Positions 1-64,000 of a DNA stretch of 64,000 bases are shown one piece after another. Where the stretch lies: NCBI GenBank assembly GCA_038727135.1, contig JAVYWL010000002.1, positions 128,001-192,000 of the forward strand, read 5' to 3'. The notes beneath the pieces were generated by a model. The model was not told where the DNA came from. It ran no database searches and worked only from the letters and a program-made list of their open reading frames with translations. The DNA is from Candidatus Bathyarchaeia archaeon. Its GTDB lineage: Archaea > Thermoproteota > Bathyarchaeia > Bathyarchaeales > Bathycorpusculaceae. Every line of letters begins with the position of its first letter. The stretch's first letter is position 1. The position numbers and the translations under genes are program-made.

Positions 1-411
1 TGTGTCTTCAAACTCTTTTAGCACGTCCTTCACACGTGCCTCGCTTACGTCTCCGTGAAGCTTCATGAGGCATACGTATTCTTTGCCGCTTAGAAGCAGT
101 GCTTGGACAATCTTCCTAGACTCTTCTAGGGTTACCGGCAGGACGCCGGTCACGTTGGGGTTTCCCCAACCCTTTTAGGCTTCTAGGGTCCCGCCGTGAC
201 CGACGTTCTGAACGCCCAGTATGCGTTTAACCCATGCGGCTACTTCGTGGCTTGTGGGTCCAGCCGGCTTGTCAAGGTTTACGACGCCGAATCTTATGTA
301 TTCTTTTGCTGGGCGTTCTTCCGGTTTACAGCCATATTTTGGGTCTGTTTCTCCCTCAGCCTTAACAATTAGCTCGCGTTTAATCTCCCAAGGCGGAACA
401 CTTCTAGGCAT
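1..411 (-). CDS. cbf5: H/ACA RNA-guided pseudouridine synthase Cbf5 (TruB family). Exon 1 is 411-183, intron 182-162, exon 2 runs from 161 off the window edge
   Basis: Motifs [12 protein letters not shown] and GHGGTL. Removing 21 nt restores [16 protein letters not shown]...[12 protein letters not shown] with the catalytic Asp. Confidence 0.95.
162..182 (-). other. 21-nt archaeal BHB intron inside the catalytic Asp codon (G^AC) of cbf5
   Basis: Intron AAGCCUAAAAGGGUUGGGGAA contains an in-frame UAA. Central helix CCCU/GGGG, bulges AG^A and AA^A, intron stem AGCCU/GGGUU. Confidence 0.9.
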
Positions 412-469
412 TTTGAATAAAACACCTCTAACGTTAGAAAATATGAGTAGGGAGTTAAATAATAGTTTG

Positions 470-760
470 TTAAGCTGGAGCTAAGGCTGGTTTGACGGGT
501 TGAGCCATAACCTCCAAAAGTCCCTTCTTTTTCAATGCTTCAATTACTTCCTCATCGGAGGCGCCCCGCTTTATGTCAATTTTTTCGGCTAACGGCTCCA
601 AGTGGTTAATGTTTGCCCTTCGCCTCTTAACGCCAGTAACACTTTTCGGTCCAGTCACCAGCACAAAGCTTTTGTCAATGATGTCAACTATTACGCATTT
701 TTTGCCAGCCTCCCTTCCACAGATTTTGACGCATATCCTGCCAACTTCGACTGCCGGCAA
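470..760 (-). CDS. rpl14e: 50S ribosomal protein L14e
   Basis: [52 protein letters not shown]; usual position next to cbf5. Confidence 0.95.
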
Positions 761-873
761 GTTAGACCCTCCCTTTTTAAGGCATAAGCGTAAACGCTCA
801 TATTTATAATTTCAGCTCTTTAAAAGCGGCTGAAATCGTTAAAACTGCCCACATAAATCCTAGATTTGATGGT

Positions 874-1557
874 TTGGAGGTTTGGGAGACGGCTAAAATA
901 GGCTTAATAACTATTGGGCAATCGCCCAGAAACGATGTGACTCCCATGCTAAAGGCGATGCTCGGTCAAGCAGTCCAGCTTGTGGAGAAAGGAGTCCTAG
1001 ACGGTTTAGCAAAGGATGAGGTTGACAGGTTGGCTCCAAGGACTGGGGACTATGTGCTGGTCACACGGCTAAGGGATGGGACATCGGTCAAGGTAGCTAG
1101 GCGACCGATTGTGCCGAAAATTCAGAGGTGCATAGAAGAGCTTGAGGGCTTAGAAGTTGACCTAAATGTGCTTTTATGCACTGGAGAGTTTCCCGGTTTA
1201 AGAGTCAAGAAACCGTTGATAATGCCGGAAGTCCTAATCACAAGCCTTGTACGGTGCGTTAGGGGCGGGAAAATAGGCGTGGTTGTCCCGGAGAAGGAGC
1301 AGATTTCCGGTGCTATTCGAAGATGGAAAAGAGTAGGGGTTTCAGTGGTTGTGGCAAGTGCAAACCCTTACAGCGACACCGAAGCCTTGAAAAAAGCCGC
1401 CCTACTATTTGCCGAGGAAAATGTTGACTTGACGGTGCTTGACTGCATAGGCTTCGCACTTGAGGCTAAAGAGATCTTTAGAAGATTAACTGGCAAGCCT
1501 GCTATCTTGCCACAAGCGTTATTGGGATGCGTATTGAAGAGTTTGGTGGGTCCTTGA
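874..1557 (+). CDS. AroM family protein
   Basis: TIGQSPRNDV, LVTRLRDG, LLCTGEF and LDCIGF motifs. Confidence 0.85.
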   Translation: MEVWETAKIGLITIGQSPRNDVTPMLKAMLGQAVQLVEKGVLDGLAKDEVDRLAPRTGDYVLVTRLRDGTSVKVARRPIVPKIQRCIEELEGLEVDLNVLLCTGEFPGLRVKKPLIMPEVLITSLVRCVRGGKIGVVVPEKEQISGAIRRWKRVGVSVVVASANPYSDTEALKKAALLFAEENVDLTVLDCIGFALEAKEIFRRLTGKPAILPQALLGCVLKSLVGP

Positions 1558-1564
1558 ACCCTTT

Positions 1565-2923
1565 TTAGGTCATGAATTTTTCCACAACATTGTATAGTAC
1601 GCTTGTTCCGAAGATTAGGTTCTTAATGGATATTCGCTCATCTACGCCATGCACCATTTTCCAAATTTCACTAAAGGGCAAGTCTGATAGCATCGGTTGA
1701 AAGCCATAACACACTGAGCCTAGGCTTCTGAAGAAACGGGAGTCCGTTCCACCAGTCAGCAGTATAGGGGCCACAGTGCAGTTAGGTTCAAATCCCTTTA
1801 GGGTTTCCACCATAAGCTCATATAGAGGCGTATCCATAGGGGATTCCGAAGGCTCATTAGCCTGAATAACCTCAAACTCAAGCTTTTCTAGGTCCACATC
1901 CCTTAAAAGCTCCTTTACGTGGTTTAGGGTTTCGGTTGTGCTTTGTCCCGGGAGGATTCTGCAGTCGAAGACTGTTTCGCATTCTGATGGGATTATGTTC
2001 TCCTTAACACCCCCATGAATTATTGTTGGTGTAATGGTCGTCCTCAGTAATGCACGGAACTGTTCAGCCATGGTCTTGTCCTTTTGGGCAAGCATGTCTA
2101 AAATATCATCGCCTCTATCCGGGTTTTGGAGCAAGAATGTCAGCGCTTGCCTTGCCTCAACGTTTTCCTCAGCCATAACAGCCAAAAACTGCTTAACAGT
2201 CGGAGTTAAAACCATGGGCGCACGATAGTTACCCAACTTGTCCACAACGCGATTCATTCGCAGAATAGCGTTGTCAGCGGCGCCCGGCACCGAGCCGTGT
2301 CCCGGTCTCCCTTTCGCTTTAACCTTGAACCATAGAATGCCCTTCTCGGCTGTCTGAATTGTGAAAACGTTTTTGTCATCCATCGGGATGGCGTGTCCGC
2401 CGCCCTCGTTTATGACATATTCAGCTCTAACCTTTTCTAAGTGATTGCGGACGAGCCATCCAGCGCCGTATTCTCCGCCTTTCTCCTCGTCGGCTGTCGC
2501 GGCTAATATGACGTCGCCCTTAAGCTTGACGTTATTGCGTTTCAGAAGCTTCATAACCATGACTTCCATGGCGGTCATGGATTTCATGTCGATGGCGCCC
2601 CTGCCCCAGACGAAACCGTCCTTAACCAAGCCTGAGAAGGGGTCTACGCTCCACTCTTTTGGGTTTGCAGCCACCACGTCTAGATGGGAAAGCAGTAGAA
2701 GGCTGGGCTTCTCGCCTGTTCCTTTAAGGCGGGTTATAACGTTTCCCCTTCCGGGGGCAGACTCCAAAACCTCACATTTGAAGCCTTCCCTTTCCAAATT
2801 TTCCGCCAAGTATTTTGCGGCTTGAGACTCATTTCCAGGCGGGTTCGTTGTGTTTATACGGATTAAATCGCTTAAGAGGGCGGTAATCTCATCCTCAATT
2901 TCTGTTAATAGTTCCGCTTTCAT
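1565..2923 (-). CDS. M20/M25/M40 family metallopeptidase (ArgE/DapE-like)
   Basis: SHLDVV, GRGAIDMK, ADEEKGG, GGTDSR and HGVDERI motifs. Confidence 0.9.
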   Translation of the reverse strand: MKAELLTEIEDEITALLSDLIRINTTNPPGNESQAAKYLAENLEREGFKCEVLESAPGRGNVITRLKGTGEKPSLLLLSHLDVVAANPKEWSVDPFSGLVKDGFVWGRGAIDMKSMTAMEVMVMKLLKRNNVKLKGDVILAATADEEKGGEYGAGWLVRNHLEKVRAEYVINEGGGHAIPMDDKNVFTIQTAEKGILWFKVKAKGRPGHGSVPGAADNAILRMNRVVDKLGNYRAPMVLTPTVKQFLAVMAEENVEARQALTFLLQNPDRGDDILDMLAQKDKTMAEQFRALLRTTITPTIIHGGVKENIIPSECETVFDCRILPGQSTTETLNHVKELLRDVDLEKLEFEVIQANEPSESPMDTPLYELMVETLKGFEPNCTVAPILLTGGTDSRFFRSLGSVCYGFQPMLSDLPFSEIWKMVHGVDERISIKNLIFGTSVLYNVVEKFMT

Positions 2924-2987
2924 AGCTTATCACTTTAGCTCAAGGATAATAGGTCAGAAAACATTTAAGATTTTGTGGAAAAGCCCA

Positions 2988-3335
2988 TCAGCATGTTAGA
3001 TGGAAGGCGCCGGCAACCAATTTCCCAGCTTTCAAAAGCTCGTTGAAAGTCTTGTAAGCCTCACCGGTCGGTTGGGCAATAAGCTTTATTCCCCGCTCTT
3101 TTAAGGCTTCGTTGACTTCCGGCATAACCTTAACAAGTCCGGAGTATCCAGTGCCAACCACGAGAACCTCTGGAAGCGGTTTGTGGCTAAAAACCTCCTT
3201 TAGGTCTTCAATGTATATTCTGTGGCCTTCCTTTCTCCACCATCCACTCATGACTTTGTCTGGAAAGACTATAACGTCGCCCGTGTAGCGTTTACCATCT
3301 ATAACCATGACGCCGAAATCATAAGAGTCTATCAT
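2988..3335 (-). CDS. Mth938-like (DUF498) protein
   Basis: IDSYDFG, WWRKEGH, VVGTG motifs and C-terminal FHLTC. Confidence 0.9.
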   Translation of the reverse strand: MIDSYDFGVMVIDGKRYTGDVIVFPDKVMSGWWRKEGHRIYIEDLKEVFSHKPLPEVLVVGTGYSGLVKVMPEVNEALKERGIKLIAQPTGEAYKTFNELLKAGKLVAGAFHLTC

Positions 3336-3404
3336 CTACGTTCACTAATATTCTTTTTAAAGGTTTAAAGGATTTAAAGCCTAACGCCAAAATCACTTTT
3401 AGCC

Positions 3405-3983
3405 ATGAAGCCTCTCCCCAAAAGCTTTTATGAGAGAGACCCTGCCACTGTTGCAAGAGAACTTCTTGGAAAAGTGCTCGTTAGAAGGCTTGACAGTCAA
3501 ACTTTAAGCGGGAAAATCGTTGAAACCGAAGCCTACTACGGTGAGAAAGACCCAGCCTCAAAAGCCTATGAGGGAAGGAAAGCCTTCAACGAGCTAATGT
3601 TTTTAGATGTTGGAAAAACCTTCATTTACATGGTTCATGGAAACTGGCTCCTAAACGTCGTTGCCCACCCGAAAGGCGGTGTGGGCGCCGTCTTAATAAG
3701 AGCTATAGAACCTCTCCAAGGAATAGAGGCTATGAAGAAAAATAGGAGGGTAAGGGACATTTACGCCCTTACAAGCGGTCCTGGAAGGCTTACGAAGGCG
3801 ATGGGCATAACGAAGGAGCAAAACGGCCTAGACATTACAAAGGCTGAAAACGAAATAGCGATTTTTGAAGCCGCGGCAGAGGAATTTGAAATCTGCACTT
3901 CTCATAGGATAGGCGTTAAAAGAGATCTTCCGCAAGAGTTAAGGTTCTACATTAAAGGGAACAAGTTTATTTCAAAGCCGTGA
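3405..3983 (+). CDS. DNA-3-methyladenine glycosylase (MPG/AAG family)
   Basis: IVETEAYYG, AVLIRAIEP, SGPGRL and RIGV motifs. Confidence 0.92.
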   Translation: MKPLPKSFYERDPATVARELLGKVLVRRLDSQTLSGKIVETEAYYGEKDPASKAYEGRKAFNELMFLDVGKTFIYMVHGNWLLNVVAHPKGGVGAVLIRAIEPLQGIEAMKKNRRVRDIYALTSGPGRLTKAMGITKEQNGLDITKAENEIAIFEAAAEEFEICTSHRIGVKRDLPQELRFYIKGNKFISKP

Positions 3984-4032
3984 AAATTTATCTACAAAAT
4001 GAACGTTTAACTGTTTGTAGAAGGCGCCGTGG

Positions 4033-4572
4033 ATGCTGAGTCAAGAAGCCCTACGCCAAATTCGGGAGACACCACCAACGAAAATTGTTGGGTTGATTTC
4101 TGACACGCATGTGCCAGCCCGAGCTAGAGAAATTCCGAGGCGTGTTTTCGAAATTTTCGAAAAAGTTGATTACATTGTGCATGCTGGCGATCTAGTTGAC
4201 CTGTCGGTTATAGACAGGTTGGAGCAGCTTGCCCCCGTTTTAGCTGTTTACGGCAACATGGACGGCCCTGAAATTCGTGGAAAGCTTCCTAAAATGAATT
4301 CTGTTAAGATTTTTGATTGGAAGATTGGCGTTATGCACGACCCGGGGACACTTTTTGGCATGGGGAAGATGCGGGAAATAGCCAAACAAAATGGCTTCAA
4401 CGTGTTTGTTTATGGGCACACACATCACCCAAGCATTAAGTGGGAAGGCGAAGTCCTCTTCATAAACCCTGGAAGTCCAACAAACCCTCTTCCGCCATTT
4501 ATGGCGAAACCGACGGTGGCTCTGCTAAAGATTACAAAGGAGAAGATTCATCCTGAAATCATAACTTTGTAG
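4033..4572 (+). CDS. Metallophosphoesterase (YfcE/MJ0936/Vps29 family)
   Basis: SDTH, HAGD, GNMD, GHTH and NPGS motifs. Confidence 0.92.
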   Translation: MLSQEALRQIRETPPTKIVGLISDTHVPARAREIPRRVFEIFEKVDYIVHAGDLVDLSVIDRLEQLAPVLAVYGNMDGPEIRGKLPKMNSVKIFDWKIGVMHDPGTLFGMGKMREIAKQNGFNVFVYGHTHHPSIKWEGEVLFINPGSPTNPLPPFMAKPTVALLKITKEKIHPEIITL

Positions 4573-4691
4573 GGCAGAGTTTTCACTTTAACTTATCTCT
4601 CTCCCCTTGCTGGAAAGTCGTTTCATGGTATGCCTTAAAAGGGGATTGTGACAGAACACCCTAACCAGTCGCGTGAAAGTGGTGAGCCTCT

Positions 4692-4829
4692 ATGGAGCGC
4701 TGTAGAAACCCTTGGAATAAGGAATGCAGAAACGACGACATTGAGGTTTACATAGTCTTCAAAGGTGATAAACTTCCCATTTGTAGGCGATGCTGGAGCA
4801 AAATAGCAGAAAAAGATTTAGAATGGTGA
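4692..4829 (+). CDS. 45-aa putative zinc-binding micro-protein (not in the ORF track)
   Basis: Hand translation MERCRNPWNKECRNDDIEVYIVFKGDKLPICRRCWSKIAEKDLEW; four Cys; GGTGA Shine-Dalgarno at 4681-4685; 7 bp upstream of the next gene. Confidence 0.7.
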   Translation: MERCRNPWNKECRNDDIEVYIVFKGDKLPICRRCWSKIAEKDLEW

Positions 4830-4836
4830 AAAAGGC

Positions 4837-5085
4837 ATGAATGGCTTCAACTTGAACGTTGCCAAATCCTTTCTTGGAAAGCACGTCAACCTCCACCTAA
4901 AAGATGGCTCAGTAATAGTGAACGTTCAGCTGGCTGCAATTCAAAGGGATGAAATGCGAAACGAAGTCTTTGTTAGGTGCATATCATATGGGAAGGGCAA
5001 CACGCTCCGAATACCTCTAAGAAGTATTGCGTGGGCAAAGCTTGTAGACTTAAACATTGTTGAGATGAAAGAGACCGTCGGCTAG
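4837..5085 (+). CDS. Small protein, probable Sm/LSm-like beta-barrel fold
   Basis: FLGKHVNLHLKDGSVI resembles Sm1 and IPLRSI resembles Sm2. Confidence 0.55.
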   Translation: MNGFNLNVAKSFLGKHVNLHLKDGSVIVNVQLAAIQRDEMRNEVFVRCISYGKGNTLRIPLRSIAWAKLVDLNIVEMKETVG

Positions 5086-5240
5086 CCTGCACTAGCGAAA
5101 ATAAAGCCTTGCTAAAATCCGTTTTCCTATAAAAAGGTATGAGGAGTGCAGATCAAGCTCTTCTAAAGTGTTTGGGTTTTTCTTTGTGTTTCTCGAAAAA
5201 CTTTAAAAAAATGTTTCATGACATTTTTATATGGTCAATT

Positions 5241-7688
5241 ATGAAAATGCCGAAAAAAGCGCTTTCAGTTATAACGCTTACTTTATTTTTAACGGGCATA
5301 TTGAATTCAACACTTAAAATTCGGCAGGTTAAATCGCAAAAAACATGGATCGTTGACGATGATGGACCAGCAGACTTCCACTCAATACAAGAGGCTATAA
5401 ACGCGGCAAGCGACGGAGACATTATACTTGTGTATAATGGAACTTATTATGAGAATATCGTTGTAAACAAGGCAGTTTCGCTTATCGGGGAAGATAAGAG
5501 TAATACGATTATTGATGGAAATGGAACATTAACGGAGATGGGAGTTGTCTCGCTTCAAGGCGTTAATTCGAGTATAAGAGGATTTACCATAAGAAACGGT
5601 GGGTACGGTATAAAAGTGTTTAGTTCATATGGCTATCTCCCAAAATTCACAGGACATATAATAGAGGACAATTGCATAATTAACAATTCTTATGGCGGCA
5701 TCTTCCTACAAACATGTGCAAACAACACCATATCAAATAACATTGTAGCAAATAATACTTTATTCGGAATCCACTTATGTCATGCAGGAAATAATACGCT
5801 AATAAATAATACCGTAGTTAACAACGGACATGGCATCGACTTCTACGGCAATTCAAACGATAATGTCCTCAGAAATAACAACATGACAAACAACTCGTAT
5901 AATTTTGGACTCATCTTGCGCGGAGAAACGCAACAGTTTCTGCGGGGTTTCAAAAAACCAGGGATAGTCAATGACGTGGATACTTCAAATACAGTCAACG
6001 GCAAACCGATCTATTATCTCGTTAACAAGAGCAATTTTCAAATACCGCCAAATGCGGGGTATGTGTGGCTAAATAACTGCACGAATATCACGGTTAATGG
6101 ATGCAAATTATCACATAACCTCCAAGGTTTGATGCTTCTATTCTGTAAAAACGCATCCATAATTAACAACAACATAACCAATAACGTATACGGTGCATTT
6201 ATCAGTGTTTTCAGCAGCAACAACCGTCTTATTGGAAACAGATTTGAAAATAACTTGAACGGCATTTTCTTCGATGCATTTACCAAACGCACAACCATGC
6301 GAAATAACGTTATAAGTGGAGGCAACGTGAACTTTGGTTTTAGGCCAGACATTGGGCGATACATCGATAGCTTTTCGGATTTGGAAAATGATATTGACAC
6401 TTCTAATACTGTGGATGGAAAGCCTATAATCTATTGGGTAAACAGGCAAAACCAAACGGTTCCAAAGAACGCTGGATACGTAATGTTAATAAATTCTTCA
6501 AATATTTTGGTCGAGAGTTTGAACTTATCAAATAATCTTCAAGGCATATATTTGCTTGGATCAAACAATATAACAATTGCAAACAATACAATAAGAGGGT
6601 CTATTTACGGTATTGACATCGACATCCTTAGCTGGATTGAGTGGATCGAACATGAACTGATACGGCATCGCATCTGTTCCTCCGACATAACCATAAAAGA
6701 AAACATTATTCTTAACAACGGAGTAGGCATATTCATCAGAGGTGACAATAGCACCATATATAATAATACGCTCTACAGAAATCCGCTGGGAATACTTGCA
6801 GATGTTAACAATAGCACCGTCTCCAGAAATATGATAACTGAAAGCAATTTGAGCACAACTGACCATGGACCCGATTTGTTAATTTTTTACTATCAAGAGC
6901 GAATGTGGGAATATTCGGTAGAATTAATGCGGATGGAAATAGGCGGTATTGTTCTAGGCGGAGGACATAATGTTATATATGGCAACACTGTGAAAGACAG
7001 CCAATACGGTTTAGTTATGTTCGACGGTGTTAGATACATGTGTGGCTTTGAAAACCTCGTTTTTCATAACAACTTCATTAATAACACGTACCAAGCAATT
7101 GGACCTTTTGCCCCGGAGAGAAACTACTACGATAATGGATATCCTTCAGGCGGGAACTACTGGAGCAATTATGATGGCCTAGACCTTTATAGCGGACTCT
7201 ATCAAAATGAAACTGGCAGTGATGGAGTTGGAGACACCCCCTTCATAGCATTTTCTGCTCTCGAACTAGATGTTACGGATAATTATCCACTCATGGCGCC
7301 GATTGAGATCTTTAACATTGACGAGAATGTTTTTGAAATCGTCAGCAATTCCCACCTTTCACATTTTAACCTTAGCATTGAACAGAAAATTTTAAGCTTT
7401 AATGTAACTGGAGTCGATGGACAAGCAGGGTTCTGCAGAATAACAATTCCAAACACTATAATCCAAAACTTGTGGCATGGAAACTATACAGTTTACTTTG
7501 ATGATGAACCAGTGCCCTTCAGAAGCTGGAAAGACCAGGAAAACACATACATATATATCAATTATACACATTCGGAACACAAAATAATGGTTGTGTCAGA
7601 GTTTCCATCAGTCATAATCTTACCTTCGCTAATGATTGTTACGATGCTTATTGTTGTCTATGTAAAAAAGAACAAGGGTAAATTATAG
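5241..7688 (+). CDS. Secreted NosD/CASH parallel beta-helix surface protein with a C-terminal PEF-CTERM-like anchor (ORF track starts at 5139; true start likely 5241 or 5247)
   Basis: Signal peptide, VDDDGPADFHSIQEAIN, Asn-rich PbH repeats, GGNYWSNY, and SEFPS followed by a TM helix and basic tail; lower GC than neighbours. Confidence 0.88.
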   Translation: MKMPKKALSVITLTLFLTGILNSTLKIRQVKSQKTWIVDDDGPADFHSIQEAINAASDGDIILVYNGTYYENIVVNKAVSLIGEDKSNTIIDGNGTLTEMGVVSLQGVNSSIRGFTIRNGGYGIKVFSSYGYLPKFTGHIIEDNCIINNSYGGIFLQTCANNTISNNIVANNTLFGIHLCHAGNNTLINNTVVNNGHGIDFYGNSNDNVLRNNNMTNNSYNFGLILRGETQQFLRGFKKPGIVNDVDTSNTVNGKPIYYLVNKSNFQIPPNAGYVWLNNCTNITVNGCKLSHNLQGLMLLFCKNASIINNNITNNVYGAFISVFSSNNRLIGNRFENNLNGIFFDAFTKRTTMRNNVISGGNVNFGFRPDIGRYIDSFSDLENDIDTSNTVDGKPIIYWVNRQNQTVPKNAGYVMLINSSNILVESLNLSNNLQGIYLLGSNNITIANNTIRGSIYGIDIDILSWIEWIEHELIRHRICSSDITIKENIILNNGVGIFIRGDNSTIYNNTLYRNPLGILADVNNSTVSRNMITESNLSTTDHGPDLLIFYYQERMWEYSVELMRMEIGGIVLGGGHNVIYGNTVKDSQYGLVMFDGVRYMCGFENLVFHNNFINNTYQAIGPFAPERNYYDNGYPSGGNYWSNYDGLDLYSGLYQNETGSDGVGDTPFIAFSALELDVTDNYPLMAPIEIFNIDENVFEIVSNSHLSHFNLSIEQKILSFNVTGVDGQAGFCRITIPNTIIQNLWHGNYTVYFDDEPVPFRSWKDQENTYIYINYTHSEHKIMVVSEFPSVIILPSLMIVTMLIVVYVKKNKGKL

Positions 7689-7824
7689 TCTAAGGGGATA
7701 CAGCGGTCCCAAATCGATGTCTTTAACAAGAAAGAGATTTGGTTTTGTTAGCCGAAAATGCGTTAAAATTTTGACAAAAATGCTTAAAACAATTTTAAAT
7801 AGTCCTCAACAAATTTTGTGAGCG

Positions 7825-8832
7825 GTGAGCCAATTGCCATGCACAGTCATAGTTGGAGGCTTCTGGGGGGACGAGGGTAAAGGCAAGATAGTCTCCTACT
7901 TGGCTTTAAAAGACAAAGTGGATGTTTGCGTTAGAACAGGTTCTGTTAATGCGGCGCACACCGTCTGGGTTGAAGGAAAACGTTATGCGCTCCACATGGT
8001 TCCGTCAGCCTTCGTGTATGAAAAGTGCCGCCTCCTGATCGGTGCAGGCGCAAATATTCATGTGGCAAAATTCCTCGAGGAAGTGGAGCTTACAAATGTT
8101 AAAAATCGCATCGGCGTAGACCACCAAGCCTCAATAATTGAGGAGAAACACTCCGAACAGGACAGGACAAGCGCTCATTTGAAGGGCTTAGGCACCACTG
8201 GCTGGGGTGTTGGACCAGCCATAGAGGAACGTGTTCGCAGGACGGCAAAGCTTGCAAAGGACATAGCGGAACTAAAGCCCTACCTAACGGATGTTGCGGC
8301 AGAGGCAAATAACGCTATAGACACTGGCAAGAAGGTTCTATTGGAAGGAACACAAGGCGTCATGCTCTCGCTTTTTTACGGCACTTACCCATATGTTACT
8401 GGAAGAGACACAAGTGCTTCAGCAATATGCTCAGAAGCGGGTGTTGGACCAACAAAGGTTGACGAGGTCCTAATAGTTTTCAAATCCTTCATGACCCGCG
8501 TCGGCGCCGGACCATTGCCTGGAGAACTCCCAAGAGAGGAGGCTATAAAACGCGGATGGTTCGAGGTTGCCGCCGGAACAGGAAGGGAAAGACGGTCAGC
8601 CCCCTTCAACTTTGAAATAGCGAAAAGGGCTGTCATGTTAAATGGGGCGACACAAATAGCCCTAACAAAGCTTGACATCGTCTACCCAAAATGCAAAGGT
8701 GCAAGAAAATATGATGAGCTGACTCCAGAGGCTAAAGAGTTTGTAAGAGAAATTGAACGGCAACTAGGCATACCAGTGGTTTTAATCGGCACGGGACAAG
8801 AAGTCTTAGACATAGTGGACAGAAGAACCTAA
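7825..8832 (+). CDS. purA: Adenylosuccinate synthetase (short archaeal type)
   Basis: WGDEGKGK, EGTQG, YPYVT and TKLD motifs. Confidence 0.95.
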   Translation: MSQLPCTVIVGGFWGDEGKGKIVSYLALKDKVDVCVRTGSVNAAHTVWVEGKRYALHMVPSAFVYEKCRLLIGAGANIHVAKFLEEVELTNVKNRIGVDHQASIIEEKHSEQDRTSAHLKGLGTTGWGVGPAIEERVRRTAKLAKDIAELKPYLTDVAAEANNAIDTGKKVLLEGTQGVMLSLFYGTYPYVTGRDTSASAICSEAGVGPTKVDEVLIVFKSFMTRVGAGPLPGELPREEAIKRGWFEVAAGTGRERRSAPFNFEIAKRAVMLNGATQIALTKLDIVYPKCKGARKYDELTPEAKEFVREIERQLGIPVVLIGTGQEVLDIVDRRT

Positions 8833-8983
8833 CACATTCGCAAAGATGCAAACTTCATTGCACGTTTATCCTTGTCTCGCCGCCCAACACTACAGCATTA
8901 AGGATAATAGTGGGCTGTGCAAAATACGATTGATAACACGACATGGTGCGGCTCGCTTGCCAAAAAAAGCGTACAGAAAACTC

Positions 8984-10162
8984 ATGCGCATTGGCTTCCC
9001 AGTTGAAGTTCTAAACAGAGACCTAAAACTAATTTTCACATCAAACCTCATAGGCTCCTTCGGAGACGGCTTGTACGCTTACCTCCTCCCATACTACATG
9101 AAAGAAACTCTTAAGGCAAGTTCCGTTGAAATAGGCATTTTATACGCCCTCACAAGTCTAACAGCAGCGGTAACGCTTCTACTGGCGGGAGCCATCGCCG
9201 ACAAATACGACCGAAAGAAAATCATGATTGCCGGGTGGCTCGCGTGGGCTCCAGCCCCAATAATCTTCTCCATGGCAAAAGACTGGGTTCAAATGCTCCC
9301 CGGAATGGTTCTCTGGGGTTTTTGGCTTGGAGGACCAACAAGCACAGCCTACATAGTAACATCAGCCGACAAAAACAGGCTAACATTAACCTTTACAGTT
9401 ATATCCTCATCATGGTCTTTTGGCTACATTTTCTCGCCAGCCCTAGGCGGATACATGGCTGGAAAAGTAGGAATGCAAACAGTCTTCTACACGTCCTTCC
9501 TACTATACGCTTTGGCAGCCCTCATTTTAGCCTTCATGAGCAGCCAACACGCGCCAACCAGCCAACAAAAAACATCAAACCCATCAACGATAGAACTTTT
9601 GAAGGATAGAAAACTGATTAGAATGTCCGCCTTCTTCGCCTCCATAATGTTCGTCATGATGATGTTCCGCCCGCTGGTTCCCCAGTTCCTAGCAGACGCA
9701 TACCACTACGGAGACTTCGAAATAGGGGTTTTGGGCTCAATAGCCTTCTTCGGCTCAGCAGTTCTAGGCATAATACTGGGCAGAATCGGAGACAGATGGG
9801 GAAAGGAGTACGCACTTGCAGCATCAATGGTGTCGTGCAGCACATCCCTAACCATAATGCTTCTAACGGGCGACCTATACGTGCTCATGACAGCATTTTT
9901 CCTATCTGGAGCATCCTACATAACATGGTCCCTAATGAGCGCAATAATAGGACCACAAGCACCAGAACACATAAGGGCCAAATGGATATCCATACCCCAA
10001 ACAATAAGCATGTTCGCCTCAACAATAGCACCATACATCGGCGGAATCATATACGAAATCACAATCTATCACCCTTTCATAGCGGCAATAGGCGCATCAT
10101 TAATACTCGCCATAATCAGCCTCCCACAGCCTTCAGAAGTTTTATCTAACCAAAATGCTTGA
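8984..10162 (+). CDS. MFS transporter (start chosen at ATG 8984; ORF track gives 8846)
   Basis: About 12 TM helices; motif A as GAIADKYDRK and GRIGDRWGK. Confidence 0.85.
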   Translation: MRIGFPVEVLNRDLKLIFTSNLIGSFGDGLYAYLLPYYMKETLKASSVEIGILYALTSLTAAVTLLLAGAIADKYDRKKIMIAGWLAWAPAPIIFSMAKDWVQMLPGMVLWGFWLGGPTSTAYIVTSADKNRLTLTFTVISSSWSFGYIFSPALGGYMAGKVGMQTVFYTSFLLYALAALILAFMSSQHAPTSQQKTSNPSTIELLKDRKLIRMSAFFASIMFVMMMFRPLVPQFLADAYHYGDFEIGVLGSIAFFGSAVLGIILGRIGDRWGKEYALAASMVSCSTSLTIMLLTGDLYVLMTAFFLSGASYITWSLMSAIIGPQAPEHIRAKWISIPQTISMFASTIAPYIGGIIYEITIYHPFIAAIGASLILAIISLPQPSEVLSNQNA

Positions 10163-11349
10163 TTCTTCTAAAGGTGAACGGTATGGGCGCATATTCTGTT
10201 ACGCACTTTTCAGCAGGCCTATTCGTCCTAGTGCTAATTGTTGGATTAATGGTTGGCGGAGCAATAACCACCTATATAACAACTCCGCAAATCAAAAACT
10301 TGAAAGCAGAAATTTCAAGATTAAGGGCTCAAGTCTCCGTGCTCTGGGGCCTCAAAAACATTCCATGCCAAAACCTCACAGTCGTCCAAAACTTGACAAC
10401 ACTATCCGATATTTACGAGAAAGTGAAAGACTCCGTGGTGCTAATCCGTGTTCAAACATGGAGCGGAACGGTTCAGGGCTCAGGCTTCATCTACAACTTC
10501 ACCGACGATAACACCAGCCAAATGGTTGTAATAACAAACTATCACGTTATCCACGGCGCAATAAGCATAAGTGTCACCTTCTTTGACGGAGAAGCCTACG
10601 AAGCCAAAGTATTGGGAAAAGACCCATACGCGGACTTGGCGGTGCTCGAAGTCATAGGCGCCCCAGTAGAGAAATTTAAACCACTCATAGTTGTCAGCTC
10701 CTCAACATTAAAGGTGGGCGACCCAGTAATAGCCATAGGAAACCCCTACGGCTTAATGGGTTCAATGACAACAGGCATCGTAAGCGCCCTTAATAGAACC
10801 ATTACTGAAGAAGAGTACGCTGGAGGATTTGCAATAGCCAACATAATCCAAATAAGCGCACCCATAAACCCCGGAAACTCCGGCGGCCCATTACTAAATT
10901 ACTGCGGTAATGTTGTTGGAATAACAACAGCCATAGTTGCAGACTCCCAAGGGCTAGGCTTCGCAATCCCATCAGACACGCTTCGCAGAGAAATATACGC
11001 GCTTGTTAAGTACGGAAATTACACGTGGCACTCTTACATGGGCATTAAAGGACGGGATATGGACTACGAAACAGCAAAAAACATGACTCTCCCAGTAACT
11101 TACGGCTGGCTTATATTGGAGATTATAGAAGATGGCCCTTCAAAGAACAAACTATATCCTAACGATGTTATAGTAGCCTTAAACGGCACCCGCATAAGAA
11201 ACGGAGACGATCTAGCAAGCTACCTTGAAGCAAACACAATTCCAGGAGATTGGCTTGAAGTAACAATCTGGCGAAAGACTGGCAACTCATGGCAACAAAT
11301 GAAAGTGCACATACAATTAGGTGTGAGACCTCCACCACCAGTACAGTGA
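10159..11349 (+). CDS. Membrane-anchored HtrA/DegP serine protease with PDZ domain
   Basis: Catalytic triad TNYHV, DLAV, NPGNSGGPL; N-terminal TM helix; C-terminal PDZ. Confidence 0.92.
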   Translation: MILLKVNGMGAYSVTHFSAGLFVLVLIVGLMVGGAITTYITTPQIKNLKAEISRLRAQVSVLWGLKNIPCQNLTVVQNLTTLSDIYEKVKDSVVLIRVQTWSGTVQGSGFIYNFTDDNTSQMVVITNYHVIHGAISISVTFFDGEAYEAKVLGKDPYADLAVLEVIGAPVEKFKPLIVVSSSTLKVGDPVIAIGNPYGLMGSMTTGIVSALNRTITEEEYAGGFAIANIIQISAPINPGNSGGPLLNYCGNVVGITTAIVADSQGLGFAIPSDTLRREIYALVKYGNYTWHSYMGIKGRDMDYETAKNMTLPVTYGWLILEIIEDGPSKNKLYPNDVIVALNGTRIRNGDDLASYLEANTIPGDWLEVTIWRKTGNSWQQMKVHIQLGVRPPPPVQ

Positions 11350-11540
11350 ACGCAAGTTTCAGATAAGCGCTCCTTATCAGTTGCAACTCCGCGCATGAAA
11401 TCTCTAGCAAGCAGCAACAACTTTAAAACATCATTTTCTTTGGACGCCCAACCTTAACACGGGGCATGGCAAAACCTAAAATCATAATTTTGCGCTGCAC
11501 AATTAACACTTTCGCGCATGCCACACATTATTAAAAAGTG

Positions 11541-11618
11541 TGGTGGGGCTGCCCGGATTTGAACCGGGGTCTAGAGAGCCCAAGTCTCCAAGCCTAGACC
11601 AAGCTAGCCGACAGCCCC
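11541..11618 (-). tRNA. tRNA-Pro(TGG), CCA encoded
   Basis: Acceptor GGGGCTG/CAGCCCC-ACCA; anticodon arm GGAGA-CTTGGGC-TCTCT; T arm CCCGG-TTCAAAT-CCGGG. Confidence 0.95.
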
Positions 11619-11696
11619 ACTAACATCAATAAGGTAAAATTTTAACAGAGGATTTAAAATGTTTCTCTTTGCCAAAAATATTATTGAGGGCTGTTC

Positions 11697-12056
11697 TCAA
11701 CGTTTTCTGACGCTACACTGAAGGACCTTTGGACAAACTAGACACTCGTCTGGTATTGGCATATCCCTCGGAATAGAGTTCAAGAAACCAAAATAATGGG
11801 CACATTTCGCGGGTGAATCAAGAACTTTTGGATATTCAGCCGGCCTAACATCAACTATACGCATGTTCTCGACGACAATGTCAATCTTCGACATGCAATA
11901 GGGACAAGCATAATAAGTCTGCCTCGGCAGCGTCGAATTATCCGTCAAAACAGCAGGCTTGCCAAAGGTTTTTCCGCACCCCTTATATGGACATTTAAGT
12001 TTTTCCTCGTGGTGAGGGAAACGCATGTGATTTTCATCTCCAACAGCGAATTTCAA
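11697..12056 (-). CDS. Cys-rich multi zinc-finger hypothetical protein
   Basis: CPYKGC, CPYC, CAH and CLVC...C motifs; true start may be the internal ATG (MRFPH). Confidence 0.7.
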   Translation of the reverse strand: MKFAVGDENHMRFPHHEEKLKCPYKGCGKTFGKPAVLTDNSTLPRQTYYACPYCMSKIDIVVENMRIVDVRPAEYPKVLDSPAKCAHYFGFLNSIPRDMPIPDECLVCPKVLQCSVRKR

Positions 12057-12128
12057 GTTTATCTGTAATATTGATATTTAATAAACATTTCTGCTCACAC
12101 GTGCAACACAAATACAATTTGCATAATA

Positions 12129-12205
12129 TGGAGCCTCGGCCGGGCTTCGATCCCGGGACCTGCGGCTTACGAGGCCGCTGCTCTACCAGGCTGAGCCACC
12201 GAGGC
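12129..12205 (-). tRNA. tRNA-Thr(CGT), CCA encoded
   Basis: Acceptor GCCTCGG/CCGAGGC-TCCA; anticodon arm GCGGC-CTCGTAA-GCCGC; T loop ATCGAAG. Confidence 0.95.
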
Positions 12206-12304
12206 GTATGGGCTATGATATTTTGAGAAAAGCCCACTTTTAAGATGTTCGGAAGCATTAGAATAGGTGAATGTAAGAACTTTTAAGGTCGCATCTCACA
12301 TATT

Positions 12305-13312
12305 TTGGATGGGTCGATTTTGAGTACGCTGAGGGATATCGGTGAGAGAAAGGCCATTGCGCTTATCTTAGAGAAATTAGAGAAGATGCCGCAAATGCCC
12401 ATTCCCTTCGGCGATGATGTTTCCGCCTATCCATTGGGCAGAAAACAGCTTCTCATTTTGAAGACGGACATGCTTGTTGGAAAAACAGATGTCCCAAAGG
12501 GTATGAGTTTTTGGCAAGCAGCCCGTAAGGCAGTGGTTATGAACGTAAGCGATTTTGCCGCGAAGGGCGTTAAACCTCTTGTTATACTGGTCTCTCTTGG
12601 AATGCCAAAGGATACGAAGAAAAAAGAGGTTGAAGAAATCGCAGAGGGCTTAAACGCAGGAGCCCGCGAATATGGAGCCTTCATCATTGGCGGGGATACC
12701 AACGAAGCTTCAGACATCATCATAAGCCTTTCAGTCTTCGGTCTAGCAAGAAAAGACCATGTGATGCTCCGTAACGGTGCTAAACCAGAGGATATAGTAG
12801 CTGTCACTGGCCTCTTTGGGAAAGCATCAGCTGGGTTAAAAATTCTTCTCGAAAAATTTGAGGCGCCAAGGGACATTCGCAATTTTCTTTTAGAAGCTGT
12901 TTACATGCCTAAAGCCCGTTTAAAGGAGGGTTTAGCCTTAAGCGCCACGAGGGCGGTCACATCCTCTATTGACTCGAGTGATGGGTTGGCTTGGAGTCTC
13001 TATGAGCTTTCGAAAGCTAGTGGCGTAGGCTTTGTTATAGAGGATGTCCCAGTGGCCCACGAAGCCGTTAAATTTGCTGAATTGAACAGTTTGGACCCGT
13101 TGGATTTAGCCCTTTACGGAGGCGAAGAGTACGAGCTTGTTTTAACAATAAAGCCTAACCTCTGGGATAAGGCGGAAGAAGCTGTTAAAAGTGTTGGCGG
13201 AAACCTCATCAAAATAGGGAGGGCAACCGCTGAAAAAAAGATAGTTCTTGAGGTTGAGGGTGAAAGGCGGGTTATTGAGCCTAGGGGTTGGGAGCATTTC
13301 AGAAAACACTAA
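12305..13312 (+). CDS. thiL: Thiamine-monophosphate kinase
   Basis: GDD, NVSDFAAKG, GGDT, DSSDGL and GGEEYEL motifs. Confidence 0.93.
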   Translation: MDGSILSTLRDIGERKAIALILEKLEKMPQMPIPFGDDVSAYPLGRKQLLILKTDMLVGKTDVPKGMSFWQAARKAVVMNVSDFAAKGVKPLVILVSLGMPKDTKKKEVEEIAEGLNAGAREYGAFIIGGDTNEASDIIISLSVFGLARKDHVMLRNGAKPEDIVAVTGLFGKASAGLKILLEKFEAPRDIRNFLLEAVYMPKARLKEGLALSATRAVTSSIDSSDGLAWSLYELSKASGVGFVIEDVPVAHEAVKFAELNSLDPLDLALYGGEEYELVLTIKPNLWDKAEEAVKSVGGNLIKIGRATAEKKIVLEVEGERRVIEPRGWEHFRKH

Positions 13313-14366
13313 GATAAAGACTTTTTCTGCTTATCCAACCGTTAAAGAGGCAATCTTCTATGAAAAGCTAGGCGATAACAAGGTTAGGTGCAACCTCTGC
13401 GAGAGGAGATGCGAAATTGCAGAAGGCAATGTTGGATTCTGCAGAACAAGGAGGAATTTTGGCGGCAAACTATATACGCTTATTTATGGCGACATAAGTG
13501 CCGTTGAGAGCCGCCCAATAGAGATAAAGCCCTTCTTCCACTATTGGCCCGGTTCAACAGCCCTAACCTTTTCCACGTGGTCGTGCAACTTTGACTGCGT
13601 CTGGTGCCAAAACTATCACCTGTCAAAGGCTGCCCCAAATCCGGCTAAGGCAGTCTACTACTCTCCAGAAAAAATTGTTGAATTGGCCCTTGCCTATGGA
13701 GATGCTGGCTTATGTGCAAGTTTCCAAGAACCCACACTTTTGACTGAATGGGCTATTCAAGCCTTCAGCCTTGGCAAAAGCAAGGGAGTACAATATTGCT
13801 GTTACGTTTCGAATGGCTACATGACCTTTGAGGCCCTAAAAGCCCTTCGCGATGCTGGCATGGATGGGCTTAAGATAGACATTAAGGGCGACAATGAAAC
13901 CTACATAAGATATTGTGGCGGTGCTGACGTGGAGAAGGTTTGGAGGAACGCTGCAGAAGCAAAACGTTTGGATTTGCATGTTGAGATTGTGAATCTTGTT
14001 GTTAGCGGTGTCAACGACGGCGAAAACACTTTGCGTTGGATTATTGAAAATCATTTAAAACACGTGGGACCAGAAACACCGCTGCATTTTACAAGGTATT
14101 TCCCAGCCTACAAGTTTCACAATCCGCCCACAAGGGTTGAGACTTTGGAGAAGGCTTACGAGATGGCTAGAAAGGCTGGAGTCCTATACCCATACATTGG
14201 GAACATTACGGGGCACAGGTATGAAAACACTTACTGCCCAAACTGTGGAGAGACACTTATCAAGCGATATGGATATTATGTTTTAAAATATGCTATTACT
14301 AAGAATAAAAAGTGCCCAACGTGTGGAACCAGAATTCCCATAACTGGATATTATCTTGAAAGATGA
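13248..14366 (+). CDS. AmmeMemoRadiSam-type radical SAM enzyme (start uncertain)
   Basis: CNLCERRC, IEIKPFFHY, CNFDCVWC, PLHFTRYFP and TYCPNC motifs. Confidence 0.88.
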   Translation: MRLRVKGGLLSLGVGSISENTKIKTFSAYPTVKEAIFYEKLGDNKVRCNLCERRCEIAEGNVGFCRTRRNFGGKLYTLIYGDISAVESRPIEIKPFFHYWPGSTALTFSTWSCNFDCVWCQNYHLSKAAPNPAKAVYYSPEKIVELALAYGDAGLCASFQEPTLLTEWAIQAFSLGKSKGVQYCCYVSNGYMTFEALKALRDAGMDGLKIDIKGDNETYIRYCGGADVEKVWRNAAEAKRLDLHVEIVNLVVSGVNDGENTLRWIIENHLKHVGPETPLHFTRYFPAYKFHNPPTRVETLEKAYEMARKAGVLYPYIGNITGHRYENTYCPNCGETLIKRYGYYVLKYAITKNKKCPTCGTRIPITGYYLER

Positions 14367-14375
14367 CATGTTAGA

Positions 14376-15629
14376 CTAGGATTTTCTACCTTTGAGGGTT
14401 TCCCTCAGCCCAAAATATGTTGCAGCCCCGATGAATCTTCCCACGGCTGAGACTATATAAACTATCTGCAAGCCTAAAACTAAACCATATACGCTAACTG
14501 TTAGGTCGGATAAGTAGCCACCTATAAGAGAGCCGAAAAAAGTTACGGTTCCTATCAGTAGATTGTAGAAGGCTGTGAAGCTTCCCCTGTGCATTTCTGG
14601 AGAAACATCAAGTAAATAGGTTGTGACGCTTGCTTGCTCAAAAGCTGCAACAGCACCCCAGAAGGCACCTATAGCAGTTAGAACGTAAATGTTTGGGGAA
14701 AAAGCATAAGCTAATGGAACTGAAACGTAGCTGAATCTGACGAAGATGAGCAGCGGTTTTCTGCCTGCGGTGTCGGCGAGCCTCCCAGCCCACCTAATAA
14801 AAATTATCGTGAAAATTCCTTGGACCACGCTGAGCAACGCTATTTCCAACATTGAAGCCTTCAAGACTTTGACTTGAGTTATTGCGAACAACGGCCAAGC
14901 AATCGACATGAAGAAGGTGAAAATTGCGCTGCAAGTGCAATATTTAATAAAATCTGGAGACTCCTTCGCAACCCTTACAACATCAAACAAATCCTTCACA
15001 AAACTTTTCCTCGCCTTTTTATCACAATTCGTGTTGGCTTTCTCCTTAACATAAAACATAACAACTGATGATAATAATCCGCATGTTGTCGCAACAATTA
15101 TTGGAATTATAATTTGCTCTCTAACGGAACCCCCAATGGCCGTCATGATGGCCCCGGAAGCCATTGTGGCAAGAATGCTTCCAACAGAAGCCCACAGATT
15201 AACGGTGGCGTTTATCCTTCCCAAACGTGAAGATGGAACCAGGTCGCCTATGAGGGCGGTCCACGCTGGAACAGCCATTGAGCCGAGAAGTGCTTGCAAA
15301 CTTATTAAAATTATTAGTTGGCTTGCAGTCTTAATAAACAACATTGGAAGCCAAAGCAAGGCAACAATCAACCCGCCAAAAACAATGAAAGGCGTTCTCT
15401 GTCCAAGCCTGTCGCTTAGTCTCCCCCAGAAAACCTGCATAACATTATTTGATATGTTACTCATTGACTGGAACCAGCCCATATCAGAGGAGGAGGCGCC
15501 TAACTCCTTAACCGCGTAGGGACCGACAAACGGGTTTATCATACCAGTTCCGAGGGCGTTCGCTACTGAACGAACATAGACGATTTTCAGTTCCCTCTTA
15601 TTCTTGGATAGTTCATCACTTTCTGACAT
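14376..15629 (-). CDS. MFS transporter
   Basis: GRLSDRLG and GRLADTAGRK motifs; about 12 TM helices. Confidence 0.9.
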   Translation of the reverse strand: MSESDELSKNKRELKIVYVRSVANALGTGMINPFVGPYAVKELGASSSDMGWFQSMSNISNNVMQVFWGRLSDRLGQRTPFIVFGGLIVALLWLPMLFIKTASQLIILISLQALLGSMAVPAWTALIGDLVPSSRLGRINATVNLWASVGSILATMASGAIMTAIGGSVREQIIIPIIVATTCGLLSSVVMFYVKEKANTNCDKKARKSFVKDLFDVVRVAKESPDFIKYCTCSAIFTFFMSIAWPLFAITQVKVLKASMLEIALLSVVQGIFTIIFIRWAGRLADTAGRKPLLIFVRFSYVSVPLAYAFSPNIYVLTAIGAFWGAVAAFEQASVTTYLLDVSPEMHRGSFTAFYNLLIGTVTFFGSLIGGYLSDLTVSVYGLVLGLQIVYIVSAVGRFIGAATYFGLRETLKGRKS

Positions 15630-15851
15630 GGTGGTCTGCTTTCTATTGAAGTCACATCATTTTTAAGGAGAAGCTTAAAAGCTAAACGGTTCAGTCTAAC
15701 TCTTTTTAGACTTTTCTCCTTATCACATGAGCCGTTTCTGAAAAATTGGGGAACAATGTTGAAATTTCCATTTCTCGAGGGAAAATTTATATGAGGGTAA
15801 ATTTGGTTTTATTTCAATCTCATTTCTAGAGTCAGATTTTTGGGCGAGAAA

Positions 15852-16157
15852 TTACTTCCTTCTAGTCTTCCGCTTATCTTTCCGTTTTCTGACGACTGTC
15901 ACTGTTGGCTCTTGGTTTAGCTGCCTAATTTGGGCGTTAGGGTATAGCCGTTCAATATCCCTTCTAATTTTTGATAGGTCTACATCCCCATAAGTTTTAA
16001 CGTCAACGACAGGATTTCCCTCTTCATCATAGCTTAAAGACACAGCATACCCAGAGCCTATCTCAATTTTTGCCGGTTCTAAAATGAAGCCCAAATCTTC
16101 AGCCAAATCTAATTTGACAGAGCTTGCAGGTTCGCGTTTATGCCTCCTTTCAGCCAT
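15852..16157 (-). CDS. Hypothetical protein with a basic C-terminus
   Basis: Clean ORF with an upstream GGTGG Shine-Dalgarno-like motif; no family recognised. Confidence 0.6.
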   Translation of the reverse strand: MAERRHKREPASSVKLDLAEDLGFILEPAKIEIGSGYAVSLSYDEEGNPVVDVKTYGDVDLSKIRRDIERLYPNAQIRQLNQEPTVTVVRKRKDKRKTRRK

Positions 16158-16244
16158 TAAACCACCGCTTAAAGGAAAGCATAAGGGAATTTAAAGGATT
16201 GCTATTCCAGAATAAGGATTATTTTTACAGTGTAGTAAAATGGT

Positions 16245-17630
16245 TTAGTGCACCAGCAGCTTCTCCTCATACTTTCTCAAGTACTCGGCAGCCTCGCCCA
16301 CATCCATGAATAAGTCGTCAACCCGCTGCACGTCTTCAACGGTTACCTTATCCCTATTGGCTGATTTAGCGTTTTGCGCTGCCAGGCTTAACAGTTGGAC
16401 AGCATACCTCATGGAGCTTTTCGCCCCAACCTCGGCGAGCTTTTCAAGCGCATCCTTATCCAACTTAATCTTCTCCTCAGAAGCGCGAATCCTTAGGATC
16501 TCCTTAATGCTTTCTAGGTCGTAGGGTTGTGTCGCAATTATGACTGAACGGTCTATGAGGTCAACTGGGAAGCCCAGCGGACTCCTTATGTCTGTTCCAC
16601 GGATTCTTGCCACTCCGCGGTTTGTGGCTAGAATTATTATTGGAACAAGCTCACTTTCCATGGCTCTTCCGAGGAAGCTGAAAGCTTCTAAGTCCAGTAG
16701 GTGGGCGTCGTCTATGAAGAGCACGCCTGGATGGATGAAAGCTTTGCCGCTGTCCACCCACTCTTTCACTTGTTGATCAACAGCCATCCGCACTTCGGTG
16801 TCTATCTCCTTCGATTCGGAACCGCCGAAAAACAGTGAGAACAATCCGCCTGAACGTTGCCTGGCATTTAATTCGTCCAAATCCGCCAAGGTAAGCATGT
16901 AAACAAACTCTTTCTCCTTCAAAACCTTGCCATTGGGGCGGGGAATCTTCCTCCGCGTGTCAACATCGTAAGTTTTACCCTTCTGGCTTTCAAGGCAGAG
17001 CCCGAGATTAACAACCCTTCCAGTTTCAGCGTCTATTTGGATAACGTGCCCCTCTGATATCCCTTCGGCAATTATTTGTTGGGCTATGGAAGCTCCAGCC
17101 TCGATGGTCTTCTCCTCTTCCTTTGTTTTCAGTGTTAGCCTAACGCTTTCAGGAATCTTCTGGTAGGGATTGTAGGGGTGTGGCGCCGTTCTGATGTCAA
17201 CCATTGTGACTTCGCCTTCATAGACCTTCCGCATTTCATGGATTTCAACGCCGATGCATTTTCTTATAGCTTCGATAAGAACCTCTGTTTTCTTTCGCTC
17301 AGTGCTGTAGATTTCGCTTCCACTCATTTGTATAAAGGGGACGTTTTCGCCAAGCTCCTTTGAAATAGCCACGGCTATGGCGGTTTTTCCAGTTCCGGGT
17401 GGACCAGCCAAGATAATGCATTTTCCGCTAAGCTTTCCTTCCTTAATCATCTTCACAACTAAGCCTGCAGCTTCTCTAGCCTTTTCCTGCCCAACCATTC
17501 CATCCTTTATTTTTACAGCTTTCAGATTTTCATCTAAGCCTAAACCTTTTATGTGCGTGTGAGCGCCTATTCTCTCGAATTTTGAAACTGGTGTTGTTGG
17601 CAGTTCCCTGATGGCCGCCATAAAGGTCAC
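16245..17630 (-). CDS. RuvB-like/TIP49 AAA+ ATPase
   Basis: HTHIKGLGL, GPPGTGKT, GVLFIDDAH and ATNRG motifs. Confidence 0.95.
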   Translation of the reverse strand: MTFMAAIRELPTTPVSKFERIGAHTHIKGLGLDENLKAVKIKDGMVGQEKAREAAGLVVKMIKEGKLSGKCIILAGPPGTGKTAIAVAISKELGENVPFIQMSGSEIYSTERKKTEVLIEAIRKCIGVEIHEMRKVYEGEVTMVDIRTAPHPYNPYQKIPESVRLTLKTKEEEKTIEAGASIAQQIIAEGISEGHVIQIDAETGRVVNLGLCLESQKGKTYDVDTRRKIPRPNGKVLKEKEFVYMLTLADLDELNARQRSGGLFSLFFGGSESKEIDTEVRMAVDQQVKEWVDSGKAFIHPGVLFIDDAHLLDLEAFSFLGRAMESELVPIIILATNRGVARIRGTDIRSPLGFPVDLIDRSVIIATQPYDLESIKEILRIRASEEKIKLDKDALEKLAEVGAKSSMRYAVQLLSLAAQNAKSANRDKVTVEDVQRVDDLFMDVGEAAEYLRKYEEKLLVH

Positions 17631-17708
17631 CCCACATTAAAGGGTTTAAAACACCTTTAATAGTAACAAGATTTTAAACCAGAAATCACAAGGATAAAAA
17701 TTTAGCGC

Positions 17709-18287
17709 TTATTTTCCGCCCATTTCCCTTCTATCCATCAAGTAATTTAGAACTGTTATGCATGTGGCAGCTAAGTAAGGCTTTTTTCCAAGGGATATTT
17801 TTTCTCCATAGCGCAAGGCGAAAGCTTCAACCTTCTTGGGTAAGCCCACATGGTCCCCTAAAACAAAAACCGGATTTTCTCCAATATCAACTTCAAAAAT
17901 GTCTTTTCCACCTTCCTCAAGAACATATATTTTGGCTTTTTCCGCCTTCTCCCTTATCAAACCCTCAAAGCTCGCCTTGGAAAGGCTTATGCCTGGATGC
18001 GGTTTTCCAGACAAAACTTTTTTCATTATTTGAGTCCATGTGCCCACGTCGGTTCTTACATCATAAAGTGTTAAGCCCTCAACCTTCAAATGTAGTGGTG
18101 GTTGTGGTGGACCATTTAGTATGGCATGGAAAATTGTATCCCTTCGTATAGCATGGGAGAGGAAAAGGCTTGCCACAGCGCATTCGTAAACTATGTCTAG
18201 GCGCCCAGCATCATGCAAGTTTTCCCATCTTGCATCTGTCCGACCCATCCGCGAATACAGAATGAACTCGCGCATATTTTCCACCAT
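17709..18287 (-). CDS. trmY: tRNA (pseudouridine54-N1)-methyltransferase
   Basis: GRLD, FLSHAIRRD, FVLGDHVG and ISLG SPOUT motifs. Confidence 0.88.
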   Translation of the reverse strand: MVENMREFILYSRMGRTDARWENLHDAGRLDIVYECAVASLFLSHAIRRDTIFHAILNGPPQPPLHLKVEGLTLYDVRTDVGTWTQIMKKVLSGKPHPGISLSKASFEGLIREKAEKAKIYVLEEGGKDIFEVDIGENPVFVLGDHVGLPKKVEAFALRYGEKISLGKKPYLAATCITVLNYLMDRREMGGK

Positions 18288-18314
18288 ACTAAGCGCTTAG
18301 TGATTTTCCAAGGG

Positions 18315-21300
18315 CTAAACCTTCCTAATTTCCAAGATTTCCTCATACAGCTCTTTGAGGATTTCCTTGTAGTCTGCCTTCCCTTGCTCTATCATATCCA
18401 TTATCGACTCGAGTTTTCGCGTCGCCTCCTCAGAAGTGTATTCTCCAAACGTTGAATTTAGGTATTTGTAGACCTTGAAGCCTAATGTTGTGCTTATGAG
18501 CCTATTCCCTCTTTCAATGGCATAGCGCCTTTCCAAAATTGTTGCAACCGTCTTGGCATAGGTGCTTGGTCTTCCAACACCCCTCTCTTTCATTAATGCG
18601 ATTATTTCGCCTTGGGTGAATGGTCTCGCCGCTGGCAAGTATAGCAGCTTCGCAAGCGTTAACGTGTACTCGCCTTCTTGAACAGCGTTCACAGTTTTTA
18701 TGGGCAATATTGCGTTGAAGCCGTCGCTTAGAATGCTGACGGGGTTCTCGACAAACGTTTGGTTTCCATCTATAAGAACTTTGAATTGTTGGTAAAGGAG
18801 TTTAGCCTCCCTCATTTGGCTTGCAATAAAACGCTTAAATATCAAGTCGTAAAGCTGGAAATGGTCGCTTGTAAGCCTTTTCGGAAACCTCAGTATTCCC
18901 ATAGAGATTAGGTTTTTCAGCTGTTCCACATCTAAAGGCCTTGTGGGTCTAATGCACTCATGTGCGCCTTCCATAAAATACCTTCGCGGAACAAAAAGCG
19001 ACGGATACTTTTCTTGAATATAGTCTTTCGCTATGCCAATTCCCGTGGCGGAAACCGTTGTTGAGTCTGTTCTGTGGTATGTGCACAAGCCCATTTCAAA
19101 CAAGTCTTGGGCAATCATCATAGTTTTTGTAGCTGAAAAGCCAAGCTTTACTGAAGCGTCGCGGAGCAAAGCATCAGTGGTGTATGGCGGAGGCGGGCTT
19201 ATACTCCTCTCTTCAGTTTTTAAGTCAATTATTCTCGCTTTAAGTTCACTGATACGTTTTTCAAGCTGTTCCGCTGGAAATTTGAGGATCGGATTTTCAA
19301 TAGAAACCTTTAAGCCATTTGAAAGCACCACCGACAAAATTTTCTTCTTTTTTCTCGATTCGCTAACTCTTTCTATTATCCATCCTAGCACCGGAGTTTG
19401 AACTCTCCCAGCGGAGAGTCTATAATTCTGGAATCTTCGCCAAAGCTTCTGGCTTAGCTCAAAGCCTATCCAGCGGTCTTCTATCCGTCTAACCAGTTGG
19501 GCTTCAACCATTCTCAAATTGATTTCTCGCCTATTCTTTACTGCTTGGAGAAATGCTTTCTTGGTAATTTCGTGAAACTCCAGCCGCTCAACTTTGTTGT
19601 TCATGGGATAAAGCGAACAGTAAACGTCGTAGGCTATCTTCTCCCCCTCAATATCCGGGTCTGTAGCTATGAGAACACTGTTTACTTCCAAGGCGATACT
19701 CCGCATAGCATCTATTAGCTCGCTTTTTGAGTAAAATTCTTGGCTCTTACACTTTGGACAAAACTCAAAGCCGGTGAACTGCTCTCCGCATTTCTTACAC
19801 ATTTTTATAAAGTCATAGATGGGTATAAAATTTCCATTTTGAATCTTCACGCCATGGAAACCCTCATTAATCACTAGGTCGTAGATGTGCCCCATACTTG
19901 CCACAATGTTAAGCACGAATTCTCCCGTGCTAACCTCAAAAACTGTGATGTTTCCAATTTTCCTCTTGTAGGGCTTTCCAAAGAACCTCGATATAGTTCT
20001 GGCTTTTGTCGGCGACTCAACAATCAAAAGAGCTGCCTTAATAAAGTCCTTAATTCTCTTGACTATTCTGCCCTCTTGAATCTCTCGTAGAATCGTTCTA
20101 TCCTCATCCACCTTTTTGAACCATTTCTCGGCTGTTTTTGCGTTGAATCGTGTCCATGTGGCTTCCCCAAGCATGAACTCGAGTTTACGCCTGAGCGAAT
20201 AGAACGCCTTCTCATCGTCCACAAGCAAGAGGCTCGCACCGCGCGTTATGCCTCCAGCAAACATTCTCGAGGCTCTTCCAGAAGCTTGAACATAAGCTAC
20301 TGGATCTGCAACGATAAGGTAAAATTCTCCATCCCTCTTTTTTAGAGAAACTTCCTTGCTTTGCATGATCCTCTCTATAACCTCAGGCGTGATGGCACTC
20401 TTTAGAAAGCCCCTTGCATCTAAAACAAGCCTTTTAACGTAGTCTTCATAACCGCTAAGCGGTACACTAGCTTCTATAGATGCTTTTATTTTTTCCAGCG
20501 TCTGCTTGTCTGTAGGGGTTATTCTGCGAAGGTTATTGATTATTTGGCTCGCCTTGTCCTGCTGGTTTTTCCCTAGAAACTCCCTAATGTTTTTAAGAAG
20601 TGTAAGAATTTTTGTCGGGTTGCATTCTTCCCAGCTTAGCTTAATCTCCATTCTCGGCACGCCAGCGAATATTACATAGCGGACCCTCTCCGGAAGGTCT
20701 ATACCCCGCGCTAGGGGGCTTCTGAAGCTTGCAACCCCTATTAAGGCGTCATACTCACCCTTCTCGAACTTCTCCAAAATCTCCTCATCCATCTTCACAT
20801 AGGCATGTGTCTTCACACCATTTGCGTTTAAAAAATCGCTAAGCTTAAGCGCACGGCTTCTGCCAAAAACTGATGGAACAAAAATCAAGCATCCGGAACC
20901 AAAACTCTTAATTAAGGATAACACTTGACTTTCAACATCACCGCTTGCCTCAAGATAAAAATCTTTTATATTCCTCAAAAACTCAGGTTTAAAGCCTATC
21001 TGAAACTTTAGAAGTTCCTCGAAGAGTTTTATTCTCCTTGTCCTTTTCGCCTTTACGGTTGCTCCAGAAACAACCAGCAAACCGATATTGTTTCGACTCT
21101 TATAATCCTCAATCTTATTCCTCATAGACTCAATTTGCTGCAGAACCTCCGAATGGCTTTTACCCATCCTTCTTAGCCTGCTTGCCTCCCTTCGAAGGTT
21201 TATGAGCTGAAAGGCTAATTCTATTATGGCATCGTCAAAGCCTAAAATCGCCAAAACCCTATCTATATTTCTCGGAGATTTCAAGAAAGAGTCCACATCA

Positions 21301-21935
21301 TCCACAAACACAAAATCAAAATTTTTGCCCTTCAAAACTTTAAAGTGGCTTATCAAGAACCTTTCAGTTGTTACGAGAATGTCGAAATCACCATTGACCA
21401 ACCTTTCCAAAGATCCTCTTTTTTCTTCCTCGCCTAAAGCCGCATGATAACAAACTTTTCTAGGATGTATTCCAAGCCTTTCTGAAAAAGTATCTATTTT
21501 TTCGGCGACTTGCTGCACAAGGAGGGCTGTTGGCACTATAATGTAGCTCTTCTTCCCATTAAAAGCAAAATAAAGAGCTGCAACCGTTCCCAAAACTGTT
21601 TTTCCAACACCGGTAGGCGCAACTATTGAAAAGTTCCTCTTTAAAAGAATCCTCCTCGCCCACGCCTCCTGAAGAGACCACATCCTCTGCCCAACAGCCC
21701 TCTTAAAAAACTTGGAAAACTCGCCAAACTTCCTATAAAAATCGAAAACCTCGCCAGCAAAATATAATTTTCCCCTCTCCTCAAGAGCCTTCAATGCTTG
21801 CTTCCAAGACCTAATATTCTCAACGCTTTCAAGGCAATTTTCACAAATCCCAAAATGTAAAAGACGCTCATCAGACACAGCACCCCTACAATTCACACAT
21901 AACCCGTGATAAATCCCCCTCAAAGCAACCACCAC
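18315..21935 (-). CDS. rgy: Reverse gyrase
   Basis: N-terminal Zn finger, APTGVGKT, DDVD, TOPRIM (IVESPTKA), SAGRVQTP and catalytic TYHRTDS. Confidence 0.96.
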   Translation of the reverse strand: MVVALRGIYHGLCVNCRGAVSDERLLHFGICENCLESVENIRSWKQALKALEERGKLYFAGEVFDFYRKFGEFSKFFKRAVGQRMWSLQEAWARRILLKRNFSIVAPTGVGKTVLGTVAALYFAFNGKKSYIIVPTALLVQQVAEKIDTFSERLGIHPRKVCYHAALGEEEKRGSLERLVNGDFDILVTTERFLISHFKVLKGKNFDFVFVDDVDSFLKSPRNIDRVLAILGFDDAIIELAFQLINLRREASRLRRMGKSHSEVLQQIESMRNKIEDYKSRNNIGLLVVSGATVKAKRTRRIKLFEELLKFQIGFKPEFLRNIKDFYLEASGDVESQVLSLIKSFGSGCLIFVPSVFGRSRALKLSDFLNANGVKTHAYVKMDEEILEKFEKGEYDALIGVASFRSPLARGIDLPERVRYVIFAGVPRMEIKLSWEECNPTKILTLLKNIREFLGKNQQDKASQIINNLRRITPTDKQTLEKIKASIEASVPLSGYEDYVKRLVLDARGFLKSAITPEVIERIMQSKEVSLKKRDGEFYLIVADPVAYVQASGRASRMFAGGITRGASLLLVDDEKAFYSLRRKLEFMLGEATWTRFNAKTAEKWFKKVDEDRTILREIQEGRIVKRIKDFIKAALLIVESPTKARTISRFFGKPYKRKIGNITVFEVSTGEFVLNIVASMGHIYDLVINEGFHGVKIQNGNFIPIYDFIKMCKKCGEQFTGFEFCPKCKSQEFYSKSELIDAMRSIALEVNSVLIATDPDIEGEKIAYDVYCSLYPMNNKVERLEFHEITKKAFLQAVKNRREINLRMVEAQLVRRIEDRWIGFELSQKLWRRFQNYRLSAGRVQTPVLGWIIERVSESRKKKKILSVVLSNGLKVSIENPILKFPAEQLEKRISELKARIIDLKTEERSISPPPPYTTDALLRDASVKLGFSATKTMMIAQDLFEMGLCTYHRTDSTTVSATGIGIAKDYIQEKYPSLFVPRRYFMEGAHECIRPTRPLDVEQLKNLISMGILRFPKRLTSDHFQLYDLIFKRFIASQMREAKLLYQQFKVLIDGNQTFVENPVSILSDGFNAILPIKTVNAVQEGEYTLTLAKLLYLPAARPFTQGEIIALMKERGVGRPSTYAKTVATILERRYAIERGNRLISTTLGFKVYKYLNSTFGEYTSEEATRKLESIMDMIEQGKADYKEILKELYEEILEIRKV

Positions 21936-21979
21936 CCTAAACGCTGAGCCTCAAACACTTAAAGGCAACAGTTAATGAA

Positions 21980-22072
21980 AGCCTCGGGCGGGATTTGAAC
22001 CCGCGACCACCGCCTCTTTGTAGCCCAATAGCTTTACCAAGGCGGTGCCCCACCAGGCTAGGCTACCGAGGC
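21980..22072 (-). tRNA. tRNA-Thr(GGT) with a 19-nt intron at 37/38 (22016-22034); CCA not encoded
   Basis: Acceptor GCCTCGG/CCGAGGC; anticodon arm CCGCC-TTGGTA^intron^A-GGCGG; relaxed BHB. Confidence 0.92.
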
Positions 22073-22177
22073 CCTAACCCCTCAAACACAACATAGACGC
22101 ATAAACGTTTTAAAGGATTTCGCGCTCCCAACAAAACAAACAATTTATAATCTTGAATTTCTTCCAAGCACTATTAG

Positions 22178-22262
22178 GCGGGGGTCGCCAAGCCTGGTCA
22201 AAGGCGCAAGGCTTAGGACCTTGTCCCGTAGGGGTTCGTGGGTTCAAATCCCACCCCCCGCA
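22178..22262 (+). tRNA. tRNA-Leu(TAG); integration target of the adjacent element
   Basis: Acceptor GCGGGGG/CCCCCGC-A; anticodon arm CAAGG-CTTAGGA-CCTTG; long variable arm. Confidence 0.96.
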
Positions 22263-22264
22263 CT
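22241..22264 (+). repeat. attL, GGTTCAAATCCCACCCCCCGCACT
   Basis: 3' end of tRNA-Leu; identical to 33348-33371. Confidence 0.95.
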
Positions 22265-22300
22265 GCTATGTTGAAATTTGAGGGGGGTTCATTCCCGGGC

Positions 22301-23593
22301 TTATTCTTCATAAGCCAGTGGGTCTTTGGGTTTTCTGAAGATTTTGCCGCCATCCTCATATTCGCCTGTTACATATTCGAAGCCGGCTTCTATGAGGGCG
22401 CATGCTTCTTTGACGTTGTGGGCTACTTTTGTTATGTATTCTTGTTCGTTTTTGAAGAGCACTTGTGCGAGGTGGATGTATCGCATGGTGTTTTTGATGT
22501 TTTTGTGGCGTAGGAATTCTTGGACGTGGAATGGGTCTTTGGTGCGCCATGCTTCCATTGTTGCTTTAAAGTGGCGTAGAGTTTTGAAGCTTATTTGCAG
22601 CAGCCTTGGATTCTTGAGTTTTTGGGCTATGCGTTTTCTTTGTAGGGCGAAGTTGCGGTTGTGGTGGTCTATGGGCATGCCGGGATTGGAGAATATTCTG
22701 TCGCCGTATTTTCTGGGCAGGTTGTCGAGCATTTGGGCCAGTTCTTTTGAGATTTTGTAGGTTCTTGATTTTGAGCCTTTTTCTGGTGTTACTCTTATGG
22801 TTCTTGTGGCTTTGTCGTAGTCTGTCCATTTGAGTTGCCATGCTTCTCCTGGGCGCATGGCTGTTTCGAGTAGTAGCTGTAGGAAGCATGCCATTCTTGG
22901 GCTGCATCCGGCTATTAGCTGTTTTATTTCTGTGGGTTGGGGTATGAAGGGTTCTTTTTCAACTCTTTTGTATGTTGGGCGTTGCCATGTTCCGTCGTGC
23001 ATGGCCAGAAATGTTGTGTAGGCTTCGCATGCGAGGTCTTTTCTTCCAGCTGACCATGGCTGTTTGGCTATTACTTGTTTGACGCTTTCCGGGTCGTATA
23101 GGTTTGCGCCTAACTTTGCGAGCCTTTTTATGAGTCTGACTCTGCCTTGGATTGTGGTTTCTGCGTAGCCGTTTCTTTTCATATACCAGATGAAGTCGAC
23201 GATTTTTTGTTGGCTTAGGCTTGCTGAACCCTCCCGCTGGGGCATCTCTTGGCGGGTTTCCACTTCGGCCAAGGTTTGCACCGCCTTATGGGCGGAGGGC
23301 GCTTGGCTTAATGCTTCATAGCTCCCTTGGCAGTTAAAAGGTAAGGCTTTTGGTGAATTTAAAATCTGCCTATCAATTTTCTGAAGGTTTTGAGACTTGT
23401 TTAAACTGTTGAGGCGGGTTTCGCTGAATCTGTAACCACAGATATTGCATAAGTAACGTTGAATGAAGGTGCCATCTGTCAGATAGCGTAGCCCATCTTT
23501 GTAAGTTTTTGTTGAATTGCATAAGGGACAGCTTATGGGCTGATGGTTTTCAACAGCATCGGTTGTTTCCTCAGCCTCGTTCATTGTGGTCAT
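22301..23593 (-). CDS. Tyrosine recombinase/integrase with an N-terminal Zn ribbon (start likely ATG 23593, overlapping the upstream stop)
   Basis: AMRPGEA, KTLRH and LRHKNIKNTMRY catalytic motifs; CPLC...CNIC; adjacent to att. Confidence 0.92.
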   Translation of the reverse strand: MTTMNEAEETTDAVENHQPISCPLCNSTKTYKDGLRYLTDGTFIQRYLCNICGYRFSETRLNSLNKSQNLQKIDRQILNSPKALPFNCQGSYEALSQAPSAHKAVQTLAEVETRQEMPQREGSASLSQQKIVDFIWYMKRNGYAETTIQGRVRLIKRLAKLGANLYDPESVKQVIAKQPWSAGRKDLACEAYTTFLAMHDGTWQRPTYKRVEKEPFIPQPTEIKQLIAGCSPRMACFLQLLLETAMRPGEAWQLKWTDYDKATRTIRVTPEKGSKSRTYKISKELAQMLDNLPRKYGDRIFSNPGMPIDHHNRNFALQRKRIAQKLKNPRLLQISFKTLRHFKATMEAWRTKDPFHVQEFLRHKNIKNTMRYIHLAQVLFKNEQEYITKVAHNVKEACALIEAGFEYVTGEYEDGGKIFRKPKDPLAYEE

Positions 23594-25527
23594 TTCACTC
23601 CGTATTTTCCGATGGCTGGTGCGTCTCTGAGCCAATACTCGTCTTTTAGTAGTTGAATTGTGGGCTGCACTGGAAGGTTGAGTTCTTTTATTTTTGCTGC
23701 CAGAAGGGAGCAGTCGACTAGTCCGTCTTCATCCTTGTTTTCGATTAGCCATGTTTTTAGTTGTTCGAGTTTTTCTGCTATGCTTTTTGTGTCATGGCTG
23801 TCAATCGTGTCAAGGGTTTGTGTTTCTTTTATTGAAACTTGTATCATGTTGTTGTCGAGTTCTTTTATTTCCCAGTTGTCGTTGTTAAATTCTGGTTTTC
23901 TTTGGTTTAGGGTGTAGAAAACCTTTGACACGTTTGACAGGGTTGACATGTTTTGGCTGTAGCGGATGCCCTTGAATGTTACGGCTCTTGTGCCGTTTAT
24001 TTTTGGTCTGTGGTCTATTACTGGGATGTGTTGAGGTAGGTTTTTGAAGAATGTGTCTTTTGTTACGCATGGGATTTTTCTTTCTCTGCAGTAGGCTGCA
24101 AAGGCGTTGTATAGGTCTTGTTTTATGATGAAAGCATCTGAGTCTACTTCAAGGCAGTCCATGACGAAGGCTGCTATTGGGCTGCTTTTACGTATGTAGT
24201 CTTCGCGGATTTCCTCTGTTGTTTTGCTGTGGCTGAATTGTCCCTTTTTCAAAAGCCTTTTTAATGCTGGTAGGACAAGGTTTAGTAGTCCGCTGAGTTC
24301 TTCAGGCGTCGTGAGTTTTTGCAGTATGTATGGGTCTGCTTTGTCGTTTATGAATTGGTTTGGGAAAACTATGATGAGCCATCTGCGGAAGAAGGCGTCT
24401 GTGTCGTCGTAGGCCTCTGGCACTTTGTTGGCTGAAAACAGCAGTTTGGCATAGTTTTCGAAGGTGAAGCTGTTTTGGAATTTGCGCTCCGCTACTATTA
24501 GGTCTCTTCCTGTTAGCATTTTGAAGGTTCCTGTTCGCCAAAGGGCTTTGTCTGGTAGGTCGGCGTAGATATTGGCGAGTTTGTGGTGTAGGTCTGCTTT
24601 TGCGAATCGGTTTTCTTCAAGGTCTTGGAGGCTTCTTCCGCTTACGTTTTCTTTTCCGATGAATGCTTTTACAAGGTTTAGGAAGGTGCTTTTTCCATTC
24701 GAGCCTCCGCCTACAAGCATTAGGGCTTTGGCGATGATGTATTCGCGGTATAGGCAGAAGCCAATAACTTCTAAGAGGATTTGAATGTCCTCTTCTGTGG
24801 CTGTTATTTGGCGTAAGAACTGTTTTATGTTGGGGCAGTCAGCGTTTGGGTTGTATTTTACTGGGATTTTGTTGAAGAACATGTATTCTGGGGTGTAGGG
24901 CTTAAGCTCCATGGTGTTTATGTCTAAAACACCGTTTTCTAAGGGAATCAGGTTTGGCGGCTCCTCTTTCCTGTTAACGTATGTGGAGACTTTGATGTAT
25001 TCGATGACTTCTTCAGCTCTGTTTTTGCGGTATTCCTTGCCCAGCCTTGCCTTGCATTGTTGTTTGATTAGGATTTCGCCGTAGGGTTGGTAGAAGCCAT
25101 CATTGAAAACGTAAACCATATCCGTGTCTTTCATTGTTATGAAGCGGTATTCATTCATGAGTTCTTCTGCCAAAAGTTTTGGGACAAACTTTCCATTGTC
25201 AAAATATTTTTCGGGAAACTCTACAGGCTCTTGTTTTATTGGTTTGGCTAAGGCTTCTTCGAGTTCTTGTCTCTTCTTGGTTTTGGGTTTGGTGCAGTAG
25301 TTTCCGCAATTTTCGCATCTGAAAAATTCTGTTCCAACGTCGTCTACATGGCTTGGTTTTAGGCTTTCGCTACCGCAATAGGGGCAGAACAATTTTTTAA
25401 GAAAGCCTAATTCGTCATATTCACGTTTTGCTGGAAGGTTTTTATTTTGCGATGTGCTGTTTGAGGGCATGGATGCTGAGGTGTTGTGGCTCTGTCCTTG
25501 GGAAGAAACTGAAGTTTGGCTCAGCAT
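23590..25527 (-). CDS. P4/D5-type SF3 helicase (phage/plasmid primase P4 C-terminal family) with an N-terminal Zn finger
   Basis: ENGVLDI (D5_N), GGGSNGKST, FKMLTGRD, FSANKVP and AFFRRW motifs; CPYC...CENC. Confidence 0.92.
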   Translation of the reverse strand: MLSQTSVSSQGQSHNTSASMPSNSTSQNKNLPAKREYDELGFLKKLFCPYCGSESLKPSHVDDVGTEFFRCENCGNYCTKPKTKKRQELEEALAKPIKQEPVEFPEKYFDNGKFVPKLLAEELMNEYRFITMKDTDMVYVFNDGFYQPYGEILIKQQCKARLGKEYRKNRAEEVIEYIKVSTYVNRKEEPPNLIPLENGVLDINTMELKPYTPEYMFFNKIPVKYNPNADCPNIKQFLRQITATEEDIQILLEVIGFCLYREYIIAKALMLVGGGSNGKSTFLNLVKAFIGKENVSGRSLQDLEENRFAKADLHHKLANIYADLPDKALWRTGTFKMLTGRDLIVAERKFQNSFTFENYAKLLFSANKVPEAYDDTDAFFRRWLIIVFPNQFINDKADPYILQKLTTPEELSGLLNLVLPALKRLLKKGQFSHSKTTEEIREDYIRKSSPIAAFVMDCLEVDSDAFIIKQDLYNAFAAYCRERKIPCVTKDTFFKNLPQHIPVIDHRPKINGTRAVTFKGIRYSQNMSTLSNVSKVFYTLNQRKPEFNNDNWEIKELDNNMIQVSIKETQTLDTIDSHDTKSIAEKLEQLKTWLIENKDEDGLVDCSLLAAKIKELNLPVQPTIQLLKDEYWLRDAPAIGKYGVK

Positions 25528-25544
25528 CCATGCTTTCCTCCGTT

Positions 25545-25949
25545 TTAGCTTGTTTTGATTGGTATTCGGAAGTGGGAGTTTTTGCCTGATGAGATGTATT
25601 CGCCGCCTTTGGCTTTGACTATGTCCGCTATTTTTGCAAAGTTTTCTGAGCCTAAGAATTGGCGGGGCTTTATTATGCAGAATCCTTCTCTCTCTTCAAA
25701 AGTGAGTAGCTGCCGCAAATCTTTTGGGAATAATTCGTCTATGCTTTGCGATTTTTGGTCTTCTGCAGTTGTTGTTTTTGGTTTAGATAGCCATCCGTCG
25801 ATTAGTCCTGTCAGATTAGCCTTTGTTACTTCCAGCTCTGCTGGGTCATCTATGAGAACTTCGATTTCATAGTATTCTTTTGTCCATTCTTCGGCTTCGC
25901 TTGGTCTTGAGGTTTTCCCCTTGCCTACTGTTAAACGTTGGAGGTGCAT
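25545..25949 (-). CDS. Hypothetical element protein in the replication operon
   Basis: Tightly packed ORF with an upstream GGAGG; no family recognised. Confidence 0.7.
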   Translation of the reverse strand: MHLQRLTVGKGKTSRPSEAEEWTKEYYEIEVLIDDPAELEVTKANLTGLIDGWLSKPKTTTAEDQKSQSIDELFPKDLRQLLTFEEREGFCIIKPRQFLGSENFAKIADIVKAKGGEYISSGKNSHFRIPIKTS

Positions 25950-25950
25950 T

Positions 25951-26154
25951 TTATTCGCCTCCTTCTTTCCAGAAAATCCAGCTTTTGGAGGTTTTTTGTC
26001 CCTTGATTTTTCCTTCTATTAGCAGTTCAAGGCAGTGTTTTAGGGCTGTGTTCCAGTTTCCAATTTTGCAGGCTTTGCGGATTTTTTCTATGTCTGTTGG
26101 CTTCTTGTTTTTGCTAAGGAAGTCGTAAATTTTTTCTTTGTAGTTTGCGTCCAT
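25951..26154 (-). CDS. Small winged-HTH DNA-binding protein
   Basis: IEKIRKACKIGNWNTALKHCLELLIEGKIKG...SWIFW fits a wHTH pattern. Confidence 0.75.
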   Translation of the reverse strand: MDANYKEKIYDFLSKNKKPTDIEKIRKACKIGNWNTALKHCLELLIEGKIKGQKTSKSWIFWKEGGE

Positions 26155-26223
26155 TTTCTTTTCACGTTTGGAAAATCTTTAAGAAACGCTTAAAATGAAC
26201 TAAGTTTAGACAAGGTTTAGGCC

Positions 26224-26940
26224 ATGCTTGATAGAGAGCAAATTATTTTGGATGTTCTTAAGGATGGGGAGAAGCGTTGGAGAGAGCTTGTTCGCCTTCT
26301 TGTTAGTTCTGGTAAAATGTCGAAGGCTACGCTTTCCTTGAATTTAAAAAAGTTAGAGAAGGAAGGTAAGATTAGGCGCATTACGGATGAGTCTAAAAAG
26401 CCTCCGTTGGTTTTGTATGCGCTTTCCGTTTTTGAGTCGCTGTTAGAGCGGAAGCTTAGAGAAGTTGTTGAGGAGCTTAGACGCGAGTTCTTTTTTCTAA
26501 GAGAACCAACGGTTAAAGAAGTAGCTTTGAGGGTTGGGGAGCTTCCGGAAAAAGTTCGAGAAACGCTTTACAGTATTGCCCCAAAAATTGGTTGGAGGGA
26601 GCAAGAAAAGGATGAAGTAGAGAAAGAGGCTGAAGAAGCTATTAATTTGGCTGGGTGGCTTAAATGGCTTAAAAAAGGCGAACAAAACAGCGAGTTAGCT
26701 AAAATGGCTGAATATGCTTTACAAACGGCTTCTCGCCACACCATTGAGATGGCTGATAAGATTCTTAAAAACTTTCCAGAAATAGTTCCAGAAGCTTATC
26801 CCAGCAGCTCAGGTCCGCACCATTTTGTTGAGGCTGGGCTTGAATGGAATGATGAAACTTTGAAAGCATGGCGCCGTGTTTTCAAAAGCGATCCTCCCGC
26901 TCCTGGCTTGAGTGGATTTTGGATAGTTCCAAGAAGCTAA
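26224..26940 (+). CDS. Winged-HTH regulator, putative element repressor
   Basis: RWRELVR...SKATLSLNLKKLEKEGKI; divergent from the replication operon. Confidence 0.75.
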   Translation: MLDREQIILDVLKDGEKRWRELVRLLVSSGKMSKATLSLNLKKLEKEGKIRRITDESKKPPLVLYALSVFESLLERKLREVVEELRREFFFLREPTVKEVALRVGELPEKVRETLYSIAPKIGWREQEKDEVEKEAEEAINLAGWLKWLKKGEQNSELAKMAEYALQTASRHTIEMADKILKNFPEIVPEAYPSSSGPHHFVEAGLEWNDETLKAWRRVFKSDPPAPGLSGFWIVPRS

Positions 26941-26947
26941 TCCTTTT

Positions 26948-29900
26948 TTACGTGCCGAAGAATCTGTCTAATGAAACATTTTTATCTTCTTGAAGTTGTC
27001 TTTCTGGCTTTTTTGGTGGTTTTAGGCGTGGTTCTTCTTCGCCTTTTATGGCTTCTGGCGTGGCTTCTTCTGCCCTTTGAAGCCTTCTTTTCATCATTGT
27101 TTTAGCCATGATTTTTGCGGTTTTTGCCAGTTCCTTTGGCAGTTTGAGTATTCTCGTTATTTCCATGTCTATTTTCTCGATGACAGTGTCCCAGAGTTTT
27201 TCAATGTTTTCTGCTGTGTCTGCACCGCCCAGTTTTCGCGCTTCAGCCTCAAGCTCATCAAAAAGAGAAGCCAACAGCTCTACATCCTTCTGTTTTAGAG
27301 TTTTAACGTCTAAAATGGGCATTTCTTCAGCATGTTTGACTTCTAATGCTGCAACGCCCATTCCAGTTATGCGAGCATGAGACTCTATATATAATTGCGG
27401 AAAGCTTGAATTTAGATAAGACAATAATGCTTTTGTTTCATTTTCAGTTAATTCGATTTTTGGGATGAAGGTTATAATAGCGTGATATGTTACAACTGGA
27501 TGTTTAGTTAGGATAAACCTTGTTTTATATTGTGATTGATATATTGCCATTATTGGTGCTTTTTCTATTCCGCCGAGGTCATACCATCCATGAAAGAGGT
27601 CTTTCTTTTTTTCTCTTGCTTGGCATGCTAAGGCTTGGCTGCATATTTTTCCGCCGCCCCTTGTGCCTCTTATCATTGTTCGGCATTCTGTTTCTCCCCA
27701 TTTTATATAATCCAAAACGTTTTTGGGCAGTTTCTCGCGTGGTTCATGGCACATGAAAAAGTAGCATGGCGCGCCCTTCTTTTTCAGCTCTTCCCAGTCT
27801 TTTTTGGTGAAGGTGAACCACTTGGCATACCGCGCGCTCGTCAAGGCAGGATAAGCATAGTCTTTTAAGCCATAATGCTGAACCTTACTCTCATCCAAAT
27901 AAAAGAAATCCTTTGCTCCAACATCAGGTCTTTTACCATGCTTAATAGACCAAACAGACCAGAAGCAATTGCCACGGCTTGGCTCAAATAAGTCCCCCAA
28001 CCGAATAGTTCTACCTTTAAGCTTGTCTAAAATAGCATTTGCATCAAATAGAAGGTTTATCCATTTTTGGTCTTTGGGTATTTCCCTCTGCTTTAAAGCT
28101 CTGATTATGTAGCGTTCCTCGTATTTTTCTGGTTTTTCAATAGCCTCTAAAATCTCATCAACCTTGAATGCTTCTGTTTCCGCTATGTCTGCATACATGA
28201 AAACTGTTTGATTATCTTCGCGTTCTTTGTTGTTGCTACACTTTTCAAGTAATATGATGCATGTGCCAATTAACGGCACTGGAAAGACTCTGGCTGAAAT
28301 GTCGATTAAAGCCTTAACCTTAAAATGGTCCAAAAGGAAACGCCCAAAATCAACGCCATAATCCGTTTGAAGCCAACTATCAGAAACAATCATCCCAAGC
28401 CTTCCGCTTTCCCTAAGCATGTCGAAAGCATGCATAATGAAATGAATGTAAATGCCAGGCTCCACACCTCTCTGAACCTGAGCGGTCAAATTATATTCTG
28501 TAAGCAATCTTCCAATGGAATCTTTGATTGCTTCCCTTGTCTTTTCTGGAATTTCCGTCCACCGCGTGTAAGGCGGATTAGCAATCACAGCGTCAAACTT
28601 TGGAATAGCAATTTCACGCTTTATCTCCCCAGCCAAAGTCTTAACAACATAAGGCGAAACAACAGTCTGCTCAGCCTCAACCCTAAAGAAATCAGTATGA
28701 ATCGTGTTCACTTCCGTTGAAGGCGCCCTAATATAACGCGAAGCCAAATTCAAAGCAGTCAAATGCAACGGAAACGGGTTAATATCAAAAGCATAAAGCT
28801 GCCTCAAAATCTCCTTGTGCGCCCTTTCAGTAGGTTCTTTGTAACCTTTTAGCTCAAGTAAACGCTTATATGCCTTAACCAAAAACGTCCCAGAACCACA
28901 GCCAGGGTCCAGAACCTTGTCGTCTGGGCTTCTAACAGCCCATTTAGTAATTAATTCTGCTATGGCTGGCGGCGTATAAAACTGTCCAAGAGCATGCCTC
29001 TCAGCCGCTGGAATAAGCTCCTCATAAATAAAGCCGACAATATCCGAGCCTAAATCCTCAAGCCTATGATGCTCCATATCCTCAATAAACGCGTTAATGC
29101 CCTCAAGCACAAACGGGTCGTCTGGAAGCTCAATCTCATCATAAATCCCCGTGTAAAACACAGGCTCAAAATCGCCAGTAACCTCAACAGCCTTAGCAAA
29201 ATAACGATACAGCAAATCCAAATAGGCTTTAGCATCAGGCGCCGTAATGGGCTTAAGCTTACGTTCGCCCAACTCTTTGAAATGCCTCTCCAAAACCTTA
29301 TAAAAAACAATCTTATTCATGAAAACGTAAGCCATTTCCTTAGCCAACTGAGCCGCATCAGGCTTGTAGCCAACCTCTTCCGCAAACCTTTCGTATTGAG
29401 TCTTAAACTCCTCATCAGTCTTAAGCTTCTTACGAATTAATGGTTCAATAGCCTCCGAAAGCCATGTAACAAAATCTCTAAGCACAACAATAAAGGACCA
29501 GTCAAGCGGAGTAACAGCCACAGGAACCTGCCTATAAAGCCTTGCAACAGTAACAAGAATCTCCTCAGCAAACTCCTCATTAATTGTTATACGCTCTCGC
29601 ACCAAAATCCTATGAGTATCAAAGGAGAATTTCTCGCCAGCCTCAGGCCTTCTAAATAAAGCGAAAACCCTGCCATTAGTAGTGGCAAAATAAGGCGCGC
29701 CAGAATAAATAGCATACCACAAAGCCTGGTCAATTACAACTCTACTCGTGGGCATGATGTTGCGAACAGCCCTGTAATAGCCCTTCTCTTCATACTTCCG
29801 CTTAGTCTCAATAATCAAAAGCGGCTTTTTGCCCTCAGCCAAAATAACCGCCAAATCAGCCCTACGCCCATTAACAGGAAACTGCGTCTTAGGCTCATCA

Positions 29901-30019
29901 AACCTCACACCATCAACAGTAAAGCCCCTCTTCTCCAAAACACTAAAAATATAATGATGAAGCTTACTCTCGACTTCAGCTTCCCAACTCACTGAGCCTA
30001 ACCTCTTCAACCAAATCAA
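26948..30019 (-). CDS. Type IIG restriction-modification enzyme (fused REase, N6-adenine MTase and TRD)
   Basis: ADL...IIETK nuclease motif; GQFYTP; DPGCGSGTF (motif I); NPPY (motif IV). Confidence 0.92.
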   Translation of the reverse strand: MIWLKRLGSVSWEAEVESKLHHYIFSVLEKRGFTVDGVRFDEPKTQFPVNGRRADLAVILAEGKKPLLIIETKRKYEEKGYYRAVRNIMPTSRVVIDQALWYAIYSGAPYFATTNGRVFALFRRPEAGEKFSFDTHRILVRERITINEEFAEEILVTVARLYRQVPVAVTPLDWSFIVVLRDFVTWLSEAIEPLIRKKLKTDEEFKTQYERFAEEVGYKPDAAQLAKEMAYVFMNKIVFYKVLERHFKELGERKLKPITAPDAKAYLDLLYRYFAKAVEVTGDFEPVFYTGIYDEIELPDDPFVLEGINAFIEDMEHHRLEDLGSDIVGFIYEELIPAAERHALGQFYTPPAIAELITKWAVRSPDDKVLDPGCGSGTFLVKAYKRLLELKGYKEPTERAHKEILRQLYAFDINPFPLHLTALNLASRYIRAPSTEVNTIHTDFFRVEAEQTVVSPYVVKTLAGEIKREIAIPKFDAVIANPPYTRWTEIPEKTREAIKDSIGRLLTEYNLTAQVQRGVEPGIYIHFIMHAFDMLRESGRLGMIVSDSWLQTDYGVDFGRFLLDHFKVKALIDISARVFPVPLIGTCIILLEKCSNNKEREDNQTVFMYADIAETEAFKVDEILEAIEKPEKYEERYIIRALKQREIPKDQKWINLLFDANAILDKLKGRTIRLGDLFEPSRGNCFWSVWSIKHGKRPDVGAKDFFYLDESKVQHYGLKDYAYPALTSARYAKWFTFTKKDWEELKKKGAPCYFFMCHEPREKLPKNVLDYIKWGETECRTMIRGTRGGGKICSQALACQAREKKKDLFHGWYDLGGIEKAPIMAIYQSQYKTRFILTKHPVVTYHAIITFIPKIELTENETKALLSYLNSSFPQLYIESHARITGMGVAALEVKHAEEMPILDVKTLKQKDVELLASLFDELEAEARKLGGADTAENIEKLWDTVIEKIDMEITRILKLPKELAKTAKIMAKTMMKRRLQRAEEATPEAIKGEEEPRLKPPKKPERQLQEDKNVSLDRFFGT

Positions 30020-30192
30020 CGCTTAGCCTTAGGTATAGTAAACTTTGACCTTGGCCCCTCATAAACATTAAACTTGGCCTTACATCTCTCACACTCAAAG
30101 CGATTAACCTTATAAAATCTGAACTTCCAAGTTTTCAGCGGCTTAGCCTTAAACTCACCGCCACACACCGGACATTTGACACTTTCACTCAA
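30016..30192 (-). CDS. 58-aa Zn-ribbon micro-protein (not in the ORF track)
   Basis: MSESVKCPVCGGEFKAKPLKTWKFRFYKVNRFECERCKAKFNVYEGPRSKFTIPKAKR; its stop overlaps the RM gene start. Confidence 0.75.
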   Translation of the reverse strand: MSESVKCPVCGGEFKAKPLKTWKFRFYKVNRFECERCKAKFNVYEGPRSKFTIPKAKR

Positions 30193-30200
30193 GACTCAAC

Positions 30201-30227
30201 CCTCGCCAATAATTGTTATTGGCAAGG
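30201..30227. promoter_or_regulatory. Inverted repeat between the RM operon and the RHH gene; possible operator
   Basis: CCTcGCCAATAA-TTG-TTATTGGCaAGG. Confidence 0.45.
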
Positions 30228-30323
30228 CGTAAAAAAACTTTGCAAACAAAAAGGAAATAGTTTATATCTAAAGAATCAAATAGATATCCACAGAAATAAA
30301 GCAACAATTCAAGGTTGAATAAG

Positions 30324-30473
30324 ATGCCTAAATTCATGCAAACCTTAGACGAAGAAATCTACAAGCGGCTTGAACAAATAGCCAAACAACGCGGAATAAC
30401 AGTCCAAGAACTAATCAGAGCCGTCATAATCCCCGACTGGCTACAAAGCCAAAGGCACATAACAAAGGAGTGA
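30324..30473 (+). CDS. 49-aa ribbon-helix-helix (CopG-like) protein (not in the ORF track)
   Basis: MPKFMQTLDEEIYKRLEQIAKQRGITVQELIRAVII matches the RHH pattern. Confidence 0.82.
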   Translation: MPKFMQTLDEEIYKRLEQIAKQRGITVQELIRAVIIPDWLQSQRHITKE

Positions 30474-30480
30474 CAAAACT

Positions 30481-31191
30481 ATGGAATCCGCATTAAAAGT
30501 TTATAGCCAAAGCTGGCGAGACCCAGAAAAAGCCTACAAAGAAAGACGCTTCACCATCCGCCAACAACTGCCAACCATGCCAGCTCATCAGCTCCAAAAC
30601 CGCATCAACAGCCTAAACGAAGAAATCGAAATCTTAAAAACCGAAATAAAAGAATGCGAGGAAGCCATCCGCCAACTAAAACATGGAAAAAAGTCAGAAA
30701 ACGCCTACCGCAAATTCAACATTCATCCATCCCTAACCGACACAACAAGCAACCTCATTGAAAAGTTTAAGGCTGAAATCAAATGGCGAAAACAAACAGC
30801 TAAATGGATTAGGCGGGAAAGAGCCATCTACCTCTGGGAACAAAGACTACGAAAAACAAAAGCCCTAAAACTCCCTATCCTTAAACACCAACAAAAAACT
30901 CTAAGCCAAAGGACCCTCGCCCTTCTCACGCAAATGAAGAGACATGCAGAAGAGCTGCAGAGCTTACATGAAGACTACCAGAAAACAGTCAGCCAATACC
31001 ACGCCCTGAAACAACAAATAAACCAGCTTGACTTCAATGGCCTAACCACCTATGAAAACGAAAGATGGGTGGAAACATCAATTTCAAGTGACCTTTTCCG
31101 AAAGCTGAACGAGGCTTTTAAGTGCATACCGGTGGACCGATGCTTTTCAAATGTAGAGGGGGGAGGGGTAGGTGAAAACGATAGGGGGTAG
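30481..31191 (+). CDS. Coiled-coil hypothetical protein
   Basis: Heptad-rich ORF with a GGAG motif upstream. Confidence 0.7.
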   Translation: MESALKVYSQSWRDPEKAYKERRFTIRQQLPTMPAHQLQNRINSLNEEIEILKTEIKECEEAIRQLKHGKKSENAYRKFNIHPSLTDTTSNLIEKFKAEIKWRKQTAKWIRRERAIYLWEQRLRKTKALKLPILKHQQKTLSQRTLALLTQMKRHAEELQSLHEDYQKTVSQYHALKQQINQLDFNGLTTYENERWVETSISSDLFRKLNEAFKCIPVDRCFSNVEGGGVGENDRG

Positions 31192-31218
31192 GTATAGGTC
31201 AAATTTGAGGCGTAATTT

Positions 31219-31641
31219 ATGCCAAAAGGAAAGCCATGGACAATAGAAGAAGAAAAACAATTAAAGGACCTCGTCTTAAGAGCTTCAAGCCGACAGACAT
31301 AGCCGCCAAAATGGGCAAAACCAAAGACGCAGTTTTAAAGAAAATAGAAAGAATTGGATTAAAAGTAGTCCAACCGCAAAGCATAGGGTCGACTACTACC
31401 TCTGAACTAATGATGCCAAAAGAACTCCCAAGCGTAGAAGAAACCTAAAATTATTAGTTGCAGCCATAAACGCCCTACAAACCCCAAACCTAAGCAAGGC
31501 AGAAATCGCAAGACTACGCACAATGATAACAGCCGTAAAAACCTATAAGAGTTGCTCGCAGACTACATAAACTACCGCCAAATAGAAAACCGCCTACTCG
31601 AAATGGAACAGAAATACACGGAACTTGTAGCAAAAGTTTGA
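31219..31641 (+). pseudogene. Frameshifted HTH protein (three frameshifts; pseudogene or sequencing errors)
   Basis: Stitched reading: MPKGKPWTIEEEKQLKDLV / KPTDIAAKMGKTKDAVLKKIERIGL...ELPSVEET / LKLLVAAINALQTPNL...AVKTY / ELLADYINYRQIENRLLEME. Confidence 0.7.
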
Positions 31642-31830
31642 TAAAAATGGACGATTACGCATCAGCAACCACAATTTACTAGTTTGAGCCAAAAATCTTC
31701 AACCTCGCTACTGCGTATTAAACGAAACAGAACTGCGCTTTAGATTTTGTCAAGTAAAAACAAACATCTTAAAGCACTAAAGGAGTAAAGTAAATATTGT
31801 GAATATTAATTCTATATCAGATACCTTATT

Positions 31831-32244
31831 ATGGGCGTAAAAAGAAAATCAAAAAATGCCAAAAAAGTGATGAGTATGAGCCAGAAAACAAAAGAAGAAT
31901 ACGTTGAATTTCTAAATCTGCTTAGGATTTTCATTTCGATGTTAAGAGAAAACGGAAACTTAATTACAAAAATGGGTGAAATAGAGAAGAAATATCCAAA
32001 AGAATTCAAATTAATGAAAGAATTTTCAACAGAAAAGTTAGACGTTTTCATTGAAAAAGCCCCACCCGAGATTGCGGGCTTATTCCTTAAAATAATGCTT
32101 AGGGCCGCTGCAATCGGCCCCAAAACCAGCAAGGCTATGGAACTATCAGCAGATGAAAAACTTGAACTTGGTAAACAAATAGCCGAACTAGTCAAAGATA
32201 TGGAAAAACTTTTGAAAAAAATAGAGGAGGAGAGTAATAAATGA
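31831..32244 (+). CDS. Hypothetical helical protein (low-GC cargo)
   Basis: ATGA overlap with the next gene. Confidence 0.65.
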   Translation: MGVKRKSKNAKKVMSMSQKTKEEYVEFLNLLRIFISMLRENGNLITKMGEIEKKYPKEFKLMKEFSTEKLDVFIEKAPPEIAGLFLKIMLRAAAIGPKTSKAMELSADEKLELGKQIAELVKDMEKLLKKIEEESNK

Positions 32245-32609
32245 TCAGCGAACCTCAAATATTGTTCACTAACTTATGGTCATCTATAAAGCAAAGAGCA
32301 ATTTCAGTAATATTTCCATCATATCTGCAGCAGTTTATAGAAAAAACATCTCAATATATCTACACAAAATTAACTGGCGCTTTTGCCTTAAGATCTGAAA
32401 TATTGCTGACGCAGAAAATGCTAAAACCAATCATGGAACCTGGCGATTATTATCAGAGGGTATACCTAAGGTCTCTTGTAGGTCTTCCACCAGTTCCCAA
32501 AGCTAAGGCAGAAAAAGTAAGTGTAAAAAATCTTAAAGGTTGTATATCTTGGATCTCTACAAGCAAGATCGACGTGACTGAACTAATTCGAGAAATTCGG
32601 GATAGCTAA
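32241..32609 (+). CDS. Hypothetical protein, possible antitoxin
   Basis: C-terminal DVTELIREIRD resembles archaeal VapB tails; coupled to the PIN gene. Confidence 0.55.
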   Translation: MISEPQILFTNLWSSIKQRAISVIFPSYLQQFIEKTSQYIYTKLTGAFALRSEILLTQKMLKPIMEPGDYYQRVYLRSLVGLPPVPKAKAEKVSVKNLKGCISWISTSKIDVTELIREIRDS

Positions 32610-33259
32610 TGGCAGGTCAGCCATCCACAAGAATCTATGTAGATACAAACATTCTTGTTTCCTATTTATTAGGCGAAAAAGACGAAAATTTCGAGCTTGC
32701 AGAAAGAGTATTTCAAGATGTTGAAAATGGCAAATACACAATGTTAATTTCAAACTTCACTCTTATGGAAACCCTGCATGCATTAAGGACAATAATAACG
32801 AGAAGAAAATATCAAGAACTTAAAAATGGATTGTCTCAAAGTGAGTTGATTAATATCGCAAATTCAAAAGAGTTCGCGCAAACTGTAAATGAAGAAAGCA
32901 TGAAAGCCTTTAAAGTAATTGTAGACAAAATAACAAGCGATTCTCAGCATTTCGTTTTTGAACCTGACACCTTAGTCTATCCTGGAGAGATGTTCTCCAG
33001 AGGCTTGCAGATACTTTTATCAACAACGGGTTTATTTCGTGTTTTTAGATTCCGCTGCCAAAAGTGCAACGGTTACATCAAATGTTCTCGGTGCAAAGTA
33101 AATAGTGAAATAGTCTACAAAGAAATAAATGCACCAGATCTCATTCACCTTTATATAGCTGAAATACTTCAATGCGAACAATTTTTCACAATGGATAAAT
33201 ATTTTGCAAATATTCCCGAAAAGAGTCAGCGAATAAAAATTGAAGTGCTGGAAAAGTAA
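32609..33259 (+). CDS. PIN-domain nuclease with an inserted Cys4 motif
   Basis: YVDTNIL, TLMET, DLIHL and FFTMD motifs; CQKC...CSRC. Confidence 0.85.
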   Translation: MAGQPSTRIYVDTNILVSYLLGEKDENFELAERVFQDVENGKYTMLISNFTLMETLHALRTIITRRKYQELKNGLSQSELINIANSKEFAQTVNEESMKAFKVIVDKITSDSQHFVFEPDTLVYPGEMFSRGLQILLSTTGLFRVFRFRCQKCNGYIKCSRCKVNSEIVYKEINAPDLIHLYIAEILQCEQFFTMDKYFANIPEKSQRIKIEVLEK

Positions 33260-33347
33260 CAACAAATCCTTTTATAAAACGTAAAGAAATAAAAGGGGGA
33301 TTTGCGGGAGATTTTAGATTCTGCTCTGTTTTCTCCAGTTTTAAGCA

Positions 33348-33371
33348 GGTTCAAATCCCACCCCCCGCACT
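33348..33371 (+). repeat. attR, duplicate of the tRNA-Leu 3' end
   Basis: Exact 24-bp match to 22241-22264. Confidence 0.95.
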
Positions 33372-33481
33372 TTAACAAGAACCCCCCCGCATGTCTATAG
33401 GAAGCTAGGTTCTATACTTCGAAGTTTTGGCGAAGTTTTCATTATTAAATGGCAACGGAGTCTCATTACAAACTGGAATGA

Positions 33482-33555
33482 TGGACCGGGCGGGATTTGA
33501 ACCCGCGACCTCCCGAGTGCGAGTCGGGCGTTCATACCAGCTGAACTACCGGCCC
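33482..33555 (-). tRNA. tRNA-Ala(CGC)
   Basis: Acceptor GGGCCGG/CCGGTCC-A with G3:U70; anticodon arm CCCGA-CTCGCAC-TCGGG. Confidence 0.95.
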
Positions 33556-33621
33556 AATGCAGAGGCTTCTTCATAGTGATGTGTTGGTGAACGTTTTTAT
33601 TTCTGTTTTCATTTATTGCTC

Positions 33622-33687
33622 TTGCCGGATGATGAAAAGGCATTAGATTGACTGTGGGATGAAATTTCAGAGTTACTCGGACGGCAA
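33622..33687 (+). ncRNA. Candidate box C/D sRNA
   Basis: Terminal stem TTGCCG/CGGCAA; box C ATGATGA, D' TTGA, C' GGGATGA, D-like CGGA; guide UCAGAGUUACU is complementary to the LSU helix 69 consensus as recalled. Confidence 0.7.
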
Positions 33688-33692
33688 CTTCC

Positions 33693-34887
33693 TTAAATTA
33701 TTGTTAGTGATTCAAGGTCTCGCGGGTAGTATGTGAGGAGTTCACAGCCATCCTTTGTCACCAGTATGGTGTCTGAGTGGCGGAATCCGGCGAATCCTGT
33801 TTCGTATATTCCCGGCTCACAACTTACTACCATTCTGGCTCTTAGCTTTTCTTTATTGCCCAAGGTCTAGCCATGGGGGTTCATGACCTTCCAGTCCTAG
33901 GCCATGTCCGGTATGATGTCTTATAAGATGGGTTAAGTTGGCTTTTTTGAATACGTTTATTGAGGCTTTGTCCACTTCGCTGCATTCAGCGCCATCCCTT
34001 ATTTTTTGGATGGCGGCTTCTTGGGCTTTTACCATAACCTGGAAGTAGCGTTTTTGTTTAGCGGAAGGTTTGCCGATAATCATTGTGCGTTCAAGTTCGC
34101 AGCTGTAACCGCCTATTTCTACGCTTGCTTCAGCTATTACGACATCTCCGCTTTTAATTCTACGCTTTGTCCCGATGGCGTGGGGTATGGCGCTCATTTC
34201 ACCGATTTGCCCTCTAAAGCCTGCTGATACTGGGAGAATATTTCTTAAAGGTTCGAAATCAGCACCTAAAGTCTTCTTCATTATGCCGGATGCATCTAGC
34301 GAGGCGGCCAGAGCCACTTCCACGTCCCACGCGCCCTCTGTAATATACTCTTGTAGTAGGGACACCGCTAGATTCGCCCACTTGGAGCTTTCTTTTATCA
34401 AGGCGATTTCGGCTGGAGACTTAATAAGCCGCATTTTTGGCACAAGATCGGCCATGTTCACAAATTTTGCCTCTGGCAGTTTTCGCGTTATGGGTGGCCC
34501 TTTGTATCCCCATATGCCGGTGGCTCCTGCTTTATTGTCTATGCCTATGCGTTTATTCGCTAATCCCATCTCTCTTAGGAATTCTGCAAAATGTTCTATT
34601 GGATGCTTTTCGCCGGGGTAGTCAAGATATGTTTTAACCTCCTCAATTAGCCTTGTTTTTAATGGAACATGATCTTTTTCTAGCAGCGGTCCCATGAAGG
34701 TTATTTTTCCGTCAAGCGGAATAACCAGCGCTGCGGGTCTCTCGGTGGATATGAAGGAGTATCCCGTCAAATAGAAGATGCTTGTGGTGTTTGTTAAGTA
34801 TAGGGCGTCAAGCCTTCTTCGCTGAAGAACTTTTCTGACGGTTTCTATGCGCTTTTTATATTCGCTTTCGCTTATAGAAAGCTCCAC
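33693..34887 (-). pseudogene. Xaa-Pro aminopeptidase (M24B) with a +1 frameshift near 33860
   Basis: HHTGHGLGLEGHEPP then a stop; the shifted frame continues MVVSCEPGIY...FRHSDTILVT to TAA at 33693. Confidence 0.82.
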
Positions 34888-35001
34888 AAACAGTTTCTCC
34901 GTTTTGCTTTAAGACTTGTATTTTCTGGTGCGGTTAAATGCTTTTCTAAAAAGTTAGGCTTTTAAGAGCACATATCATAAAAGGATAGTTGGCGGTTAAA
35001 T

Positions 35002-35469
35002 TTGGCGAAGGCTTCTAAAAAACCGAAAGAGCTTGACCAAACGCTTTTGGAATCCACCTTAAAGGGGAAGACGCTAATTGTTTACTGGTACATGCTCCAG
35101 CAACCGGACCGCACCGTCGGTGTCCGCGAGGTACAAAGGGCCTTAAAGTTTTCCAGTCCAAGCATAGCGGTTCACCACCTTGAAAAACTGGAAGAGTTGG
35201 GCCTCGTTAGGAAAAAGCCGACAGGCGAATACACGCTTAAGGAAGAGGTTAAAATTGGAATTTTACGTTTCTTTGCTCGCATGGGACGACTCATGGTTCC
35301 TCGCTTCTTGTTCTATTCGGTTCTATTTACAACTATGTTAGCCACTTACATTGCGTTGTGCGTTTTAGGCCAAGTTTGGCCGAACCTTTATGCCGTCATG
35401 TTTGGATTTATCGCCGCCGTAGCCTTCTGGATTGAGACAATTCGCGTTTGGAGGGCGAAACCGTTTTGA
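35002..35469 (+). CDS. Membrane-anchored winged-HTH transcription regulator
   Basis: GVREVQRALKFSSPSIAVHHLEKL followed by two C-terminal TM helices. Confidence 0.8.
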   Translation: MAKASKKPKELDQTLLESTLKGKTLIVYWYMLQQPDRTVGVREVQRALKFSSPSIAVHHLEKLEELGLVRKKPTGEYTLKEEVKIGILRFFARMGRLMVPRFLFYSVLFTTMLATYIALCVLGQVWPNLYAVMFGFIAAVAFWIETIRVWRAKPF

Positions 35470-35545
35470 AAAAGCGTTCGAGAGCCGTTCTAAAATCTAG
35501 ATTTAAAAGGCTGAAAAATCTTAGCAGTCGTAAAGGCGAGGCGCT

Positions 35546-35818
35546 TTGAGGAAAGGCTTGACTTACTCCTTAATTGCGGTGATTCTCGGAGTACTGGCGA
35601 TTGTAGTTCCGCTATTTCTTGCACCAACCACAGACACGGGTTTTGGAGCCGAGCTTGTCCCTCAAACTCTCTCGGAGAGGATGAAAAGTCTTGAGGAGCG
35701 TTATGGACTCGGCGAGGCCCCAACGCAAAGCTACTTTGTCGGATTATTAACTGTGGCAATTGGCTTCTTAGCCGCTGTGGCTGCCTACTCCATTGTTAAG
35801 GCTATATTCTTTCATTAG
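35546..35818 (+). CDS. Small two-TM membrane protein
   Basis: Hydrophobic N- and C-termini. Confidence 0.65.
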   Translation: MRKGLTYSLIAVILGVLAIVVPLFLAPTTDTGFGAELVPQTLSERMKSLEERYGLGEAPTQSYFVGLLTVAIGFLAAVAAYSIVKAIFFH

Positions 35819-35894
35819 TTCTTCTTGTTCCAGTTTTGGTACAATAACGTTCTAAACCATGGTATTATAGGCTAATCATCGCAACATTTTTTCG

Positions 35895-36620
35895 GTGGAA
35901 AAGATGTGGATTAGAAAGAAAGAGATATTTGCGGCAATAATCCTCGGCGCTGTTGTAGTTTTGCTCATTTGCTATCCAAGTATGATGGGTGAATTAAATG
36001 GGACATTTTATAGGGGAGGCAGTCTTTCAGAGTGGGCTTTAGCGCCGAAAAACAGCGATTCTGCTCTATCCCAGCGCTCTCAAGTCATAGCCGAAACTAT
36101 TGAAGGCGAGCTTGAAAAAGGAGCCTTTGAAAATGTTGTCAGCAGCCTACAAGCTATGACGGAGCATAAAGGTGGATATGTTAAGTCTCTACGCATGACT
36201 TACGTTGACGGGTCATGGAGTGGCCAGCTAATCTGCAAGCTGCCTCCAGAAAATGTGACATCCTTTACTTTCAAGGTTAGAGAAATCATCGAAGCAAACG
36301 GCACAGTTACATATATCAACATAAGCAAAGAAGAAATTGAACAAACCCAACAGCAGCCTCAAGAACTTGTTTACTCAACAATATACATAAACTTGAAAGA
36401 GGAAAAGCCTCAAAATGGAAATGGAATTTCAGCCTCTTTGGTACCTGTTATCGAGTTTCTCTCTAAGGGTTTGCTTTTGATCGCCCAAGGCGTCATGATT
36501 GGTCTGCCAATATGTTTCGCCTCGCTTGGTGTAATTCTGCTCGTGAGTAGGGGTCTACTGCCTATTTGGAAAAACTTGTTCAAAAAACCAAAGGTGACCA
36601 CCACAGCTTCTGCCGAATAA
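35895..36620 (+). CDS. DUF4349-like membrane protein
   Basis: N-terminal TM helix, GGYV, ICKLP, YSTIYINLKE and C-terminal TM helices. Confidence 0.65.
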   Translation: MEKMWIRKKEIFAAIILGAVVVLLICYPSMMGELNGTFYRGGSLSEWALAPKNSDSALSQRSQVIAETIEGELEKGAFENVVSSLQAMTEHKGGYVKSLRMTYVDGSWSGQLICKLPPENVTSFTFKVREIIEANGTVTYINISKEEIEQTQQQPQELVYSTIYINLKEEKPQNGNGISASLVPVIEFLSKGLLLIAQGVMIGLPICFASLGVILLVSRGLLPIWKNLFKKPKVTTTASAE

Positions 36621-37140
36621 ACATTAAACTTTGAATTTCTTTCTTTGCTGAGTTTATGCATAATTGGAGAAACTTGTTTAGGCTTAACCCCAATTCAGCG
36701 CACTTCATTATGTTGGCTTTGTGCCATGGCATAGTCTTCGACGCATCTGTTATTTCAGCTCGGAAAGTTTTAACGGTTAACTCCTTTTTGGCTTCCATGA
36801 TTTTTTCAATTATAGTAGCCGCAGAGTCCGCAGCTATCAGCGCTTCGTCGAGCCTGCTTTTGGGTTTAAATCCAGTCCTATAATCATGCGCTTTTATCGC
36901 GTAAATCGCTCCTTTTGGGAGTCTTCCCTTCAGCTTTTCTGCGGCAACGATGCCATGTTTTTGCATATCCCCTTTAACTTCGTCGTAATCAATGTCGTAG
37001 AGCAAGCCGACAATTTTCCAAAGGCGTGTATCCTCTTTTAGTTCCTCAGCCATTTCAGCCATAATAGCGGAGACAAGCAGGGCGTGGGCACATTTGCTAG
37101 TGTTTTTGATAAGCTGTATGGCTTCCTCTTCAGATATCAC
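36580..37140 (-). CDS. HD/HDIG-domain protein (HD motif reads YD)
   Basis: GLLYDIDY, HG, AIKAH and LIAAD motifs. Confidence 0.8.
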   Translation of the reverse strand: MISEEEAIQLIKNTSKCAHALLVSAIMAEMAEELKEDTRLWKIVGLLYDIDYDEVKGDMQKHGIVAAEKLKGRLPKGAIYAIKAHDYRTGFKPKSRLDEALIAADSAATIIEKIMEAKKELTVKTFRAEITDASKTMPWHKANIMKCAELGLSLNKFLQLCINSAKKEIQSLMFIRQKLWWSPLVF

Positions 37141-37146
37141 CGCCAG

Positions 37147-37956
37147 CTATCCTTCTTTTTGGCCCATTTTTGTTGGTGAGGCTTTTAGGGCTTTTCTTGC
37201 GAAGGTTATGTAACCCGTGTGTGCCGTCATAAGCGTCTGGGGTCTTGTTTTGCCTCTTTCTGTTTGCATTCCCCGCATTAAACATTCAACGGTTTCTATG
37301 TCTATGAAGCTGTTCTCCCCTAGGGCTTCCGCAGTTTTAACCGCTTGGTCTATGGTTGGGCTAAAGGAAACCAGTGTACCACAAGGTTTTAGCGCCCTAT
37401 AGGCGTGGGGGACCACAAGCCATGGCGTCGCCATATCCAGTATGACGGCGTCTACGTCGACTTCGTCTATGCCAGAAGTAATATCCTTGTTTTTAAGTTC
37501 CACAAAATCCGCTAGGCCAGCCCGCTTAATGTTTTTCTCCGCAGTTTCAAGGAATTCGCTTCTGACCTCGTAGCTGTAGACGCGGCCGTTTGGCCTTACA
37601 TAATGGGCTAGGGCCATTGCTAATGCGCCTGTTCCTGTTCCAGCCTCCACAACGCGGCTTCCGGGGCCTATTCCGCTGAAGATTATGATTAGGGCTATGT
37701 CTTTTGGATAAGTGATTTGGGTTCTTCTGACAGCCTTCATTATGTAGTCGCGAAGTAGGGGCTTTAGCGCCGTGAACTTTACGCCGAGGCTGCTTATGAC
37801 GGTTGAGCCATACTCTTTGCCTATAATGTCGTCAAATTTTATGAAGCCTTTGTGGGTGTGGAAGGTTTTGCCAGCCTCAACCTTTACGAGGTATGTTCTT
37901 CTCTGGTCCAAGTATAAGAGGACGTAGTCGCCTTCCACTATTTTTTGATTTTGCAA
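37147..37956 (-). CDS. trmI: tRNA (adenine-N1)-methyltransferase, m1A57/58
   Basis: TQITYPKD, EAGTGTG, LDMATPW and HTGYI motifs. Confidence 0.93.
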   Translation of the reverse strand: MQNQKIVEGDYVLLYLDQRRTYLVKVEAGKTFHTHKGFIKFDDIIGKEYGSTVISSLGVKFTALKPLLRDYIMKAVRRTQITYPKDIALIIIFSGIGPGSRVVEAGTGTGALAMALAHYVRPNGRVYSYEVRSEFLETAEKNIKRAGLADFVELKNKDITSGIDEVDVDAVILDMATPWLVVPHAYRALKPCGTLVSFSPTIDQAVKTAEALGENSFIDIETVECLMRGMQTERGKTRPQTLMTAHTGYITFARKALKASPTKMGQKEG

Positions 37957-37968
37957 ACCCTTTCACGC

Positions 37969-39447
37969 TTATGGTGTGTATTTGAACGGATGTTTTGCCC
38001 TTTCCTTATTTTCTATTAGCTCGTCTATTGTTGGTCTTCCCTCTATAGCTTTTCTTATGGCGTGGCGCATAGCCTTATAATTGTTTATGTAAACACGTTG
38101 CCTATCTACTGCCGACGGGTGCACAAAAACATTCGCGATTATGATTAGGTCCTCCACGGCCTCTTTTGGAATTGTGCCGTCTGTAACGCTGTCCACGACG
38201 GCTTTTGCTACCGCTGTTTGGGCTGGTCCATAAACGAGGCTTGCTTGACGCATGCTGGTTATCGTAACTGTTGGAACGATAAGGGTTATGGGCTTGACGG
38301 TTAGATTTGGCTCCAATATAGCCAACAGTGGCTCATGCCCTGGCGTTGGGGTAGCCTTAGCCTTAACAAAGGCTGCGCCCACAGGGCCATCTTTTCTGCC
38401 GATTACTAGGTCTATGTGGGCTACCTCTGCACCCGAGCCGGCTAGTGCCTCGCCTACTCGGAGGTTAAAGTCTTTTATTATTTCTGGGGTTATGTCAACT
38501 GCCATGAAGCGTTGCTCTAGGGGTTTTTCTCCAATTTCGAAGATTACTGGTTTTGGCTCTATTTTGCCGATTTTCTCCAAGTCTAGGCGTAGTTCTTCCC
38601 GAGCCTCGTAAGTTAACTCTCCCCCGACGCTGAGGGGCTGTCTTACTGGGCCAACCTTTATTTTCATCATGTTTAGGGCGGCTTTAACTCCAACCGGTCC
38701 GCTTGCTGCTATTATGCGGGCTATTTTCTGAACTTTGTATTGGAGTTCGCGGGCTTTTTGCAGCTCGCCGTTTTTTATGTGGTTGTATATTTGGATCCAT
38801 ATGTCCGGTATGAAGTTGGCGCTTGCGAGTATGGCGCCTGAACATCCTGCAGCCAATGCTGCCACAACAACTTCGTCGTGTCCGCAAAGCACTTTGATTT
38901 TGTCTCTAGCTTTTTCCAGCACAGCCAGTATATAGCCTAGTTGCCCGCTGCTGTCTTTTAAGCCCACAATGTTTGGTATTTGAGCCAAGTCTTCAACCAT
39001 TTGCCATGTCAGTTGCACACCAGTGCACTGCGGAATGTTGTATAGTATTATGGGCATGTCAACCTTGCTTGCTATGGTGTCAAAGTGCTCGTATATTCCA
39101 CGGTCTGCTGGCTTCAAATAAAATGGTGTGACAATTAGGGCAGCGTCAGCGCCAACGTCTTTAGCGTATTTAGTCATTTCTAGGGCTTGGTCTGTTCCGC
39201 TTGCTCCTGTTCCGGCTATGACTGGAACTCGTCCATTAACCTCGTCTACAACAACTTTAATGACTTGTTTCCGCTCTTCAACTGTCATATTAATGAATTC
39301 GCCTGTTGTGCCGCATGGAACAACACCGTGGACGCCCAACTCTATGCAGCGGTTTACCAGAAATCGCAGTCTTTCCGTGTCAACGGCTTTTCCGTCGTCG
39401 GTGAAGGGCGTGACAAGAGCTGGGAAAATTCCTTCAGGCTTGAACAT
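37969..39447 (-). CDS. DapA/NAL-family class I aldolase fused to C-terminal formaldehyde-activating enzyme (Fae)
   Basis: N-terminal GTTGE, LYNIP and GLKDSS; C-terminal VGEAL, VAHIDLVIG, GPAQTAVAKAV, VFVHP, NNYKA and AKHPF. Confidence 0.88.
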   Translation of the reverse strand: MFKPEGIFPALVTPFTDDGKAVDTERLRFLVNRCIELGVHGVVPCGTTGEFINMTVEERKQVIKVVVDEVNGRVPVIAGTGASGTDQALEMTKYAKDVGADAALIVTPFYLKPADRGIYEHFDTIASKVDMPIILYNIPQCTGVQLTWQMVEDLAQIPNIVGLKDSSGQLGYILAVLEKARDKIKVLCGHDEVVVAALAAGCSGAILASANFIPDIWIQIYNHIKNGELQKARELQYKVQKIARIIAASGPVGVKAALNMMKIKVGPVRQPLSVGGELTYEAREELRLDLEKIGKIEPKPVIFEIGEKPLEQRFMAVDITPEIIKDFNLRVGEALAGSGAEVAHIDLVIGRKDGPVGAAFVKAKATPTPGHEPLLAILEPNLTVKPITLIVPTVTITSMRQASLVYGPAQTAVAKAVVDSVTDGTIPKEAVEDLIIIANVFVHPSAVDRQRVYINNYKAMRHAIRKAIEGRPTIDELIENKERAKHPFKYTP

Positions 39448-39527
39448 GCTTTTCCTCTCGAATTACCATAAATGTTAAACAATTTAAACTTTGAACTACA
39501 AATTATAGAATCTGTGGAGGAAACAGC

Positions 39528-40811
39528 TTGAAGGCGCTGAGAGAAAAATTGCTAATCGACGATAGAAATGTGAAGGAGGTTAACGCTTTCCTTTTGCTGG
39601 AGGACAACCCACTCATTAACGGGGTCCTCGAGATAATTGATAAGCATGGCGGAGTTGAGGAAATAAACAGAAAAGCTAAGGAAAATGGCAAACTTGAAAA
39701 TCTCATGAAGCGTCTTGAAGAGAAAAAGTCGCCTTTTATAAAAGACCTTGAGTGGTTAATAAAGCAGCGGGATAAAGGCGCGTTCATAAGCATACCAGAG
39801 TACCGCAGAAAAATCCTCGGTAAAAAAGCGGACTCCATGCGTTTCGACGAGTCCTTTGCCGTGACGCTTGAAATTAGCGCATGCAACTTTTTCCCGTGGC
39901 TTATTGAAGAGGCTAAGAAGGCAATTAAGCAGCAAGACCTTATGCCAGCCCGATATATCCGAGTACGTTCAATGAAAGAGCAGGTTGAAGACGGCGACAT
40001 TCTAGCTTTTGCCGCTGCAATGCAGATTATTGGAGCATCCTATGTGCAGACGCTTGACACGAAGGGAACAATGCCGGGTCCAGATGGAAAACCAATCAAC
40101 GTCCATTTAGGCGGACTGGAGACGATAACTGGGTATTTCGGCGGCATTGGTGTTCCAAACCAGTATGCCCTAAAATGGGTTGAAGAGTATCTGCACTATT
40201 ACACGGAATATGGCGTTAAGCAAGTTTTGAACACGAATTCTGGAACTGTTCTGCTTGGCTATCTACTCCATAAACTTGGAATAGACATCGAATTCAAAAT
40301 TTCAGTTTTCCTTGGAAATGATAATCCCTACTCGATTTTATGGACGCTTATGGCCGCCAAGCTCTTCAGCCGGAAAGATGGAACAACTCCTCTCATCGGG
40401 TTTAACCTATCAAACTCTGTGGACAACCGCACCATCGAGCTTTCAGCCTACATTAGAAAAGCCTTTGGTTTTGAGGACATTGTCCGCATAGAACACCATA
40501 TAACAGAAGCCTACAAGAGCATTGTCCGACAACCCTACGACCGACTAGGCGAACTTTTGGAACTGGCAGACCATGTGAAAAACATAAGCGCCAAACACGA
40601 GGGCGGAATACCAGAAGTGGAGAAAACCCGCGAACATCCATCAGACTTGCTTGACTACTTCATACCAAAGAAGGAAATAATGGAGAAGGGGCTCATGCAA
40701 AAACTCTTAGCCAACTACCTAGACAAGCATGACGCCGTAAACAGAACAGCAAAAGCCCTAACAGAAAAAGGCTTAACATTCGTCGCCGCGCAAAACCTAC
40801 ATAAAAAATAG
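39528..40811 (+). CDS. Uncharacterised enzyme-like protein
   Basis: 427-aa ORF with enzyme-like blocks (TLDTKGT, HLGG..TITGYFGG, RIEHHITE, KHEGG); family not recognised. Confidence 0.75.
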   Translation: MKALREKLLIDDRNVKEVNAFLLLEDNPLINGVLEIIDKHGGVEEINRKAKENGKLENLMKRLEEKKSPFIKDLEWLIKQRDKGAFISIPEYRRKILGKKADSMRFDESFAVTLEISACNFFPWLIEEAKKAIKQQDLMPARYIRVRSMKEQVEDGDILAFAAAMQIIGASYVQTLDTKGTMPGPDGKPINVHLGGLETITGYFGGIGVPNQYALKWVEEYLHYYTEYGVKQVLNTNSGTVLLGYLLHKLGIDIEFKISVFLGNDNPYSILWTLMAAKLFSRKDGTTPLIGFNLSNSVDNRTIELSAYIRKAFGFEDIVRIEHHITEAYKSIVRQPYDRLGELLELADHVKNISAKHEGGIPEVEKTREHPSDLLDYFIPKKEIMEKGLMQKLLANYLDKHDAVNRTAKALTEKGLTFVAAQNLHKK

Positions 40812-40828
40812 GTGATGGAGTGCTCTGT

Positions 40829-41596
40829 TTACCAGTAGTTTTTAGGCTTTCGAAATAGCAGGTAGGCTGTGGTGGCAAAAAAGATAACGGTTGTTACGCC
40901 CAAAACAGCGACTGTTGCTCTTGTATTATCAAGTTCAGTTTTCACTTTGCTGAGGCTTTCATATTGATTTTTAAGCTGCCAATAGGTTTGATTAAGATTC
41001 ATCAATTCGTCTATTGTAAGGTTCTTGCCAAAGCACATTTGAAAGGTCTGATTAAGCTGATTGAGAACGCCGAGAAGACTTGCGAGCCGCTCTTCTATTG
41101 CTTTTACGTAAATGTTTTGCACACGTGTCATGGTGAAACCAAGCTTATCTTGAAAAAAGTATGAATGCTCCAATCCAAGTTCATCTTTAACTGTAGCGTT
41201 ATAGACTAAGTCGATTTCTCCATAAATCACACCGCAGACATTTTCTGGTACATAAATTTGATGTTGACAAACGTACTGTTCAGCTTTATTAAGTTCAAAG
41301 CCGCTAGTTATGTTGCTGTAAATTTTGATTTTTTCTGTTCCATTTATAAAACCGTATATGGCAAAATTCATGGTTTTAACATAAACCCTCGTGACCTCGG
41401 AAGTCAAACTAAGAATAGCCGATATTAGGTCGGTGGGATTAGCCTCTGATGTTGCGTTAACCTGTACTTTCATGCCGGGAATATTAATATCGAGAAATGT
41501 TTCCATATTTATTTGATTTTGCGCTTTAACATTGCCCATGCAGATAAACAGAAGAAGCGAGCATGTTAATAATACTGTTGCTGCCTTTCCGCTCAT
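40829..41596 (-). CDS. Secreted protein with a coiled coil and C-terminal TM anchor
   Basis: Signal peptide, N-glycosylation sequons, TM helix and basic tail; low GC. Confidence 0.75.
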   Translation of the reverse strand: MSGKAATVLLTCSLLLFICMGNVKAQNQINMETFLDINIPGMKVQVNATSEANPTDLISAILSLTSEVTRVYVKTMNFAIYGFINGTEKIKIYSNITSGFELNKAEQYVCQHQIYVPENVCGVIYGEIDLVYNATVKDELGLEHSYFFQDKLGFTMTRVQNIYVKAIEERLASLLGVLNQLNQTFQMCFGKNLTIDELMNLNQTYWQLKNQYESLSKVKTELDNTRATVAVLGVTTVIFFATTAYLLFRKPKNYW

Positions 41597-41716
41597 GTCA
41601 TTCTCACCGAATAATCCGCCTTAAACTCGATAGGTTATTTAACAATTTTAAATTCATCTTTTGTTATTTGCAGCTTTTAAATGGAACTTTTTTAAAAAAT
41701 CATGCTTATTTTCTAG

Positions 41717-41983
41717 CTATTTTATTGAGCGGATGAAGCGTTGGTACATGTATATGAAGTAGATAAGGGCGAAAAATGTTAGGATTATTTCGAAGGTGAG
41801 GATTGCCGGGTTGTTTTCAACGGCCATGAAGTAGCCGTGTTGAAGTATATCCATGAACACTAGAATTTGGAGGAATATGGCTCCTCCTAGGCAGCTTAAG
41901 CCTAGGCTGTGGATGAGTATTAGTATGCGTCGATGGATTTTCGCTGCGGCTTTCATGGCATTATCGCATGTATTAAGATTCAA
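41717..41983 (-). CDS. Small two-TM membrane protein
   Basis: Two hydrophobic segments. Confidence 0.6.
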   Translation of the reverse strand: MNLNTCDNAMKAAAKIHRRILILIHSLGLSCLGGAIFLQILVFMDILQHGYFMAVENNPAILTFEIILTFFALIYFIYMYQRFIRSIK

Positions 41984-42099
41984 CTTGAAAACTTATAGGT
42001 TATGAACCCTAAAACACTACAAAGCCTTATGATTAAACCTTTGAACCAGAAATATAGAAGGACTATACTGTTTGCTATTGAGTGCGCTGTAAATTCGGT

Positions 42100-43455
42100 T
42101 TAGAGTTGGTATTCTTTTCCTATCTCGGCGAGTGAAACTTTGCTTTTTGAGTCTTGCATGAACCTGGCGAAGAGTTCGGCGTTTTCTGTGTGCACCGGGA
42201 AAATTGTTTTTGCTCCGATCTCTTCAAGGATGGCCTTTAACTGTAGTGGCATTATGTGCCCTGAAACATGGACGTGGTATTGGGGTAGTCCATAGTGCCT
42301 AAGCCAGTTTACAAGCTTCTCATAGTCTATTTCCATTTCCTCGTTGAAGGGCTCTGAGGATGAGGATATGTAGCAGCTTCCGGGCTGCGGTTTTATTTCA
42401 ACAAGCTGTTCTAAATCATAAAAGGACATTGTCAAGATTATTTTGCGCTGCTGCTTCGAGACTTGTTCGCAGTCCACCACCTTGTCTTGGTACTGTTCTA
42501 ATAGTTGTTTTTCCCAGCTGCGCATCCTTTCCTTGCCTTCTGCAGATTTTTTCGATTTTCGAAAGATCAAAATGTTTTCGTCTTCTAGGCTGGGAATGTT
42601 TAGCCTCTTGTCGCTGCGGAGGGCGTCCATCAAGTAGGCTTGCCTTAGTGAAACGGTGAGGCAGCGTCTGTTTTTCTTGGCTACTCGATGGAAGGAGTTC
42701 AGCCTATCAACATCTGTGGAGGCAAATTCTGCAAGCACGATGCCGTCTGTCTGCTCCACAATCTGGTTAAGTTTTCTTTCAACTTCGCCTTCTGAAGAAA
42801 CGGTTGCCCCAGTCATGTTAGTGGCTTCGGTAATAATGGCTACTGGCTCCGCCCTTTTCGCCTCTTCAACAAAATCGCGGGTCATCTCGGGCTTTGCCCC
42901 ATGGACACGAAAATCTCCAGTATAAATGACGGCGCCGCTGGACGTGTGAATTATGAAGCCGTACGCCCCGGGAACCGAGTGGTCCACATGTATTGGCTCA
43001 ACTTGCAAGCCACCCACATTGACAGCTTTGCCTGTTCTGAAATCCTTAAAGTCTATGCCCTCCACGTTGAATTCCAGGTCTGTTTTTCGGATTTCTCCGA
43101 AGGTCTGTAGGATAATTCTTGTTGTTTCGCCGCAGTAAACTGGGATTTCCCTTTTAATGAAGGACAGATAGGCCGAATGGTCCATGTGCCCATGAGAGAT
43201 GAAAATTGCGTTAACTTCTGTTGGCTTATCGTCGAACTTGTAGACGCCGTCAATTTTTGGGAGTACGCCAAGCTCTTGCAGGCTTTTTTCGCTTTTCGGC
43301 GAAAGCAATGGTGGAGAGTAATACCGCCTTCTCAGGGCGAAGGACATGCCAAAATCAAAGAAGACTTTCACATCGCCATCTTTCAGCAGAATTTTGTTTC
43401 CACCTATCTCATTTACTCCGCCATAAAAGGTTAGGGTGGTTCTCCCTTTAACCAT
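42100..43455 (-). CDS. MBL-fold beta-CASP ribonuclease (RNase J-like)
   Basis: GGVNEIGGN, SHGHMDH, VDHS, YTGDF, HVSGH and PVH motifs. Confidence 0.9.
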   Translation of the reverse strand: MVKGRTTLTFYGGVNEIGGNKILLKDGDVKVFFDFGMSFALRRRYYSPPLLSPKSEKSLQELGVLPKIDGVYKFDDKPTEVNAIFISHGHMDHSAYLSFIKREIPVYCGETTRIILQTFGEIRKTDLEFNVEGIDFKDFRTGKAVNVGGLQVEPIHVDHSVPGAYGFIIHTSSGAVIYTGDFRVHGAKPEMTRDFVEEAKRAEPVAIITEATNMTGATVSSEGEVERKLNQIVEQTDGIVLAEFASTDVDRLNSFHRVAKKNRRCLTVSLRQAYLMDALRSDKRLNIPSLEDENILIFRKSKKSAEGKERMRSWEKQLLEQYQDKVVDCEQVSKQQRKIILTMSFYDLEQLVEIKPQPGSCYISSSSEPFNEEMEIDYEKLVNWLRHYGLPQYHVHVSGHIMPLQLKAILEEIGAKTIFPVHTENAELFARFMQDSKSKVSLAEIGKEYQL

Positions 43456-45166
43456 CTATTAACCTCAGCTCATCCGCTCTTTTACAAATATTTGATATCG
43501 CAAAAATTATGTGGGGAAACACAAAAACGCTGAAAACTTTCGTGTATTTCGCTTTTCCAGCATCCTTCACCGCTTTTACGTCTCCGCCAGCCTTTAAGTA
43601 GCCCTTAATAAAAGCTTTGGCTATAAGCTCTGCTAAATAAGAGCCCGCAAATAGTGGCATGTAATGTCCGGCATAATAAAGAAATTCGGCTATATCCCAT
43701 GCCTTGTCACCGCCTTTTGAGGCTTGCTCCAAATCTAGGAGGTAAATTTCGCCTTCTTTGCCCACCAAGATGTTTTCCGGTTTAGTGTCTCCCAAAGTCA
43801 CATTTAAAGCGTGGATACGGGCAAACGTCTCGCCAACCTTCCGCAATATTTTCAAACATTCCTCGTTAATCTCCCTTTCATTTTTCGCGTTTACGGCTTC
43901 CCTAATGATTTTTTCTAGACTTTTCCCCTCTATGTATTCCATAAAGACAAGCCTTTTATCATGATCTATAGCTAGGAGCTTTGGAACAGAAAAGCCTTTT
44001 TTATATAGGAATTGATTCGTGGCGCATTCCCTTTCAAGTCTTGTCTGCCCGAGAAGGGCGAAGGTTCTTGTTCCAAAAGCCCATATGTTTATTGGAAGCC
44101 ATTTTAAATTCGACCAGTCTTTAAAGGTTTTAACCGCAACCGTATGCTCTTGTCCGTCTGCTTGCACCTTGACTAGATATACTTCATTAAAAACGCCGCC
44201 AATCTCTTCAATGGTGACGCTCGCATCCTTGTTTACTGATAAAATCCTCTTTGCTGACTCCTCAATGCTTATTCCAGCGGCTAAAGGAGTTAACCCGTTG
44301 ACGGTTGGAACAAACAAGTATCTCTTTGAGTCTTCAATGTGATACGAGCCTTTCAACGTTTCCCAGTTAAAGTTTTTCAGTCTTTGAAGTAGGTCCTTGT
44401 TCTGCATTAAAGCCGTAAAGATTTTGGGGAAAGTCCCTAAAAGGGACATGAATAGAGTTTTCTGTGCAGTTTTTAGGATGTTTGTGAAACGAATTTTTCG
44501 GTTTTTTACAGTGTCGGCAAAATCTTTTGAAATTTTTACGTAGCCATTTGTGCGCATAACTACATTTTCTTTTTCCACAATTTCTAATGCTTGGAGGAAA
44601 CCTTCCATGGCTGTTTGCAAATTTTCCTTTTCATTATTTTCTCGTTGAAAGTCTGCCAGCATGTAACGGATTGGTGGGAAAAGCTTCGCTCTGCTGTGTA
44701 TTGCTTCGTACATAAAATATTCTGGTTTGATGTGGATTTCATAGCATAATTCTGGAAAGTCTATGACGAGGTTTTCCAAAGCCTCGAGTATAAGGCGCTT
44801 TTTTAGTTTAAGCTCTTCAGCCTTCAAATATTCACCATTCAATAGTGGCATGTATGGGAAAACAAGCTGGACGGCTAGGGCGTCGCCGAGGAAACCTCGC
44901 TCCACATCCTTTTCAAAAACCCATTTATCAACCGCATAAACGATTATCGCTTTGTCATGGAAGAATTTAACGTAATTCATTAACTTTGGCTGAAATCCGT
45001 CGATTATGAGCATAGCTTCTAATGTTGCCCTTTCTTCTAGAGTTTCAAGTGAGGCGCTGCCACATAGGCAAATGCTTGTGATTGGACGGGAGTTGGCAAC
45101 ACGTCTACAGAATGTTGTAATATGCTTTTCTATGTTTTCAGCTGGTTGTCTGCCGATTTGAGTCAA
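43448..45166 (-). CDS. Protein with a C-terminal RIO/Bud32/Kdo-like kinase domain
   Basis: VAVK, VFMEYIEG, LGDTKPEN and LDLEQ motifs; N-terminus looks like a degenerate nucleotidyltransferase. Confidence 0.75.
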   Translation of the reverse strand: MTQIGRQPAENIEKHITTFCRRVANSRPITSICLCGSASLETLEERATLEAMLIIDGFQPKLMNYVKFFHDKAIIVYAVDKWVFEKDVERGFLGDALAVQLVFPYMPLLNGEYLKAEELKLKKRLILEALENLVIDFPELCYEIHIKPEYFMYEAIHSRAKLFPPIRYMLADFQRENNEKENLQTAMEGFLQALEIVEKENVVMRTNGYVKISKDFADTVKNRKIRFTNILKTAQKTLFMSLLGTFPKIFTALMQNKDLLQRLKNFNWETLKGSYHIEDSKRYLFVPTVNGLTPLAAGISIEESAKRILSVNKDASVTIEEIGGVFNEVYLVKVQADGQEHTVAVKTFKDWSNLKWLPINIWAFGTRTFALLGQTRLERECATNQFLYKKGFSVPKLLAIDHDKRLVFMEYIEGKSLEKIIREAVNAKNEREINEECLKILRKVGETFARIHALNVTLGDTKPENILVGKEGEIYLLDLEQASKGGDKAWDIAEFLYYAGHYMPLFAGSYLAELIAKAFIKGYLKAGGDVKAVKDAGKAKYTKVFSVFVFPHIIFAISNICKRADELRLIDG

Positions 45167-45343
45167 TTTTTCACCGCTGGCTCGTCAAATAGAATTATAG
45201 CTTGTGTGAAATATAATTTAAGGCCTATTTAAACGTCAATTTTGTTGTCGGTGACCAGCTGCAAAATTGATAGCCCCCTCTAGAATTTTGGCTGGCTAGG
45301 CATATCTGTACTTGAAAAATAGCCACAAATACAATGCCTCTCT

Positions 45344-46732
45344 CTAGTTTTTCTGAGCCTTGCCTAGTCTCTCAAGGATTTTACCATAAGTCCTTAGGAT
45401 TTTTAGAACTTTAACTCCCTTTTCTGGAAGGTTGTAGACGGGTATGTTGCTTTCGCCAATGACCCTATAAACAAGTTCGAAGTCTTCGCCTCCGGCTGCC
45501 ACGTCTACAACCGGCTTGTTAGGGTATTTGGCTGTAACTTCTGGAATGACTTTTGCGTCTTCCGGCTCAAAGAAGCATGACTTAAGCATGTTTATAACCA
45601 AAACTCCGTCGACGTTTTTGTCTGCTAAAACAAGTTCTAATACTTTCTCGTATCTTTCTGCTCTTGCGTCGGCTATCATGTCAATTGGATTAGTGGCGTC
45701 CACCCCCGGATAAAGGCTTTCAATCCTCCTTTTAATGTCATCTGAAAGTCTCGCAAGTTTTAGATTGTTTTTTGCAGCGGCGTCAGCTGCCAATATGGCT
45801 GGTCCGCCAACATTGCTTACTATGGCTATGTTGTCGCCGAACATTGGGGGCTGTTTTGACAGGGCTATGGCTGCATTCATAAGCTCTTCGGGGTCTTCAA
45901 CTCTTACTATTCCGGCTTTTTTGAAGGCGGCGTTGAAAATTTCGTCTGAGCCAGCCATTGAAGCCGTGTGGGACTTGGCTCTGTGGGCTGATTCTTGGGT
46001 TATTCCGCCTTTTAAGGCTAGAATCGGCTTTTTAACAACAATTTTTCTCGCTTCTTCTATGAATTTTCTGCCGTTTTTGATGCCTTCCATGTATAGGCAT
46101 ATAACCCTTGTTTCTTTGTCTTTGGCGAGATATTGTAGCAGGTCAATGTCATCCACATCTATTTTGTCTCCCATGAAGGCGAACTTGCTTATGCCGATCT
46201 TGTAGTGGCAAGCCCAGTCGAGGAGGCATGCGCCAACCCCACCGCTTTGGGAAATTACCGCTATGCTACCTCGTTTGGGCATAACGTCCTTCTCAAAAGT
46301 TGTGTTCAATCCATTAGCCGTGTTTATAACGCCCATAACGGTGTTTGGTCCCAAAATCCTAACGCCATACTCCTCCTTAAGCCCTAACAGCTTCTGTCGC
46401 TGCTCCTCCTTATACCCGCCAGTAATCATAATGAAGGCTTTAACGCCTGTTTCTGCGCATTTTTCCGCTTCAGCTATTGACTTTTCCGGCGGAAGCATAA
46501 TGACGGCGAGCTCTGGAACTTTTGGCAGCGCTTCTATATCTTGCCTCTTTTCTCTGTCGATATCTCTTATGTAGACTTCTCCTTTGAAAAACTTCTTCAT
46601 GTTGTGTATTACGCTTCTGAAAAGTTGAGGGGAACTTAAGCCCACCTTTTCCCGTAATTTACTGGAGCCTATTAGAATGACGCTTGATGGCTCGAAGATG
46701 GCGTCTACTCCGCTCATAAATTTAGCCTTCAA
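45344..46732 (-). CDS. ADP-forming acyl-CoA synthetase alpha subunit
   Basis: ILGPN, SQSGG, SHTASMAG (phospho-His) and NPIDM motifs. Confidence 0.88.
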   Translation of the reverse strand: MKAKFMSGVDAIFEPSSVILIGSSKLREKVGLSSPQLFRSVIHNMKKFFKGEVYIRDIDREKRQDIEALPKVPELAVIMLPPEKSIAEAEKCAETGVKAFIMITGGYKEEQRQKLLGLKEEYGVRILGPNTVMGVINTANGLNTTFEKDVMPKRGSIAVISQSGGVGACLLDWACHYKIGISKFAFMGDKIDVDDIDLLQYLAKDKETRVICLYMEGIKNGRKFIEEARKIVVKKPILALKGGITQESAHRAKSHTASMAGSDEIFNAAFKKAGIVRVEDPEELMNAAIALSKQPPMFGDNIAIVSNVGGPAILAADAAAKNNLKLARLSDDIKRRIESLYPGVDATNPIDMIADARAERYEKVLELVLADKNVDGVLVINMLKSCFFEPEDAKVIPEVTAKYPNKPVVDVAAGGEDFELVYRVIGESNIPVYNLPEKGVKVLKILRTYGKILERLGKAQKN

Positions 46733-46801
46733 AGCAGCTTAATGATGGAAGGAAAGATAGTATGTGGTTCATATTCATAAATTTAACCATGTTAGCTATG
46801 G

Positions 46802-47575
46802 CTACTTTTGAGTTACCTTCATATACGCAAACATAGCGAGCGATGAGAAAATCAGCGAGTAAAGGGCTATGTCAATAATCATGTAGGGCGTAAAAGGTGG
46901 ATTCCTCAAAAGAAACGCCCTTGAGAGGTCTGCGCCGCAGCTTAGAGGGTTATAACGGGCTAACAGCGTCAACTGGGGAAGTGCCCGCTCTATAAGCCCA
47001 ATGGGATAGAAGACGGTGCTGCAGAAGAAAAGCAAGTAATAGACTACGCCTCTGGCTGTGATGTACTTCTCAAAGCTTGTTGTTGAAACGGCTAAAGCTA
47101 TGCTTAAGCCAGAAGTTCCCAAAGAAACCATAAACAAAGCCGCTAAAATTGTAAGAAACTCAAGCAATGTCGGAAAAACTCCTGTATAAAGGTATGTTAT
47201 GCCAAGCGTTGTGGCTAAAAGGGGCGCCATATAAATTACCCCTCTTAAACCTCCAGCTAAAACTCTTCCAACAGCTAGCTCCCACCGTTTTACGGGTAAG
47301 CTCAACATGTAATGAGAGATTTCGCGTCTAACCTCCATGTTTATCTCTCGACCGATCATGAAGGCTGCGGCAAAAAGCGCTGTAATCGTTAAGCCTGGGG
47401 CAAAGAAAACAAAGTAGTCTGTTATTACGTCCGGCTTAACCATTCTCGTGTAAACTATTGCCATTATGAAGAGGTCTGCGAGGTTCATGCTAACCATCCC
47501 GGCGACCCACCACTTGTAACGGAAGAAGTACTTGAAATCCCTCTCCACAATGGTTAGTATGGGTTTTATTGCCAA
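46802..47575 (-). CDS. ABC-2 transporter permease (start likely TTG 47575)
   Basis: FFAPG, STVFYP and YNPLS motifs; operon context. Confidence 0.85.
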   Translation of the reverse strand: MAIKPILTIVERDFKYFFRYKWWVAGMVSMNLADLFIMAIVYTRMVKPDVITDYFVFFAPGLTITALFAAAFMIGREINMEVRREISHYMLSLPVKRWELAVGRVLAGGLRGVIYMAPLLATTLGITYLYTGVFPTLLEFLTILAALFMVSLGTSGLSIALAVSTTSFEKYITARGVVYYLLFFCSTVFYPIGLIERALPQLTLLARYNPLSCGADLSRAFLLRNPPFTPYMIIDIALYSLIFSSLAMFAYMKVTQK

Positions 47576-48351
47576 CCCCCACCCTCCAGTCTGCGTTCGT
47601 GCAGAACGATGCCTAGAAAAGTGAATATGGAGAAGAAGGCAACTATGCCGAAAGCCGCAAACAAGGGCGGGACAGAAGCAGCTGACTCTAGCCCGGCACC
47701 CCACCTGAAAAAGTCAGCGGCGAAAGTCAGCGGATTAACCAGAGCAATCCCTCTGTAGTATGGTGGCATATAAGCTGTTGGATAAAGCGTCGTGCTCAAC
47801 CTAACTATTAAGGCGTCAATGACGCCCATCAAAATGTCAAACCGGTCAGAAGACTTTATGCTAACAGCCAAGGTGATGCTGAAACCCGCAACGCCAAAAG
47901 CAAACAGAAAAAGGGATAGTAAAGCCACAAGAAGTTGGAAGGGGTTCGAAACTCCAATTAGGTATAGGATAAAAAGCATCATAGGTCCAACATATAAGAA
48001 GCTTCTTAAGCCACCTCCAATAGATCTTCCCAAAACAAGTTCTTTCCTTGAAACAGGAACGCTCAGCAAATATTCTATGACGCCGTGGTCTGCCTCTTCG
48101 TAAATGTCATAGCCTATGAAAACTGTTGTTGAATAAAGCATTGTTATAATTATCCCCGCGGCATAATAGTTGAAGTAGCTCCCTCCAACAGCGGCTTGGA
48201 CGTCAACTCGAAACATGTGGTTTACAACCAAACCAAAGAGGGCTATTTGTGAAACAAACCATATGGCGCGCATTATCAGCAGAAACTTGTAACGCAAAAA
48301 CATCTTTATGTCTCTTTCAGCAACAATCCAAACCTTTCGAAGGCTTATCAT
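47566..48351 (-). CDS. ABC-2 transporter permease
   Basis: LLSVPVSR, LYP and VNPLT motifs. Confidence 0.88.
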   Translation of the reverse strand: MISLRKVWIVAERDIKMFLRYKFLLIMRAIWFVSQIALFGLVVNHMFRVDVQAAVGGSYFNYYAAGIIITMLYSTTVFIGYDIYEEADHGVIEYLLSVPVSRKELVLGRSIGGGLRSFLYVGPMMLFILYLIGVSNPFQLLVALLSLFLFAFGVAGFSITLAVSIKSSDRFDILMGVIDALIVRLSTTLYPTAYMPPYYRGIALVNPLTFAADFFRWGAGLESAASVPPLFAAFGIVAFFSIFTFLGIVLHERRLEGGGWQ

Positions 48352-49304
48352 TCCCTCTGAGCCTCTTCAATAGTTAAGCCAGTATAATGCGCGAAAACGT
48401 CGTCCAGCGAGGGCTCACTCATACGTATAGACCTAATCTGAACCTGCGTCTTCATAAAGAACTCGGTGATTTTAGGCAAGACCTCCTCTGCTTGGTTCAA
48501 GTAGATTTTCAAGTGATTCTGTTTTATAGCCAAAACATTGACAACTCTTGGAATCTCCTTTAATCTTTCAAGAACTTTGTCCGACACATCCCTCTCCAGG
48601 GTTATCTCTACAACGTCTCCGCCGGGTATGCTGTCCTTCAACTTTTTAGGCTCATCGCAGACAAGCAGTTTGCCCTTATGCATTATCGCCACCCTGTCCG
48701 AGAGCACGTCAGCCTCATAAAGCTCATTTGTCGCCAAAAGTATCGTGGAACCCTCGTCTCTAAGGTCCCGTAGCATGTTCCATATCCTATGCTTGCCCAC
48801 AACGTCTATTTGGGCGGTCGGTTCATCAACAATGGCAATTTTAGGTCTTTGGATTAAGATTTTGGCTATTTCCACACGTTTCCGCATGCCACCGGAAAAG
48901 GCATGCACGCTCTTGAAACGGTCGTTCCAAAGCTCAAGCTCCTCAAGAGCCCACCGCACCCTCTTCCTACGCTCGTCTGGTGGTAAGCCGCAAACTTTAG
49001 CGTGCCAGTTTAGTATGTCCCAAGGCGAGTCAACCCACAAAAGCTTAGGCTCTTGAAAAGCCATCCCCACGAGAGTTCTGGCCTTATCCGGCTCTTTAGT
49101 AACGTCGTAAGGTCCGATGTACGCTGTCCCCTCAGTTGGCTTAATAACAGTTGTAAGCATGAGCAAAGTTGTCGTCTTCCCAGCCCCATTAGGTCCGAGA
49201 ATCCCAAGGATTTCGCCCTCTTCTACCTCAAGGTTTAGATGGTCAACTGCCGTGAAATTGCCAAACTTTTTTGTGAGATTCACTATGCGGATTATCGGCG
49301 CCAT
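48348..49304 (-). CDS. ABC transporter ATP-binding protein (DrrA-like)
   Basis: GPNGAGKT, FSGGM, VDEPT and EPSLDDVF motifs. Confidence 0.93.
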   Translation of the reverse strand: MAPIIRIVNLTKKFGNFTAVDHLNLEVEEGEILGILGPNGAGKTTTLLMLTTVIKPTEGTAYIGPYDVTKEPDKARTLVGMAFQEPKLLWVDSPWDILNWHAKVCGLPPDERRKRVRWALEELELWNDRFKSVHAFSGGMRKRVEIAKILIQRPKIAIVDEPTAQIDVVGKHRIWNMLRDLRDEGSTILLATNELYEADVLSDRVAIMHKGKLLVCDEPKKLKDSIPGGDVVEITLERDVSDKVLERLKEIPRVVNVLAIKQNHLKIYLNQAEEVLPKITEFFMKTQVQIRSIRMSEPSLDDVFAHYTGLTIEEAQRE

Positions 49305-49347
49305 TTCCTATTCCTTGGTGAAATAAACACAGTTTGTTGGCTGTCAC

Positions 49348-50673
49348 TTAAAGATTACGTGACAGCAACTCAAAAGCATGTCTTTCGGCTTTTTCAACAA
49401 CCGTGTGCTCATCCAACGTTTTGACAATCCTATTTTCCATCAAGATTTTGCCGTCAACTATTACCGTGTCCACGTCGCTTCCCCTTGCAGAGTATACCAT
49501 GGCGGCGTAAATGTTGTGCAGAGGCTTTAGATGAGGCTTTCCCAAATCAACCAGAATTATGTCCGCTTTTTTCCCAACTTCCAATGAACCTATAATTCTT
49601 TCAAATCCTAAAGCTTTAGCCCCATTTATGGTCGCCATCTTTAAAACTTCATAAGCGGATAAAACTTCAGGCTTCTTGTAAATGAACTTTTGGAGTAGGG
49701 CCCCAAACTTCATGGTCTCAAACATGTCAAGGGAATTATTACTTGCCGGCCCATCGGTCCCCAGCGCAGTATTAACCCCTAACTCTATGAGTTCTTTGGC
49801 TTTTGCGGCGTTTAACCCAAGCTTCATGTTGGCCACCGGCACATAAACGGCGTTTACGTTGCTCCTCGCCAACATGTGCATATCCTTCTCGGTTAAGTTA
49901 ATGCAGTGGGCCGCTAGGACATGAACGCCAAAAAATCCAAGCCTTTCCAAGAATTCAACTTCGCCACAGCCATACTTTTCCTCATATTCCTTGAATAGTT
50001 CCGCCGACTCCGCCAAGTGAATATGAACGCCAACTCCGAGTTCTCGGGCTTTATCCCTAACTTCGGCAAGCAGTTCTGGGCTGCAACTGTAAGCCGCATG
50101 AGGCCCAAGCATTGTTTTCACTCTTCCATCTACATATCCATTAAAGGACTTGGCGAAGTTGACGCTCGCGTTTAGCATCTTCTCGCCTCGTGTCTTATCT
50201 CCAGCCTCAATGATGCCTTCAGCCAAAACAGCCCTTAAACCGCTTTCAGAAACCGCCCTAGCAACTGAGTCCTCATAGAAGTACATGTCTGCAAAGCATG
50301 TGGTCCCACTTTTCAGCATTTCCAAACAGCCCAAAAGGGCCCCAACATAAACATCGTCCCGCGTCAGCTTCGCCTCCAAAGGCCAAATAGTCTCCCGAAG
50401 CCACACATCCAAGGGCTTGTCTTCGGCCAACCCCCTAAAAAGAGTCATAGCCACATGAGTATGACAGTTAATCAGTCCGGGAAGCGCAACTTTACCCTTC
50501 GCGTTTAGCTTTTTATCCGCCGATATACCAACTGTCGAATCATATTTGCCAACAAAAATTATTTCCCCATTCTTTATGGCTATGGCACCATTCTCAACAG
50601 CGTCTACGCCGCCGTCCTTCATAGGTAAAACCGTGCATCCATAAATCAAGATGTCAGCCTTCACAAGCACCAC
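49348..50673 (-). CDS. Amidohydrolase, MTA/SAH deaminase family
   Basis: NCHTH, GPHA, HIHLAE, GTDGPASNN and GKKADI motifs. Confidence 0.88.
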   Translation of the reverse strand: MVLVKADILIYGCTVLPMKDGGVDAVENGAIAIKNGEIIFVGKYDSTVGISADKKLNAKGKVALPGLINCHTHVAMTLFRGLAEDKPLDVWLRETIWPLEAKLTRDDVYVGALLGCLEMLKSGTTCFADMYFYEDSVARAVSESGLRAVLAEGIIEAGDKTRGEKMLNASVNFAKSFNGYVDGRVKTMLGPHAAYSCSPELLAEVRDKARELGVGVHIHLAESAELFKEYEEKYGCGEVEFLERLGFFGVHVLAAHCINLTEKDMHMLARSNVNAVYVPVANMKLGLNAAKAKELIELGVNTALGTDGPASNNSLDMFETMKFGALLQKFIYKKPEVLSAYEVLKMATINGAKALGFERIIGSLEVGKKADIILVDLGKPHLKPLHNIYAAMVYSARGSDVDTVIVDGKILMENRIVKTLDEHTVVEKAERHAFELLSRNL

Positions 50674-50767
50674 AAAAACTAGAAGAGTGTGTGAAAAATA
50701 AAAAGTGTGCTAGCTGGCTACTTGATTTTCCGGGCCTTCTCCCCTCCGCAAGCAAATTAGGCTAGTT

Positions 50768-51244
50768 TTAGAAGCTGAATCCGTGGTTATGCTTCTCTAC
50801 CCTCTTAACCAGAGAGTGCAAAGCCGGCTGCGCCAAATCTTCGCCTATAGCAGAGCCTTTTGGAACCCCGGTTGCGCCAATCTTCTTGCAAATGAAGTTA
50901 AGCGAATCCTCAGTGAAGTTCAGGAGGTTTTGTCCCTCAGCCGTAAGCTTGTAAACTTTTCTGGGGCGTTCGTTTGACATGTCCCACTCACTTTTGACAT
51001 AGCCGCTCTTTTCCAGGGCGTTCAAAAGTGGGTAAATTGTGCTTGGGCCGAAGTATACGCCGAAGTTTTTGCGGATTTTGGTTATTATCTGGTAGCCGTG
51101 CATGGGCTGAGAGCTTAGGAACTGAAGCACTATCAGGTCTAGGAGGCCCTTCATAAGTTTAACTTGGACCTCTTTTGAGCTGTTCACCACGGCTTTTCCC
51201 ATCCTTTTCTGTATTTTTGTTAGACACGAATACGATATGTCCAC
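50768..51244 (-). CDS. PadR family regulator
   Basis: HGYQI, STIYPLL and RKVYKLT motifs. Confidence 0.9.
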   Translation of the reverse strand: MDISYSCLTKIQKRMGKAVVNSSKEVQVKLMKGLLDLIVLQFLSSQPMHGYQIITKIRKNFGVYFGPSTIYPLLNALEKSGYVKSEWDMSNERPRKVYKLTAEGQNLLNFTEDSLNFICKKIGATGVPKGSAIGEDLAQPALHSLVKRVEKHNHGFSF

Positions 51245-51306
51245 TTTTAGACATATCTCAAGACTCTATAAAGCATAAACAAAAATATAAAGGTTCACGC
51301 TTACCG

Positions 51307-51343
51307 AAAACATAAAAAAGCATAACAAAAGCATAACAAAAGC
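51307..51343 (+). repeat. 11-bp tandem repeats (AAAGCATAACA) between the divergent PadR genes
   Basis: Copies at 51317-51327 and 51328-51338, with partial copies at 51271, 51307 and 51339. Confidence 0.6.
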
Positions 51344-51417
51344 TATTCCAAAACATGCATAATCCATATAAACCCAACAAAGATAAGTCAAAAACAGAAC
51401 ACAAAAAGGCAAACAAA

Positions 51418-51735
51418 ATGGAAGAAAACCTCAAAAAAGAAATTGTTCAACACATAACCAAAAACCTACTAGACATCCAAATAATGTGCCTAGTAAGCAA
51501 AGAACCAGCATGGGGATACAAAATAAAAAAGCAAATAGAAGCCTTCTCTGGACTAAAAATACGCCACGGAGCCCTATACCCACTACTCAAAAAACTTGAA
51601 AACAAAGGTCTAATAAAAAGCCAAAAACAACAGCAAGGAAAACGCACAAGAAAAGTATACACAATAACCGATAAAGGAAAAACATATATAAACGTATATT
51701 ATCATGTGCTGAAAGAGCAATGGGGTATTAATTAA
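51418..51735 (+). CDS. PadR family regulator (start likely ATG 51418)
   Basis: WGYKI, GALYPLL and RKVYTIT motifs. Confidence 0.88.
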   Translation: MEENLKKEIVQHITKNLLDIQIMCLVSKEPAWGYKIKKQIEAFSGLKIRHGALYPLLKKLENKGLIKSQKQQQGKRTRKVYTITDKGKTYINVYYHVLKEQWGIN

Positions 51736-51776
51736 TTTTAAGTGATTTAAAGTGACTATACTTAAAATGAAGAATT

Positions 51777-52763
51777 ATGACTCCTAAAATTGGTAAAATA
51801 GTTGTCGCTGATCTTAAAAAGCGAAGTAAGAAAGGGTTAAGGTTGGCTAAGCAAATACTTAAAGCGGAGAAAATTGGGAATCCAACACTGCGTGAGGCGC
51901 TTGAACACTATGTTGAATATTGGAGCGACTTTGTCCACCCAGGATTATTCTCAATAGCATGTGAAGCTGTCGGAGGCAGCATCGACAACCTTCGATTAGC
52001 ACAAGCATCAATAGCCATGATGGCAGCAGCATTTGACATACATGATGACATACTAGACAAGTCTAAAGTTAAATATGGAATACCTACAGTTTACGGCAAG
52101 TTTGGTGCTGAAATTGCGCTTCTCCTAGGCGATGCACTATTAATAGAGAGTTTCAAACTTTTTATTGATTCAACAAGAATGTTGCCAAAGAAAACAATTA
52201 GGAGCGCGCTTAGCACAATTAAAAAATTAACTTTCGAGGTTGGCAACGCGCATGTTTTTGAGGTTGTCATAAAAAAAGGGAGGGAGGTTACACCGGATAA
52301 TTATATGCAGGTCATTAAGATGAAAGCGGCTGGAATTGAGTTGGACATGCACCTCGGTGCACTTTTGGGTGGAGGAACTACAAAAGATGTTAAAGTTTTG
52401 GCAAAATTGGGTAGAATAATTGGGATTTTGGGCATGCTTCGTGAAGAATTTATCGATATTTTTGAAGTAGAAGAGCTTTCTCAACGAATCGCTGTCCAGG
52501 ATTTACCATTACCTATAATATTTGCAATGCGCGATCATAAAGCAAAAATAAAGCTATCAAGCATTATTTCAAAGCCTAAAATAACGAACGAAGATGTTGA
52601 TGAACTATTAGACATAGTTTTCGAATCTGATAAAATTGTCAACTTAAAAAGAAAAATGCAATGCCTACAGAGGCAAGGATTGGAGCTTATTAAAGTAATC
52701 CACAATAATGAACCTAAAAATAAATTAGAGTCTATTTTACTTTTTATGCTTGAGGACTTGTAG
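51777..52763 (+). CDS. Divergent polyprenyl synthetase-fold protein
   Basis: First Asp-rich motif DIHDDILD, LLGDALL and KMKA; second motif degenerate (REEFID). Confidence 0.8.
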   Translation: MTPKIGKIVVADLKKRSKKGLRLAKQILKAEKIGNPTLREALEHYVEYWSDFVHPGLFSIACEAVGGSIDNLRLAQASIAMMAAAFDIHDDILDKSKVKYGIPTVYGKFGAEIALLLGDALLIESFKLFIDSTRMLPKKTIRSALSTIKKLTFEVGNAHVFEVVIKKGREVTPDNYMQVIKMKAAGIELDMHLGALLGGGTTKDVKVLAKLGRIIGILGMLREEFIDIFEVEELSQRIAVQDLPLPIIFAMRDHKAKIKLSSIISKPKITNEDVDELLDIVFESDKIVNLKRKMQCLQRQGLELIKVIHNNEPKNKLESILLFMLEDL

Positions 52764-52774
52764 TAGTAACTAAA

Positions 52775-52834
52775 TTACATACCAGCTCTAATCGGAATTT
52801 CTCTCTTTTTAGCTCTTTTTATTGCGCCTTTCAC
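52775..52834 (-). CDS. Putative 19-aa peptide MKGAIKRAKKREIPIRAGM
   Basis: GTG...TAA ORF located downstream of a leftward BRE/TATA at 52871-52882. Confidence 0.4.
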   Translation of the reverse strand: MKGAIKRAKKREIPIRAGM

Positions 52835-52870
52835 CCTTCATCCCTGTATTAGTGTACAACAAATCTACTA

Positions 52871-52898
52871 ATAAAACTTTCTGCGAAGAAAGTTTTAT
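52871..52898. promoter_or_regulatory. Perfect 12-bp inverted repeat forming back-to-back BRE/TATA promoters
   Basis: ATAAAACTTTCT-GCGA-AGAAAGTTTTAT. Confidence 0.7.
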
Positions 52899-52931
52899 CT
52901 TGTAGGGCTACTATTAGCGAGCTAGAAAAAG

Positions 52932-54164
52932 ATGACCATCACAAAATTGTCTAAAAAGAAAAACGCATTAACAAGATCTTCTTCGTCAGTCTTCTTGGTA
53001 ATCAATAGTTTTGTGTGGTTCACATTAACTCATGCTGCTTTTAACACAGCAGTAAATGAGGCAATTTTGTCTGAAAACGAAAAACTAAGCTTATTTACTT
53101 TCTACTATGTAGGTATTGCAGTTTCAGCAGTGGTAGGTTCAAAATTTTTCCCTCAAAAACGGGTTAAATACCTTAAATTATGGCCTTTTATTGGGGGTAT
53201 TGCCACACTTTTAATGTCTGCTTTTTTTGTTAATAACCTAGCAGTTAACATATTACTTGCCTTTTTCCTCGGTATTTCTATTGGAGTAGGGTTTCCTTCT
53301 TGCATGGGAAATTTTGCTGATTCAACATTCATCGAGGAACGAGGTTTTATAGGCGGAGTGGTATGGAGCGCCGTAGGATTCTTTGTATTACTTTTTGCCA
53401 TTTTAATAAGTATGTTTGGGCGATTGGAAATGATCATTATGTTAGCGCTGTGGCGATTCCTCGGAGGCGCTGGTTTTCTATTTATGCAACAAAAATGTGA
53501 GACATTTCACACTCGGAAATCTCTCAGTTACGCAGAGATCCTTCATAAAAAAGATACATTGCTATATTTATTTCCATGGATTCTGTTTTGTATTATAAAC
53601 TGGGCAGAAATACCGATAATAGAAAAAGCCTTTACAGCTGTAGGAATAGATTTTTCATTCGTTTTACTTGTGGAATTTGCGCTTATAGGTGTCTTTGCGC
53701 TACTGGGAGGGATTATTGCAGACGCTATAGGTAGAAAACGCGTAGTTATTGCCGGATTCATAATGTTGGGCATAGAATATGCTGCAATGAGTATATCTTT
53801 CAACTCTCCCATAACTTTATATCTATTTTTAACTTTTGACGGCTCAACATGGGGATTGTTTTTTTCAGTTTTCTTTATGACTCTTTGGGGAGATCTTGGC
53901 GAAAATTATGAAAAAGAAAAATACTACATTTTAGGCGGTCTTCCATACCTTCTTGCAGGTTTCGTGTCAGTTTTAATTGAACCCTACGTTCGCGTCATTT
54001 CTTCAGCGGCGGCATTTTCTTTTGCAAGTTTTTTCTTGTTCTTGGCTGTTGTTCCTTTAATGTTTGCTCCCGAGACTTTGCCTGAAAAAGCGCTCAAGGA
54101 GAGGGAGCTTCGGAGTTATATTGAGAAGGCTAAGCGGGTTAGGGAAAAGTTTACGAAGAGCTGA
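52932..54164 (+). CDS. MFS-fold membrane protein
   Basis: About 12 TM helices; GIIADAIGRK and APETLP motifs. Confidence 0.82.
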   Translation: MTITKLSKKKNALTRSSSSVFLVINSFVWFTLTHAAFNTAVNEAILSENEKLSLFTFYYVGIAVSAVVGSKFFPQKRVKYLKLWPFIGGIATLLMSAFFVNNLAVNILLAFFLGISIGVGFPSCMGNFADSTFIEERGFIGGVVWSAVGFFVLLFAILISMFGRLEMIIMLALWRFLGGAGFLFMQQKCETFHTRKSLSYAEILHKKDTLLYLFPWILFCIINWAEIPIIEKAFTAVGIDFSFVLLVEFALIGVFALLGGIIADAIGRKRVVIAGFIMLGIEYAAMSISFNSPITLYLFLTFDGSTWGLFFSVFFMTLWGDLGENYEKEKYYILGGLPYLLAGFVSVLIEPYVRVISSAAAFSFASFFLFLAVVPLMFAPETLPEKALKERELRSYIEKAKRVREKFTKS

Positions 54165-54176
54165 TTAGCTTTTGCT

Positions 54177-55313
54177 TTGCTGGTGGGCTGTGTGTTCTTT
54201 CATGTTATGTTGACGACTGAGTGTGACTTGGAGTGTCGTTATTGTTTTGGTGAAGCCTTAGAGGATTTTTGCGGCGGTTTTGGCGGTTTTGATGTTGATT
54301 ATTCTTTGCCTAAGCGTTTAGGCTATGATGTTAGCTTGCTAGAGCGTTTTTGTGGGCTTGATTCTGATTGTGTTTTGATTTTTTATGGTGGTGAGCCTCT
54401 TTTATGCTTGGATGATGTTAAGCGTATAATGGATAGCGTTAATGCGAGGCGTTTTGCTGTTCAGACGAATGGTTTACATTTGAGCTGTTTAGAACCAGCC
54501 TATGTTAATCGTTTTAGTGTTATTTTGGTGTCTGTCGATGGGGATGAGGCCCTAACCGATTATTATCGTGGTGGGGGCGTTTACCGTCGGGTTGTGGAGA
54601 ATTTGAGGCAGATTAAGCGTAATGGCTTTAATGGTGAGGTTATTGCTCGGATGACTGTTATGGAGGAAACTGACATCTATGGGCAGGTTTTGTGGCTTCT
54701 AGGCAATGATGATTTTGCCTTTTCTTCTGTTCATTGGCAGCTTAACGCTGGTTTTTGGAACGATTTTGAGAGGCGGAATTTCAAAGAATGGGTTGAGAGA
54801 AGTTATAATCCTGGAATTCGCCGCCTCGTGAAGTTTTGGGTTGACCAGATGGAGAAGCACGGCGTTGTTTTGAGGCTTTACCCGTTTTTGGGCGTGGCGC
54901 AGTCTCTTTTGCTTGGTGAGGAAAAGTCGCCTTTAAGATGTGGCGCTGGTTGGATTAATTATGCTATTCAGACGGATGGGCATATTGTGCCTTGTCCAAG
55001 CATGTGGGGCATGCGGGACTTCTATGTTGGGCACATTAGCACTGCGCATCCATTGAGGCTTAGGAAGGTTTTTGTGGGCGAGCCTTGCACAAGCTGTGGA
55101 ATTTTCGGCGTTTGTGGCGGCAGATGCCTATACGCCAACCTCACGAGGCGCTGGAGTCCAGAAGCCTATAGGCTTGTCTGCAAAACCGTTGAGAACATGA
55201 TTAATGCCATAATGGATGAGTTGCCGAGAATTAGGGAGCTTATTAGAACTGGCAGGATAAGGGTTGAGGATTTCAACTTTTTAAAGTATGTTGGTTGTGA
55301 AATAATTCCGTAG
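54177..55313 (+). CDS. Radical SAM/SPASM protein, AF0577 (TIGR04084)-like
   Basis: CDLECRYC, YGGEPL, CGAG...PCP, CTSC...CGGRC and terminal GCEIIP. Confidence 0.85.
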   Translation: MLVGCVFFHVMLTTECDLECRYCFGEALEDFCGGFGGFDVDYSLPKRLGYDVSLLERFCGLDSDCVLIFYGGEPLLCLDDVKRIMDSVNARRFAVQTNGLHLSCLEPAYVNRFSVILVSVDGDEALTDYYRGGGVYRRVVENLRQIKRNGFNGEVIARMTVMEETDIYGQVLWLLGNDDFAFSSVHWQLNAGFWNDFERRNFKEWVERSYNPGIRRLVKFWVDQMEKHGVVLRLYPFLGVAQSLLLGEEKSPLRCGAGWINYAIQTDGHIVPCPSMWGMRDFYVGHISTAHPLRLRKVFVGEPCTSCGIFGVCGGRCLYANLTRRWSPEAYRLVCKTVENMINAIMDELPRIRELIRTGRIRVEDFNFLKYVGCEIIP

Positions 55314-55506
55314 TAGCGTATGGTCATATTTGTGGCTACTGGGATTTAACAAATATGCTAACTTCTCTAAGTTTTCCACCACAACTTTCCCATTTGGAAG
55401 GGAAAATAAGCTAAACTGCAATTTTATTTTCGCTACCTCCTTCTCCTCTAGACTTTGAGGTAAGATTTAAACCTGAAAATGCGCCTACTTCAATTGTGAG
55501 TTAAGA

Positions 55507-56214
55507 TTGCCCGCCTTCTTGGAAATTGAAGGGAGAATTGTGGAAGGAGTTTTTAGGAAGCGGCTGACCCGTTTTTCGGCACAGGTGGAGGTTGGCGGGA
55601 AAAATGTTGAGTGCTTTTTGCCTAACCCTGGAAGGCTCAGCGAGCTGCTGTTTTCTGGCGTTAGGGTTGTCTTGAAAGAGGCGGCGATCGTCGGTTTCAG
55701 GAAGACTGTTTACGACCTTGTAGGCGTTTATCATGGTGGCAAAGTGGTTTCCGTTGACGCCCGCATACCCAACAAGCTTGTTTTTAAAGCGTTGAAGAAC
55801 GGTGACTTGCCGGAGTTTCTTGGCTACATAGTTATTAAATCTGAGCACCCTTATGGGCGTGCAAAGTTCGACTTTCTCCTTGAAGGTTTAGGGCTTAAAT
55901 CATGCCTTTTGGAGGTTAAGTCTTGCACTCTTGTCCGTTACGGGATTGCAATGTTTCCAGACGCCCCAACCGAGAGAGGTACGCGACAACTTTTTGAGCT
56001 TGTTAAAGCCTTAAAGGATGGTTATAGGGCTGCTGTGCTTTTTGTTATTCAAAGAGACGATGCCTACCGGTTTACAGCGAATGATGAGACGGATCCAAAA
56101 TTTGGCAGGGCTCTTCGGGAAGCCTATAGGCAGGGGGTGGAGGTTTATGCTTACTCGGCGAGTTTTGCCGAAAATAGGGTTTGGCTTAACGGAAGGGTTA
56201 GGGTTTTGCTTTAG
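55507..56214 (+). CDS. sfsA: SfsA nuclease family protein
   Basis: NPGRL, LEVKSCTL, FPDAPTERG and FVIQR motifs. Confidence 0.92.
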   Translation: MPAFLEIEGRIVEGVFRKRLTRFSAQVEVGGKNVECFLPNPGRLSELLFSGVRVVLKEAAIVGFRKTVYDLVGVYHGGKVVSVDARIPNKLVFKALKNGDLPEFLGYIVIKSEHPYGRAKFDFLLEGLGLKSCLLEVKSCTLVRYGIAMFPDAPTERGTRQLFELVKALKDGYRAAVLFVIQRDDAYRFTANDETDPKFGRALREAYRQGVEVYAYSASFAENRVWLNGRVRVLL

Positions 56215-56264
56215 CCATGTTGATTTGAGCCGCTAAAAAGGGAAATTATAAAAATAGGTTTTGC

Positions 56265-56918
56265 ATGAGAAAATTTAACCCAAAAATGATGGAGATGGCG
56301 TTGATGGCCAAGGCTGTGCAGAGGAAGTTTGTGGCTGTTGACCCTGCCAAGTGCACGGGCTGCAGCCTATGCGAATACGTTTGTGTTTTGGAAAAGAATG
56401 AGCCTTTATGGAATCCTTTAAGGTCTAGGATCAGGGTTATACGCCTAACACCAGCCTTTAACCTGGCTTTGACATGCCGCTTCTGTGAGAACGCCCCATG
56501 TGTTAGGGCTTGTCCGAGGAAAGCCTTAACCCAGTCTGAGGAGGGCTTCATCCTTGTTGATGAAGCTAAATGTGACCGATGCGGCTGGTGTATACAGGCT
56601 TGCCCGTATGGCGGGGTTTCTCTCCACCCGGATAAAACTTCTGTTTTGGTTTGCGACCTTTGTAAAGACAAGCCAGAGGGACCCCAATGCGTGGAGTTTT
56701 GTCCAGAAGAAGCCCTGGAACTTGTGAGCGGAAATGATGTTGTAACTAAGAAGTGGCTGACTGCCATGGAAAAGATACCATCAAACATTGAGAAGCTGAC
56801 AAACCTTGTTAATAGGCGGGAGTGGGCTGTCCTATTTGAAGAAGCCGAAGACAGGGCGAAGAGGCTTTCAGAAAAGCTTGAGGCAATTAACAAAAAGTGG
56901 GGCTACAAGCTAAGGTAG
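56265..56918 (+). CDS. 4Fe-4S dicluster protein (DmsB/CooF-like)
   Basis: Four CxxCxxCxxxC-type clusters. Confidence 0.88.
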   Translation: MRKFNPKMMEMALMAKAVQRKFVAVDPAKCTGCSLCEYVCVLEKNEPLWNPLRSRIRVIRLTPAFNLALTCRFCENAPCVRACPRKALTQSEEGFILVDEAKCDRCGWCIQACPYGGVSLHPDKTSVLVCDLCKDKPEGPQCVEFCPEEALELVSGNDVVTKKWLTAMEKIPSNIEKLTNLVNRREWAVLFEEAEDRAKRLSEKLEAINKKWGYKLR

Positions 56919-56989
56919 CAGTATAATAAATCCTTTTGGGGAATATTTATATCTCACCATATTCATATTTTTTGGTGAAGATGATATAA

Positions 56990-57232
56990 ATGGCAGAAAT
57001 CGTCGTAAAAGAAATCGACTCTCAAGGGAGAGTGTCAATTCCAGCACGCTGGCGGAAGAATTTTAAATCTCGTAAACTTGCGTTGATAAAACGGGGAAAT
57101 AGAATAGAAATAGTTTCTGTGGAAGCACTTTCACCTTCCGCATTGTTCGACTCAATAAGAGTTTCTGAAAATGTGGATTTTACTGATTCCCATGCTCTTA
57201 AGAAGGCTTTGTCGGAGCTTAATGAACGTTGA
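56990..57232 (+). CDS. AbrB/MazE-type antitoxin
   Basis: IDSQGRVSIPARWR; overlaps the PIN gene. Confidence 0.88.
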   Translation: MAEIVVKEIDSQGRVSIPARWRKNFKSRKLALIKRGNRIEIVSVEALSPSALFDSIRVSENVDFTDSHALKKALSELNER

Positions 57233-57651
57233 AGTTTGTAGATTCAAACATTTTTCTTCACGCTTACCTGGTCCCCCGTAGAACTTTAACAAAAGATGAG
57301 CAGAGAGTTAAGGACGAAGCCAAAGCTATTGTGAGGAGGATAGAAGAGGGCGAAGAGGTCGCCATCACAGTTGTTCACCTTTCAGAAGTTGTAAATGTAG
57401 TGGAGGCGGGACTTGGCATTAAGGAATCTTTGGGCTTTTTGGCATGGGTTGTGACAAGCGAAAATGTGAAGGTGTACTCGGTTGGCGCAAAAGACTATGA
57501 GGCAGCGTTACTATTGGCGAAAGAAAAAGAGATAGGTGCCAATGATGCTTTGGCTTATTTATTCATGAAGGCTCATGGGATAAGCGAAATTTACACCTTC
57601 GACAAACACTTTAAAAAATTAGGGGACATAACAAAACTGCCAGAAATGTAG
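57229..57651 (+). CDS. vapC: VapC PIN-domain toxin
   Basis: FVDSNIF, HLSEV, NDAL and IYTFDKHF motifs. Confidence 0.9.
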   Translation: MKFVDSNIFLHAYLVPRRTLTKDEQRVKDEAKAIVRRIEEGEEVAITVVHLSEVVNVVEAGLGIKESLGFLAWVVTSENVKVYSVGAKDYEAALLLAKEKEIGANDALAYLFMKAHGISEIYTFDKHFKKLGDITKLPEM

Positions 57652-57661
57652 GTTTTTCACA

Positions 57662-58012
57662 TTAAAGTTTGCTTTCACAGTCGAAGCATAAGTCGTTTTC
57701 ACGGTTTGTCCAGAAGACTTTGCCGCATCGCTTGCATGTTGTTTTCCGCAGTAAGCCTTTTTCCTCTGTTTTTGTCGGTGTAAAGGCGAATTGTGGCTTT
57801 GGGAAGGTTATGGCTTTTTTGTGGCATAGGGGTTCGCATGCCGTGCAGCCGTTAACACATTTGTGGGGATTGGCTACGACTGCCTTACCGTCTATGAAGG
57901 CGAATACGCCGTTTGGGCAGTATTCCACACAGCGGGGCTTGCCAAAAGGCGCACAGCCATCACACTTTTCTGGAAAGACTGTCGGATACCACGGGGTGCA
58001 AGCCCTAGCCAT
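57662..58012 (-). CDS. Ferredoxin with a C-terminal Zn ribbon
   Basis: CDGC...CVEYCP, CVNGCTACEPLC and CKRC...CFDC. Confidence 0.85.
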   Translation of the reverse strand: MARACTPWYPTVFPEKCDGCAPFGKPRCVEYCPNGVFAFIDGKAVVANPHKCVNGCTACEPLCHKKAITFPKPQFAFTPTKTEEKGLLRKTTCKRCGKVFWTNRENDLCFDCESKL

Positions 58013-58021
58013 AGGTGCTTT

Positions 58022-58216
58022 TCACCTTTTCATGCTCTTGCGGCAGTCATAGCAGTATTCCGTTTCAAAGTTTGTTAGGAAAGTTTTGCCGCAGCCCTTG
58101 CACTGCACTTCTTTAAGCATGCCCTCTTTTATTGGCTGAACAGCCTTTAGGGATTCTGCTGCCTCTTGGGCGCATGGGCAGGGGCGCTTAACTCCAAAAT
58201 CGTTTTGGCTTGTCAT
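58022..58216 (-). CDS. Small Cys-rich Zn-ribbon protein
   Basis: CPC and CKGC...CYDC; operon spacing. Confidence 0.75.
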   Translation of the reverse strand: MTSQNDFGVKRPCPCAQEAAESLKAVQPIKEGMLKEVQCKGCGKTFLTNFETEYCYDCRKSMKR

Positions 58217-58217
58217 G

Positions 58218-59276
58218 TTATAGCGACCCGCTTAAAAAGCCGTATAATAGTCCGAAGGTTACGCTTCCAGCCCAAGCAACTATCACATACGTGACTACAA
58301 CCTTCCATTTGGCTATTCTTGAAACAGCCATGGCGTTGGCAAAGTCATAGGGTTGACCCATAAGCCAGCTCAACAAAGCGCCCTTCGACATGCCCTTGCT
58401 CCATAACTCTTGTCCCAGTGCAATTTCAACAAGGGTTGGCGTATAAAGTGGACCGCCGAGGACTGACGCTATCAAAACGCCGGTAACACCTGTTAAGTAT
58501 GCTTCAACAATTTCTTCGGGGATGAACGCTGAAAGGTAGCCCACCACTATAAGCCCTATAATGAAGAATGGGAGAATTTGTTTTGCCAAGTATCCGGCGA
58601 ACTTGAGCGCTGCCCAAAGCCTTTCGTCTAGAGGCGGCTTGACAATTTCCACTTTCGCCGAAGCTGCGGCGGAATTGGCCATTTGGAAATCTTTTTCGAT
58701 GGCTTTGCCCCAAGGCGTTTTGGAAACAATTAAGCCTGCAATTAAGGCCACAGCTGCAGACACTATAATGCGTACTCCGGCTATTTCCCATGAAATCATT
58801 TCGCCAGTCATTAGAATTGTTAAGATGTTTGCCGCTGGCGCCATTAAAAGAAACGTGATTGCAGGTCCTATGCCAGCCCCAGCGTACAGGACTCCGCCGA
58901 AAAGCGGAACCATTGTGCATGAACAAACGGTCAAAAATGGCGCCATTCCAAGAGCCAAAACGTATCCAAAAACTTTTCCCCTTCCCATATATTTTGTTAT
59001 GGTCTCTTTTGGCACAAACTCGTAGATTAGTCCGGCGACACCAAACGCGAAGAGGAGGCATATCCAAGCGTGGCTGAAGTAGTCAGCAATATATAATGCT
59101 GGAATTGCCAAATATACAAGCGGAGTTTCCCATAAGCCGAGCGCGTCCAGTTTATCCTTGAACGTTTCCCTTGTAGGCTTGGCTGTGACTCGGCTATAGA
59201 TTAGGAGGCATATCACTACTATAAAGAAGGCCAATAGAATGCCCGTTCGAATAGCCCTTTTCGTCTTTTCCTCCAT
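58218..59276 (-). CDS. ArsP/DUF318-family permease
   Basis: PFLTVCSCTMVP, FLLMAP and GGPLY motifs. Confidence 0.85.
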   Translation of the reverse strand: MEEKTKRAIRTGILLAFFIVVICLLIYSRVTAKPTRETFKDKLDALGLWETPLVYLAIPALYIADYFSHAWICLLFAFGVAGLIYEFVPKETITKYMGRGKVFGYVLALGMAPFLTVCSCTMVPLFGGVLYAGAGIGPAITFLLMAPAANILTILMTGEMISWEIAGVRIIVSAAVALIAGLIVSKTPWGKAIEKDFQMANSAAASAKVEIVKPPLDERLWAALKFAGYLAKQILPFFIIGLIVVGYLSAFIPEEIVEAYLTGVTGVLIASVLGGPLYTPTLVEIALGQELWSKGMSKGALLSWLMGQPYDFANAMAVSRIAKWKVVVTYVIVAWAGSVTFGLLYGFLSGSL

Positions 59277-59291
59277 ATGCTTTTTCGCCTT

Positions 59292-59564
59292 CTACTTGGC
59301 TGCTTCCATTATCAGTTTTTCAACTTCTTCTGGGCTTGGAACTCGTCCCATGGTTTTTACTGTGTTGTTTATGGCTATGGCCGGTGAGATCAGTACACCG
59401 TATTTCTGAACAGTTTCCTTTGACATTATGTTAACTTTTTCAATGTTCACCATAACGCCAGCTTGCTTGAGCTTCTCAGCTGCTTTTTCCACAGCTTTTT
59501 TTGCTGCTTGGCATCGCATGCAAGGCGGCTCGGTTCCAATAACTTCCACTTTGACTTCTTTCAT
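59292..59564 (-). CDS. Thioredoxin-like protein (MTH895 family)
   Basis: CMRC, YGVLISPAIAIN and GRVP motifs. Confidence 0.88.
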   Translation of the reverse strand: MKEVKVEVIGTEPPCMRCQAAKKAVEKAAEKLKQAGVMVNIEKVNIMSKETVQKYGVLISPAIAINNTVKTMGRVPSPEEVEKLIMEAAK

Positions 59565-59594
59565 GCTTTTTCACCTTGTAGAGTGAGGTGAGAA

Positions 59595-59620
59595 TATAGC
59601 AATATTTAAATATTGTTATA
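59595..59620. promoter_or_regulatory. Putative ArsR operator palindrome
   Basis: TATAGCAATATTT-AAATATTGTTATA (one mismatch) in the divergent promoter region. Confidence 0.7.
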
Positions 59621-59635
59621 GACTTTGCTTTAAAC

Positions 59636-59959
59636 GTGCATCCAACAATGAAAAACCTCGACAAGTTTAGGGCTAAAGTCTTCAATGCGCTTGCCGACCC
59701 TGTTAGGCTTAAAATTCTTGAGTTCTTGCGTGATGGCGAGCGATGTGTCTGTGAAATCGTTCCCTATGTGGGAATAGCCCAGCCGCTGGTTTCTAGGCAC
59801 TTGGCAATCTTAAAGCGATGCGGACTGGTAAAGGATAGAAAAGAGGGAAACAAGCGGTTCTACTCGGTGACTAGTTCGGCTGTTTTCAGAGTGATTGATG
59901 CTGTTGACGCAGGTTTTGTGGATGCACTTGTGAGGCATGTTGTTGAGCAAATAGTTTAG
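59636..59959 (+). CDS. arsR: ArsR/SmtB family regulator
   Basis: ALADPVRL, CVCEI and VSRHL motifs. Confidence 0.9.
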   Translation: MHPTMKNLDKFRAKVFNALADPVRLKILEFLRDGERCVCEIVPYVGIAQPLVSRHLAILKRCGLVKDRKEGNKRFYSVTSSAVFRVIDAVDAGFVDALVRHVVEQIV

Positions 59960-59965
59960 GGAAAG

Positions 59966-60238
59966 GTGAAACGCGAAATGGTTGTGAAGGTTGAAACTTT
60001 CACGGCTGAACCGCCGTGTGCGGGCTGCCTAAAACTGCTGGAGTATGCGGATTTGATTAAGGCGAAGTATGGCGACAGAGTAGAAGTTATAAAGCATATC
60101 GGACCATGCGAGGAGTTCGGCAAATACGGCTTAACAGTGGTGCCAGCCATAGTTTTCAATGAAGGCAAAATTAAGATTATGGGAGTTTGTCCAAGCATGC
60201 AAACTATTGAAGCAGCGCTTAAAGAAATGGGGGTATAG
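59966..60238 (+). CDS. Thioredoxin-like protein
   Basis: PPCAGC, YGLTVVPAIV and GVCPS motifs. Confidence 0.85.
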   Translation: MKREMVVKVETFTAEPPCAGCLKLLEYADLIKAKYGDRVEVIKHIGPCEEFGKYGLTVVPAIVFNEGKIKIMGVCPSMQTIEAALKEMGV

Positions 60239-60241
60239 AAC

Positions 60242-60502
60242 ATGCCGGTAAAAGTTGAAGTTTTCACTTCTGAACCACCATGCTCCGGCGGAAGACTGCT
60301 CCTCAAACTTGTAGAGAAAATCAAAGAGGAGTACAAGGACAAAATTGAAATTGAAATCTACCGCGGAATGAATCCAAAACTGGGTGAGTATGGCATAAAC
60401 GCGAGTCCGGCCGTAGTCATCGACAGGGACATACGCATAATAGGAGTTTGCCCAAGCGAAGAAACCTTCAAAGAAGCATTAAGAGAGGCAGGTGTTCAAT
60501 AG
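60242..60502 (+). CDS. Thioredoxin-like protein with a monothiol CSGG site
   Basis: Paralog of the upstream gene; PPCSGG and GVCPS. Confidence 0.82.
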   Translation: MPVKVEVFTSEPPCSGGRLLLKLVEKIKEEYKDKIEIEIYRGMNPKLGEYGINASPAVVIDRDIRIIGVCPSEETFKEALREAGVQ

Positions 60503-60843
60503 TGTCAGAGGGTGCTGTCAAACAGACTTGGCGTAGCATACCACGCGAGGAGATAAACTGGCACCCCACCGTGGATCCTGAACTTTGCATAGGATGCGGT
60601 ATATGCGTCTTAAACTGCGGGAAAAACGTTTACCAGTTCGACTACGAGAAAAATGTGGCTGTTGTTGCAAATCCAATGAACTGCATGGTGGGCTGCACAA
60701 CATGCCAAAACACCTGCCCACAACATGCGATAAGTTTTCCATCATTGTCCTACCTGCACAAATTGATAAAGAAGAACAAGGTGGTGCAACGTAGCAGAGA
60801 AGAGCTAATGGCAAACAGAGCAAAGTACGAAGCTAAAAAATAG
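60502..60843 (+). CDS. 2x[4Fe-4S] ferredoxin (start likely GTG 60502)
   Basis: CIGCGICVLNC and CMVGCTTCQNTCP. Confidence 0.88.
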   Translation: MSEGAVKQTWRSIPREEINWHPTVDPELCIGCGICVLNCGKNVYQFDYEKNVAVVANPMNCMVGCTTCQNTCPQHAISFPSLSYLHKLIKKNKVVQRSREELMANRAKYEAKK

Positions 60844-60857
60844 TTTGGAGATGCATT

Positions 60858-61448
60858 TTGGAGAAAAATGCTGAGGATTTAGCCGAACTCTTCTTTGCAG
60901 ATGTCATTGTCAAGAAAATTGAGATTAAGGAGATTTCGCCTTGTACCGCGGACCCTGAACGGATTAAGTTTTTGGCGCAAGCTGACAAGCCATTGGAGGA
61001 TGTTTTGCCAATCCTTTATTTGGCTATTCCAAACGCCAAATACTCCGAAAAGCTCGGCGCATTGAGCTACATGTACCAACAACACTTGATAACAATTTTC
61101 GCTAACGGCAGGATTGGCATGACCTATGTCAAAGATAGAAACGAAGCAGACCAGCTTGTCGAAGAGGCTAGGCGACTGATAAACCGCGCCTTTATATACC
61201 TAAAAACCCATGGAAAGCCGAGCCCCGAAATAATTCAAGCCAAAAAGGAGCTAACGCCAGCAAAGATTTACGATTTGTTGCCGAAGACAAACTGCAAAAT
61301 GTGCGGAGAGCAAAGCTGCTTCGCCTTTGCGGCTAAACTTTTAAATGGAGAAAAAATTTTGCAGAATTGCTCACCACTAAACTCTAGGGAATATAGCACC
61401 CTCAAGTTTCAGATAGAGAAGCTGATAAGCCCAATTAGGCTGAAGTAG
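60858..61448 (+). CDS. (Fe-S)-binding protein with a C-terminal FeS domain
   Basis: LPKTNCKMCGEQSCFAFA...CSPL; N-terminal PCTAD. Confidence 0.8.
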   Translation: MEKNAEDLAELFFADVIVKKIEIKEISPCTADPERIKFLAQADKPLEDVLPILYLAIPNAKYSEKLGALSYMYQQHLITIFANGRIGMTYVKDRNEADQLVEEARRLINRAFIYLKTHGKPSPEIIQAKKELTPAKIYDLLPKTNCKMCGEQSCFAFAAKLLNGEKILQNCSPLNSREYSTLKFQIEKLISPIRLK

Positions 61449-61473
61449 TCTTAGCCCTTAACGTTTTCAAAAC

Positions 61474-61485
61474 ATATTTAAATAT
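61474..61485. promoter_or_regulatory. Second copy of the operator core ATATTTAAATAT
   Basis: Same 12-bp palindrome as 59602-59613, upstream of the second arsR. Confidence 0.6.
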
Positions 61486-61517
61486 TTTGTTACGTAGTCA
61501 ACACAGGATTCAGAATA

Positions 61518-61904
61518 ATGTCCAAACAAAAAATTAATGAAAGGCTCATGCGGCTAGTCGTTTCTGGACTTTGTCCCCGCGAGGACCCATCAAAATATGA
61601 GAAAGAATTAAAGAAGCTTGCTGATACTGTCGCAAGCATAGACGAAGCCGAAAGGCAATGCAAGGTTTTTAAGGCTTTGGCGGACGTGCATAGGCTAAGA
61701 ATTCTAAAACTTTTAGAAGTGAGGGAAATGTGTGTCTGCGAAATTATGATTGCCCTTGGATTGACACAGCCAACGGCTTCGCATCACCTTGGAATATTGG
61801 AAAATGCTGGGCTTGTAAAGGGGAGAAAAGAGGGCAAATGGGTCTTCTACAAGACTACAAAACCAGAATTAACGCGAATTCTACAAGAATTAGATAAGGG
61901 GTAA
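61518..61904 (+). CDS. ArsR/SmtB family regulator
   Basis: FKALAD, CVCEI and SHHL motifs. Confidence 0.9.
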   Translation: MSKQKINERLMRLVVSGLCPREDPSKYEKELKKLADTVASIDEAERQCKVFKALADVHRLRILKLLEVREMCVCEIMIALGLTQPTASHHLGILENAGLVKGRKEGKWVFYKTTKPELTRILQELDKG

Positions 61905-61909
61905 AGCAC

Positions 61910-62272
61910 CTAAATGGTCCAGTATGAGCATATAATTAGGTCTTCGCGTTTAAACTGCTCCTTTAAGAACTTTATTACGTCTTCCTCCTCTAAGTAGCGG
62001 TTTCCTTTGGCGTCCTTCCTTAGTGGGATACCTGTCTCCTTAAGCCTTTCCTCGCCTCTTGGAGAGTCTATCAAAATGTAGTAGGCTGGTCCAGATGGCA
62101 ATATAAGCCTTAAATTGGTTAGTTCTCTTTTTGGCGATAAGCCGTTCTGTTCTATGTTGTAAACTATGGCTTTCGTGTTTAGGCTTTCGGCTAAACGCCT
62201 AAACTCAGCCCAACTCCTAATTTTGACCACGCCCTCGCCAGAGCCCTCTTTTGACTGCATAACCATCTTCAC
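61910..62272 (-). CDS. Hypothetical protein
   Basis: Clean ORF; no family recognised. Confidence 0.65.
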   Translation of the reverse strand: MKMVMQSKEGSGEGVVKIRSWAEFRRLAESLNTKAIVYNIEQNGLSPKRELTNLRLILPSGPAYYILIDSPRGEERLKETGIPLRKDAKGNRYLEEEDVIKFLKEQFKREDLIICSYWTI

Positions 62273-62315
62273 TCAATAGTTATGCATTCATATTTATATC
62301 GCGTTGCCAGCCTTT

Positions 62316-62450
62316 TTATGGGAAGAGTTCAATCTCTTTCCTAGCGCCACATTTAACACAGACAAGCTTAACATGAGACTTGCTCTCTGTTAAGCCTTCA
62401 GCCTTCCATTCGTGGTCGCATTCAGTCCTATTCTCTTTTTCTTCGTTCAT
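62316..62450 (-). CDS. 44-aa CxH...CxxC zinc-finger micro-protein (not in the ORF track)
   Basis: MNEEKENRTECDHEWKAEGLTESKSHVKLVCVKCGARKEIELFP. Confidence 0.6.
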   Translation of the reverse strand: MNEEKENRTECDHEWKAEGLTESKSHVKLVCVKCGARKEIELFP

Positions 62451-62655
62451 GTGCGTTTCCCAATTTTAACTTCATATTCAAGAATTTAAATTTATTGTTT
62501 CAAAACTAGACCCACAAATGTAAGAGATAACCCAACATCACCATTACCAGACGAAACAACAGTGATTTTAATTCCAGAGGATGGCTTGTCAAACAGACTG
62601 GGAGGAACCAGTCTAAAAATAATAAGACGTGCAAATATGGAAATAATGGGCTGTG

Positions 62656-62916
62656 CTAAAGCTTCTTGTAGACTATGTCTTTTTCCCTCACACGTTGCAC
62701 AACTTTTAGCCCTATGCTTTGTCCAGCTTCAGCCCTCTGCACGTTTTTATGCTCGATTTGCATGGACTCCACAACCTGTTCAAAGTCTGTTGTCGGCCCC
62801 TTGATGGCTATGCGGTCTCCAACAGCTAATGGAGCCTTAAGCTCAACAACAGCCACACTAATCTTTGTGAAATAGTGGGTTACGCGTCCAACCTCAACAA
62901 GGTTTTCCTCAACCAA
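62656..62916 (-). CDS. Small EF-Tu domain II-like beta-barrel protein (U32 C-terminal-like)
   Basis: VGRVTHYF, SMQIEH and AGQSIGLKV motifs. Confidence 0.85.
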   Translation of the reverse strand: MVEENLVEVGRVTHYFTKISVAVVELKAPLAVGDRIAIKGPTTDFEQVVESMQIEHKNVQRAEAGQSIGLKVVQRVREKDIVYKKL

Positions 62917-62992
62917 ACACTTTCATCTCCAAGGAATATACCGTTTGATGGCAGATAAATAATTTATCAATTTGCCGTTCAGCCCTAAAGGC

Positions 62993-64000
62993 TTATTCCT
63001 CGTCGAAGCATTCTGGCGGAATATAATCCATTCCAAAATTTTCTCTTGCTTTTAGGAGGCGTTCCCGCTGCTCATTCAGTATTATGAATAGTTCTTTTGG
63101 CGTGTCTGCAACCTTCTCCCTGTAAAACTTTTCAACCCGCTCAATTTTTGCGAGGTTTTCTGGCACACGGATGGTGAACTGCCTCACATAGTCTTCCTTG
63201 CTATATTCCTTGTTCAAAACCTGTTTGAAGAGCAAACGTAAATCCTCATATTTCGGGATTAGCCCTGTCGGGGCGACTCTCGCGCCAACATCATTGTGCA
63301 CGCGTAGCTCCATCCACTTAACCCACACATGCTTGTCCCTCGGAGAATTCAGATACTCGCCTGTTTTTAGGTCTCTTAGGAAGTAGTTTACCCCGAAGAT
63401 TACAGGTGGCTTTTTAAGTCTTCTACCAAAGTTTAGGTTGTTCCTTATGTTTTGACCCATGGGTATGGAAATAAAGTCCTGTATGCTCATCATGTTTATC
63501 TCTGGTATGCCCTCTTTACCAACTATAGCGAAGGTTGTTTCTGTTTCTAGGGCTGCCCCATAACAGATGATTCCGTGCTCCCAGTTGAAACTCTGCTGAA
63601 CGGGCACGTATGCTTTGGAGTCGCGTCCCCCATACATTATACCGCCAAGCTCAACCCCAATGGGATTGTCCAACTCTGGGTCACAGTTCTCCAACGCCTT
63701 CAGAGAAACCGTGTAGCGGGCGTTCTTATGGGCGGGCGGTATAAGCTCGCCATTCTCGTCTGTTTTGCCTTCCCACCAATACCCCGTATAATTCACTCCG
63801 TCCTTCGGTAGTTCGCAGCCCATTCCAAGCCAGTAGGGTTTTCCATCTTTCACTAGAACATTTGAGAAAATGACTTCGCCGGGGGTTGTGAGCACTTTGT
63901 AGAGTACTGGGTCATCTTTGGGGTTTATGCCTTGAAGGATTCCGAAAATGCCGCACTCGGCATTTGCAGCCCTAGCCACAGAGTTAATGTTGCGGATGTA
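62993..64000 (-). CDS. pckG: GTP-dependent PEP carboxykinase, 3' part (5' end outside the window)
   Basis: NAECGIFGI, HKNARY, YGGRD and FGVNYF motifs. Confidence 0.9.
   Translation of the reverse strand, partial: YIRNINSVARAANAECGIFGILQGINPKDDPVLYKVLTTPGEVIFSNVLVKDGKPYWLGMGCELPKDGVNYTGYWWEGKTDENGELIPPAHKNARYTVSLKALENCDPELDNPIGVELGGIMYGGRDSKAYVPVQQSFNWEHGIICYGAALETETTFAIVGKEGIPEINMMSIQDFISIPMGQNIRNNLNFGRRLKKPPVIFGVNYFLRDLKTGEYLNSPRDKHVWVKWMELRVHNDVGARVAPTGLIPKYEDLRLLFKQVLNKEYSKEDYVRQFTIRVPENLAKIERVEKFYREKVADTPKELFIILNEQRERLLKARENFGMDYIPPECFDEE

Follow-up and report, generated by a model that had tools for sequence, protein, structure and literature searches.

Bacterial PICIs are compact elements with an end-located integrase, a stand-alone small terminase (TerS) and immunity cargo, and their core genes are alpA/stl, pri-rep and terS/ppi/rpp. 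P4-like satellites have defence cargo hotspots and are marked by Psu, Sid, Delta, AlpA and an alpha primase-helicase; P4 itself uses the cos site of its helper and has no TerS. In elements of the pRN/pSSVi type, a prim-pol and an SF3 RepA are accompanied by CopG, PlrA and an SSV-type integrase that is split upon integration. According to a 2025 preprint, descriptions of satellites in Archaea had been limited to pSSVx and pSSVi, both linked to spindle-shaped viruses (10.1101/2025.02.15.638363); pSSVx/pSSVi, SRCEs and NMV2S combine plasmid-type replication with a virus morphogenesis or packaging piece (10.1101/2025.02.15.638363; 10.64898/2026.08.12.739948). Thaumarchaeal CIEs are tRNA- or gene-targeted integrase elements, mostly <20 kb, that have AEP/SF3-helicase replication genes, wHTH/RHH proteins and RM as cargo and lack hallmarks of virions or conjugation; the term denotes an operational category for which no signature genes exist (Krupovic et al. 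2019, PMC6563490).

We analyzed a 64,000-nucleotide stretch (the window) from the MAG of a hot-spring archaeon of the Bathyarchaeia, in which an 11.1-kb insert lies between exact 24-nt direct repeats at the 3' end of a tRNA-Leu(TAG) gene (Table 1). Like SaPI-type PICIs, elements of this kind are 7-12 kb long and have an integrase at one end, a putative divergent regulator pair, their own replication helicase, accessory immunity genes and a putative stand-alone small-terminase homologue without TerL, capsid or tail genes. Unlike PICIs, they have an archaeal host, show no detected sequence relation to PICI genes, and have integrase and helicase in one operon with a small regulator. Searches of the element with Pfam and PHROGs detected no homologues of Stl/AlpA-type regulators, Cpm, Ppi or Rpp, and with a Bathyarchaeia host and no core family match it falls outside the PICIs sensu stricto (the bacterial families of SatelliteFinder). 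With P4-like satellites it shares a size of ~11 kb and the use of an integrase and a D5_N/SF3 'P4-family' helicase as replicase, but its helicase has no primase domain and Psu, Sid, Delta and AlpA gave no match (Pfam, PHROGs); the D5_N/SF3 helicase part is all that it has of the P4-like set. RHH and SF3 proteins are present as in the pRN/pSSVi type, but there is no prim-pol and the integrase is intact, placing it outside that type as well.

The systems pSSVx/pSSVi, haloarchaeal SRCEs and Asgard NMV2S resemble the element in joining a plasmid-type replication module (helicase-primase, Arc/CopG-like RHH) to a borrowed virus module. They differ in that pSSVx/pSSVi and SRCEs, which encode an AAA+ ATPase or MCP, exploit spindle-shaped viruses, and in that NMV2S is a 3.8-kb circle; none is described with a small terminase, whereas the module here is TerS-like and of the kind found in head-tailed viruses, and the element is integrated in the chromosome at a tRNA. 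An archaeal element with an orphan small terminase was not found in the literature searched. Also close is the CIE of PMC6563490, which is likewise tRNA-integrated with an integrase, SF3 replication, wHTH/RHH proteins and RM cargo. The element is an archaeal CIE (integrated, with integrase and without virus or conjugation hallmark) as long as its TerS-like gene is not counted as a viral hallmark; the Bathyarchaeia family differs by adding this conserved gene and a backbone of int, SF3 helicase, orf134 and a small regulator.

Table 1. Features of the tRNA-Leu-integrated element (positions in the window)
Feature	Position	Strand	Basis or remark
tRNA-Leu(TAG), integration target	22178..22263	+	ARAGORN and sequence; 3' end is attL
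attL, exact 24-nt direct repeat	22241..22264		Repeat search
Tyrosine integrase, 444 aa from leftmost start	22301..23635	-	PF00589 5.9e-21, phrog_1 2.9e-29
Replication protein: N-terminal zinc ribbon, D5_N, SF3 (D5/P4-type) helicase	23590..25527	-	Pfam/PHROGs
orf134, two-domain protein	25545..25949	-	Directly upstream of the Rep gene in copies having it
67-aa protein, putative small DNA-binding regulator	25951..26154	-	Leads the leftward operon
Putative divergent control region between two regulator genes	26155..26223		Short imperfect inverted repeats
238-aa wHTH (HxlR/MarR-like) regulator	26224..26940	+	PF01638 8.8e-7; divergent from replication-integration operon
Type IIG RM enzyme, 1023 aa	26948..30019	-	Pfam and PADLOC
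58-aa zinc-ribbon protein	30016..30192	-	Own stop overlaps RM start; conserved in L003, L034
Candidate operator, palindrome with 12-nt arms	30201..30227		92% complementary, 3-nt loop
RHH52, 52-aa ribbon-helix-helix (CopG/Arc-like)	30315..30473	+	RHH_1 1e-5; Arc-like PHROGs
cc236, 236-aa coiled-coil protein	30481..31191	+	Conserved beside TerS-like gene
Small-terminase-like pseudogene, Myb/GcrA-type HTH and coiled coil	31219..31641	+	Three 1-nt deletions
Variable cargo, three genes (137 aa, 122 aa, 216-aa PIN protein)	31831..33259	+	Low G+C
PIN-domain protein, 216 aa, Cys-rich C-terminus	32609..33259	+	PIN 9e-8
attR, exact 24-nt direct repeat	33348..33371		Repeat search

By calculation, exact 24-nt repeat pairs are expected by chance at ~5e-7 pairs per 16 kb. 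The flanking repeats together with an empty site in relatives demonstrate site-specific integration: congeners G013 (L017) and G006 (L018) have a single att copy without the insert, indicating real mobility. Other elements fill the same tRNA in G003 and G005. Since G003 is a 98%-identical congener with a different element at tRNA-Leu, turnover at the site is recent. Between the copies in the host genome G000 and in G009, which belong to two species, dS was 0.04-0.10 for the element genes int, orf134 and cc236, and the reverse gyrase gene next to the element gave 0.85. The element is ~tenfold less diverged than its own flanks, which points to recent horizontal spread between species. Family-wide, insertion into tRNA genes is site-specific and mediated by the tyrosine integrase.

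When 80 related metagenome contigs were tested for circularity, none had ends that overlapped exactly by 20 nt or more. The four runs that were mapped carry a G009-like variant, not the exact variant of the window, and no back-joint was present among the joints listed for them; three consist of contigs only, and the raw-read run (X19) had practically no coverage, confined to tRNAs. Depth over the PIN module was nil in X1 and X19, with mere traces in the contig runs X3 and X7. Skip-joints from tRNA-Leu to tRNA-Ala had sides of 21-27 nt and may derive from other organisms. None of the 18 listed runs contains more than 0.41 of the words sampled. [quoted passage not shown]

The element has its own integrase and its own replication helicase. 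The integrase gene is not split upon integration and has a dN/dS of 0.15-0.23; that of the helicase is 0.07-0.14. The helicase matches D5_N (3.9e-17), DUF5906 (7.3e-24), Pox_D5 (1.3e-6) and phrog_864 (1.2e-109), and its nearest IMG/VR relative shows 39% identity. No primase domain accompanies the zinc ribbon in this protein; among relatives, L021 has a separate AEP gene, and the Rep ORFs of L022 and L010 are longer, at 831 and 888 aa. Broken helicase genes occur in G009, G012 and G002. Scans of the ORFs with Pfam and PHROGs revealed no capsid, portal, tail or lysis genes, and TerL, relaxase and T4SS families were also absent at E<=0.01. The exact att repeats, intact integrase, SF3 helicase and lack of capsid, portal, large terminase, relaxase and T4SS genes that the first-pass annotation had reported were thus all borne out.

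The protein orf134 has 1129 homologues (alignment A2) without a Pfam domain and occupies the same position in L001, L003, L034, L035 and L026. Its model (pLDDT 75.7) had no match in the PDB (best E 0.13), a PDB sequence search gave nothing usable, and its C-terminal domain had a single IMG/VR match, in a different protein and context. We infer that orf134 is a replication accessory or origin-binding protein. Comparison with the AEP primase and with the 157-aa ORF that holds the corresponding position in L021 showed orf134 to be related to neither.

Of the wHTH pair said to head this operon, one partner is supported. The two genes are divergent, and the 238-aa protein is HxlR-like; the 67-aa protein has no HTH profile or family match (Pfam, PHROGs), and its PDB sequence search gave nothing usable. 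It is conserved at 74-90% in L001, L021, L034 and L035. In G009, other genes take the place of the 238-aa wHTH gene.

Two defence cargos had been claimed as well, and Pfam and PADLOC uphold the type IIG RM enzyme (N6_Mtase 3.5e-27, Eco57I 3.3e-19, HSDR_N-like N-terminus; MTase_II 1.4e-44, REase_MTase_IIG 7.6e-31), which is 88-89% identical to the copies in L003 and L034. The PIN module had no PADLOC match, so its defence role is putative. Its G+C is 0.35-0.36, as against 0.41-0.48 elsewhere in the element, and it is missing from L001, L003 and L034. The candidate operator lies where the RM operon and the RHH operon diverge. In the latter, the described series of RHH, coiled-coil and HTH genes holds for RHH52 and cc236; its third member is not a single ORF. 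Homologues of cc236 are present in L003, L034, L035, L021 and L024, and its dN/dS is 0.22. No homologue was found in IMG/VR, the PDB sequence search gave nothing usable, and the ESM Atlas returned generic coiled coils only (scores <=0.80). Weak coiled-coil matches of cc236 (E>=6.8e-4) provided the sole structural names in scans of the element. The packaging or scaffold match envisaged for orf134 and cc236 was not obtained for either.

The third gene reads in three frames owing to three 1-nt deletions relative to the intact L003 homologue. Programmed frameshifting is ruled out by the three separate deletions and by homologues intact in one frame (144-150 aa in sister elements); an assembly error is unlikely, given the intact long ORFs next to it. 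The family has at least 840 members and was previously unnamed. Full-length relatives of an intact homologue (P0001) were found at 42-54% identity in seven IMG/VR tailed-virus loci, and in all seven the gene is directly upstream of, or overlaps, a TerL gene (Terminase_6N/6C and phrog_2, 2.7e-43). The same adjacency was detected in 22 of the best 30 Bathyarchaeia genome loci (201 genomes of the order), giving 29/37 TerL-linked loci altogether. Thus, the family occupies the small-terminase position of tailed (pro)viruses. A TerS role is suggested by this gene position and by architecture: in the model, a three-helix HTH at the N-terminus leads into long helical hairpins.

The TerS fold was not confirmed by Foldseek. 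No match was significant: against the PDB, the best E was 0.036 (the HTH protein Pax6), with the phage G20c small terminase at E 0.21 among many HTH proteins, and against BFVD, the best E was 0.0024, to generic HTH proteins. Profile searches recognized a GcrA/Myb HTH only. One source labels the copy in G009 a 'GcrA family cell cycle regulator', so the protein could act on late genes as a regulator. Complex prediction with viral TerL (A7) and the TerS-like protein (A6), run without controls, scored 0.00 and is given no weight in either direction.

At least three kinds of element 7-12 kb long, all with an integrase and inserted at a tRNA, have copies without TerL. No TerL was detected, including by tblastn with TerL, in the window, L003, L034, L035, L233 (7.07 kb, at tRNA-Pro, with exact 20-nt repeats) or L235 (~11.7 kb at tRNA-His). 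The orphan state is recurrent, and with a dN/dS of 0.21 between the L003 and L034 copies it is under purifying selection. In the tree of the family, a separate starred lineage is made up of L003 and L034. The L035 element, whose helicase is 79% identical to that of the window, has a TerS-like gene of the other deep clade, which fits module swapping; its cc236 and TerS-like protein are 32-36% identical to those here. The TerS-like gene is missing in the backbone relatives L001, L032, L042 and L049. Copies also decay, the G009 element carrying frameshifts too. These elements carry an operon of RHH, coiled-coil and small-terminase-like genes with swappable cargo (type IIG RM, PIN), and are best explained as integrative, self-replicating elements of hot-spring Bathyarchaeia. 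Replication would start from the D5-like SF3 helicase module under the divergent regulator pair.

A candidate helper resides in the host chromosome. A cluster at G000:C1:160.1-178.7 kb shows synteny with the IMG/VR virus L115; its genes include those for major head, tail and TerL proteins, the TerL being truncated. The element's replication module is unlike that of L115. The TerL family of the cluster is present in 11/14 genomes of the genus, and in three species that were compared, the cluster occupies one and the same place on the chromosome. In the TerS position, the resident clusters have a non-homologous 132-aa gene; within the genus, the TerS-like family occurs only in the element (2/14 genomes).

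We propose, with a probability of about 0.5, that the family consists of PICI-like satellites of archaeal tailed viruses and that the window holds a partly decayed copy. On the model of SaPI/PICI logic, late-gene expression by a head-tailed virus or a resident head-tail cluster would be the trigger upon which the element excises and replicates; its TerS-like protein would recruit the large terminase of the helper to element DNA, and the 7-12-kb element would spread in helper-made capsids. The window copy is probably stranded, because its TerS-like gene is dead and the TerL of the host cluster is truncated, and is probably retained for RM and other cargo, with integrase, helicase and regulators still intact. 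A satellite had already been suggested by the first-pass annotation only from layout and missing virion genes, both of which fit any cryptic integrated element equally. The suggestion now gains from a TerS-position family without TerL in small tRNA elements, and from a head-tail cluster in the same genome; against it stand the broken window copy, the unconfirmed TerS fold, and the fact that the contigs and runs searched showed no excised or packaged form.

The main rival, to which we assign a minority but substantial share of the probability, is an integrative plasmid or cryptic integrated element that inserts, replicates and persists on account of its RM and toxin-like cargo. The HTH/coiled-coil protein would then be a factor for transcription or partition that viruses also possess, and transfer, if any, would occur via vesicles, cell contact or chance transduction. 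Integrase, SF3 helicase, wHTH/RHH and RM are the gene set given for thaumarchaeal CIEs in PMC6563490. The GcrA/Myb-only profile matches and the GcrA label suit this rival, as do the many backbone relatives without the TerS-like gene and the absence of the family, judged by its helicase, from IMG/VR. It leaves unexplained why purifying selection maintains a family otherwise located beside TerL in a number of unrelated small integrase elements, and how near-identical copies moved between species so diverged in their flanks without any transfer genes.

Loss of mobility would instead make the locus a domesticated defence island providing chromosomal RM (perhaps PIN) immunity. An intact RM gene beside a broken TerS-like gene and the truncated host TerL are consistent with this, but purifying selection acts on the integrase, helicase and regulators, all of them intact, and the other element in G003 implies recent turnover; such an island also describes the present state of one copy and not the nature of the family. 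We regard it as improbable. More improbable still is a decayed tailed provirus that lost its structural genes and kept the TerS-like gene as a relic. The missing TerL and the frameshifts in the window and G009 copies could be so read, and in PMC6563490 a Thaumarchaeota CIE with orphan terminase genes is interpreted as a possible relic. However, the compact TerL-less layout recurs in the distant L035 and in L233 and L235 with a dN/dS of ~0.2, Pfam, PHROGs and tblastn found no head, tail or portal gene fragments, the replication module differs from that of the syntenic virus, and the att repeats enclose 11.1 kb only.

Within the preferred satellite interpretation, a more specific version is put forward tentatively: Bathyarchaeia would hold PICI-like satellites, the first for head-tailed viruses of Archaea, with swapped TerS, cc236 and a resident helper. 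In this version, 7-12-kb tRNA-integrated replicons would keep an orphan TerS, swapped between elements to suit different helpers, and it would divert helper TerL and capsids to element DNA. In addition, cc236 may redirect capsid size or assembly, and the helper in the genus may be the resident head-tail gene cluster, which could be GTA-like. Intact copies for biochemical tests are of the L034 type, with G009 for the TerS-like gene, together with the resident TerL. If these interpretations are true, members of the unnamed family would be identified as small terminases of tailed viruses of Bathyarchaeia. Packaging of the elements by tailed archaeal viruses would extend the SaPI/PICI strategy across the domain boundary and would provide a means by which RM and other immunity genes recently spread between species of uncultured hot-spring archaea.

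The element lies in the 3' end of a tRNA-Leu(TAG) gene called by ARAGORN. The first-pass annotation had claimed exact att repeats, and these are present: the left 24-nt copy comprises the final 23 bases of the tRNA plus 1 nt, and the identical right copy lies 11,107 bp downstream. By our own arithmetic, chance alone would give about 5e-7 such exact pairs over the 16 kb searched. Among the 14 genomes of the genus, two species (G013, locus L017; G006, locus L018) have an empty site, with a single att copy behind tRNA-Leu followed by the tRNA-Ala region. ARAGORN also called a 95-nt "tRNA-Phe(aaa)" at window positions 21979-22073, which is probably an intron-bearing tRNA with a misread identity; the homologous places in G003 and G005 were called "???".

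Features of the element and its target site
Feature	Position	Strand	Note
tRNA-Leu(TAG)	22178-22263
attL	22241-22264
tyrosine integrase	22301-23635	-	PF00589 5.9e-21
zinc-ribbon/D5_N/SF3 helicase (Rep)	23590-25527	-	phrog_864 1.2e-109; without primase domain
orf134	25545-25949	-	no family match
67-aa protein	25951-26154	-	no family match
HxlR-like wHTH protein, divergent	26224-26940	+
type IIG RM enzyme, with overlapping 58-aa zinc-ribbon gene	26948-30019 (RM)	-
RHH protein	30315-30473	+
cc236, 236-aa coiled-coil protein	30481-31191	+
TerS-like gene	31219-31641		reads in three frames
three genes, the last encoding a PIN-domain protein	31831-33259	+	G+C 0.35-0.36, below the 0.41-0.48 of the rest
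attR	33348-33371

The same tRNA is a hotspot. In G003, whose flanks are 96-98% identical to those of the window, it holds a different element of 7.8 kb with 42-nt repeats, and in G005 another of 8.0 kb. These unrelated elements (L016 on G003:C7, 3959-11841; L019 on G005:C1, 2846-10904) have 42-44-nt repeats and an integrase with 41% identity; G005 carries an additional 3.66-kb insert between 43-nt tRNA-Ala repeats (L019 10992-14691). The window's own genome (G000) holds many integrated elements. At least eight more places match the element integrase at 28-55% identity, several of them beside tRNA genes. A second small element (L026, approximately G000:C3:26485-32028) lies at tRNA-Leu(CAG), with no att repeat of 18 nt or longer found. 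It has the order regulator, orf134-like gene, 855-aa protein, integrase, and its products are a 241-aa MarR-like protein, a 65-aa protein, a 140-aa orf134-like protein, the 855-aa protein and the integrase. The 855-aa protein matched no Pfam family and is a candidate new replicase.

The intact integrase and SF3 helicase claimed from sequence were confirmed by profile matches, and Pfam and PHROGs gave no hit among the element genes to families of capsid, portal, terminase, tail, relaxase or T4SS proteins. Of the claimed divergent wHTH pair, the plus-strand member stood; the label is unsupported for the 67-aa partner because it matched no family. We found 1129 orf134 homologues, none with a Pfam domain, and the orf134 model (pLDDT 75.7) matched no solved structure; searches with orf134 and cc236 returned no match to packaging or scaffold proteins. 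Since orf134 adjoins the Rep gene wherever it is present, it may be a replication accessory protein. Its C-terminal domain defines a family that is very large in archaea and lacks a Pfam model, and it is found joined to two or more distinct N-terminal domains; two copies lie on a 6.2-kb contig of G000 (C5, L027).

The helicase was present in 11 of 61 related genomes, with internal stops in several (G009:C3, G012 and G002). A profile scan of metagenome contigs retained 80 loci with helicases 35-88% identical, and the window-type integrase comes after the helicase in 21 of them. MAGs with close helicase relatives are titled Candidatus Bathyarchaeia or Bathyarchaeales, and the sequencing runs that have words in common with the element come from hot-spring metagenomes. 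Loci L001, L034 and L035 share with the window's element, at 73-90% identity, a backbone of integrase, helicase, orf134 and the 67-aa gene, to which the 238-aa wHTH gene often belongs; backbone genes are under purifying selection (dN/dS 0.07-0.23). Modules are exchangeable: L034 has a different integrase and lies beside tRNA-Ser, other genes stand in G009 where the window has the PIN module and the 238-aa regulator, L021 encodes an AEP primase as a separate gene, and the Rep ORFs of L022 (831 aa) and L010 (888 aa) are longer. The gene order of L026 is a further instance of such exchange.

A sister copy occupies the same site in G009 (L003/L020; L002 is the same population). Synonymous divergence between G000 and G009 is 0.098 for the integrase, 0.096 for orf134 and 0.040 for cc236, far below the 0.85 of the reverse gyrase gene beside the element, showing that the element entered both species long after their split. 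The RM gene has a dS of 0.51, and the element is therefore mosaic. The G009 copy is followed, just past its attR, by another integrase gene (L003 770-1696, G009:C3; 308 aa, 53% identical), which suggests a tandem or remnant element.

The TerS-like gene had been read as a single ORF. Compared with the G009 copy, a single open frame of 150 aa, it has three 1-nt deletions, each within a short G or C run. L034 and L035 also have intact homologues, of 144 and 205 aa, and the gene always stands behind the RHH and cc236 genes; it is constrained (dN/dS 0.21, L003 versus L034). The only profile match is an N-terminal GcrA/Myb-type HTH, and in the predicted model a linker connects a three-helix HTH to long helical hairpins. 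An IMG/VR scan with the TerS-like alignment gave seven tailed-virus loci with full-length relatives (42-54% identity), and in 7/7 the gene immediately precedes or overlaps one for the large terminase, TerL (Terminase_6N 6.5e-15, phrog_2 2.7e-43); in L115, tail and head genes lie upstream as well. The TerL of L116 (4607-7576) has an intein inside its ATPase domain (Intein_splicing 4.7e-10). The family occurs in 51 of 201 genomes of the order, with a long TerL match immediately downstream in 22 of the best 30 loci, a TerL fragment in one and no TerL in seven (two at contig ends). Gene position and the predicted model thus match a canonical small terminase in location and architecture, and we infer a TerS role for the family. 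Fold searches gave no confirmation of a TerS fold. The family has at least 840 homologues, and no source names it a small terminase among the 120 that were listed.

TerL is absent from every copy of the element family. Other TerL-less loci include a 7.07-kb insert at tRNA-Pro with exact 20-nt repeats (L233, G166), encoding an integrase, a helicase-type gene and, at the far end, a 200-aa TerS-like gene; L235 (G201), where about 11.7 kb is inserted at tRNA-His and includes genes for an integrase and a TerS-like protein of 208 aa; and L234, adjoining tRNA-Ser. A tree of 33 TerS-like proteins has two deep clades (support 100/99); it omits L227-L229, which coincide with L233-L235, as well as the fragment L223 and five loci that yielded no ORF. 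L003 and L034 form their own lineage, starred in the tree, next to a mainly virus-borne clade; L035, L233, L235 and L234 fall in the other clade, together with one TerL-adjacent sequence. L035 has the window's backbone (helicase 79%, orf134 81%), indicating that the TerS-like gene was swapped within one element family.

Head-tail genes are present in the same genome. G000:C1:160.1-178.7 kb (L199, L200) is syntenic with virus L115 (protein identity 36-69%) and encodes major head, tail and minor tail proteins, TerL and an MTase. The cluster's chromosomal position is shared by three species (G000; G003:C10, L237 and L238; G009:C14, L239). About 0.98 kb is missing in G000, cutting TerL to 263 aa; cluster-type TerL occurs in 11/14 genomes of the genus, eight of which have it as a full-length open frame. 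The TerS-like family occurs in only 2/14, each time inside the element, and the gene at the TerS position of the cluster is unrelated to it. The cluster is possibly an old provirus; alternatively, it may be a GTA-like particle system that the host has domesticated.

The best explanation, to which we give a probability of about one half, is a PICI-like satellite family. It draws on att sites, integrase, own replicase, regulator pair, orphan TerS homologue, immunity cargo and lack of virion genes, as well as on rapid spread between species without transfer genes; the data show integration, mobility, family structure, TerS-position homology, selection and related head-tail genes. The chief competing explanation is a cryptic integrative plasmid, like those that PMC6563490 groups as CIE in Thaumarchaeota. 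Against the satellite reading stand the broken TerS-like gene of the window copy and the broken helicase of G009. Neither excised nor packaged forms appeared in 80 metagenome contigs, three contig runs and one raw run almost without coverage, and the family was not in IMG/VR by helicase (best match 39%) or cc236. The TerS-like protein could be a regulator instead.

Only pSSVx and pSSVi were known archaeal satellites according to 10.1101/2025.02.15.638363, which adds plasmid-derived satellites of spindle-shaped viruses; a 3.8-kb Asgard satellite is proposed in 10.64898/2026.08.12.739948. The available text of PMC10848311, on Bathyarchaeia viruses, describes no such element. Literature searches outside supplementary tables, which may hold annotations, turned up no orphan small terminase in any archaeal element, and the sole "PICI-like" mention in an archaeal paper concerns Vibrio. 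As PICI-like satellites, elements of this family would use their TerS-like protein as a small terminase, by which a helper TerL would be recruited to the element and its DNA would be encapsidated.

Follow-up and report, generated by a model that had tools for sequence, protein, structure and literature searches.

A PadR-associated cassette of an IDS-fold enzyme, a conserved micro-ORF and an MFS protein in Bathyarchaeia: a candidate peptide-prenylation locus

Peptide prenyltransferases related to trans-IDS enzymes are known from loci in which a peptide gene lies next to the enzyme gene and the peptide carries tryptophan at or near its C-terminus. All characterised members of this group act on tryptophan, and a 2026 review names a glutamine next to the second aspartate-rich motif as the Trp-recognition determinant of ComQ-type enzymes. 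In some unusual Bacillus com-like loci, the peptide gene is located on the opposite strand. The IDS fold is also found in Ord1, an indole (free tryptophan) farnesyltransferase (PDB 9v4g, 9v4h and 9v4i).

The locus described here belongs to a 64,000 nt stretch of a Candidatus Bathyarchaeia archaeon contig (hereafter, the window). The initial annotation listed two divergent PadR genes with 11-bp repeats, an IDS-fold enzyme retaining the first DDxxD but not the RRG or the second DDxxD, a convergent 19-aa basic ORF with its own promoter, an MFS-fold protein and, 12 nt past the stop codon of the latter, a radical SAM/SPASM gene of different composition; a ComQX-like or RiPP system was proposed. These features are all present, except that the second aspartate-rich motif is altered rather than lost. 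The genes neighbouring that of the IDS-like enzyme (IDSL) encode the two PadR regulators, the MFS protein, the radical SAM protein, an amidohydrolase, an ABC ATPase and SfsA.

PadR_A (50768..51244, reverse strand; PF03551, 70 bits) and PadR_B (51355..51735, forward strand; PF03551, 76 bits) are transcribed divergently. Homologues of PadR_A with 55–76% identity are found in 23 other loci. In its longest ORF, the first 14 codons are overlapped by two predicted operator palindromes, and translation probably begins at the ATG at 51202. PadR_B is located directly upstream of the IDSL gene in the same direction; its homologues are 108–115 aa long, and PadR_B may actually begin at the ATG at 51418. 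The predicted operator palindrome O1 (51211..51233) has the form GTATT-N2-TGT-N4-ACA-N2-AATAC. Both of its half-sites fit the motif TGT-N3-4-ACA-N2-5-WTAC, which is also found in the spacer between the micro-ORF and the MFS gene, and O1 is the sole paired occurrence of this motif in the 1.55-Mb genome. Palindrome O2 (51234..51257), read from the sequence, has 8-bp arms and an 8-nt spacer; it is of the ATGT...ACAT type, which makes it a putative PadR box, and is kept at the same place in other PadR_A/PadR_B spacers. The PadR_B leader contains two exact copies of an 11-bp tandem direct repeat (51316..51337, forward strand), and repeated GCATA-type motifs occupy this position in other loci.

A further operator copy (52846..52868; motif match 52861..52846, reverse strand) lies between the TATA box and the start codon of the micro-ORF. 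Next to it lies a perfect 12-bp inverted repeat (52871..52898), at roughly 40 nt from either start codon; read outward, each arm consists of a purine-rich part followed by TTTTAT. This arrangement suggests back-to-back BRE/TATA elements forming a putative bidirectional core promoter, from which both the micro-ORF and the MFS gene would be transcribed. The only Rfam match at the repeat was below the threshold and is attributed to chance. The density of the operator motif is 4.54 per kb in IDSL–MFS spacers, 1.56 in PadR spacers and 0.05 elsewhere. The micro-ORF and the MFS gene are thus predicted to be transcribed divergently from one promoter region, whose operator recurs at the PadR promoter. 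As in a PadR-regulated transporter module, a PadR HTH regulator, a transporter and a shared predicted operator occur together.

IDSL (51777..52763, forward strand) is a candidate non-elongating prenyltransferase. It matches PF00348 with 82 bits (cut-off 27 bits) and has an all-alpha IDS fold; its AF2 model (pLDDT 93) is structurally closest to the GGPP synthase of P. horikoshii (1wy0, TM 0.84). The first aspartate-rich motif, DDILD at residues 90–94, is invariant in 23 of 23 family members, and the residues D90, D91, D94, S96, K99, T104, E162, D227 and R237 are invariant throughout the family. The second motif reads EEFID in the window, where the literal DDxxD is indeed absent; the family pattern is [D/E/N][D/E]xxD with an invariant last Asp, and many members possess a true DDxxD. 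The FQ of this motif is replaced by a hydrophobic residue (Met, Leu or Ile). Two motifs which, presumably as in FPPS structures, supply the basic residues for IPP binding are also changed: GGKRWRP of the canonical IDS aligns with WSDFVHP, and FRRGKP aligns with VKYGIP, K-Y-G standing in place of RRG. The genome's canonical IDS, with all these motifs, is encoded elsewhere, beside IDI-2. Since IDSL keeps the Asp-rich Mg/diphosphate sites without the IPP-binding residues, it cannot be an ordinary chain-elongating GGPP synthase, the case that was initially seen as fatal to the proposal. Most members have Arg before the second motif (R222 in the window), and some have Lys or Gly; the ComQ-type Gln is absent from the alignment of the family. 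None of the 15 NCBIfam matches of IDSL, all of them IDS models, is a ComQ model.

The micro-ORF (52775..52834, reverse strand; GTG start, 19 aa) is convergent to the IDSL gene, and its stop codon is located 12 nt beyond that of IDSL. The encoded peptide consists of a basic N-terminus, P-I-R and a three-residue tail. A strict motif was defined as a K/R-rich peptide with P-x-R and a tail of 3–8 residues, encoded convergently to IDSL and no more than 120 nt from its stop codon. Such an ORF was found in 35 of 58 genome loci, but in none of the 58 when the same strand was examined; the controls gave 118 of 5800 for random windows (about 2%), 75 of 5800 for shuffled sequences and 2 of 151 for 3′ flanks of other genes. 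It was also present in 22 of the 37 loci left out of the motif definition and in 73 of 77 independent metagenome loci, and looser variants occur in further loci. Short ORFs are hence far more frequent than expected by chance, and the initial proposal, which depended on homologous loci having an adjacent short ORF, is upheld on this point.

The micro-ORFs also bear the marks of coding sequences. Pro is encoded by all four and Arg by all six of the available codons; the pairwise variation is 0.35, 0.31 and 0.585 at the first, second and third codon position, respectively. Among single-base codon changes, 492 are synonymous and 289 are non-synonymous (63% synonymous vs. 23.8% expected). Upstream of the 103 micro-ORFs, an SD-like site is found in 96 cases (15% at random positions), a TATA-like site in 67 (9%) and the operator core TGT-N3-4-ACA at −50 to −8 in 95 (2.6%). 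The micro-ORF of the window, which has both TATA-like and SD-like elements, is the only such ORF in its genome with the operator upstream. The micro-ORF is therefore a genuine coding gene that is maintained by purifying selection and has a predicted promoter of its own. RNA reads mapped on the locus cover only PadR_A, with none on the peptide gene.

The precursor peptides are 12–23 aa long and comprise a conserved leader and a hypervariable tail of 3–8 residues. Trp is present in 31 of the 94 distinct peptides and an aromatic residue in 54; Cys is absent except in two tails. In the genome set, Trp follows P-x-R in 27 of 35 peptides, and most lineages beyond the clade of the window have Trp near the C-terminus. 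The peptide of the window lacks Trp, as was noted initially, and so do most peptides of its clade, many of which have tails of just three residues; this counts against ComQ-type prenylation. A gene for a trypsin-like protease is found beside the IDSL gene in 6 of 144 loci.

The MFS protein (52932..54164, forward strand), a candidate exporter or flippase, scores only 24.7 bits in the window (cut-off 33.4); of 11 orthologues scanned, ten score 39.5–72.9 bits and one 20.6 bits, and the Atlas model resembles MFS transporters with a TM of about 0.8. Homologous loci were surveyed for MFS genes as well as short ORFs, as the initial annotation had advised. Of 52 loci, 50 contain the MFS gene, which in 44 is placed directly downstream of the IDSL gene, and its orthologue was likewise not found in four of five related genomes without IDSL. 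PadR_B is upstream of the IDSL gene in 19 of the 53 loci with enough flanking sequence. The micro-ORF, IDSL and MFS genes form a co-inherited, co-regulated unit.

The best explanation, to which we assign a probability of only about 0.4, is that this PadR-controlled cassette prenylates and exports a short cationic peptide in a ComQ/ComX-like manner, having evolved independently from an archaeal GGPP synthase. IDSL would take an allylic prenyl diphosphate from the canonical GGPP synthase of the genome and move the prenyl group onto the peptide, the acceptor being Trp in the lineages that have it and a different one in the largely Trp-less clade of the window. The conserved basic leader would be cut after P-x-R, possibly by a protease such as the trypsin-like enzyme encoded in six loci; the MFS protein would export or flip the product, and the PadR pair would sense it or a related hydrophobic ligand. 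As for the ComQX-like system proposed initially, the non-elongating enzyme and the adjacent peptide gene agree with it; the ComQ-type Gln and a ComP/ComA-type sensor are absent. The conserved leader with its hypervariable tail has the architecture of a substrate peptide, and the fast divergence of IDSL and the MFS protein likewise favours the prenylation reading. Prenylation of the peptide by IDSL is itself inferred. Co-folding weakly suggests the pairing: the model of IDSL from locus L083 with a 35-aa read-through peptide (an N-terminally over-extended ORF) scored 0.40 vs. 0.03 for the best control, with at least 84% contact agreement between runs and a partner pLDDT of at least 44. Of 157 solved complexes, 116 reach the mark used, as do 2 of 215 mismatches; scores of 0.60 or lower account for just 18 of the 157 and for both passing mismatches.

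A bolder form of the prenylation reading, unlikely on the whole, is an independent archaeal system of peptide-based signalling or recognition between cells. A GGPP-synthase-derived transferase not restricted to Trp would prenylate a precursor of 12–23 aa with a conserved polybasic leader and a hypervariable tail of 3–8 residues, followed by cleavage after P-x-R, export by a dedicated MFS protein and PadR sensing. The joint fast divergence of enzyme, exporter and tail would then be a pherotype-like diversification. If true, Archaea would gain their first peptide-pheromone system, and IDS-fold prenyltransferases a new acceptor chemistry.

Since the peptide gene is convergent to the IDSL gene and co-regulated with the MFS gene, the partner of the peptide could instead be the transporter. 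It is possible, though doubtful, that the locus provides PadR-regulated efflux of a non-peptide isoprenoid, in which IDSL ionises a prenyl diphosphate and so makes a terpene or prenylates a small molecule, the MFS protein exports it and PadR senses it, while the micro-protein assists or regulates the transporter or PadR and is not a substrate. PadR regulators and MFS efflux proteins are commonly paired (LmrR and LadR types), and it is the MFS gene, rather than the IDSL gene, that has a promoter and operator in common with the peptide gene. Diphosphate-ionising enzymes need an acidic second motif, and the one retained here would also be compatible with the conversion of a non-peptide substrate by a terpene-synthase-like or other diphosphate-ionising activity; the missing Trp-recognition Gln and the lack of an obvious nucleophile in the peptide of the window point the same way. 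However, the micro-ORF keeps its place next to the IDS-like gene through rearrangements. It stays with IDSL where the MFS gene is divergent or absent (L044, L046 and L049), lying there upstream of the IDSL gene on the same strand, and in the protease variant (L048, L085 and L087), where it is upstream of the MFS gene. Isoprenoid efflux leaves this linkage unexplained, as it does the conserved leader with its hypervariable tail, the near-C-terminal Trp of most other lineages and the protease genes. For the accessory role, the peptide is also polar and basic, whereas known small transporter partners are membrane helices.

A distinctly improbable reading is that the peptide is an unmodified cationic antimicrobial or signal, which the MFS protein exports or against which it protects the producer, IDSL being a separate function linked by operon history. 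Basic Arg- and Trp-rich peptides are membrane-active, the peptide and MFS genes share a promoter, and hypervariable tails combined with fast divergence characterise loci involved in conflict or recognition. Among the loci whose IDSL is less than 45% identical to that of the window, IDSL and the MFS protein have median identities of 35% and 34%, compared to 62% (amidohydrolase), 66% (PadR_A) and 62% (radical SAM protein). The same figures tell against a separate IDSL, whose divergence tracks the MFS protein and the peptide and not the flanks. Moreover, the adjacency of the IDSL and peptide genes is the most stable link of the cassette, and the three-residue, Trp-less tails common in the clade of the window also count against this reading.

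That the micro-ORF acts in cis, as a ribosome-arrest or leader peptide or as a transcript antisense to the 3′ end of the IDSL gene, is very doubtful. The ORF ends close to the convergent IDSL stop codon, overlapping the 3′ end of the IDSL gene by up to 26 nt in some loci, and the last residues of the peptides of the window and of L034 may resemble a SecM-type arrest motif. Nevertheless, its position upstream of IDSL or of the MFS gene in the six rearranged loci means that antisense overlap is not conserved; there is no downstream gene on the strand of the peptide to be controlled, and the hypervariability of the C-terminal tail runs counter to the demands of an arrest motif.

The radical SAM/SPASM gene (54177..55313, forward strand; TIGR04084, 308 bits) is probably co-transcribed with the cassette in the window. 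The GC-content is 0.43–0.49 in this region (54250–55250) vs. 0.32–0.39 at 51250–53750. Of 151 Bathyarchaeia genomes, 68 carry a single copy of a TIGR04084 gene, and 48 of these belong to the 128 genomes without IDSL. The gene also occurs in Sulfolobus acidocaldarius; of the 23 IDSL genomes, it is missing from three and located elsewhere in eight. The gene is a neighbour and a non-obligatory member of the cassette, as the initial annotation had suspected, and the SPASM-RiPP half of its interpretation is therefore unsupported. Cross-linking of Trp, Lys or Arg in peptides is a frequent activity of SPASM enzymes, and the gene is adjacent in 28 of 45 loci, but a cross-linked RiPP made from the peptide by this enzyme is scarcely tenable given the wide distribution of the gene outside the cassette, its identity of about 62% where the cassette is about 35% identical and the nearly Cys-free peptides.

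The cassette was finally compared with described systems. LmrR-LmrCD and LadR-MdrL are PadR-regulated MFS/ABC efflux modules and, like the cassette, have a PadR gene beside a transporter gene and palindromic operators at both promoters; the cassette differs in having two PadR paralogues, an IDS-like enzyme and a conserved micro-ORF in the regulon. The best match of IDSL is archaeal GGPP synthase (110 bits to NF040698 IdsA, 65 bits to 1wy0). The FARM is identical in type; however, the score is far below the equivalog cut-off of 468 bits for NF040698, and GGKRxR, RRG and FQ are replaced. Ord1 shares the fold (TM 0.67–0.70 to the IDSL model) and, as a candidate likeness, non-elongating prenyl transfer from a FARM-bound donor; it differs in its sequence (39 bits, so that IDSL scores nearer to GGPP synthases), its conserved Gln/Asn network and its free amino acid substrate.

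The closest parallels are ComQ/ComX, PalQ/PalX and StheQ/StheX. Unlike ComQ systems, the cassette has an archaeal host, and by sequence IDSL derives from archaeal GGPP synthase; the Gln before the still acidic second motif is missing. The precursor is 12–23 aa long compared to more than 50 aa for ComX-type peptides, its gene is convergent with its own promoter, and most peptides of the window's clade are devoid of Trp. ComQXPA includes ComP and ComA, whereas an MFS exporter and PadR regulators take their place here, and no ComP histidine kinase or ComA response regulator was found among the neighbours of IDSL. As in these systems, an enzyme with the all-alpha IDS fold has kept the first Asp-rich motif and abandoned IPP chemistry, a small peptide gene abuts the enzyme gene, the N-terminal part of the peptide is conserved and the C-terminal part variable, and Trp stands at or near the C-terminus in most lineages beyond the clade of the window.

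The cassette lies in a 1.55 Mb Bathyarchaeia genome and comprises two divergent PadR-family regulators, PadR_A (50768–51244, − strand) and PadR_B (51355–51735, + strand; both PF03551), the IDS-fold gene IDSL (51777–52763, + strand; PF00348, 82 bits), a 19-aa basic micro-ORF with a GTG start read from the sequence (52834..52775, − strand) and an MFS gene (52932–54164, + strand) assigned from its family profile, orthologues and structure model. The TIGR04084 radical SAM/SPASM gene, rSAM (54177–55313, + strand; 308 bits), begins 12 nt past the MFS gene. Together with the exact 11-bp tandem repeat at 51316–51337, this bears out the inventory of genes and repeats listed for 50768..55313 in the initial annotation. 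The GC-content is 0.32–0.39 over PadR_B, IDSL and MFS and 0.43–0.50 to either side. The 41 nt that separate PadR_B from IDSL are filled by a 12-nt inverted repeat (51732–51771; 92% complementary, 16 nt apart), which may act as an attenuator or as an element of an internal promoter. At the PadR_A end of the cassette, a block of an ABC ATPase (DrrA-like), an amidohydrolase (MTA/SAH-deaminase-like) and PadR_A is conserved between the window (48348–50673) and homologous loci L036, L040, L050, L058 and L081; PadR_A may also regulate the first two genes. Two overlapping small ORFs (80 and 140 aa) at 56990–57651 resemble, by eye, an AbrB/SpoVT-type antitoxin and a PIN-domain toxin (VapBC-like).

Homologous loci were collected from related genomes (20), from contigs of a 185,579-species genome set (44 family loci, L053–L096; from L097 on, the loci are ordinary bacterial IDS, left out here) and from metagenomes (80). 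The duplicates L053, L086 and L088 were excluded from counts. A strict pattern, set on the first 21 loci, demanded an ORF of 9–30 aa with at least two Lys/Arg followed by P-x-R inside the last 11 residues, on the convergent strand and no more than 120 nt from the IDSL stop. The initial annotation had proposed to look for short ORFs beside IDSL homologs and held that their absence would tell against it; the pattern was found at 35 of 58 non-duplicate genome loci and at 73 of 77 independent metagenome loci with enough flank, counts which are descriptive and not p-values since related genomes are non-independent. Loci outside the pattern-defining set gave 22/37. The controls yielded 0/58 on IDSL's own strand, 118/5800 in random windows, 75/5800 in shuffles and 2/151 in the 3′ flanks of other genes. 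Several loci that miss the strict pattern have a looser form, in which Arg is replaced by Lys, Gln, Ser or Thr or the canonical start codon is lacking; L035 has neither a strict nor a looser form.

All four Pro and all six Arg codons are represented in the micro-ORFs, and variation is highest at codon position 3 (0.585 vs 0.35 at position 1 and 0.31 at position 2). Single-base codon changes between close pairs number 781, of which 492 are synonymous (63% vs 23.8% expected). This is evidence for selection acting on the micro-peptide and not on the DNA. A chance ORF is ruled out by the locus counts, the controls and the codon evidence. Six 20-aa peptides searched against Pfam at E ≤10 matched no family. 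The micro-protein family is firmly established, with at least 94 distinct members and a fixed genomic partner.

In each of these 94 peptides a conserved polybasic leader precedes [V/I]-P-[V/I]-R, which is followed by a hypervariable tail of three residues in 42 peptides, four in 31 and five to eight in 21. In lineages outside the window's clade, Trp stands at or near the tail end nearly always (27/35). Within the clade, few peptides have Trp, and the short, hydrophobic tails often take the form x-aromatic-Pro-x. The window's own three-residue tail contains neither Trp nor Cys, as had been cautioned in the initial annotation. The peptides may resemble a SecM-type arrest motif, polybasic-plus-CaaX tails or ribosomal protein L39e.

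IDSL aligns with archaeal GGPP synthases over its full length, and its model has the IDS fold (pLDDT 93; TM 0.84 to 1wy0). Among the structure matches is also Ord1, an indole prenyltransferase (TM 0.67–0.70), the fold search having no power to tell GGPP synthases from Ord1-type transferases. A canonical IDS, encoded elsewhere in the genome next to IDI-2, served as the alignment reference. Against it, the first Asp-rich motif (FARM) is retained as H-D-D-I-L-D, canonical GGKRWRP is replaced by WSDFVHP, RRG by K-Y-G and FQxxDDxxD by M-L-R-E-E-F-I-D. The loss of RRG had thus been read correctly. The second DDxxD, described earlier as lost, is indeed not literally present in the window's IDSL (EEFID), but the motif is modified rather than missing: among 23 aligned family members it is [D/E/N][D/E]xxD, with a true DDxxD in many. 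Residues D90, D91, D94, S96, K99, T104, E162, D227 and R237 are invariant over these 23. The residues replaced in IDSL are those that hold IPP in FPPS structures. Because these are replaced while the FARM is kept, we conclude from the alignments that IDSL probably retains binding of a prenyl diphosphate and Mg2+ and has lost chain elongation. A 2026 review assigns the allylic donor to the FARM and IPP positioning to the second motif (SARM). The objection foreseen in the initial annotation, that IDSL is this genome's GGPP synthase or supplies the catalytic subunit to a heteromeric elongating enzyme, is ruled out by the missing IPP-site residues and the separate canonical IDS. The same review names a Gln beside the second motif as the Trp-recognition determinant of ComQ-type enzymes; this Gln is absent from IDSL, which is therefore not placed in the ComQ-type family. 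Two tandem IDS-like paralogues (31–39% identical to the window's IDSL), which may form a heterodimer, precede the micro-ORF and MFS at L036:5964-8037, L037:5979-8052 and L060:3980-6253; no second micro-ORF is evident between the L060 copies.

The MFS gene, which had also been proposed as a neighbor to look for, lies downstream of IDSL on the same strand at 44 of 52 loci and somewhere in the locus at 50. At L044, L046 and L049, where MFS is divergent or missing, the micro-ORF precedes IDSL on its strand. The window-type MFS query did not find an orthologue in four of five related genomes without IDSL. At L133 (G094:C146:12029-16216), MFS and rSAM are kept and no IDSL was found; the sequence upstream of MFS has the look of a decayed remnant. 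A serine protease gene of the trypsin family (PF00089, 44–55 bits) adjoins IDSL at 6 of 144 loci (L085:3025-3924, L087:3015-3977, L048:4043-4912 and also L079, L092 and L094); the window's genome has none. At L048, L085 and L087, IDSL faces the protease gene, with the micro-ORF and MFS coming next; the L092 match is in two pieces and may mark a broken gene. Where IDSL is less than 45% identical to the window's, median identity is 35% for IDSL, 34% for MFS and 49% for PadR_B vs 62% for the amidohydrolase, 66% for PadR_A and 62% for rSAM. With IDSL and MFS at about 35% and 34% and the flanks at 62–66%, enzyme, exporter and peptide tail diverge jointly, about twice as far as the flanks, which recalls the polymorphic comQXP region.

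Upstream of the micro-ORFs, SD-like sites were found in 96 of 103 cases (15% of random positions), TATA-like boxes in 67 (9%) and the TGT-N3-4-ACA core in 95 (2.6%). The fuller operator motif (TGT-N3-4-ACA-N2-5-WTAC-type) occurs 4.54 times per kb in IDSL–MFS spacers, 1.56 in PadR_A/PadR_B spacers and 0.05 elsewhere. In the window, an operator palindrome (51211-33) in the PadR_A 5′ region adjoins a second palindrome (51234-57), and another operator copy (52846-68) lies between the micro-ORF TATA box and start codon. A perfect 12-bp inverted repeat (52871-98) can be read as two BRE/TATA elements that face outward. Genome-wide, the paired operator is unique, and the window's micro-ORF is the sole one preceded by an operator; a whole-genome scan found no further operator-plus-peptide unit, so the putative PadR regulon appears to be the cassette alone. 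For known RNAs in the spacer, Rfam gave only a sub-threshold miRNA match on the inverted repeat (25.9 bits vs a 90-bit threshold). A promoter/terminator scan gave matches not above its shuffles, its models being bacterial and not applicable to archaea. Three metatranscriptome runs (one study, 3–5% sampled) contained 0, 0 and 10 locus reads; the ten, from one hot-spring metatranscriptome, all lie on PadR_A within 50700-51327 (three at ≥99% identity, seven at 95–99%), which would be compatible with a repressed cassette, at a depth far too low to bear on the micro-ORF.

The best-supported reading, to which we give a probability of about 40%, is a prenylated peptide with ComQ/ComX-like logic. IDSL would be a non-elongating IDS-fold transferase acting on the abutting small peptide, whose conserved leader and variable tail would form the substrate; the MFS protein would be its dedicated exporter, and at some loci the protease could cut after the conserved Arg. 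Co-folding of the L083 IDSL with its peptide, taken as a 35-aa read-through form, lends weak support (0.40 vs 0.03 for the best control; contact agreement ≥84%, partner pLDDT ≥44): 116 of 157 solved complexes reach this mark, as do 2 of 215 mismatches, and at scores of 0.60 or less only 18 of those 157 and both passing mismatches do. Against the prenylated-peptide model stand the lack of Trp in the window's clade, the missing Trp-recognition Gln, a second motif that remains acidic and co-regulation of the peptide with the transporter, not with the enzyme. The last point would also suit an efflux cassette for a non-peptide isoprenoid with the micro-protein as an accessory, a less likely reading but one to be taken seriously. 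A cationic peptide left unmodified agrees less readily with the fixed IDS-fold partner, and is quite improbable. That the ORF acts in cis is more improbable still.

A SPASM-matured RiPP, suggested earlier from the adjacent rSAM, has the least chance of all, as 48 of 128 genomes without IDSL carry TIGR04084 and 3 of 23 IDSL genomes (IDSL at E ≤1e-40) lack it (G077, G136 and G124); in the other IDSL genomes rSAM is adjacent (12) or elsewhere (8). An obligatory role in the cassette is thereby ruled out, and rSAM is a conserved neighbor, not a defining part, in line with the earlier caution that its different composition, seen here as the GC break, might mean it is unrelated. TIGR04084 is found as a single copy in 68 of the 151 Bathyarchaeia genomes and also in Sulfolobus acidocaldarius; this AF0577-type protein is ~60–75% identical among the loci compared, and ~62% where IDSL and MFS are ~35%, a conservation that suggests a housekeeping rather than a RiPP role. 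The literature matched by a loosely targeted query did not mention TIGR04084 or AF0577.

To our knowledge, peptide-based communication in Archaea is essentially undescribed. In the open-access literature searched there was neither an archaeal system of this sort nor a paper on these genes in Bathyarchaeia; IDS-fold peptide prenylation appeared there only for Firmicutes and one Chloroflexi species (2026 preprint). One 19-aa ORF has been expanded into a family of micro-proteins, and it illustrates hidden coding capacity in uncultured archaea because gene callers would miss genes so small. The enrichment-cultured Ca. Bathyarchaeum tardum (L088), a member of the Trp-bearing lineages, carries the cassette, and the prenylated-peptide hypothesis is open to direct, cheap experiment. 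A new acceptor in the Trp-less clade, should there be one, would broaden the chemistry of peptide lipidation.

Trans-IDS-like transferases are a recognized class (2026 review), in which PalQ is specific for a C-terminal Trp and StheQ acts on Trp second from the C-terminus. A 2014 census found comQXPA-like loci in Firmicutes only, some with a putative comX on the opposite strand. ComQ-type enzymes possess the Trp-recognition Gln, whereas IDSL does not; the likeness to ComQ/ComX lies in an IDS-fold enzyme with an abutting peptide gene, a conserved leader and a variable tail.
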